Positions 1-32,000 of a DNA stretch of 32,000 bases are shown in pieces. The stretch lies in NCBI RefSeq assembly GCF_000012905.2, contig NC_007494.2:780001-812000 (forward strand). The letters run 5' to 3'. The translations under genes were made by a program, and so were the position numbers. Numbering within the stretch: the stretch's first letter is position 1; every line of letters begins with the position of its first letter. A model generated the notes under the pieces. The model had not been told where the DNA came from. It searched no databases and saw only the letters and a program-made list of their open reading frames with translations. This DNA is from Cereibacter sphaeroides 2.4.1 (GTDB lineage: Bacteria; Pseudomonadota; Alphaproteobacteria; Rhodobacterales; Rhodobacteraceae).

Positions 1-3000
1 ACGGCGCTCGTCACCGGGACCCATGTCGACGGGAACGGCGACAAGACCGAGGTCGAGGACGTCTCCGGCACCGACGCCGCGAACGACCTTCCGACCCGCA
101 GCGACGTCGAGGCCGCGCCCGCCATCGCGCTGGTGAAGACCGTCGACCTCTCGGCCCTCTCGAGCCCGGTCGCGGCGGGCGACGTGCTAAGCTACGGCTT
201 CGCCGTGACCAACACGGGCAACGTCACGCTCACGAATGTGACCGTGACCGACGACAGCCTCGCGGATCTCGTGCTGACGGGCGGCCCCATCGCCTCGCTC
301 GCGCCGAACGCCACCGACAGCACGAGCTACAGCGCGAGCTACACGCTGACCCAGGCCGACATCGACCGCGGCTTCGTCGAGAACACGGCGCTTTCCACCG
401 GCACCTACACCGACGGCGCAGGGGTCGAGACGGAGGTCGAGGACGCGTCGGGCACCGACACGAGCAACGACCTGCCCACGCGCGCCGATCTCGACGCCCT
501 GCCCTCCATCGCACTGGTCAAGACGGTCGACGCCTCGGCGGTCTCCTCTCCGGCGGCGGTGGGCGATCTGCTCAGCTACAGCTTCACGGTGACGAACACC
601 GGCAACGTGACGCTGACCGACGTGACGGTGACGGACGACAGCCTTGCCGACCTCGTGCTCGCGGGGGATCCGATCCCGACGCTCGCGCCGGGTGCGGCGG
701 ACGCCACCACCTACACCGCGACCTATGCGCTGAAACAGGCCGACATCGACCGCGGCTACGTCGAGAACACGGCACTTGTCACCGGCACCCACACCGATGG
801 CGCGGGCGTCGAGACGGAGGTCGAGGATATCTCCGGCACCGAGGCCACCAACGATACGGCGACGCGCGCCGATCTGGGGACCACTCCCTCGATCGCGCTG
901 GTGAAGGCCGTCGATCTTTCGGCCGTCTCCTCTCCGGCGGCGGTGGGCGACCTGCTCACCTACAGCTTCACGGTGACGAACACCGGCAACGTGACGCTGA
1001 CCGACGTGACGGTGAGCGACGACAGCCTCGCCGATCTGATCCTCGCCGGCGACCCGATCCCGTCGCTCGCGCCGGGTGCGACCGATGCCACCGCCTACAG
1101 CGCCACCTATGCGCTGAAGCAGGCCGACATCGACCGCGGCTTCGTCGAGAACACCGCGCTCGTCACCGGCATCCACACCGATGGCGCAGGCGTCGAGACC
1201 GAGGTCGAGGACATCTCCGGCACCGAGGCCACCAACGACACGCTGACACGCGCCGATCTCGAGACCGCGCCCGCCCTCGCGCTGGTGAAGACTGTCGATG
1301 CTTCGGCCGTCTCCTCGCCGGCGGCGGTGGGTGAGCTGCTGACCTACAGCTTTGCCGTGACCAACACCGGCAACGTGACCCTGACCGGCGTCACCGTGAC
1401 GGACGACAGCCTCGCGGGTCTCGTGCTCGCGGGAAGCCCTGTCCCGACGCTCGCGCCGGGTGCGACCGATGCCACCGCCTACACCGCGACCTATGCGCTG
1501 ACGCAGGCGGACATCGACCGCGGCTTCGTCGAGAACACCGCGCTCGCCACCGGCACCTACACCGATGGCGCGGGGATCGAGACCGAGGTCGAGGACATCT
1601 CCGGCACCGAGGCCACCAACGACACGCCGACCCGCGCCGATCTGGACACCACGCCCTCCATCGCGCTGGTGAAGACGGTCGATGCTTCGGCGGTCTCCTC
1701 TCCGGCGGCGGTGGGCGATCTGCTCAGCTACAGCTTCACGGTGACGAACACCGGCAACGTGACCCTGACCGACGTGACCCTGAACGACGACAGCCTCGCG
1801 GATCTCGTGCTCACCGGCGGCCCGATCCCGTCGCTGGCACCGGGCGCGGCGGACGCCACGACCTACACGGCGAGCTATGCGCTGAAACAGGCGGACATCG
1901 ACCGCGGCTATGTCGAGAACACGGCGCTCGTTACCGGCACCCATACCGACGGCGCAGGGGTCGAGACCGAGGTCGAGGACATCTCCGGCACCGAGGCCAC
2001 CAACGACACGGTGACCCGCGCCGATCTGGGCACCGCGCCGGCCATCGTTCTGGTCAAGACGGTCGACGCCTCGGCGGTCTCCTCGCCGGCGGCGGTGGGC
2101 GATCTGCTCAGCTACAGCTTCACCGTGACCAACACCGGCAACGTGACGCTGACCGATGTGACCGTCACCGACGACAGCCTGCCGGGTCTCGTGCTCACCG
2201 GCGACCCGATCCCGTCGCTCGCACCGAATGCGACCGATGCCACCACCTACACGGCGAGCTATGCGCTGAAGCAGGCGGACATCGACCGCGGCTATGTCGA
2301 GAACACCGCGCTCGTCACCGGCACTCATACGGATGGCGCAGGGGTCGAGACCGAGGTCGAGGATATTTCCGGCACGGAGGCCACCAACGACACGCTGACG
2401 CGCGCCGATCTCGACGCCCTGCCCTCCATCGCGCTGGTCAAGGAGGTCGATGTCTCGGCCGTCTCCTCTCCGGCAGCGGTGGGCGACCTGCTCACCTACA
2501 GCTTCACGGTGACGAACACCGGCAACGTGACGCTGACGGATGTCACGGTGACGGACACGAGCCTGCCGGGCCTCACCCTCACGGGCGGGACCATTGCCAG
2601 CCTCGCTCCGAAGGCAAGCGACACCGCCACCTACACGGCGAGCTATGCGCTCACTCAGGAGGATCTCGACCGGGGCTTCGTCGAGAATACCGCGCGTGTG
2701 ACCGGCACCTATACCGACGGCACGGGCGGCGAAACCGAAGTCGAGGACATCTCCGGCACCGACGCGGGCAATGACACTCCCACCGAAGCCCTGATCGAGC
2801 CGGCCCCGGCCCTCGCGCTGGTGAAGACGGTTGATCTCTCGGGTCTCGGCACGCCGGCGGAAGTGGGCGAGGCGCTCACCTACAGCTTCACGGTGACCAA
2901 CACCGGCAATGTGACGCTGACGGATGTGACCGTGACGGACACGAGCCTGCCGGGCCTCGTCCTTACCGGCAGCCCGATCGCCCGCCTCGCCCCCGGCGAG

Positions 3001-5322
3001 AGCGACAGCACCGCCTACAGCGCGCGCTATGCCCTGACGCAGGAGGATCTCGACCGCGGCTTCGTCGAGAACACGGCGCTGGCCACCGGCCTCCATACGG
3101 ACGGCACCGGGCGGGAGACGCAGGTCGAGGATGTCTCGGGCACCGACGTCGGTCGCGACGATCCGACCGTGGCTCCGGTGGGGCAGGCGCCGGCCGTGGC
3201 GCTGGTCAAGGCGGTGGACGCTTCGGCCGTCTCCTCGCCGCCGGCGGTGGGCGACCCGCTGACCTACAGCTTCACCGTGACGAACACGGGCAGCGTGACG
3301 CTGACGGACGTGACCGTCACCGACGACAGCCTTCCGGGCCTCGTGCTGGCGGGCAGTCCCATCCCGCGCCTTGCGCCGGGCGAGAGCGACAGCACGACCT
3401 ACAGCGCCCGCTACCTGCTGACGCAGGAGGATCTCGATCAGGGTCGGGTGTCGAACACGGCGCGCGTCACCGGCAGCTACCGGGCGCCCGACGGCTCGGC
3501 CGACACCGTCACCGACATCTCGGGCACCGAGATCGAGAACGACGATCCGACCGACACCGAGTTCGCGCCCGTCCCCGGCATCGCGCTCGTGAAGACGGCC
3601 GATGTCTCGGGCATCGGCAGCCCGGCGGCCATCGGCGAATTGGTCCGCTACAGCTTCACCGTGACGAACACGGGCAACGTGACGCTCGCGGATGTGACGG
3701 TGAGCGACACGAGCCTGCCGGGCCTCGTCCTGAGCGGCAGCCCGATCGGGCGGCTTGCTCCGGGCGAGAGCGACAGCGTGACCTACAGTGCCGCCTATGC
3801 GCTGACGCAGGCAGACCTCGACCGCGGCGTCATCGAGAACACGGCCCGGGCCACGGGCGCGTATCGCGGGCCGGATGGCGAACCGGGCACGGTCGAGGAC
3901 ATCTCGGGCACCGAGGCGGAGAACGATGATCCGACCCTGTCGCTCGTGCCGCAGACGCCCGGGATCGCCCTCGTCAAGGAGGTGGCGGACGAGTCCGTCA
4001 GCACGCGCCCGGCCCTGGGCGACGAGCTTCTCTACCGCTTCACGGTGACGAACACCGGCAACGTGACCCTCACCGACGTCACCCTGACCGACGATCTGGC
4101 GGGCGCGGTGGTCTCGGGCGGCCCCATCGCCGCACTGGCGCCGGGCGAGACCGACAGCACCACCTTCACGGCACGCTATGCGCTGACGGCGGCGGATCTC
4201 GAGCGGGGGCAGGTCGCGAACACGGCCCGCGTCAGCGGGACCAATCCGGGCGATCCCGACACGCCGGTGACGGATGTCTCGGGCACCGAGGTGGGCAATG
4301 ACACGCCGACCGTGGTCGAGCTCGACGTGCCCACGGATGTGACGGCCACCAAGACCGCCAGCCCCGAGCGCGTGGTCATCGGCGAGACCGTCTCCTATGT
4401 GCTGGCCTTCACCAACGACGCGCCGCGCTCGATGCGCGAGGTGGTGCTGGTCGACCGGATGCCCGACGGCCTCGTCTATACGCCCGGCAGCGCCACGCTC
4501 GACGGCACGCCTCTGGAGCCCGAAGTCAGCGGCCGCTTCCTGCGCTGGCAGGCGGACACCCTGCCCGCGGGCGGCACGATCACCGTGCGCTTCGCCGCGC
4601 GCGTGCTGGGGGCTGCGCCCTACGGGCCGCTCACCAACAAGACCTGGCTCCTCGACCGCACGGGCCAGCGCTCCTCGAACGTGGCGGAGGCCGTGGTGAT
4701 CCGCGAGCCCGAGCATGTGTTCGAATGCGCCGACATCATCGGGAAGGTCTTCGACGACCGGAACATGAACGGCTATCAGGATCCGATCGACGGCGCGGCC
4801 CACGGCCGCGGCGCCGAGGCCGAAGAGCCGGGCATCCCCGATGTGCGTCTCGCGACGCCGAACGGGACCCTGATCCAGACCGACAAGTTCGGCCGCTTCC
4901 ACGTCCCCTGCGCCGAGCTACCCGGCCAGACCGGCGCGAACTTCACGCTGAAGCTCGACACCCGCTCCCTGCCCTCGGGCTACCGGGTGACGACCGAGAA
5001 CCCGCGCACGATCCGCGTCACGCCGGGCAAGATGGCCAAGCTGAACTTCGGCGCGGCTCTGGGCCGGGTGGTGCGGCTCGACCTGACGGCGGCGGCCTTC
5101 GCGGACGGCCGGCCGACCGCGGCCTTCGCCCGGGCGCTCGAGCAGACGGCGGCAAGCCTCGGCGATGCGCCGGTGGTGGTGCGGATCAGCACCCGGCAGG
5201 ACGCCGGCGGCGCGGGCGCGGCAAAAGCGCGGCTCGATGCGGCCGAGGCGCTGGTGCGCAAGGCCTGGAAGGGTCGGGCCGGGCCGGTGCTCATCGAACG
5301 CACGATCCAGCGGGACCAGTAA
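1..5322 (+). CDS. Giant repetitive cell-surface protein (DUF11 / 'conserved repeat domain' type), 5'-truncated by the window edge
   Basis: Frame 1 is open from base 1 (TALVTGTHVDGNGDKTEVEDVSGTD... continues the repeat), so the GTG at 133 in the ORF track is internal. There are 11 in-register 128-aa units, each reading ...ALVK.VD.SAVSSPAAVGDLLxYSFTVTNTGNVTLTDVTVxDDSL...LAPG..D...Y.A.Y.L.Q.D.DRG.VENTA...G. A 12th divergent unit (VTATKTASPERVVIGETVSYVLAFTND) follows. Next is an SdrD/Cna-B-like segment (IGKVFDDRNMNGYQDP...GIPDVRLATPNGTLIQTDKFGRFHV) and an unassigned ~100-aa tail. Stop TAA is at 5320-5322. Confidence 0.9.
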   Translation, partial: TALVTGTHVDGNGDKTEVEDVSGTDAANDLPTRSDVEAAPAIALVKTVDLSALSSPVAAGDVLSYGFAVTNTGNVTLTNVTVTDDSLADLVLTGGPIASLAPNATDSTSYSASYTLTQADIDRGFVENTALSTGTYTDGAGVETEVEDASGTDTSNDLPTRADLDALPSIALVKTVDASAVSSPAAVGDLLSYSFTVTNTGNVTLTDVTVTDDSLADLVLAGDPIPTLAPGAADATTYTATYALKQADIDRGYVENTALVTGTHTDGAGVETEVEDISGTEATNDTATRADLGTTPSIALVKAVDLSAVSSPAAVGDLLTYSFTVTNTGNVTLTDVTVSDDSLADLILAGDPIPSLAPGATDATAYSATYALKQADIDRGFVENTALVTGIHTDGAGVETEVEDISGTEATNDTLTRADLETAPALALVKTVDASAVSSPAAVGELLTYSFAVTNTGNVTLTGVTVTDDSLAGLVLAGSPVPTLAPGATDATAYTATYALTQADIDRGFVENTALATGTYTDGAGIETEVEDISGTEATNDTPTRADLDTTPSIALVKTVDASAVSSPAAVGDLLSYSFTVTNTGNVTLTDVTLNDDSLADLVLTGGPIPSLAPGAADATTYTASYALKQADIDRGYVENTALVTGTHTDGAGVETEVEDISGTEATNDTVTRADLGTAPAIVLVKTVDASAVSSPAAVGDLLSYSFTVTNTGNVTLTDVTVTDDSLPGLVLTGDPIPSLAPNATDATTYTASYALKQADIDRGYVENTALVTGTHTDGAGVETEVEDISGTEATNDTLTRADLDALPSIALVKEVDVSAVSSPAAVGDLLTYSFTVTNTGNVTLTDVTVTDTSLPGLTLTGGTIASLAPKASDTATYTASYALTQEDLDRGFVENTARVTGTYTDGTGGETEVEDISGTDAGNDTPTEALIEPAPALALVKTVDLSGLGTPAEVGEALTYSFTVTNTGNVTLTDVTVTDTSLPGLVLTGSPIARLAPGESDSTAYSARYALTQEDLDRGFVENTALATGLHTDGTGRETQVEDVSGTDVGRDDPTVAPVGQAPAVALVKAVDASAVSSPPAVGDPLTYSFTVTNTGSVTLTDVTVTDDSLPGLVLAGSPIPRLAPGESDSTTYSARYLLTQEDLDQGRVSNTARVTGSYRAPDGSADTVTDISGTEIENDDPTDTEFAPVPGIALVKTADVSGIGSPAAIGELVRYSFTVTNTGNVTLADVTVSDTSLPGLVLSGSPIGRLAPGESDSVTYSAAYALTQADLDRGVIENTARATGAYRGPDGEPGTVEDISGTEAENDDPTLSLVPQTPGIALVKEVADESVSTRPALGDELLYRFTVTNTGNVTLTDVTLTDDLAGAVVSGGPIAALAPGETDSTTFTARYALTAADLERGQVANTARVSGTNPGDPDTPVTDVSGTEVGNDTPTVVELDVPTDVTATKTASPERVVIGETVSYVLAFTNDAPRSMREVVLVDRMPDGLVYTPGSATLDGTPLEPEVSGRFLRWQADTLPAGGTITVRFAARVLGAAPYGPLTNKTWLLDRTGQRSSNVAEAVVIREPEHVFECADIIGKVFDDRNMNGYQDPIDGAAHGRGAEAEEPGIPDVRLATPNGTLIQTDKFGRFHVPCAELPGQTGANFTLKLDTRSLPSGYRVTTENPRTIRVTPGKMAKLNFGAALGRVVRLDLTAAAFADGRPTAAFARALEQTAASLGDAPVVVRISTRQDAGGAGAAKARLDAAEALVRKAWKGRAGPVLIERTIQRDQ
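133..4356 (+). repeat. Tandem in-frame coding repeats, 11 units of exactly 384 bp
   Basis: The Val codon of the LVK motif falls at 133, 517, 901, 1285, 1669, 2053, 2437, 2821, 3205, 3589 and 3973, a constant 384-nt step that I checked against the sequence lines. The 5' units are about 90% identical at protein level by eye. The 3' units (from ~2437) shift to a QEDLDRG / PGESDS subtype and diverge progressively. Confidence 0.9.
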
Positions 5323-5335
5323 GAGGATGACCAGA

Positions 5336-8300
5336 ATGTTCGGAATGAACGTGCGCGCGCTCGCGGGCCTCTCGGTCTCGCTGCTGGCCCTCGGCGCAGG
5401 CAGCGCGCTGGCGGAGGACTGCGCGGGCAGGCCCGGCCCGTCGGCGATGGAAGCCTGCGATCAGGTGGCGCTGCCCGTGGGCGAGAATACCGAGGCCGGG
5501 GGCCCGGTGGTGCAGCCTCCGCTGGGCGGCGACGGCTTCCTGATCTCGGTGGACGGCGCGCCGGCCGCGGGCGATCCCGCAACGGCCGACGGCCAGCGGC
5601 AGGCGGACCTCCGGCTCTCGGACGCCGATGTGGATCTGCGCTTCGACGGTTTCGGCGTGGCGCCGCGGCTCGATGCGGGCCGGGCCGATCCGGGACCCGC
5701 CGGGCCGGGCGACCGCGTGGTGCTGCGGAGCCGGACCAACTATCCGGCCTTCCTCGCCCGGGCCGAGTTCCGCATCTATGACATGGACGCCTCGGGCGGC
5801 GGCACGCGGCTCCTGACCACCGTTCCGGTCGCGCCGAACGGCGAGGCGGCGCTCACGCTGCCCGAGGGGCGCGATCTTCAGTATGTGCTGCGCGTCTACG
5901 ACCGCGCGGGTCGCTACGACGAGACAGCCCCCCTGCCCTTCGGCGCCCCCGACCGCCGCGGCCTCGCCTTCGGCGCGGGCGAGGAGGAGGGGTCGGACAA
6001 TGCGACCCAGCGCAACATCCCGATCCGGGGCGGCGCGGTGACGGTGCATGTGCGCAACCTCGCACCGGGCGCGCGGCTCGAGACGCTGGGCACGAGCGTG
6101 GTCCCCGATCCGTCGGGCGCGGCCGTCGTGCAGCGCATCCTGCCGCCGGGCCATCACGGGATCGACGTGCGGGTGCCGGGCGCGCTCGACATCACGCGCG
6201 ACCTGACGATCCCCGCCTCGGACTGGTTCACCGTGGGCGTGGCCGACCTCAGCTTCGGCCGCCGCATGGGCTCGCTGCCCGAGGGCACCGACAAGACGTG
6301 GCAGCGCGGGCGGCTGCAGTTCTACGCCAAGGGCAAGACCGCCCGCGGCTACGAGATCACCGCCTCGGCCGACACGCGCGAGGACGATCTGTCGGACCTT
6401 CTGGGCAACGTGCTCGACAAGGATCCGCGCGCGGTGCTCGGCCGGCTCGATCCCGATCTCTACTATCCGACCTACGGCGACGACTCGATCCTCACCGACG
6501 ACACGCCCACCTCCTCGGGCCTCTATGTGAAGGTGGAGAAGGACGGCAGTTTCGGCCTATGGGGCGACTTCAAGTCGAAGAGCCGCGGCACCGAGCTTCT
6601 GCGCAACGAGCGCAGCCTCTATGGCGGCCAGCTCGTGCTGCAGAGCCGGGCGACCACGCCCGGGGGCGAGGCGCGGCTGCGCTTCGAGGGCTATGCGGCC
6701 GAACCGGACCAGCTGCCGCAGCGCGATCTGCTGCGCGGCACCGGCGGCTCGGTCTATTTCCTGTCGCGTCAGGACCTTCTGGAAGGATCCGAGACGCTGA
6801 CCGTTCAGGTCCGCGATCCCGATACCGGCCGGGTGATCTCGACCCGCGGCCTCGTGAACGGGCAGGATTACTCGGTCAATTACGCGCAGGGGGTGGTGAC
6901 GCTTTACGCGCCGCTCTCCTCCTATGCGGGCACCTCCGGGCTCCTGTCCGGCAGCGCGGTGGGCGAGGACGATCTCTATCTTGTGGCGCAATATGAATGG
7001 GCGCCGGTGACGGGCGACGTCGACGGCATGGCCTTCGGCGCGCGCGTCGAGGCCTGGGCCACCGACCGGCTGCGGCTGGGGATGAGCGGTCAGGTGGACC
7101 GCACCGGTCTTGCCGACCAGACCTCGACCGGGGCCGACCTGCTCTGGAAACTGTCCGAGGGCACCTATCTCGAGGCCGAGGCCGCGCGCTCTGAGGGGCC
7201 GGGCTTCGGCTTCACCAGCTCGATCGACGGCGGCCTCACGCTCGAGACGACCGATCCGGTCGACGGCACCGGCGAGGGCTACCGGCTGAAGGCGCGGGCC
7301 GATCTGGCGGACCTCCGGCCCGGCACGGAGGGCCATGTCGAGGTCTGGGCCGAGCGGCGCACGGCGGGCTTCTCCTCCATCGACCATCAGACGACCGAGG
7401 ACGAGGAGCTCTGGGGCCTCGAGACCGAGGTCGCGACGTCGGAGCGCGGAAGGCTCGCCTTCCGCTACGAACATTACCGCAAAGATCCCGACGAGAAGCT
7501 CGACGAGGCGCGGCTGGGCTATGCCCACCGGCTGAACGACCGCGACACGGTGGAGCTGGCCTTCGGCCATCTCGACCGCGAGGATCCGGGCCGCGCCGAC
7601 CGTACGGGGCGCAGGCAGGATGCGGGCGCGGGCTTCCGCCGCGAGCTCTCGGACCTGCTGAGCTGGGAGCTCTGGGGGCGCACCACCGTGGCCCGGTCGG
7701 GCGGGATCGAGCGCGCGGACCGCGCGGGCGTCAAGCTCGACACGGCACTCGGGCAGGACTGGCGGCTGCAGACCGGGATTTCGGCCGGCCACACCGGCTG
7801 GGGCGGCGAGATCATGCTGCGCCGCGAGAAGGATGCGGCCGAGAGCACCTATCTCGGTTATGTGCTCGATCCCGACCGGACGCTCGACGACGTGACCCTG
7901 ACCGGGCGCGACCACGGCAAGTTCGTGGGCGGCGCACGGCGCAAGCTGGGCGAGAGCACCTCGGTCTTCGGCGAGAACAGCTACGACCTCTTCGGCCAGC
8001 GGCGCACCCTCGCCTCCTCCTACGGCGTGGAATATGCCGCGAGCGAGCGAACGGTCTGGACCGGGGCCGCCGAGTTCGGCCGCGTGGCCGACGATGCGAC
8101 GGGCGATCTCGACCGCGTGGCGCTCTCGTTCGGGGTGCGCTACGACGATGGCAAGCGGCTCTCGATGAAGGGCCGGCTGGAGCTGCGACGCGACAGCGGG
8201 ACCTACGAGGGGCGCGACCGCGATGCGGACACGATCCTCGGCACGGGCACGGTGCGCTATGCGCTGAACGACGCCGAGCGGATCGTGTCGAGCCTGCAGT

Positions 8301-8854
8301 TCGTGCTGCCCGACAACGGCACCGCCACCCTGCCCGAGGGCGACTACATCCGCTACGATCTGGGCTATGCGCTGCGGCCCACCGACAACGACCGGCTGAA
8401 CCTGCTCGCGAAATACCAGTATCTCTACGATCTCTACGGTCAGGAGACGGACGGGGTGCAGAGCCGGAGCCCGCGGCAGAAGACCCATGTGGTGAGCCTC
8501 GATGCCGAATATGACGTGACCGAACGCTGGACGCTGGGCGGCAAGCTGGGGATGCGGTTCGGCGCGAGCTCGGCCGCCGAGGGCGAGGCCTTCGTGGATA
8601 ACGACGCCTGGCTGGGCGTGGTCAGCGCGCGCTATCACCTCGTGCACAACTGGGACCTGCTGGCCGAGGTGCGGCAGCTGCATGCCGAACAGGCGGGCAC
8701 GACCGAGACCGGCGTGCTGGTGGGCGGCTACCGGCAGGTCAACCGGAACATGTCGATGGGGCTGATCTACAATTTCGGCCGGTTCTCGGACGATCTGACC
8801 GACCTCGTGCAGGACGACAAGGGGCTGGCGCTGAACCTGATCGCGCAGTTCTGA
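5336..8854 (+). CDS. Large outer-membrane beta-barrel protein (~1170 aa), family unassigned
   Basis: AAGAGG at 5321-5326 lies 9 nt before ATG 5336 (alternative ATG at 5327). Signal peptide: MFGMNVRALAGLSVSLLALGAGSALA/ED. The C-terminal ~700 aa show repeated amphipathic beta-strand patterns (e.g. RVALSFGVRYDD, THVVSLDAEYDV, WTLGGKLGMRFG, GVLVGGYRQV, SMGLIYNFGRF). The protein ends in ...LALNLIAQF, and a terminal Phe is the classical OMP beta-signal. The upstream extension to 5165 overlaps the previous gene and is rejected. Confidence 0.75.
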   Translation: MFGMNVRALAGLSVSLLALGAGSALAEDCAGRPGPSAMEACDQVALPVGENTEAGGPVVQPPLGGDGFLISVDGAPAAGDPATADGQRQADLRLSDADVDLRFDGFGVAPRLDAGRADPGPAGPGDRVVLRSRTNYPAFLARAEFRIYDMDASGGGTRLLTTVPVAPNGEAALTLPEGRDLQYVLRVYDRAGRYDETAPLPFGAPDRRGLAFGAGEEEGSDNATQRNIPIRGGAVTVHVRNLAPGARLETLGTSVVPDPSGAAVVQRILPPGHHGIDVRVPGALDITRDLTIPASDWFTVGVADLSFGRRMGSLPEGTDKTWQRGRLQFYAKGKTARGYEITASADTREDDLSDLLGNVLDKDPRAVLGRLDPDLYYPTYGDDSILTDDTPTSSGLYVKVEKDGSFGLWGDFKSKSRGTELLRNERSLYGGQLVLQSRATTPGGEARLRFEGYAAEPDQLPQRDLLRGTGGSVYFLSRQDLLEGSETLTVQVRDPDTGRVISTRGLVNGQDYSVNYAQGVVTLYAPLSSYAGTSGLLSGSAVGEDDLYLVAQYEWAPVTGDVDGMAFGARVEAWATDRLRLGMSGQVDRTGLADQTSTGADLLWKLSEGTYLEAEAARSEGPGFGFTSSIDGGLTLETTDPVDGTGEGYRLKARADLADLRPGTEGHVEVWAERRTAGFSSIDHQTTEDEELWGLETEVATSERGRLAFRYEHYRKDPDEKLDEARLGYAHRLNDRDTVELAFGHLDREDPGRADRTGRRQDAGAGFRRELSDLLSWELWGRTTVARSGGIERADRAGVKLDTALGQDWRLQTGISAGHTGWGGEIMLRREKDAAESTYLGYVLDPDRTLDDVTLTGRDHGKFVGGARRKLGESTSVFGENSYDLFGQRRTLASSYGVEYAASERTVWTGAAEFGRVADDATGDLDRVALSFGVRYDDGKRLSMKGRLELRRDSGTYEGRDRDADTILGTGTVRYALNDAERIVSSLQFVLPDNGTATLPEGDYIRYDLGYALRPTDNDRLNLLAKYQYLYDLYGQETDGVQSRSPRQKTHVVSLDAEYDVTERWTLGGKLGMRFGASSAAEGEAFVDNDAWLGVVSARYHLVHNWDLLAEVRQLHAEQAGTTETGVLVGGYRQVNRNMSMGLIYNFGRFSDDLTDLVQDDKGLALNLIAQF

Positions 8855-8865
8855 CACGCAGGAGG

Positions 8866-8902
8866 CGGGGGGCGCTGCCCCCCGTCCGCGCCTTCGGCGC
8901 GG
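8866..8902 (+). terminator. Two tandem GC-rich hairpins (REP-like), candidate terminator after the OMP gene
   Basis: The first hairpin is CGGGGGGC-gct-GCCCCCCG (8866-8884). The second is CCGCGCC-ttc-GGCGCGG (8886-8902). They start 12 nt after the TGA at 8852-8854. There is no U-tract. They are followed by CCCCCCGGGATATTTGGACAGAGTGAAGAGG (8932-8962). Confidence 0.4.
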
Positions 8903-9172
8903 GCAGGGAGCGGCGGTGCCGCCCCCTGCGGTCCCCCCGGGATATTTGGACAGAGTGAAGAGGCGAGGGACGGCAGGCCCGGCCTGCGCGCCGCACCCAA
9001 GGCAGCGTGTTCGCGGCGGGGCTCGTTCGGCTCGGGCGACGGCGCCGAGCCGTCGGCCGTCTGCGAAAGCCGCGGCGTGGGATCCGCACCCGGAGGGCAG
9101 ACGGGAGCGGCCGGCCTCTGGCTCAGGGCGGGCGCGGGTGCGGCCGCCCGGGAGACCGGGCGGCGGCGGGCG

Positions 9173-10171
9173 TCAGGCCTCGATCAGCGCGATCATCCGT
9201 TCGAGCCGCTTCATGGCGAGCCAGCCGTCGCGGATCACCGGCGCCCGGTCGGACTCGCCGCGGATCATTGCCGCCACATCGGTCAGAAGCGCATGATAGC
9301 CCTTGTGATCCTCGTTCGCCGCCGCGGTGAAGTTCGGCGTCCAGACGAGGCTGTCGCAGCCGGGATCGAGCAGGGCGCGGGGATCCTCGGCCTTGAAGGG
9401 CGGGTTGCGGTGCCAGGCCACGTTGATGACATTCTCGACCTCGACGCGGTGATGGTCGCCCATCACCTGAACGAACTCCATCGGTGTGCCGCGCGACTGG
9501 ACCGTGCCCATCACCACGTTGCCGATCACCCCGTTCTCGCAGGCGAAGTTCATGTGCAGGAGCATCTTGCCCTTGCCGCAGACATTCTTGCGCAGCTGCA
9601 CGTCGGCGAAGTCGGCCCCTGCGAACCAGGGGATCAGGTCCATGTAATGGACGCAATGGTGCAGGTAGAAGCCGGTATAATCCACCTCGCCCGCGAAATA
9701 GGTGGGCGCGGTCATGTAGCTGCCGTGGATGCCCAGCACGGGGCCGAAGTCGCCGCCCTCGAGGATGTTCTTCGCGATCCGGTTGCCGGTGGAATAGCGC
9801 TTCATGAAGCCCACCGTGACCGGCACCTTCGCGGCCTCGGAGGCGCGCATCAGCTCTTCGGCTTGCACGGCAGTGGCGGCGGGGGGCTTTTCCATGAAGA
9901 CGGGCAGGCCCCGCGCGATGGCCGCGAGCGTCGCGCGGTAATGGACCTCGGGGCCCACCGCCATGCCGATGGCATCGAGCCCGCCTGCGGCAATCATTTC
10001 CTCGAAGTCCGAGAAGACGGCCTTCGCGCCGAACTGGCGCGCGGCCGCCTGCGCGGCCGCCGCGTCACGGTCGCAGACCGCCGCGATCTCGAAGCCCGAA
10101 CGGGCGAGCTGCGGCATCAGCATCCAGGTTGCGTGGCGGCCGCAGCCGATCCATCCGATCCTGATCGTCAT
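9173..10171 (-). CDS. Gfo/Idh/MocA-family NAD(P)-dependent oxidoreductase
   Basis: Starts [22 protein letters not shown] (Rossmann GxGxxA). Carries the family EKP motif (PVFMEKPPA). Its ATG (10171..10169) overlaps the upstream stop as TGATG. The longer 537-aa ORF in the track is an upstream artefact. Confidence 0.85.
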   Translation of the reverse strand: MTIRIGWIGCGRHATWMLMPQLARSGFEIAAVCDRDAAAAQAAARQFGAKAVFSDFEEMIAAGGLDAIGMAVGPEVHYRATLAAIARGLPVFMEKPPAATAVQAEELMRASEAAKVPVTVGFMKRYSTGNRIAKNILEGGDFGPVLGIHGSYMTAPTYFAGEVDYTGFYLHHCVHYMDLIPWFAGADFADVQLRKNVCGKGKMLLHMNFACENGVIGNVVMGTVQSRGTPMEFVQVMGDHHRVEVENVINVAWHRNPPFKAEDPRALLDPGCDSLVWTPNFTAAANEDHKGYHALLTDVAAMIRGESDRAPVIRDGWLAMKRLERMIALIEA

Positions 10172-11058
10172 CAGTGGGTCACCTCCGCCAGGGTGAGCGC
10201 GGAGCGGATGAGGCCCAGCCCCGCGCGCAGCTTCTCGTCCTCGTCCTCGTGCGGGGCGCGCCAGTGGGCGATGGGCAGCGCCACGCGCTCGTCGTCGCGC
10301 CGGAAGGGCTCGAGCGAGACCGGACCCGCGTAGCCCGCCTGCCCCAGCGCCCGCGCGATGGCCGTCCAGTCCATGGTGCCGGTGCCGGGGAAGCCGCGGT
10401 GGTTCTCGTTGGCCTGAAAATGGACGAGGCGCGCGCCTGTGGCGCGGATCGCATCGGGGATCGAGCGTTCCTCCATGTTCATGTGGAACGTGTCGAGCAT
10501 GACGCCGAGACCGGGCGAGCCCACCGCATCCACCACCTCGATGGCCTGTGCGGTCGTGTTCACGATGTCGGTCTCGAAGCGGTTCAGCGGCTCGAGCCCG
10601 AAGACCTTGCCCGCGCTCGCGGCGAGCGGGGCCACTTCGGCCAGCCCCTCGACGGTGCGGGCGGCGCGGGCGGCGATCTGTTCGGCCGTCCAGGGGAAGG
10701 GCGGGCGGCCGGCGAAGACCAGCGGCTCGCCATAGAGCGGGCCGCCGACGATGGTCGCGCCGAGCGCCTCGGCGGCCTCGATGCAATATTTCAGATAGTC
10801 GCGCCCGCCGGCCCGCGCCGCAGGCTCCTCGCTCGCGATCGAGCGCTGGAGGTTCACGCGCGCGGCCAGAACGAGGCCCAGCCCCTCGCCCTCGCAGATG
10901 CGCCGCACCTCGGCCGCGTCGAGCCCGTCTTCGGGCTCGGGCACGAGAAGCTCGATGAAATCGAAGCCCAGGGCCCGGGACTTCTTCAGGAAATGCAGCG
11001 ACTCCGAGGTGAAGGGCCGGATGAACTGCATCGAGATGATGCCGACAGGATTTTTCAC
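10171..11058 (-). CDS. Sugar phosphate isomerase/epimerase (xylose-isomerase-like TIM barrel)
   Basis: GTG start at 11058 is preceded by AAGGAAG. The N-terminus [13 protein letters not shown] is typical of the family. Internal motifs include [26 protein letters not shown] and [10 protein letters not shown]. The stop overlaps the next gene's start. Confidence 0.8.
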
Positions 11059-11111
11059 GTTTCTTCCTTCTTGGGAAGGCGGGGCCCTCTCCGGCCCCGC
11101 CGGGTCTGGGA

Positions 11112-11945
11112 TCAGCCCTTCACGGCGCCCTGAGTCAGGCCGCCCACGAGGCGCCGCTGCACGATCAGGAACAGGAGGGTGGCGGGCATGGCGCCCACGA
11201 TGCCGCCGGCGGTGAGGAGGCCCCACTGGACCTGATATTCGCCGATCATGGTCTGCACCGCGACCGTGATGGGCCGGACGTTCTGGCCACCCAGCGTCAG
11301 GGCATAGAGATATTCGTTCCAGGCGGTGATGAAGATGTAGATGCCGGTCGCGATGATGCCCGGCGCGCAGAGCGGCAGGATCACCCGCACCATGGCCGAG
11401 AGCCGCGAGCAGCCGTCGGTCATCGCCGCCTCGTCCAGCGATTTCGGGATGCCGTTGATGTAGCTCGTCATCATCCAGACCGAGAAGGGAATGGCGATGG
11501 TCGAGTTCGCGATGATGAGCGCGAGATGCGTGTCCAGAAGCCCCAGCTGGCGCATCAGCACGAAGAGCGGCAGGATCAGGAGCACCAGCGGGAACATGTT
11601 GATGAGCAGGAACTGCAGCAGCAGCACGCGCTTGAAGCGGAAATCGAAGCGCGAGAAGCTGTAGGCCGCCGTCACCGACAGGGTGAGGCCCACGATCACG
11701 GTGCCCGAGGCCACGATCAGGCTGTCGAGCATGTTGCGCGCGAAGCCCACGTTGGCGAAGAGCCGGGCGTAGTTCTCCCAGACGAGGTCGAAGACCGAGG
11801 GGCCGCGGGTGAAAAGCTTGTCCTCGGCCGTGAGCGAGGTCAGCGCCATCCAGAGATAGGGGCCGAGCGTGAAGACGAGGATCAGGACCATCGGCAGATC
11901 GACGGTCAGGATCCGCCGGAGGGTGGATTTGCGTCCCAGAGCCAT
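11112..11945 (-). CDS. CUT1-type carbohydrate ABC transporter permease (second membrane subunit)
   Basis: Starts [28 protein letters not shown] loop: [22 protein letters not shown]. Multiple TM segments. Its ATG (11945..11943) overlaps the upstream stop as TGATG. Confidence 0.9.
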
Positions 11946-12871
11946 CAGTGCACCGCCTTGGCCGAACGTTTCAGATAAAGGATCACGATGCCGAGCAGGA
12001 GCAGCGTGAAGGTCATGGCGAGTGCCGATCCGTAGCCGAAATCGAGGTTCGTGCGCGCCTCGAGGAAGGCGTAGAGCGGCAGGGTATAGGTGGCATAGCC
12101 GGGCCCGCCGCCGGTCATCACGAAGATCACGTCCATCGAGTTCGCGACCCAGATCGTGCGCAACAGGATCGCGGTGAAGAGCACGCCCGAGATGCCGGGC
12201 AGCGTGATGTGCCAGAACTGCCGTAGGCTCGAGGCGCCGTCGAGCGAGGCCGCCTCGTAGTAGCTGCGCGGGATCGACTGGAGACCGGCGAGGATCATCA
12301 CCGCGAAGAAGGGAAAGCCCTGCCAGGTCAGCGTGAGGATGATCGCATAGAGCGCGGTGCCGGGGTTCGCGAGCCACGGGATCGACTGTTCGAGGATGCC
12401 CACGCGCAGCAGAAGGTCGTTCAGCACGCCGTAGTTCGAATCGTAGATCCAGGCCCACATCAGCGCGATCACGACCGAGGGTAGTGCCCAGGGAATGATG
12501 ATGAGCGCGCGGGCCACGGGCCGCCACGGGAACTTCTGGTTCAGGAGAAGCGCCGTCGCCAGCCCCAGAAGCGCCTGCGCGGGCACCGTGATCGCGATCC
12601 AGAGCACCGTGTGGCGCAGCGAGATCCAGAAGACCTCGTCCTGCAGGATCGCCGCATAGTGCTTGAGCCCCACCCAGTCGAATTTCTTCGGCCGGAACAG
12701 CACATAGTCGTGCAGGCTCATCCAGGCCGTCTGCACCATCGGGAAGAAGACGATGGCGAGCGTGACGAGCACGGCCGGGGACAGCAGCGCCAGCGGCAGC
12801 ACCTGCCGCCAGAGCCGCGCGCGGCGGGCGGGGGCGATTTCGTCGCGGTCAGGGACCGGAACACTTGTCAT
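11945..12871 (-). CDS. CUT1-type carbohydrate ABC transporter permease (first membrane subunit)
   Basis: 308-aa ORF. GAGG lies 8 nt upstream of ATG 12871. EAA loop: [21 protein letters not shown]. Six hydrophobic segments. Confidence 0.9.
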
Positions 12872-12965
12872 CGGGCGGACCTCTCTCGTCCCCTGCGGCG
12901 CGGAGGGCCGGCAGGCGGGTCAGGCTCGGACGCGGGCGGCGCGTCGGATGGTTCGGGAAGAAGGC

Positions 12966-12991
12966 GGGCCGGGGAGGGAGCGCCCCGGCCC
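12966..12991 (-). promoter_or_regulatory. Intercistronic GC hairpin between the binding-protein and permease genes
   Basis: GGGCCGGGG-agggagcg-CCCCGGCCC, a 9-bp stem, lies 8 nt downstream of the binding-protein stop inside the 127-nt SBP-permease gap. Such hairpins classically stabilise the upstream SBP mRNA segment or attenuate read-through. That role is inferred here. Confidence 0.45.
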
Positions 12992-12998
12992 TGCACCG

Positions 12999-14213
12999 TC
13001 ACTCTTCGGCGAAGAGCTTGGCGATGGCTTCGTTCATCTGGGCGGCGGTGATCTCCCCGTTCAGCGCGCGCTGCATGTTCGTGGGCCAGACGGTGTTCAC
13101 GAACTCGGGCGTGGCCGAGGAGGCGGGCAGCAGATGGGCGAAGGGGAGCGAGGCCTGGGTCGCGTCGACGAAGCGCTTCTCGTGCTGGTCCCAGGTGGCG
13201 CTGTCGCTCTTGGTCACCGGAAGCTGGCCCGTGGCGCTGTTGAAGAGCGCGTTGTTGCCCTCCGACGAAAGGAACGAGATCCACTTCCAGGCGGCTTCCT
13301 TGTCGCTGGCATTGCTGAAGACCCCGGTGGATTCGTCGCCGAAGGTGGTCCAGCGCCCGCCGCCGCATTCTGGCACCGGCACCGCCGCGACCTTGTCGCC
13401 CAGTGCCGCCACCAGATCGTTCGAGGAGCCGACATGGTGGATCGTCATCGCGGTCACGCCGGTCTTGAAGGCGCCGATGATCTCCTGAAAGCCGTCGTTC
13501 GGGGCCGAGGGCGGGAAGACCTTGTCCTTCTGGAAGAGATCCACCACGAACTGCGTGCCCGCCACGCCGGCCTCGGAGGTGAGGCTCTCGTCGAGCGCCA
13601 CGCCCTCGCGGCCCAGCGTGAAGGCGCCCCAATGTTCGTGCCCGGACTTGCCGCCGCGGAAGCCGAACCCGTAGGTGTCGATCTTGCCGTCGTTGTTCGT
13701 GTCGCGGGTGAGCTTGATCGCGGCTTCGCGGAACTGGTCGCAGGTCTCGGGCGGGGCGAGGCCCAGCTCCTCGAACATGTCGGCGCGGTAATAGAGGTAG
13801 AGCGCCACATATTGCACCGGCAGGTAATAGTGCTTGCCATCCTCGGCCTCGGTCAGGTCGAAGAGATTGTCGAGGATGTCGTCGCGGCCCTCCCAGCCCG
13901 CGATCATCTCGTCGAGCGGCTCGAGCGCCTCCATCTCGAGAAGGCGCGGCAGGGCGAACATCTTCAGCATGGCCGCGTCGGGCGCGTTGCCGCCGACGAT
14001 GGCCGTGTAGAGATTGTCGTAATAGCTGTTCCAGGGCACGTTCTGCGCGTCGATCCTGATGCCCGGGTTCGCTTCCTCGAACTTGGCCACCAGATCCGAC
14101 ATCGGGTTCTCCGGATTGTCGAAGTGATACCAGAAGCGGACGGTGCTGTCGGCCGAGGCGATCCCCGGCGCGAGGCCGGCCAGAAGGGCCAGCGCGCTGA
14201 TGGTTCTTTTCAT
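12999..14213 (-). CDS. ABC transporter extracellular solute-binding protein (family 1, CUT1 sugar type)
   Basis: GGGAGGAGAGAGA precedes ATG 14213. Signal peptide: MKRTISALALLAGLAPGIASA/DS. The mature protein starts TVRFWYHF. Tryptophan/aromatic-rich sugar-SBP character. The 441-aa track ORF is an upstream over-extension. Confidence 0.9.
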   Translation of the reverse strand: MKRTISALALLAGLAPGIASADSTVRFWYHFDNPENPMSDLVAKFEEANPGIRIDAQNVPWNSYYDNLYTAIVGGNAPDAAMLKMFALPRLLEMEALEPLDEMIAGWEGRDDILDNLFDLTEAEDGKHYYLPVQYVALYLYYRADMFEELGLAPPETCDQFREAAIKLTRDTNNDGKIDTYGFGFRGGKSGHEHWGAFTLGREGVALDESLTSEAGVAGTQFVVDLFQKDKVFPPSAPNDGFQEIIGAFKTGVTAMTIHHVGSSNDLVAALGDKVAAVPVPECGGGRWTTFGDESTGVFSNASDKEAAWKWISFLSSEGNNALFNSATGQLPVTKSDSATWDQHEKRFVDATQASLPFAHLLPASSATPEFVNTVWPTNMQRALNGEITAAQMNEAIAKLFAEE

Positions 14214-14260
14214 TCTCTCTCCTCCCAAAATCGAGAAACGTTCGCCGCCCGGGGCGGCGG

Positions 14261-15178
14261 TCAGGTGAGCGCCCGGAACACCTCGCCCGCCCGGCGGTAG
14301 GCCGCCACCGACTGCGGCAGCCAACGGCTCATCTGCATGAATCCGTGGACGACCCCCGGCACGATGTCGAACCTGTCGGTCCGCCCCAACGCTGTGAGCC
14401 GCGCCGAGAAGCGCTCGGCGTCCGAGCGCAGGGGATCGATCTCGGCCGCGTTGAGATAGAGCGGCGGCAGCGCCGCCAGCATCGCATCCGGCGCGCGGGC
14501 GGGCGTGAGACAGGGATCCTCGAGCCGGCCTGCCGCGGGCGTGTAGAAATCCCAGTAGCGCAGCATCTTGGCGCGGGTCAGGCCCGGCCCCTCGGCCACC
14601 TCGACATAGCTCGGGCTTTCGAAATCGGCATCGAACACCCCGTAGAAGAGGAGCCCCGTCGCCGGCAGGTCGCGGCCGTTCAGCCGGAACATCAGCGCGA
14701 CCGCGAGATGGGCGCCCGCGCTATCGCCCGCCACCGACCAGCGGCGTCCGGCGAGGATCGCCTCGCGCCCGGCCCAGACGGCGAGACAATCCTCCAGTCC
14801 CGCCGGATAGGGATGTTCCGGCGCGAGCCGGTAGTCGAAAGTCACCACCGCCGCGCCGGTCTCGACCGCAAGCTGGCGCGCCGCCCCCTCGTGGGTCGCG
14901 GCCGAGCAGAAGGCCCAGCCGCCGCCGTGGATGAAGAGGATCGCCTCGCGCCCGAGATCGCCCGCGGGCAGGAAGACATGCGCCCGCCGCCCGTCCGGCG
15001 TCTCGACGCGAAGCTCGCGCGCCATGGCGGGCTCCGGCCCGTTCCAGCGCCGGTTGCCGGCCTCGGCCGCCGCCCGGCCCTCGGCCGGCGGCAGGAGCGT
15101 CGGATCGGGCTGCACCCCGTCCTCGGCCAAGAGCCGGTCGAGCACGGCGCGCATTTCGGGAGCAAGGGTCAGGCTCAT
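14261..15178 (-). CDS. Alpha/beta-hydrolase, hormone-sensitive-lipase (HSL/Aes) family esterase
   Basis: Oxyanion-hole motif HGGGW (FIHGGGWAF). Nucleophile elbow GDSAGA. Catalytic His context VVHGF. Its ATG (15178..15176) overlaps the GntR stop as ATGA. Confidence 0.85.
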   Translation of the reverse strand: MSLTLAPEMRAVLDRLLAEDGVQPDPTLLPPAEGRAAAEAGNRRWNGPEPAMARELRVETPDGRRAHVFLPAGDLGREAILFIHGGGWAFCSAATHEGAARQLAVETGAAVVTFDYRLAPEHPYPAGLEDCLAVWAGREAILAGRRWSVAGDSAGAHLAVALMFRLNGRDLPATGLLFYGVFDADFESPSYVEVAEGPGLTRAKMLRYWDFYTPAAGRLEDPCLTPARAPDAMLAALPPLYLNAAEIDPLRSDAERFSARLTALGRTDRFDIVPGVVHGFMQMSRWLPQSVAAYRRAGEVFRALT

Positions 15179-15900
15179 GGATGCACCTTCAGGGCGGGGG
15201 TCGCCATGCCCTGCCCTGCCTCGGGCGCGAGCGTCGGCATGACCTCGGGGCCGAAATCGACGATGGTCGCGATGTGATGCGAGAGCGCGCGCATCAGCGC
15301 CTCGGCGCTGCGCGTCTCTAGCGCCTCGAGGATCGAGACATGCCGGTCGGCGGTCGCGAGCAGCTCCCGGCTGTTCGCCGCACTGTTCAGGATCTTGAAC
15401 CGCTGCGTATGAAGAAGGCAGCGCATCAGCACCGGCTCCACCACCGGCATGGCGGCGGCCTCGAACAGACGCAGGTGAAAGCGGCAGTCTTGCTCCAGCA
15501 GCGCATATTCGTCTTCCTGCAGCGCGGCCAGCCGCATGGCCTGCAGCAGCATGTCGAGATCCCTGCGCAGGCGAGGGTCGTTCGCCTCGATCACCCGGAT
15601 CGCAGCGCGGCATTCGATGTCGTGGCGGATGCGCAGAAGCTCCACCACATCGTCGGAATGGGCCTCCGTCACATGGGTGTCGCGGCGGGCGCGGCGCTGG
15701 ACCAGCCCTTCTTCCGACAGCCGCATCAGCGCTTCGCGGATGGTGCCCTGCGCCACCGCGAACCGCTGCGCCAGATCCAGTTCGCGCAGCACGCCGCCGG
15801 GCGGAAGCGTCCCCAGCACGATCTCGCGGCGGAGCGCATGCTCCACCTGCGCGCTGCGGCTGCGCTGCGGTCCCGCTCCGAAGGCCTCGCCCACACCCAT
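15175..15900 (-). CDS. GntR-family transcriptional regulator (FadR/FCD-type C-terminal domain)
   Basis: N-terminal winged HTH: LRELDLAQRFAVAQGTIREALMRLSEEGLV. All-helical C-terminal domain. GGGAGG lies 11 nt upstream of ATG 15900. It is the first gene of the minus-strand operon. Confidence 0.85.
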   Translation of the reverse strand: MGVGEAFGAGPQRSRSAQVEHALRREIVLGTLPPGGVLRELDLAQRFAVAQGTIREALMRLSEEGLVQRRARRDTHVTEAHSDDVVELLRIRHDIECRAAIRVIEANDPRLRRDLDMLLQAMRLAALQEDEYALLEQDCRFHLRLFEAAAMPVVEPVLMRCLLHTQRFKILNSAANSRELLATADRHVSILEALETRSAEALMRALSHHIATIVDFGPEVMPTLAPEAGQGMATPALKVHP

Positions 15901-15925
15901 GACCCCTGCATCCTCCCTGATGTTG

Positions 15926-15971
15926 TATTGATAATCACATGATTATTGATAATGTCAACGATATTGATAAT
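15926..15971. promoter_or_regulatory. Three direct TATTGATAAT repeats with exact 18-bp phasing in the divergent promoter (candidate operator array)
   Basis: TATTGATAAT occurs at 15926-15935, 15944-15953 and 15962-15971. The first copy contains TGAT-A-ATCA. The surrounding ~55 bp form a conspicuous AT-rich island between the GntR start (15900, minus) and the ATPase start (16027, plus). Confidence 0.6.
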
Positions 15972-16026
15972 GTGGGTCCGACGGGCTTCGGCGCGAGAAG
16001 CGGCCGGACGACAGGGAGGACAGCGC

Positions 16027-17106
16027 ATGGCACGCATCAGTCTGCAGAAGATCGTGAAGCGGTATGGCGGGATGGAGGCCATCCACGGCGTCGATCTCGA
16101 GGTGGAGGACGGCGAGTTCGTGGCCTTCGTGGGGCCCTCGGGCTGCGGGAAATCCACCATGCTGCGGATGATTGCCGGGCTCGAGGACATCAGCGGCGGC
16201 CATATGCGCATCGGCGACCGGCTGGTGAACGATATCGAGCCCAAGGGCCGCGACGTGGCGATGGTGTTTCAGGATTACGCGCTCTATCCGCACATGACGG
16301 TGCGCGACAACATCGGCTTCGGGCTGAAGATGCGCGGCGAGCCCGCCGAGACGATTCGGAAGAAGGTCGAGGAAGCCGCGCGCATCCTCCAGCTCGAGGA
16401 CCTGCTCGACCGCCGCCCCGGCCAGCTCTCGGGCGGCCAGCGTCAGCGCGTGGCCATGGGCCGCGCCATCGTGCGCAAGCCCAAGGTCTTCCTGTTCGAC
16501 GAGCCGCTCTCGAACCTCGACGCCAAGCTGCGGGTCGAAATGCGCACCCAGATCAAGCGGCTGCACCGGATGCTGCGCACGACGACGATCTATGTGACCC
16601 ACGATCAGGTCGAGGCGATGACGCTGGCCGACCGCGTGGTGGTTCTGCGCAAGGGCAGCATCATCCAGCACGGCCGTCCGCTCGAGCTCTACGAGCGGCC
16701 CTCCTGCCGCTTCGTGGCCGAATTCATCGGCTCGCCGCAGATGAACATCCTGCCGGGTCGCGTGGCCTCGTCGGATCGCGGCACGGTGATCGAGGTGGGC
16801 GGCGGCGCGATCCCGCTTTCGCATCTGCCGGTGCCGGTGGGCACCAGCCTCGATGTGGGCCTGCGCCCCGAGCATCTGGAGCCCTGCGCGCCCGAGGAGG
16901 CCGATTTCGTCGCAGAGGTGGACGTGCTCGAGGAGCTGGGGTCGGATACGCTCGCCATCTGCCTCATGGGCGAGCGCGAGATCACCGTGCGGGTGCCGGC
17001 CGACCGGGCCCGCAGCCTCGGCCGCACGCAGCCGCTGCGCTTCGACCGCCAGAACCTGCATCTCTTCGATGCGGCGAACGGCCAGCGGATCGACTTCATC
17101 GCCTGA
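16027..17106 (+). CDS. ABC transporter ATP-binding protein, MalK/UgpC-like (CUT1 ATPase with C-terminal regulatory domain)
   Basis: AGGGAGGA precedes ATG 16027. Walker [10 protein letters not shown], signature LSGGQRQR, Walker B VFLFDEP, H-loop YVTHD. The C-terminal ~120 aa ([10 protein letters not shown]...) is a MalK-type TOBE-like domain. Confidence 0.9.
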
Positions 17107-17113
17107 CGATCCC

Positions 17114-17137
17114 GGCGCGCGGCTCCCCCCGCGCGCC
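17114..17137 (+). terminator. GC hairpin after the ATPase gene
   Basis: GGCGCGCGG-ctcccc-CCGCGCGCC, a 9-bp stem, begins 8 nt after the TGA at 17104-17106. There is no strong U-tract. Confidence 0.4.
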
Positions 17138-17138
17138 G

Positions 17139-17342
17139 CTTCTGGCCGCTTGGACACAAGGTCCTCTCCAGCGTCTCCGTCCGGCGCGCAGGTGCGCCGC
17201 GGGCGGCTTCTGGCTGGCAGGATCCAAGGTCCCCGCAGCGCCTCGCTCCGGCGTGCAGGCGCCCCTGGGCGTCTCTTTCGGCTGGCCGCAATCCAAGGTC
17301 CAGCAACGCCTCGGCCCTGCACAGGATGCCCGCGCTGGTGCG
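17139..17342. repeat. Three tandem degenerate 68-bp intergenic repeats
   Basis: Units start at 17139, 17207 and 17275 (CTTCTGG / CTTCTGG / CTTTCGG). They share a core: CTTCTGGCyG..GGAy.CAAGGTCC...AGCGyCTC..TCCGGCGyGCAGG.GC.CC. A weaker fourth copy may lie near 17653-17710. Confidence 0.7.
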
Positions 17343-17426
17343 TGAAACGCATGACCATGAGCCGCAGCGCTTGAGGCACTCCGAACGCGGCTGCCGGACC
17401 GCTAAAGGCAGGCCGCAAAGACCGAG

Positions 17427-17455
17427 TTGACTTGTCAGGTATTCTCGGGTCATTA
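17427..17455 (+). promoter_or_regulatory. Sigma-70-like promoter candidate (TTGACT-17 nt-TCATTA)
   Basis: TTGACT is at 17427-17432 and TCATTA at 17450-17455, with a 17-nt spacer. The site sits in a locally less GC-rich patch ~385 nt upstream of the siderophore-interacting-protein gene. Sequence resemblance is the only support. Confidence 0.2.
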
Positions 17456-17838
17456 GGAGGAGACGCCAGCCAGTCGGGCGCTTCGCGTTTCCCTCCGCGA
17501 AAGGTGCCGTGCAAGCCACCGAACCCATCAGCACGGTGGACCATGTCGCTGCTTGCCCTGCCTGAGCTTACCTTTCGGCAATCTGCGCTTTGCCTGCGCA
17601 TCACGCGCGCGGCGGCCAAGGCCGGCCGTCCGGCCGGACCCCGCAGGCGGTGCTTCTGCCAGCAGGAAAAGCGGGCCCTCGGACCGCGCCGAGCGCCGAG
17701 GAACGCGCGGACGGGAGAGCAACCGCTCTCCCCGCGCCTTGTCGCTCGGCGCGGGGCACCCTGCATCCGCCTGCGGACGCCTGCCGGTCGACCCCGCGCA
17801 AGGGACGCCGCTCGTGATCCCGCATTGAGGAGACATCC

Positions 17839-18876
17839 ATGACCCTCGCTCAACAGACCGTAGGCTTCTACGAAGGTCCGCTGCCGGAAGGGCTGCTCGA
17901 CCACATCGAGGAGCATGTGGCGGCGTTCGAGATCCCTCAGGAGCGGAGGGACGGTCTCCTGCGCATCGCCTATGGCCGCGGCCAGACCGAGATCGAGGCC
18001 GCGGGGGCGCGCCTGCGCATCGCGATCCGCGCCGGCGGCCCGGTGGAGCTCTACCAGCTTCGCGAGAGTGCGATGTATCTGCTCGACCATGTCTGCCCCG
18101 CTGCGGGCAAGGGCATCGCCTGGACGGGAACCCCCGAGACGCAGCGGCCGCCGAGCCTTCATCCCGCGACGCTCGTCGCCCGCGAGCGGCGGGGCGCGAA
18201 CTTCCTGCGCCTGACGATGGGCTGCGCGGGCACGGCGGCGCTCGATGCGGGGCCGATGCATTTCTCGCTGCTCCTGTCGCCCGAGGGCCGCGCGCCGGTC
18301 TGGCCGCGGCTCGACGGGCGCGGCCGCACCGTCTGGCCCGAGGGCGAGGAGGCGCTGCACCGCGCGGCCTACACGTTCGTCGCGCTGGAGCCGGAGGCGA
18401 ACCGCTTCACCTTCGACCTCTTCCTGCATGAAGGAAGCCGGGCGAGCGCCTGGGCGCTCTCGGCCCCGCTCGGCACGAAGGTGGCGGTGATGGGACCGGG
18501 CGGCGGCGATCTTCCGGACGCGGGCGAGATCCTCCTTGCGGGCGACGAGACGGCGCTGCCCGCGATCCGGCGCATCCTCGAGACCTCCGCCGCCGACCGG
18601 CGCGGCCGGGTGCTGATCGAGATCGGCGACGACGGTGACCGCATGCCCCTCCGCGCGCCCGAGCAGGTCGAGGTGACATGGCTCCGGCGCCACGCGGGAG
18701 AGACGCTGCTTGCAGCGCTGAGGGCGGTCGATCTCGATCCCGATGCGCCGCCCCCCTACCTCTGGGTGGCGGCGGAGCAGGCGACCGTGCGGGAGGCACG
18801 CGCCCATTTCCGGCGCGACCCGCGGGTGGCGTCGATGCGCCCCTATTTCTCGACCTACTGGCGTCGAGAGGGATGA
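17839..18876 (+). CDS. Siderophore-interacting protein (SIP/ViuB-type flavin reductase) with an extra ~100-aa N-terminal domain
   Basis: GAGGAG lies 6 nt before ATG 17839. Family signature: LLAGDETALPAIRRILE. FAD-binding barrel region: ANFLRLTM...MHFSLLL. The N-terminal ~100 aa (…RLRIAIRAGGPVELYQLRESAMYLLDHV…IAWTG) resemble a DUF2218-type module. Confidence 0.8.
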   Translation: MTLAQQTVGFYEGPLPEGLLDHIEEHVAAFEIPQERRDGLLRIAYGRGQTEIEAAGARLRIAIRAGGPVELYQLRESAMYLLDHVCPAAGKGIAWTGTPETQRPPSLHPATLVARERRGANFLRLTMGCAGTAALDAGPMHFSLLLSPEGRAPVWPRLDGRGRTVWPEGEEALHRAAYTFVALEPEANRFTFDLFLHEGSRASAWALSAPLGTKVAVMGPGGGDLPDAGEILLAGDETALPAIRRILETSAADRRGRVLIEIGDDGDRMPLRAPEQVEVTWLRRHAGETLLAALRAVDLDPDAPPPYLWVAAEQATVREARAHFRRDPRVASMRPYFSTYWRREG

Positions 18877-19190
18877 AGCCTGCGGACGGGTGACGGCACG
18901 CATCGAAACGAGGAGGCACTGTGCGAAGCTTCCGGGCCCGCATCTGATGGGCGGAAGTTCGAACGCCAGGTTGCCGAGCCGCAGGTCCGCATCGCCGTCC
19001 CAAATGGCTGCCCCGTCTTCGGCATACCTGTCACCGAGGTCGCAGGATAGGTCTGTCCGGCCAAGGGGAGGCCCGGCTGTCAGCCGATTGCCGCAACAGA
19101 GTGCCCGTCAGCGGCGCCGCGCCGCACCCAAGCCGTTACGGCCGGGCGACGCCGCTTCCCATCGTCATCCTCTGGACCCCGCCGAGGCGC

Positions 19191-20357
19191 CTAGCCCGTT
19201 GCAGTCGAGGCGAGCATCGTCGGCCGCGTGCGGACGACAGGCTCGGCCCGCTCGACATGGGCCGCCATCTCATTGAGCTGCTGAAGCCGCCGCTCATGCT
19301 CGGGCGTGGCCTCGAGCCCCAGCGTGTCGAGCACCCGCTTCCAGCGGTGGGCCCAGTCGTGACGGCGCAGCGACTGCGCGATGTTGCTGCGCCGTGCCCG
19401 CTCGACCCGGGCCGGATTGTCCTCGAGTTCGGCCAGCACCTCGCCGATGTCCCGGTCGAGCGGGATCAGCGCATCGGGCCAGTCGAAGGCCTGATGATAT
19501 TCCGGGCAATCGGGCGCACTGCCGAGGACGAGCGCACCGCCGGCCGCCCCCTCGAAATAGCGCGTCGACAGCGCCCGGTCGCCGCCGGCGAGTTCGCGCA
19601 CCGCAGACGGATCGCCCGGATCCCAGGCGAGGAAGCAGTGGCTGTGCCGGATCAGGTCGGCGTTGTAGCGCCGCACCGGCGCCCAGCCGTCGCGCATCTC
19701 CTGCCCCTTCCAGACGTCATAGACATAGACGAGGTCGCGCTCGGCGGAGAGATCGAGAAGACGCTCGTGCACCGACGCATCGCGGCGCCCGATCACCGTC
19801 ACATCGATGCCGCGCTTCGGCAGATGCGGGAACGGCGCGGTCAGCATCGTGTCGGTTGCCGTGGACAGCTGCGTGATCGGCGCGCTCGTATAGCGCGCCA
19901 GCGCTTCCTTGCTCGAGCCGTTCAGCACGAAGACATGGTCGAACCGATCCAGCAGCCGCAGCTTGTCCTTCCATTGCTCGAAGGTCGAGGACCAGCTTTC
20001 CAGAAGAAAGATCGCGGCGATCCCCGACCGGTCGCGCCACTGCCGGATCTGGTCGATCTCCTCGATCTCATAGACGAACTGGCAGGTGTAGAGGGTGAGG
20101 TCGTAGTCGAGATCGAGCGTCATCGGCTCCATCCGCGGGACGTAGTGCCCGCGCAGCTTGCGGTATTTGAGCTCCAGCCGGTCGCGCAACGGCAGGCTCA
20201 CCGCGCCCGCGCCCGGCCGGTAGAGACGGTCCTGCGGCGCGATCACCCGCCCGCCCTCGAGCCGCGAGACGACGTTCGACCATTCCCAGAGCACGCCGCT
20301 CCACGGCCGGGCATCCATGTTGTGCGTGGAAACGAGCAGCGTCCTGCGAAGGGTCAT
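19191..20357 (-). CDS. CgeB-like / group-1 glycosyltransferase-like protein (function uncertain)
   Basis: 388-aa ORF with GAGGA 8 nt upstream of ATG 20357. The C-terminal part (STRYFEGAAGGALVLGSAPDCPEYHQAF...LIPL...EDNPARVERARRSNIAQSLRRHDWAHRWKRVLD) matches the C-terminal glycosyltransferase-1-like module seen in CgeB-type proteins. The N-terminal half is unassigned. Confidence 0.6.
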   Translation of the reverse strand: MTLRRTLLVSTHNMDARPWSGVLWEWSNVVSRLEGGRVIAPQDRLYRPGAGAVSLPLRDRLELKYRKLRGHYVPRMEPMTLDLDYDLTLYTCQFVYEIEEIDQIRQWRDRSGIAAIFLLESWSSTFEQWKDKLRLLDRFDHVFVLNGSSKEALARYTSAPITQLSTATDTMLTAPFPHLPKRGIDVTVIGRRDASVHERLLDLSAERDLVYVYDVWKGQEMRDGWAPVRRYNADLIRHSHCFLAWDPGDPSAVRELAGGDRALSTRYFEGAAGGALVLGSAPDCPEYHQAFDWPDALIPLDRDIGEVLAELEDNPARVERARRSNIAQSLRRHDWAHRWKRVLDTLGLEATPEHERRLQQLNEMAAHVERAEPVVRTRPTMLASTATG

Positions 20358-20594
20358 GCCGAAAATCCTCGAACGATCAGTTTGCGTGCGGCACCCGACG
20401 GTGCGCTTGCCAATGAAAAGATAAAAGATGGGTCAAGGATGCCGATCCGGCTCCGTCTTTCAAGGCACCAATCGCGAAAAGGCCATAAAACCTGCGCCGC
20501 CACACGTCAGGGTTGCACTCGTCACCCGCACAGGAGGAGTGGGCGCTTCCTGAACGTGCATCGTCCCCCGGCAGACCGTCGGTGGCGTCTCTGC

Positions 20595-21218
20595 TCAGAC
20601 CGCAAGACCCAGCCTCGCCCGGAACCTCGCCATCTCGCGCGGCTCGGGGCGCACGCCGGTGTAGATCTCGACATAGTTCGGAATGCGCGCGAGCCGCGTC
20701 TCCAGCGTCTCCTCCGCCCGCATCGAGATATAGCCGATCTGCACCAGATAGACGGTCCGCGCCCGCACATCCGCCTCCTGCGGATCGTGCCCCCACCGCG
20801 CGAGCATGTCGGTCAGCGCCGCCAGCCGCTCGGCATCCGCCGCCTCGACGGCCGCAGCCATGGCGGGATCCTGCAGGCCCCAGCTGCGGGCCGCGAATTC
20901 GAAGCGCGCATCGAACCGACCCGAGAGGAAGCAGGCCAGCACATTCAGCATCGCTTCGGCCCGGCTCTCCGCATATTCGGCAGAGGCCGCCACGAGGGGC
21001 GCGGTCGTCGTCCCGGCCCACTGGCTGCGCAGCGCATCCAGCACGTCGGCCCGGTCCTTGAAGAACCAGTAGAAGCTGGTGCGGGAGAGCTTCAGCCGCG
21101 CGGCGAGGGTCATGATCTTGACCGATTCCACGCCGCCCTCGATCAGCGCCTCGTAGGCCGCCTGAAGCCAGCCTTCGCGCGACCCGCGCCACCCCGTCTC
21201 GGAATCCCGTTCCTCCAT
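20595..21218 (-). CDS. TetR/AcrR-family transcriptional regulator
   Basis: N-terminal HTH: VKIMTLAARLKLSRTSFYWFFKDRADVL. Helical C-terminal ligand domain. Divergent from the flavoenzyme gene. Confidence 0.85.
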   Translation of the reverse strand: MEERDSETGWRGSREGWLQAAYEALIEGGVESVKIMTLAARLKLSRTSFYWFFKDRADVLDALRSQWAGTTTAPLVAASAEYAESRAEAMLNVLACFLSGRFDARFEFAARSWGLQDPAMAAAVEAADAERLAALTDMLARWGHDPQEADVRARTVYLVQIGYISMRAEETLETRLARIPNYVEIYTGVRPEPREMARFRARLGLAV

Positions 21219-21356
21219 GTCCCGTGCTTAGGCGGGCGACAGCCGGCAGGCAAGCGAATGTTCGCCACAGATCATCCATTGGTCACTGCCGAACCTTTAA
21301 TTGACACAACTGAACATTTTGGCAGATGATGCATCCGTCCCGCCAAGGAGTCTCCC

Positions 21357-23393
21357 ATGTCGAACGACCCCCTCCTCCAGCCCTACCGGCTCAAGCATCT
21401 CACGCTGCGCAACCGCATCCTCATCACCAGCCACGAGCCCGCCTATCCCGAGGACGGGATGCCGAAGGACCGCTATCGCGCCTATCATGTCGAGCGGGCG
21501 AAGGCGGGCGTGGCCCTGACCATGACGGCGGGATCGGCCAGCGTCTCGCGCGACAGTCCGCCCGTCTTCAACAACGTCCTGGTCTGGAAGGACGAGGTGG
21601 TCGGCTGGATGAAAAAGCTTGCCGACGAATGCCACGACCATGGCGCGGCGGTGATGATCCAGCTCACCCATCTCGGGCGGCGCACGCGGTGGGACAAGGG
21701 CGACTGGCTTCCGGTGGTGGCGCCGAGCCACGAGCGCGAGGCGGCCCACCGCGCCTTCCCCAAGCGGATGGAGGAGTGGGACATCGCCCGCATCGTGGGC
21801 GACTTCGCCGACGCGGCCGAGCGGATGAAGGCGGCGGGCCTCGACGGGATCGAGCTCGAAGCCTACGGCCACCTGCTCGAGCAGTTCTGGTCGCCTCTGA
21901 CCAACGATCTCGAGGCGCCGTGGGGTGGCAGCCTCGAGAACCGGTTGCGCTTCACCTTCGAGGTGCTCGGCGCGATCCGCAGGCGCGTAGGGCCCGATTT
22001 CATCGTGGGCGTCCGCTACACGGGCGATCAGGATCTGGCGGGGGGGATGGGCCCGGCCGAGGGGCTCGAGGTCTCGCGCCGGCTGAAGGAGAGCGGGTTG
22101 ATCGATTTCCTGAACGTCGTGAAGGGACATATCGACACCGACCCCGGCCTTACCGACCTGATCCCGATCCAGGGGATGCGCAGCGCGCCCCATCTCGATT
22201 TCGCGGGCGAGATCCGCGCCGCCACCGGTTTCCCCACCTTCCATGCGGCGCGCATTCCCGACGTGGCAACCGCGCGCCACGCCATTGCCAGCGGCAAGCT
22301 CGACATGGTGGGCATGACGCGCGCCCACCTGGCCGACCCGCATCTCGTGCGCAAGATCGTCGAAGGCCGCGAAGACGACATCCGCCCCTGCGTCGGCGCG
22401 AACTACTGCCTCGACCGGATCTATCAGGGCGGCATGGCGCTCTGCCTGCACAACCCCTCCAGCGGGCGCGAGATCGAGCAGCCCCACGAGATCGCCCCTG
22501 CCCCGGTAAAAAAACGTATCACCGTGGTGGGCGCCGGCCCGGCCGGCCTCGAGGCCGCGCGCGTGGCCGGCAGCCGGGGACATGCGGTGACGGTGTTCGA
22601 AGCGGCGTCCGAGGCCGGCGGTCAGCTGCGGCTCGCCGCGCGGCAGGAGCGACGGCGCGAGATGATGTCCATAGTGGGCTGGCGTCTCGACCAGTGCGGC
22701 AAGCTGGGGGTGAAATTTCATTTCAACAGCTTCGCCGAGGCCGAGGCGGTGCTTGCGACAGAGCCCGATGCGGTCATCGTGGCCACCGGGGGCCTGCCGC
22801 ATACCGAGGTGCTGGAAGAGGGCAACGACCTCGTCTGCTCGGCCTGGGACATCCTCTCGGGCGATGTGAAACCGGGTGCCAGCGCCCTCGTCTTCGACGA
22901 TGCGGGCGATCATGCGGGGCTTCAGGCGGCCGACCTCATAGCCGCGACCGGAGCCGCGGTCGAGGTCGTGACACCCGACCGCAGCTTCGCACCCGAGGTG
23001 ATGGCGATGAACCTCGTGCCCTACATGCGCAGCCTGCAGGCGCGCGACGCAACCTTCACCGTGACATGGCGCCTCAAGTCGGTCCGGCGCGAAGGCAACC
23101 GCCTGCGCGCGGTGCTGGGCAGCGACTACGGCCCCATGCTGCGGGACCGGCTGGTCGATCAGGTGGTGGTCAACCACGGCACGCGGCCGCTCGACGATCT
23201 CTATTTCGAGCTGAAGCCGCTCTCGTCGAACCTGGGCGAGGTAGATTACGACGCCCTTGCCACGGGGGGCTCGCAGGAGCGGCTGATCAATCCCGAGGGC
23301 CGCTTCCGCCTCTACCGGATCGGAGACGCGGTGGCTGCGCGCAACACCCACGCCGCGATCTATGACGCGCTGCGGCTGGTGCGCGACCTCTGA
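21357..23393 (+). CDS. Two-domain flavoenzyme: OYE-like FMN TIM barrel fused to an FAD/NAD(P)-binding domain (2,4-dienoyl-CoA reductase / N-methylproline demethylase-like)
   Basis: AAGGAG lies 6 nt before ATG 21357. N-terminal: LKHLTLRNRILITSHEP...HLGRR. Cys cluster: RPCVGANYCLDRIYQGGMALCLHNP. Rossmann motif: VVGAGPAGLEAARVAGSRGHAVTVFEA. Two other long ORFs on this span are alternative-frame artefacts. Confidence 0.85.
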   Translation: MSNDPLLQPYRLKHLTLRNRILITSHEPAYPEDGMPKDRYRAYHVERAKAGVALTMTAGSASVSRDSPPVFNNVLVWKDEVVGWMKKLADECHDHGAAVMIQLTHLGRRTRWDKGDWLPVVAPSHEREAAHRAFPKRMEEWDIARIVGDFADAAERMKAAGLDGIELEAYGHLLEQFWSPLTNDLEAPWGGSLENRLRFTFEVLGAIRRRVGPDFIVGVRYTGDQDLAGGMGPAEGLEVSRRLKESGLIDFLNVVKGHIDTDPGLTDLIPIQGMRSAPHLDFAGEIRAATGFPTFHAARIPDVATARHAIASGKLDMVGMTRAHLADPHLVRKIVEGREDDIRPCVGANYCLDRIYQGGMALCLHNPSSGREIEQPHEIAPAPVKKRITVVGAGPAGLEAARVAGSRGHAVTVFEAASEAGGQLRLAARQERRREMMSIVGWRLDQCGKLGVKFHFNSFAEAEAVLATEPDAVIVATGGLPHTEVLEEGNDLVCSAWDILSGDVKPGASALVFDDAGDHAGLQAADLIAATGAAVEVVTPDRSFAPEVMAMNLVPYMRSLQARDATFTVTWRLKSVRREGNRLRAVLGSDYGPMLRDRLVDQVVVNHGTRPLDDLYFELKPLSSNLGEVDYDALATGGSQERLINPEGRFRLYRIGDAVAARNTHAAIYDALRLVRDL

Positions 23394-23404
23394 CGGCCGC
23401 AGGC

Positions 23405-23423
23405 AGGCCCCGAGACGGGGCCT
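23405..23423. terminator. Hairpin between convergent genes
   Basis: AGGCCCCG-aga-CGGGGCCT, an 8-bp stem, lies 12 nt after the TGA at 23391-23393 and 30 nt from the convergent stop at 23454. Confidence 0.45.
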
Positions 23424-23453
23424 CCGCAGGTCCCTCGGGGGCCGCGCCTCGGG

Positions 23454-23711
23454 TCACTGCAGGAGCCGCGATCCGAAATCGATCAGCACGCCGAGGGCGG
23501 CGAAGGGCAGCGTGAGGAAAAGCGCAATCCAGAGCCCGCCCATGGCCGTCGGCCGCGAAGCCGGCGCATGGATGCCGCGGACCACGCCCGACCCGGCCCC
23601 GGTGGTGGCCGCGCGTCCGCCAGATGCCCCATCGCGCGGCGCGCCCCCCGCCCGCGCCCGCTCCGGTCCTCGCAGATCCGCCCCCGTCGCCTCGTCTCGC
23701 CCCCGCTTCAT
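23454..23711 (-). CDS. Small hypothetical protein (85 aa) with one C-terminal transmembrane helix
   Basis: GGGGAGGGG lies 4 nt upstream of ATG 23711. An Arg/Gly/Ala-rich N-terminus is followed by GLWIALFLTLPFAALGVLIDF. Third codon positions are mostly G/C. No recognisable family. Confidence 0.35.
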   Translation of the reverse strand: MKRGRDEATGADLRGPERARAGGAPRDGASGGRAATTGAGSGVVRGIHAPASRPTAMGGLWIALFLTLPFAALGVLIDFGSRLLQ

Positions 23712-23878
23712 AAGCCCCTCCCCGTATCCCCAGCTTGTCGCACCGCCCGGCGTCGCATTCGCCAGCAAAGCCACGACGGCGTTTACCCCCCATTAGTTGC
23801 CGTGTGGTTAAAGGCGGAATGCGTTGCTGCTGGACCCTCTGCGACATCCCGCGTCCGCCCGAAGGGGCCGGCCTGCCC

Positions 23879-24805
23879 ATGCAGCAGCATCCCTCCTACG
23901 GCCGGGCCTGCGGCAGCCTCGGGGCCGAGGCTCTCTGGCTCGAATGGCGCGAGGGGCGCCGGACGCTCGGCACGGCGCAGGTTCTCGCCCGGCAGCTGCC
24001 GGTCGTCGGACGCGTGGCGCTTCTGTCGCGGGGGCCGGTCTGGAGGCCGGACACCCCGCGCGCGCGGTCGGAGACGGCCATGGCGGAGCTTCTGTCGGCG
24101 CTCGGCCAAGGGCACCGCGCCGTCCTCTTCACGCCTGAGGCCGAGGATGGCAGCCCCGTCTTACACGGCGGCATGATCCCGGTGATGACGGCCGCTCATG
24201 TGGCCCGGCTCGCGCTGGCGCCTGAGCTGTCGACGCTGCGGGCGGGACTGGCGCCGGCCTGGCGGAACAAGCTGGCGCAGGCAGAGCGCACGGGGCTCCG
24301 GGTGACGGAGACGAGCCTGCCCGACAACCCGGGACACTGGCTGCTCGGGGCCGAGGCGGCACAGGCGCAGGCGCGGGGCTATGCGCGCCTGCCGCCGGCC
24401 TTCGCCCGCGCCTGGGCGCGAAGCGGCCGGACGCTGCTCCTTGCCGCCGAGGGGGACCGCGGGCCGCTGGCGGGTATCCTGATCCTGATCCATCCCCCCT
24501 GGGCCACCTACCACCTCGCCTGGACATCGCCAGCCGGGCGCAGGCTCCATGCGCACACTCTGCTGCTCTGGAGGGCGATCGAGCGGCTGAAGGAGATGGG
24601 GATCCTGGCGCTGGAGCTGGGCCTGCTCGACACGGAGCGGACGGAAGGCATCGCGCGGTTCAAGCTCGGAACCGGAGCGGCAGCCTGTCCGCTCGGGGCG
24701 ACCTGGCTCCGCGCGCCGGGCACGGGCTCTGTGGCCCGGATTGCGCGGCTCGGGCTCCGCGCGGGCGTCGTGCCGCAGACCGCGAGACCGTCCGCGCGAG
24801 GCTGA
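23879..24805 (+). CDS. FemAB-like (tandem GNAT fold) acyl/aminoacyl-transferase family protein
   Basis: Starts MQQHPSYGRACGSLGAEALWLEW, continues ...AVLFTPE.... Conserved C-terminal block: WATYHLAWTSPAGRRLHAHTLLLWRAIERLKEMGILALELG. An alternative in-frame ATG at 23819 is preceded by AAAGG. Confidence 0.6.
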   Translation: MQQHPSYGRACGSLGAEALWLEWREGRRTLGTAQVLARQLPVVGRVALLSRGPVWRPDTPRARSETAMAELLSALGQGHRAVLFTPEAEDGSPVLHGGMIPVMTAAHVARLALAPELSTLRAGLAPAWRNKLAQAERTGLRVTETSLPDNPGHWLLGAEAAQAQARGYARLPPAFARAWARSGRTLLLAAEGDRGPLAGILILIHPPWATYHLAWTSPAGRRLHAHTLLLWRAIERLKEMGILALELGLLDTERTEGIARFKLGTGAAACPLGATWLRAPGTGSVARIARLGLRAGVVPQTARPSARG

Positions 24806-25435
24806 CGGGCTCCGGGCCGCGCCCGGAGGGTCCGGCGCAAGCCTGCGCGGACGCGGCGTCCCGCTCAGGTTCGCGCTCACGACCGGCGTACGGCGGCCGG
24901 GAAGCGCGACCTTCGGAAGCCCTCTGCACGATGCTGCTCCGGTCAGGCGCCAGCACGACGCCGGAGCGGTCCTCCGCCTTGCCCGGCACAGGAGGGGCCG
25001 TCACCCCCTCCGGGGCACCATCGCGTCCGCCTCGCTCCACGGCGCCGGACAGGTCCACTTCACGCCTGTCGGGAAGAGACCGTGCCGGCCGCAGGAGGCG
25101 GCCCGAGCCCGAACCGCCATCGGCTTCCGGCCCCTGCCGTCCGATGGCCGGATCCGCGACAGGAGAAGCCGCAGGCGGCCGACCTGATCCGCTGCGCCCC
25201 ACACCCGCCATCTGCACATTTTCGGTAACGGGCGCGAGTCGGGCCTCTCCCACCTCAACCTCAGGGTTTGTCCGCGGATTGAGGCGATCACCCACCAAGC
25301 TCATGTAATTACTTCTTTTTTTTACCAGATGCTCAAAAGACGGGCCTTCCAGCGCCTTACCTTTTGCGCAACTTGAGAATGGGACGGCAGCACGGTCTCC
25401 TCGCGCCGCAATCGGCTGCCCAGCGAAATGAGAAG

Positions 25436-26059
25436 ATGAAGCGTGGAACCCTCTCGGCCCTGACGGATCAGGAACCTCTGTTCCGTGATCTGGCTCCGGC
25501 CGGCTGCTATGTGGCGCTGAGGGTGGGGTTCCTCGCGCCAGAGGACGAATGCAACTTCTTTCCGTCGTCCTGGATCCGCCACTACACGGTTCAGGCCTTC
25601 GGCCTGCGCGATCCGCTGATCCGCTGGGCGGCCTCCGCAAACGGGGCCGCGCGCTGGAGCGCCGTCCATCTGCCCGACGAGGCGGGGGTGCTCGCCGCCT
25701 ACCGCCGTCATGGGCTGCGCTTCGGTTGCGTGATCGGCCTGCCCGCCCGCACCGCCCGCAGCCGCAAGCGGAGCTTCGGCCTCTTCGCCCGCAACGACCG
25801 CGAGATGACCAACCACGAGATCGCGACGCTCCGCGCGACACTGGCCGAGCTTCATGCCCCGAACCGCGACGCGCTCACCCCCAGTCAGGCGGAGGTCCTG
25901 CGGATGCTGAGCGAGGGCGTGCGCTACAAGGAGATCGCGCACCGTCTGGGCATCACCGAAGGCGCGGTGAAGGCCCGCTTCAAGGCCGCCTGCGATCGCC
26001 TGGGCGCCCGGACCGCGGTGCAGGCCGCCAACATCGCCCAGCGCCGCGGGCTGCTCTGA
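25436..26059 (+). CDS. LuxR-family quorum-sensing-type regulator (autoinducer-binding domain plus LuxR HTH)
   Basis: The N-terminal domain carries W-x3-Y-x8-DP-x13-W (WIRHYTVQAFGLRDPLIRWAASANGAARW, nt 25571-25657). The C-terminal part is LTPSQAEVLRMLSEGVRYKEIAHRLGITEGAVKARFKAACDRLG. The start is uncertain, with in-frame ATGs at 25364, 25379 and 25436. Confidence 0.8.
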   Translation: MKRGTLSALTDQEPLFRDLAPAGCYVALRVGFLAPEDECNFFPSSWIRHYTVQAFGLRDPLIRWAASANGAARWSAVHLPDEAGVLAAYRRHGLRFGCVIGLPARTARSRKRSFGLFARNDREMTNHEIATLRATLAELHAPNRDALTPSQAEVLRMLSEGVRYKEIAHRLGITEGAVKARFKAACDRLGARTAVQAANIAQRRGLL

Positions 26060-26161
26060 CCGCTGCGGGCGGGCCGCGCGCTCCGCGCGCCGCAACGTCG
26101 CGCGGAACAGGCCGGCCGGCCTCACGTTGATCCGGCTCATTCAGATTGAAAGGGCCTTTCG

Positions 26162-26608
26162 ATGAGTAACCAGTCCTATACCCCCGATACCGCCGCGGCC
26201 GACGCGCTCGAGACGCTGCATGACCGCACCGTCGACGTGCTCGCAGGCTTCGACACGATGGTGGAGAAGGCGGAGCCCGAGTTCCTTCCGCTCGCCCGCC
26301 GGTTCCAGGAGCTGCATCGCCGCCAGTCCTCCGAGATCGCGGCGCTTCTGTCGGTTGCCGGCCGGAGCCCCGGGGACGACGGCACCTTCATGTCCACCGT
26401 GAACCGCGCCGTGGTTTCGCTGCGGGCGATCTTCGACAAGATCGACGAGGATGTGATCCAGCAGATCGAAAGCGGCGAACAGAACGTCATCGACGCCTTC
26501 GACGAAGCGATTGCCCAACCGCAACCGCCCGAGGTCGCGACGAAGCTGAGCGAACTTCGCCAGGAACTGGTGCGGCTGCTCGAGGAGGCGCGCGCGGCCA
26601 CGTCCTGA
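26162..26608 (+). CDS. PA2169/DUF2383-like four-helix-bundle (ferritin-like) protein
   Basis: 148-aa all-helical acidic protein with AAAGGG 8 nt before ATG 26162. Pattern: LETLHDRTVDVLAGFDTMVEKAE...FQELHRRQSSEIAALL...IESGEQNVIDAFDEAI. The family call is by resemblance only. Confidence 0.6.
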   Translation: MSNQSYTPDTAAADALETLHDRTVDVLAGFDTMVEKAEPEFLPLARRFQELHRRQSSEIAALLSVAGRSPGDDGTFMSTVNRAVVSLRAIFDKIDEDVIQQIESGEQNVIDAFDEAIAQPQPPEVATKLSELRQELVRLLEEARAATS

Positions 26609-26630
26609 CGAGGCCCCGACCGGCGGCACC

Positions 26631-26718
26631 TAGAGACCTAGAGACCTAGAGACCTAGAGACCTAGAGACCTAGAGACCTAGAGACCTAGAGACCTAGAGA
26701 CCTAGAGACCTAGAGACC
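26631..26718. repeat. Perfect octanucleotide microsatellite, (TAGAGACC) x 11
   Basis: I counted unit by unit from 26631 to 26718 and found no mismatch. A partial ACC precedes it at 26628-26630. It is intergenic and gives stop codons in all six frames. Confidence 0.97.
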
Positions 26719-26844
26719 TGAGGAAGGCCCTCGCGGTCCCTGCGTCAATATGCAGGGGCGCGGCCGGGTTCAGCACGGTCGCCGGACTGCTAGGATGGAC
26801 ACCGGTCTCGGAACGGAGGCCGGTGTTCTGTATGGGTAAGCGGT

Positions 26845-27216
26845 ATGGCGCGTTGGACGATCGGGCTCGCGGCCGGAGCATTGGTCGCGCTTCTGGCTCA
26901 CGGGGCCGGAGCGCAGGAGGATCCGGCAACAGCAGCCGGTGCGGATGCTCTGCCGGAAAGCGCAGTGGTGCGAGGGGCGGATCGCGAAGCCGGGCCAACA
27001 GTGGGCCTGCCCGATGAGGCCACGGCCAACGCGGCCGATCTCACATCCGGCGCGCCGGGGACGGCGGACGCCGCGGCGGACGAAAAGCTCGAGGATCCGG
27101 CGGCCACCGACGCGTCGCCGCGTCGAACCCTCGCCGTCGGGCTGGCCGTGGCGCTGGCGTCCCTTCTGCTGCTCATGGGCCTTCAGGCACGCAGTATCCC
27201 GCAGCGTCGGCGCTGA
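26845..27216 (+). CDS. Small secreted acidic Ala/Asp/Pro-rich protein with a C-terminal TM helix and Arg tail (sorting-signal-like)
   Basis: Signal peptide: MARWTIGLAAGALVALLAHGAGA/QED. Low-complexity acidic middle. C-terminus: TLAVGLAVALASLLLLMGLQARSIPQRRR-stop. The RBS is weak. Third codon positions are moderately G/C-rich. Confidence 0.5.
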   Translation: MARWTIGLAAGALVALLAHGAGAQEDPATAAGADALPESAVVRGADREAGPTVGLPDEATANAADLTSGAPGTADAAADEKLEDPAATDASPRRTLAVGLAVALASLLLLMGLQARSIPQRRR

Positions 27217-27546
27217 GCTTCTGACCGGGCGGCCGGACACGCGCCCCGGGAGACAGAGGCCGCGGCCGGCACTTCCGGGACCACACAGCGACGCGGACGG
27301 TGGAGGCTGGCTCGCGCCATCGGCTGCAGGCGGCGACCGGCACGATCCGGTGCACATAGCCTCCGCACCGCCTCCCTGCCCGGCGCGACGCAGCTGATCC
27401 TGACCCTTGCGCGCCATGCGCCGAGACCCCTCAGGACATTTTCACGAACCGACAGCGCAGGAGGCAGAACGACCGGAAATCGGTCATCGCCCCTCCCGGA
27501 CCTGAATGGCGCTTTACAGCAGCGGGAGATTCGGCCTAGCGTTCAG

Positions 27547-27573
27547 ATAAACCAGTTTACTAAACCGATTTAC
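27547..27573. promoter_or_regulatory. Two adjacent LacI-type operator-like palindromes upstream of the LacI-family gene
   Basis: ATAAACCAGTTTAC (27547-27560) and CTAAACCGATTTAC (27560-27573). Each matches the ideal palindrome GTAAACCGGTTTAC at 12 of 14 positions. The second has the central CG typical of LacI-family operators. The pair ends 31 nt before ATG 27605, in an AT-rich patch. Confidence 0.55.
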
Positions 27574-27604
27574 TTCGGGATCGGGATCATCTGGACGAGG
27601 TAGA

Positions 27605-28645
27605 ATGGCCAATCTTCAGGATGTGGCGCGGGCGGCGAACGTGTCGAAGACGACCGTTTCGCGCTATCTGAACGGCTCGCTCGAGCTGCCTGCGCGCACG
27701 GCCGAGGCCATCGACACGGCCATCCGCACCCTGAACTACAGCCCCAATCCCCATGCCCGGCGGCTGAGCCTCGGACGGTCGGATACGATCGCGCTCGTGG
27801 TGCCCGACATTGCCACGCCCTTCTTCGCCACCTTCGTGGCGGCGGTCGAGGCCGAGGCCGATGCGCGGGGCCTGTCGCTCGCGCTGCATGCCACGCTGAA
27901 CCGCCCCGACCGCGAACTCAAATATCTCGATCATATCCGGCAGGGCCATGCCGACGGGCTGATCTTCATCACCAACCATGCGGGCTCGCGGGCACTGGCC
28001 GAGAAGGTCAACAGCGGCGGTCCCTGCGTGGTGGTGGACGAGGACATCGCCGAGGCACGGGTGCCGAAACTCTTCTGCGACAATGCCGAGGGCGGGCGGC
28101 TTGCGGGCCGCCGGCTCGCCCGCGCGGGCCACCGCCATGTGCTCTTCATCGGCGGCGTCGACCAGATGATCTCGGGCGCGCGCCGCTATGCGGGCTTCCT
28201 CGAGGGGATGCGCGAGATCGCAGGCCCGGACGTGCGCATCGAACGCTCCTGCGGGCCCTACACGTTCGAGGCGGGACGCGCCGCGGCGCAGGCCTTCGTC
28301 GCCCGCGGGCCGGACCGCCCCACCGCGATCTTCGCCACCTCGGATGAGCTCACCATCGGGCTCTACGAGGTGCTCCGCGAGGCGGGCCTGTCGATCCCGC
28401 GCGACGTCTCCGTCGTGGGCTTCGACGATGTGGGCCCGCTCCATCTTTTCGCACCGGCCGTGACAGCGGTGCGGCAACCGGTTCGGGATCTGGGCAGGCG
28501 CGCCCTCGAGCTGCTGCTCGCCCCCCCGCCGGTCGACCCCGAAAGGCTCCCGCCAGAGGAGCTGCTTCCTGTCACGCTGATCGAGCGGGAGTCCGTTGCA
28601 CCGCCGGTCGGACAGACCAGACGCAACACAAACAGCGAGGATTGA
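27605..28645 (+). CDS. LacI-family transcriptional regulator
   Basis: N-terminal HTH: MANLQDVARAANVSKTTVSRYLNG. Periplasmic-binding-protein-like effector domain: ALVVPDIATPFF...VVGFDD. Confidence 0.9.
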   Translation: MANLQDVARAANVSKTTVSRYLNGSLELPARTAEAIDTAIRTLNYSPNPHARRLSLGRSDTIALVVPDIATPFFATFVAAVEAEADARGLSLALHATLNRPDRELKYLDHIRQGHADGLIFITNHAGSRALAEKVNSGGPCVVVDEDIAEARVPKLFCDNAEGGRLAGRRLARAGHRHVLFIGGVDQMISGARRYAGFLEGMREIAGPDVRIERSCGPYTFEAGRAAAQAFVARGPDRPTAIFATSDELTIGLYEVLREAGLSIPRDVSVVGFDDVGPLHLFAPAVTAVRQPVRDLGRRALELLLAPPPVDPERLPPEELLPVTLIERESVAPPVGQTRRNTNSED

Positions 28646-28647
28646 CC

Positions 28648-29580
28648 ATGACCCCCCACTTCACCCGCCGTGCCCTCGGCGCCCTGCTGACCTCGAGCCT
28701 GCTCGGCGCCGCGGCCCTGCCCGCCTTCGCGCAGGAGCAGAAAACCGTGGCGCTGGTCCAGATCAACCAGCAGGCCCTGTTCTTCAACGAGATGAATCGC
28801 GGCGCGCAGGAAGCGGCCGACAAGGCGGGCGTCAAGCTCGTCATCTTCAATGCGAACAACGACTCGGCCGCGCAGAACAGCGCGATCGAGACCTACATCC
28901 AGGAAGGCGTGGACGGTCTCGCGGTGGTGGCCATCGACGTGAACGGCATCATGCCCGCCGTCCAGCAGGCGGCCGATGCAGGCATCCCCGTGGTGGCCAT
29001 CGACGCGATCCTGCCCGAGGGGCCGCAGAAGGCGCAGATCGGCGTGGACAATGCCAAGGCCGGCGCCGACCTCGCGGCGCATTACAACGAGACCATGGCC
29101 GAGCCCTCGAAGCTCGGGATCGTCGGCGCGCTCAACTCCTACATCCAGAACGTCCGCAAGGACGGGTTCGAGCAGGCGCTGGACGACAAGGTGACGGTCG
29201 TGGGCACGGTCGACGGCCAGAACATCCAGGACGTGGCGCTGGGGGCGGCCGAGAACCTCATCACCGCCAACCCCGACCTGAGCGCGATCTATGCCACGGG
29301 CGAGCCCGCGCTGATGGGGGCCATCGCCGGCGTGGCCAGTCAGGGCAAGCAGGCCGATGTCTCGATCTTCGGCTGGGACCTGACCGCGCAGGCCATCGAC
29401 GCCATCGACGAGGGCTATCTCAAGGCCGTGATCCAGCAGGATCCGGCAGCGATGGGCGCGGCGGCGGTCGAGGCGCTGGTGACGCTCGCGGACGGCGGCG
29501 AGGTCGACAAGACCATCTCGGTGCCCGTGACCATCGTCACCAAGGACAATGTCGACGGCTTCCGGGCGCTCTTTAAATGA
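28648..29580 (+). CDS. Sugar ABC transporter substrate-binding protein (RbsB-like, CUT2 type)
   Basis: GAGGA lies 7 nt before ATG 28648. Tat-like/Sec signal: MTPHFTRRALGALLTSSLLGAAALPAFA/QE. The mature protein reads KTVALVQINQQALFFNEMNRGAQEAADKAGVKLVIFNANND... Confidence 0.9.
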   Translation: MTPHFTRRALGALLTSSLLGAAALPAFAQEQKTVALVQINQQALFFNEMNRGAQEAADKAGVKLVIFNANNDSAAQNSAIETYIQEGVDGLAVVAIDVNGIMPAVQQAADAGIPVVAIDAILPEGPQKAQIGVDNAKAGADLAAHYNETMAEPSKLGIVGALNSYIQNVRKDGFEQALDDKVTVVGTVDGQNIQDVALGAAENLITANPDLSAIYATGEPALMGAIAGVASQGKQADVSIFGWDLTAQAIDAIDEGYLKAVIQQDPAAMGAAAVEALVTLADGGEVDKTISVPVTIVTKDNVDGFRALFK

Positions 29581-30362
29581 GGACGGCGCCCTCCGCACCC
29601 GAGGAAGAGAGGGGGGTACCCCCCCTCTCCGCAGCCCCGATCCTGTCGCTGCGCAACATCCACAAGACCTTCGGCTCGCATCAGGCCCTGCGCGGGGTCG
29701 ATCTCGACATCCGTCCGGGCGAGTGCCTGGGCCTCATCGGCGACAATGCGGCGGGCAAGTCCACCCTCTCGAAGGTGATCTCGGGCACCTACATCCCCGA
29801 CGAGGGCGAGATCACCATGGAGGGCAAGCCCGTCCGCTTCGCGACCCCCTCCGAGGCGCGCGCGCTCAACATCGAGATGGTCTATCAGGACCTCGCGCTC
29901 TGCGACCATGTGGATGTGGTGGGCAACCTCTTTCTCGGGCGCGAGCTGAAGCGCGGGCCGTTCCTCGATCAGAAGCGGATGCTGGCCGAGGCCGAGCGGA
30001 TGCTGGCCGCGCTCGAGATCCGCATCCCGCGCCTCACCGCCAAGGTCGAGAAGCTCTCGGGCGGCCAGCGGCAGGCCATCGCCATCGCCCGCGCGGCGAG
30101 CTTCGAGCCGAAGGTCCTGCTGATGGACGAGCCCACCTCTGCCCTCGCCGTGGCCGAGGTCGAGGCGGTGCTGGGCCTCATCAACCGGGTGAAGGCGCGG
30201 GGCGTGGCCGTCGTGCTCGTCACCCACCGGATGCAGGATCTGTTCCGCGTCTGCGACCGCGTGGCGGTCATGTACGAGGGCACCAAGGTGGCCGAGCGCG
30301 CCATCGCCGACACCAACCTGCAGGAACTCGTCGATCTCATCGTCGGCAAGGGAGGCCACTGA
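29577..30362 (+). CDS. Sugar ABC transporter ATP-binding protein, single nucleotide-binding domain (261 aa)
   Basis: The ATG overlaps the previous stop (ATGA at 29577-29580). Walker A GDNAAGKST, signature LSGGQRQA, Walker B VLLMDEPTSAL, H-loop LVTHR. There is a ~20-aa Pro/Glu-rich N-terminal extension. Confidence 0.9.
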   Translation: MRTAPSAPEEERGVPPLSAAPILSLRNIHKTFGSHQALRGVDLDIRPGECLGLIGDNAAGKSTLSKVISGTYIPDEGEITMEGKPVRFATPSEARALNIEMVYQDLALCDHVDVVGNLFLGRELKRGPFLDQKRMLAEAERMLAALEIRIPRLTAKVEKLSGGQRQAIAIARAASFEPKVLLMDEPTSALAVAEVEAVLGLINRVKARGVAVVLVTHRMQDLFRVCDRVAVMYEGTKVAERAIADTNLQELVDLIVGKGGH

Positions 30363-31366
30363 TGGCGACCTACACCGAGCGCCAGGCCGGCTCGCGGCTG
30401 GCCGACTTCATCGGGGACCATGCGCAGGTCCTGTCGATCGCGCTGTTCTTCGCGCTCTGTCTGCTGTTCTTCGGCGCCATGACCACCACCTTCCTCACCT
30501 CGGGCAACCTGCTCAACGTGGTGCGACAGGCGGCGCCCATCCTGATCGTGGCCGTGGCCATGACCCTCGTCATCACGACCGCCGGGATCGACCTGTCGGT
30601 GGGCTCGATGGTGGCGCTCATCAACGCGCTCGCGGCCATCGTCATGGCAAGCGGGCTCGACTGGACCCTGACCCTGCCGCTGATGCTGGTCGCCGGCGCG
30701 CTGATCGGCGGGATCCAGGGCTGGTTCATCGCCTATCAGGGCATTCCGGCCTTCATCGTGACGCTCGCAGGCCTCTCGATCCTGCGCGGCTTCGCGCTCT
30801 ACCTGACCGAGGGCTATTCGATCCCGATCCGCGACGCGGCGGGCTTCTTCTGGCTCGGCCGCGGCGAGGTGCTGGGCTTCCCCGTGCCCGCCCTGATCGC
30901 GATCCTGATCGCCGTGCTGGGCTTCGTCGTCATGCTGCGCACCCAGTATGGCCGGCAGGTGATCGCCGTCGGCTCGAACATGGAGGCCGCGCGCCGGGTG
31001 GGGATGCCCGCCAAGCGCGTGCTGGCCTCGGTCTATGTCGTCTCGGGCGTGGCGAGCGCGGTGGCGGGCATGCTGATCGCCGCCCGCCTCGGCTCGGGCT
31101 CGTCCAACGCGGCACAGGGCTTCGAGCTGCAGGTGATCGCGGCCGTCGTGCTGGGGGGCACCTCGCTCATGGGCGGCAAGGCCTCGATGCTGGGCACCGT
31201 CCTCGGCACCATGACCATCGCCGTCATCGGCAACGGGCTGATCCTCATGCATATCTCGCCCTTCTTCACCCAGATCGTCACAGGCACCATCATCCTCGTC
31301 GCCATCTGGATGAACACGCGGCTCTTCGATCGCCCCTGGCGCTTCGGACGGAGGAAACCGGCATGA
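30362..31366 (+). CDS. Sugar ABC transporter permease (RbsC/BPD_transp_2 type)
   Basis: Its ATG (30362-30364) overlaps the previous stop as TGATG. Starts MATYTERQAGSRLADFIGDHAQVLSIALFF. Family motif: TAGIDLSVGSMVAL. About 8-10 hydrophobic segments. The 605-aa track ORF is an upstream over-extension. Confidence 0.9.
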   Translation: MATYTERQAGSRLADFIGDHAQVLSIALFFALCLLFFGAMTTTFLTSGNLLNVVRQAAPILIVAVAMTLVITTAGIDLSVGSMVALINALAAIVMASGLDWTLTLPLMLVAGALIGGIQGWFIAYQGIPAFIVTLAGLSILRGFALYLTEGYSIPIRDAAGFFWLGRGEVLGFPVPALIAILIAVLGFVVMLRTQYGRQVIAVGSNMEAARRVGMPAKRVLASVYVVSGVASAVAGMLIAARLGSGSSNAAQGFELQVIAAVVLGGTSLMGGKASMLGTVLGTMTIAVIGNGLILMHISPFFTQIVTGTIILVAIWMNTRLFDRPWRFGRRKPA

Positions 31367-32000
31367 GCGAGCTTTCTCCCTGCCACGTCCGCTCGGGCCG
31401 GATCATGACGGTGGACGGGCCGATCCCGTCCTCCGCCCTCGGCCACACGCTGATGCACGAGCATCTGCAGAACGACTGCCGCTGCTGGTGGAACCCGCCG
31501 CAGGAGCCCGAGCGCCAGTATCTGGCCGAGGCGCCGATCAGCATCGAGATCCTGTCCGAACTCCGGCAGGACCCGTTCGTGAACAAGCACAACATCGCGC
31601 TCGACGATCTGGATCTGGCCATCGCCGAGGTAAAGCAGTTCGCCGCGGTGGGCGGGCGAAGCATCGTCGATCCGACCTGCCGCGGCATCGGGCGCGATCC
31701 GGTGAAGCTGCGCCGGATCTCGGCCGAGACCGGCGTGCAGGTGGTGATGGGGGCGGGCTACTATCTCGCAAGCTCCATGCCCGAGACCGCGGCGCGGCTC
31801 TCGGCCGATGACATTGCCGACGAGATCGTGGCCGAGGCGCTGGAGGGCACCGACGGGACCGATGCGCGCATCGGGCTGATCGGCGAGATCGGCGTTTCCT
31901 CGGACTTCACGGCCGAGGAGGAGAAGTCGCTCCGCGGCGCGGCCCGGGCGCAGGTCCGCACCGGCCTGCCGCTCATGGTGCATCTGCCGGGCTGGTTCCG
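31363..32000 (+). CDS. Phosphotriesterase-related protein (amidohydrolase superfamily, PTE/PHP-like; probable lactonase), 3'-truncated by the window edge
   Basis: This gene is absent from the supplied ORF track because no stop lies in the window. I translated it by hand. GGAGGA lies 7 nt before ATG 31363, which overlaps the permease stop (ATGA). The product reads MSELSPCHVRSGRIMTVDGPIPSSALGHTLMHEHL (HxH metal motif) ...GGRSIVDPT...VVMGAGYY...IGEIG...LMVHLPGWF. Confidence 0.8.
   Translation, partial: MSELSPCHVRSGRIMTVDGPIPSSALGHTLMHEHLQNDCRCWWNPPQEPERQYLAEAPISIEILSELRQDPFVNKHNIALDDLDLAIAEVKQFAAVGGRSIVDPTCRGIGRDPVKLRRISAETGVQVVMGAGYYLASSMPETAARLSADDIADEIVAEALEGTDGTDARIGLIGEIGVSSDFTAEEEKSLRGAARAQVRTGLPLMVHLPGWF

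Follow-up and report, generated by a model that had tools for sequence, protein, structure and literature searches.

An octanucleotide tandem repeat of strain-variable copy number between a DUF2383 gene and an ORFan gene in Cereibacter sphaeroides

What is a perfect array of identical octanucleotides doing between two genes on chromosome II of Cereibacter sphaeroides 2.4.1, and does the number of its units matter to either neighbor? A sequence-only reading of this DNA had seen in the array a substrate for slipped-strand mispairing in a promoter position, where changes in copy number might alter spacing and expression as at contingency loci, and had named an iterated binding site, for example for the nearby LuxR-type regulator, and a six-frame translational insulator as alternatives. 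Here, we address the question by describing the array and its genes in a 32 kb stretch of chromosome II (the window; array coordinates are window positions), by comparing the orthologous site in other strains and species, by asking which of the flanking elements are conserved, and by following the octamer into other taxa.

The array and its neighboring genes

In the window, 11 full copies of TAGAGACC follow one another exactly and back to back at 26631-26718 and are preceded by a partial 5' unit, ACC; as a whole, the repeat covers 26628-26719. Tandem Repeats Finder reports the same interval with a period of 8, 11.5 copies, 100% matches, no indels and a score of 184, and thus agrees both with the sequence and with the 11 copies and partial ACC described in the sequence-only reading. 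The 11 exact matches to TAGAGACC compare with 0.23 expected from shuffles, and none of 100 shuffles reached 11; outside the array, the octamer does not occur in the 32 kb. The array is far beyond chance. With a GC content of 50%, the unit stands out from a window of 69%, as had been noted before. The window DNA strongly avoids CTAG, which occurs 15 times versus ~91 times expected from base composition, and 11 of these 15 occurrences lie inside the array. Because CTAG is palindromic and 8 is coprime to 3, the array carries TAG in all six frames, and mechanical open reading frames terminate or begin at its edges (26141-26629 and 26702-26998, both on the minus strand), exactly as the sequence-only reading had it. 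The unit itself is not palindromic. As a single strand, the array is predicted by the fold centroid to be unpaired and to form no stable fold, and a comparison of Rfam covariance models with positions 25900-27700 gave no match at E <= 1. Immediately 3' of the last full unit, the comparison of 16 alleles described below delimits a degenerate terminal unit, TGAGGAAGGCC (26719-26729), which appears to be the remnant of a polypurine proto-repeat that reads CCAGAAGAAGGCC in array-less strains.

The order of genes on the plus strand is a GNAT-type (Acetyltransf_6) gene, a LuxR-family regulator, a DUF2383/PA2169 gene, the array, a 123-aa ORFan, a LacI-family regulator and a sugar ABC transporter. Three flanking proteins correspond to ABA81293-ABA81295 of Cereibacter (Rhodobacter) sphaeroides 2.4.1 (ATCC 17023), and the matching contigs are chromosome II records. 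The LuxR-family gene (25364-26059, plus strand; ABA81293) lies 570 bp upstream of the array and encodes a protein with an Autoind_bind domain (Pfam, 5e-9) and a GerE helix-turn-helix (2e-8); its length is 207 or 226 aa in databases and 231 aa in the mechanical open reading frame. It is followed by the gene for a 148-aa four-helix-bundle protein of the DUF2383/PA2169 family (26162-26608, plus strand; Pfam DUF2383, 1e-26; ABA81294), whose stop codon at 26606-26608 precedes the first full array unit by 22 nt. Homologues of this protein at 53-65% identity are paralogues in other contexts and were set aside as uninformative for the array.

On the other side of the array, the ATG of the 123-aa gene (26845-27216, plus strand; ABA81295) is located at 26845, 126 nt past the last array unit; this distance and the 22 nt on the 5' side are those that had been given in the sequence-only reading. 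The product has a signal-peptide-like N-terminus, an acidic middle rich in Ala and Pro and, at the C-terminus, a hydrophobic helix with RRR at its end. Both termini are conserved while the middle varies among strains, and indels between species are in-frame and keep the reading frame, a pattern that marks the ORF as a real gene. The product found no family match in Pfam or NCBIfam, and, from its sequence, looks like a secreted or anchored, fast-evolving envelope protein.

Alleles of the array in C. sphaeroides and its relatives

We compared the orthologous loci of independent assemblies, which gave 16 alleles in all. Next to the 11 TAGAGACC units of the window (2.4.1), C. sphaeroides has 5 units in CP047032 and CP047038, 2 TGGAGACC + 6 units in CP033443, 1 TGGAGGCC + 8 units in CP033447, 1 TGGAGACC + 10 units in WS8N (CM001162) and KD131 (CP001151), 2 + 11 units in CM125965, 14 units in QWGP01000009 and 1 + 17 units in ATCC 17029 (CP000578). 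Counted per allele, the nine C. sphaeroides strains thus have 5, 8, 9, 11, 11, 11, 13, 14 and 18 units; all nine of these sensu stricto strains keep at least 5, and none is down to 1-2. The alleles always differ in length by multiples of 8 bp, and the flanks are intact and 98-100% identical; strains with different alleles are 1-1.8% apart in the flanks (25-50 SNPs in 2.8 kb). The variant units TGGAGACC and TGGAGGCC are confined to the 5' edge, where TGGAGACC is still present in most strains, as expected because slippage homogenizes the interior of an array. A search of PLSDB for further chromosome II alleles returned no match. It is close to certain that the array is a hypervariable VNTR, and the view of it as a slipped-strand substrate whose copy number differs between strains is borne out by the range from 5 to 18 units, the 8-bp steps and the intact flanks; we infer slippage as the mechanism from these same features.

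Variation also seems to occur within a single lineage. CP047032 and CP047038 differ from the window by no SNP in 11.8 kb and only by 1-bp indels and are, therefore, of the 2.4.1 lineage; nevertheless, they have 5 units versus 11. Because these two assemblies carry many 1-bp indel errors, the change could also be a consensus error. We consider it more likely, but unproven, that six units were lost in a laboratory subline of 2.4.1 than that error-prone assemblies misreport the array. Accordingly, variation within a lineage, for which the sequence-only reading had proposed to look, is apparent at 0 SNPs in 11.8 kb, with the qualification that it is seen through indel-error-prone assemblies.

Assembly problems raise the further question of whether the array could be an artefact of assembly, cloning or vector sequence. 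Short-read contigs do end inside it (L007, L008, L011, L013-L018 and L046), and in one assembly the entire chromosome II is a single contig ending at the array. However, the array is found between the same, identical flanks in at least nine independent C. sphaeroides assemblies made with several technologies, and the allelic series is consistent with the phylogeny. The artefact reading, which had been kept in reserve in the sequence-only reading, is refuted by these observations and can be regarded as excluded.

The sister clade, made up of C. johrii, 'f. sp. denitrificans' and related strains, diverges by ~10% in the flanks and extends the series to lower copy numbers and other units. CP147413, CP036420 and QMCC01000006 have one unit (e.g. 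CCAAGAGG) beside CCAGAAGAAGGCCC; in this single-unit state, CCAAGAGG adjoins CCAGAAGAAGG. Two units are present in L042, six CCAAGAGG units in PHOB01000054, about nine CCAGGAGG units in JBNGEX010000007, and a mixed CCAGGAGG/CCAGGGGG array in PZZW01000006 (6.8 copies with 93% matches according to Tandem Repeats Finder). The units of the two lineages align in register, CC-AA/AG-GRG-G in the sister clade versus CC-TG/TA-GAG-A in C. sphaeroides. Therefore, the arrays are homologous in position and origin, with different variants having been expanded independently. The three single-unit strains retain all three genes, LuxR-type, DUF2383 and downstream, and in every sister-clade allele whose contig extends that far, neither the downstream block nor the gene behind it is disrupted. 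In C. sediminicola, the LuxR-type and DUF2383 genes are kept, and neither the array nor the 123-aa gene is present. Because of the one-unit sister strains and the array-less C. sediminicola, we consider the array to be dispensable.

The same comparison bears on the idea that the array is an iterated protein-binding site, either a series of operators for the LuxR-type regulator or a set of 8-bp-phased sites for a ribbon-helix-helix protein. Operators of ribbon-helix-helix proteins, such as the met boxes of MetJ, the heptads of omega and the centromeric sites of ParG, are contiguous 7-8-bp repeats of 2-10 units and are conserved together with the cognate protein. The 8-bp tandem period of the array matches these operators, and a LuxR-family gene is encoded 570 bp upstream. 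By contrast with such operators, the unit is not the same in the sister lineages (TAGAGACC in one; CCAGGAGG, CCAAGAGG and CCAGGGGG in the other) while the LuxR-type proteins of both lineages are assigned to one cluster at 90% identity, and the array can be missing altogether: three strains have one unit or none, C. sediminicola has none, and all of these keep the LuxR-type gene. Moreover, LuxR-type boxes are palindromes of ~20 bp, of which one candidate adjoins the array downstream and none lies within it, the unit being non-palindromic; and a Pfam scan of the six ORFs nearest the array detected no ribbon-helix-helix domain. An iterated binding array is, therefore, very improbable and, as far as comparative data on sequence can decide, largely refuted. 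The proposal of a six-frame translational insulator does not survive the comparison either, because no frame of the sister-clade units holds a stop codon and the TAG of TAGAGACC is a single G-to-A change away from TGGAGACC.

Conserved elements flanking the array

If copy number were to influence a neighboring gene by changing a distance, elements on both sides of the array would be relevant. The 126 nt on its 3' side are ~91% conserved between the clades and include long invariant runs, while the 22 nt between the DUF2383 stop codon and the array are poorly conserved, as is the array unit. Three elements can be discerned on the 3' side. The first is a 20-bp palindrome, CCCTGCGTCAATATGCAGGG (26738-26757), with the lux-box geometry CCTG-N10-CAGG. 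This pattern occurs only here in the window, where ~1.3 occurrences are expected by chance; the core of the palindrome is invariant in 13 of the 14 listed alleles, and the remaining one has a C-to-T change. The palindrome is a candidate operator to which the LuxR-type regulator may bind, and with a fold energy of -21.5 kcal/mol it could also form a hairpin in RNA. The second element is a candidate promoter of the 123-aa gene read from the sequence, TTCAGC-16 nt-TAGGAT (26769-26796, plus strand). Between C. sphaeroides and the C. johrii clade, its hexamers and their neighboring bases do not differ, and one spacer position varies; the match to consensus is weak (3/6 and 4/6), and the element is absent from the output of the consensus scan. 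The third element is a stem-loop of 11-13 bp followed by UCUGUAU (26797-26828, plus strand; -25.3 kcal/mol, z-score -4.7). A single C-G to U-G change is the only variation in its stem; the loop and the U-rich tail differ between the clades. This stem-loop may be either a weak intrinsic terminator or attenuator of the DUF2383 transcript or a hairpin at the 5' end of the downstream mRNA.

Pattern scans added little to these assignments. The sigma-70 consensus scan called no promoter, and the terminator scan gave a single terminator-like match on the minus strand within the DUF2383 coding sequence, which we disregarded. These negatives carry little weight because the same scan missed an obvious bulged terminator in L064.

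Upstream, the sequence GGAAC-N16-CGTT (26104-26128, plus strand) lies 34 nt before the start codon of the DUF2383 gene and conforms to the ECF/EcfG-type promoter class. The motif is present with the same spacing in C. sediminicola, and a DUF2383 paralogue adjoins phyR-nepR-ecfG in a Cereibacter MAG. GGAAC-N16-CGTT is probably the promoter of a transcript that runs into the array, and the sigma factor that recognizes it may be of the ECF/EcfG type. No terminator was found between the DUF2383 stop codon and the array, and the first terminator-like hairpin is located 78 nt beyond the array; we infer transcript boundaries on this basis that would include the array in the DUF2383 transcript, in its 3' untranslated region or in read-through.

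With this anatomy in hand, the idea of a contingency locus can be weighed. According to this idea, copy number would tune transcription of the 123-aa gene in a graded or periodic manner by altering the distance, the helical phase or the flexibility of the DNA between upstream elements, or read-through from the DUF2383 promoter, and the lux-box-like operator and promoter. Several features speak for it: the array is hypervariable even in very close strains, it ends 19 nt from the conserved palindrome and 50 nt from the candidate -35 hexamer, the middle of the target protein, which by its looks is exported, evolves fast, and expansions recur at the site, with no C. sphaeroides sensu stricto strain below 5 units. 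However, among the elements conserved between the species, the palindrome, the candidate -35 and -10 hexamers and the hairpin are all 3' of the array, and on its 5' side only the DUF2383 stop codon is conserved. With all of these elements on one side, the gain or loss of units leaves the distance between any two recognizable elements unchanged. In silico, and thus provisionally, the array is outside of the candidate -35/-10 region and outside of the 5' UTR. Furthermore, one-unit strains have the gene and its control block intact, and the observed copy numbers span all helical phases with no favored class. We conclude that promoter-spacing phase variation at the array is unlikely, and that a contingency locus in the wider sense is improbable.

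A precedent also speaks for a contingency locus. The repeats upstream of the hmwA genes of Haemophilus influenzae are situated between the promoter and the coding region, and their copy number has been shown to grade expression. They consist of the 7-bp unit ATCTTTC upstream of hmw1A and hmw2A, and of the 8-bp unit GCATCATC in biogroup aegyptius (PMC3309571), the octanucleotide being present there in 12-15 copies. This 7/8-bp tract is the closest functional precedent for the mechanism proposed in the sequence-only reading, and the likeness is considerable, with 12-15 tandem 7- or 8-bp units upstream of a surface-protein gene and a copy number that varies between strains (PMC3309571). The difference is one of position: the C. 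sphaeroides array lies 5' of all conserved promoter-like elements. The TAAA tract of nadA can be compared as well. In Neisseria meningitidis, this tract is located upstream of the core promoter and separates the binding sites of a regulator and of IHF from that promoter. As in nadA, the C. sphaeroides repeat is upstream of a (candidate) core promoter rather than between -35 and -10; unlike in nadA, no recognizable element is present 5' of it.

Recurrence of the octamer, a proposed origin and significance

The octamer is not restricted to Cereibacter. A scan for (TAGAGACC)3 in one genome per species identified six unrelated taxa; C. sphaeroides itself was absent from the output. One of the six, a Rhodobacterales strain labelled Maritimibacter alkaliphilus SY-2-18, has 12 perfect TAGAGACC copies, and Pseudooceanicola sp. 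502str34 has ~24 copies next to a response regulator that is 99% identical to that of SY-2-18. With 12 versus ~24 copies beside 99% identical regulators, hypervariability extends to this Pseudooceanicola-like array. The array is flanked by convergent genes, 224 nt past the response-regulator gene, and has the octamer on the sense strand; a strong intrinsic terminator (-32.5 kcal/mol, U8 tail) follows 11 nt after its end. Because the array is between convergent genes and ends at a terminator, with no promoter downstream, it cannot be a promoter element at that site; thus, such arrays can persist without a promoter role. Scans of metagenomes and viral contigs revealed sporadic short arrays in unrelated, mostly lower-GC contigs. 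In the viral contigs, TAGAGACC had 3 matches versus 0, 1, 1 and 0 for four composition-matched control octamers, counts that are too few to call an enrichment. Related octamers with a GAG core (CTGGAGAG, GGGACCTA and similar) are also found in unrelated taxa, which suggests that units with a GAG core have a general tendency to slip rather than a shared ancestry.

Both the Pseudooceanicola-like and the C. sphaeroides arrays have GGAGACC ahead of them and an AAG insertion in the terminal unit. As evidence for homology, these shared edge features are weakened by the finding that similar AG-rich variant units flank unrelated arrays. We rejected homology of the two arrays as unproven, the allelic series in C. 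sphaeroides documenting a local origin.

The recurrence of TAGAGACC in a second Rhodobacterales lineage keeps an RNA-level, or otherwise selected, role alive with a small probability. At the RNA level, the transcribed (UAGAGACC)n in the 3' UTR of DUF2383 would serve as a multivalent platform or sponge, or as a determinant of mRNA stability, with an RNA-binding protein, an RNase or a small RNA as the partner; in Pseudooceanicola, it would be part of a 3' UTR or of a small RNA ending at the terminator. Such a role is consistent with the lack of a terminator-like hairpin ahead of the array, with its predicted single-stranded state and with the sense-strand octamers that end just short of the Pseudooceanicola terminator. 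Against it, the unit differs between C. sphaeroides and the C. johrii clade, several strains have no array, Rfam gave no match, and an orientation shared by two cases is a 50% coincidence. We regard a function of the array in RNA as quite improbable.

Taken together, we suggest that the array is a hypermutable, dispensable slipped-strand VNTR in the 3' region of DUF2383, whose sequence has no specific role and whose effect on expression is at most weak; this is the account that we consider probable. In this scenario, a proto-repeat consisting of the polypurine CC-RR-GAG-R followed by CCAGAAGAAGG would have been present 3' of DUF2383 in the common ancestor of C. sphaeroides and C. johrii. Replication slippage, possibly together with unequal recombination, would then have added and removed whole 8-bp units and kept the interior homogeneous. 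Because slippage would act on whole units and homogenize the interior, different unit variants could expand independently in each lineage. TAGAGACC, a single G-to-A step from TGGAGACC, would have become dominant in C. sphaeroides proper. The palindrome, the candidate promoter and the hairpin would form the conserved control block of the 123-aa gene, and the array would lie upstream of this block rather than within it. As a consequence, copy number would change only the length of a spacer, with any effect on expression of the neighboring gene being weak and graded. Judged by this arrangement, a significant regulatory role of the array is probably lacking.

Three observations sit uneasily with strict neutrality. 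None of the nine C. sphaeroides sensu stricto strains has fewer than 5 units. At least four unit variants have expanded at one and the same site. Each of these two observations could reflect selection for an array as well as a mutational hotspot. Finally, the downstream product, which looks exported and fast-evolving, is typical contingency-locus cargo.

It is, therefore, worthwhile to spell out what a selected, tunable element could be. As a contingency-type spacer, the array might allow a free-living phototroph to vary a fast-evolving envelope protein under the control of a solo LuxR-type regulator. As a transcribed platform, (UAGAGACC)n in a 3'-UTR position might have arisen in two Rhodobacterales lineages and bind a conserved factor. 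The two versions are kept alive because at least 5 units are retained, expansions recur at the site and the octamer recurs in Pseudooceanicola-like strains; even jointly, we hold them to be improbable.

Returning to the array as a slipped-strand VNTR, its closest analogue appears to be the HOOF-Print set of Brucella, i.e. hypervariable octameric VNTRs whose variation is attributed to slipped-strand mispairing and which have no known function and are used in strain typing (PMC1183211). The likeness lies in perfect head-to-tail 8-bp arrays that are hypervariable in close strains of an alphaproteobacterium. The differences are that, in Brucella, the same unit is present at at least eight loci, while in C. 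sphaeroides one locus is known from a 32-kb window and the orthologous loci; that the unit sequence is another one; and that the host is a free-living phototroph with a GC content of 69%. Thus, the suggestion that such a feature had not been described stands for the array itself, in that the literature searched contained no mention of it or of VNTRs in R. sphaeroides, but not for octameric hypervariable VNTRs as a class, which are classical in Brucella and, thus, in another alphaproteobacterium.

The finding involves no new mechanism. For work on C. sphaeroides, the array is an apparently undescribed and highly discriminating length marker of strains, a possible marker of laboratory sublines of 2.4.1 (11 versus 5 units) and a place at which short-read assemblies of chromosome II can be expected to break. 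The array would gain biological importance only if expression of the neighboring genes proved to depend on copy number, in which case contingency-locus behavior would be extended to a free-living phototroph. Independently of this, the series of 16 alleles with one to 18 units provides a clean natural example of the birth and turnover of a microsatellite in a GC-rich bacterium.

CTAG and other repeats around the array

The tetranucleotide CTAG is strongly depleted across the window: outside the array there are only 4 occurrences, versus about 91 expected from base composition. Of the 15 CTAG sites in total, 11 fall within the array of TAGAGACC (26631-26718). The window has other tandem repeats as well. 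At 17128-17301 there are 2.6 copies of a 68-bp unit with 75% identity; this repeat is unrelated to the octamer and possibly belongs to the REP-like elements mentioned in the sequence-only reading. A 384-bp unit occurs in about 10 copies (79% identity) at 4-3842, within a plus-strand ORF (133-5322) that extends past the start of the window. Because its product contains 11 DUF7507 and 9 DUF11 Ig-like domains, this giant ORF is a very large repetitive surface-protein gene.

The octamer in other strains and the array locus in 2.4.1-lineage assemblies

The same octamer forms a 12-copy array on the minus strand in the strain SY-2-18 (locus L020, 192-287), and Pseudooceanicola sp. 502str34 has about 24 copies of it in tandem (locus L064, 3436-3631). 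In both strains, convergent genes flank the array, which is directly followed by a strong intrinsic terminator, and the array-adjacent response regulators are 99% identical. The closest relatives of SY-2-18 are Pseudooceanicola, so its label "Maritimibacter alkaliphilus" appears questionable as a taxonomic assignment. Within the 2.4.1 lineage, the assemblies CP047032 (loci L004 and L009) and CP047038 (loci L005 and L010) differ from the window by 23 and 9 1-bp indels, respectively, in 11.8 kb. These indels split called genes or join them together, among them the LuxR-type, LacI-family and ABC-transporter genes. The annotation of both assemblies at the array locus is unreliable.

Candidate regulatory elements near the array

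Two genes downstream of the gene for the solo LuxR-type regulator, a 20-bp palindrome (CCCTGCGTCAATATGCAGGG, 26738-26757) has the lux-box geometry CCTG-N10-CAGG, and its core is unchanged in 13 of the 14 listed alleles. The palindrome is a candidate operator of the 123-aa gene, but because about 1.3 matches to CCTG-N10-CAGG are expected by chance per window, it is only a lead. Farther downstream, two adjacent palindromes of the form TAAACC(A/G)(G/A)TTTAC are located at 27548-27576 and precede the LacI-family gene (27605-28645) by approximately 30 nt. C. johrii has them too (locus L040, 4348-4374), and they are probably LacI-type operators.

On the other side of the array, a GGAAC-N16-CGTT motif of the ECF/EcfG promoter type is present at 26104-26128, 34 nt upstream of the start of the DUF2383 gene. 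The motif is also kept in C. sediminicola (locus L047, 2947-2971) and, in a Cereibacter MAG (locus L052), phyR-nepR-ecfG adjoins a DUF2383 paralogue. Together, the promoter motif, its conservation and the linkage of the paralogue to phyR-nepR-ecfG suggest that a stress-responsive ECF sigma factor drives expression of the DUF2383 gene.
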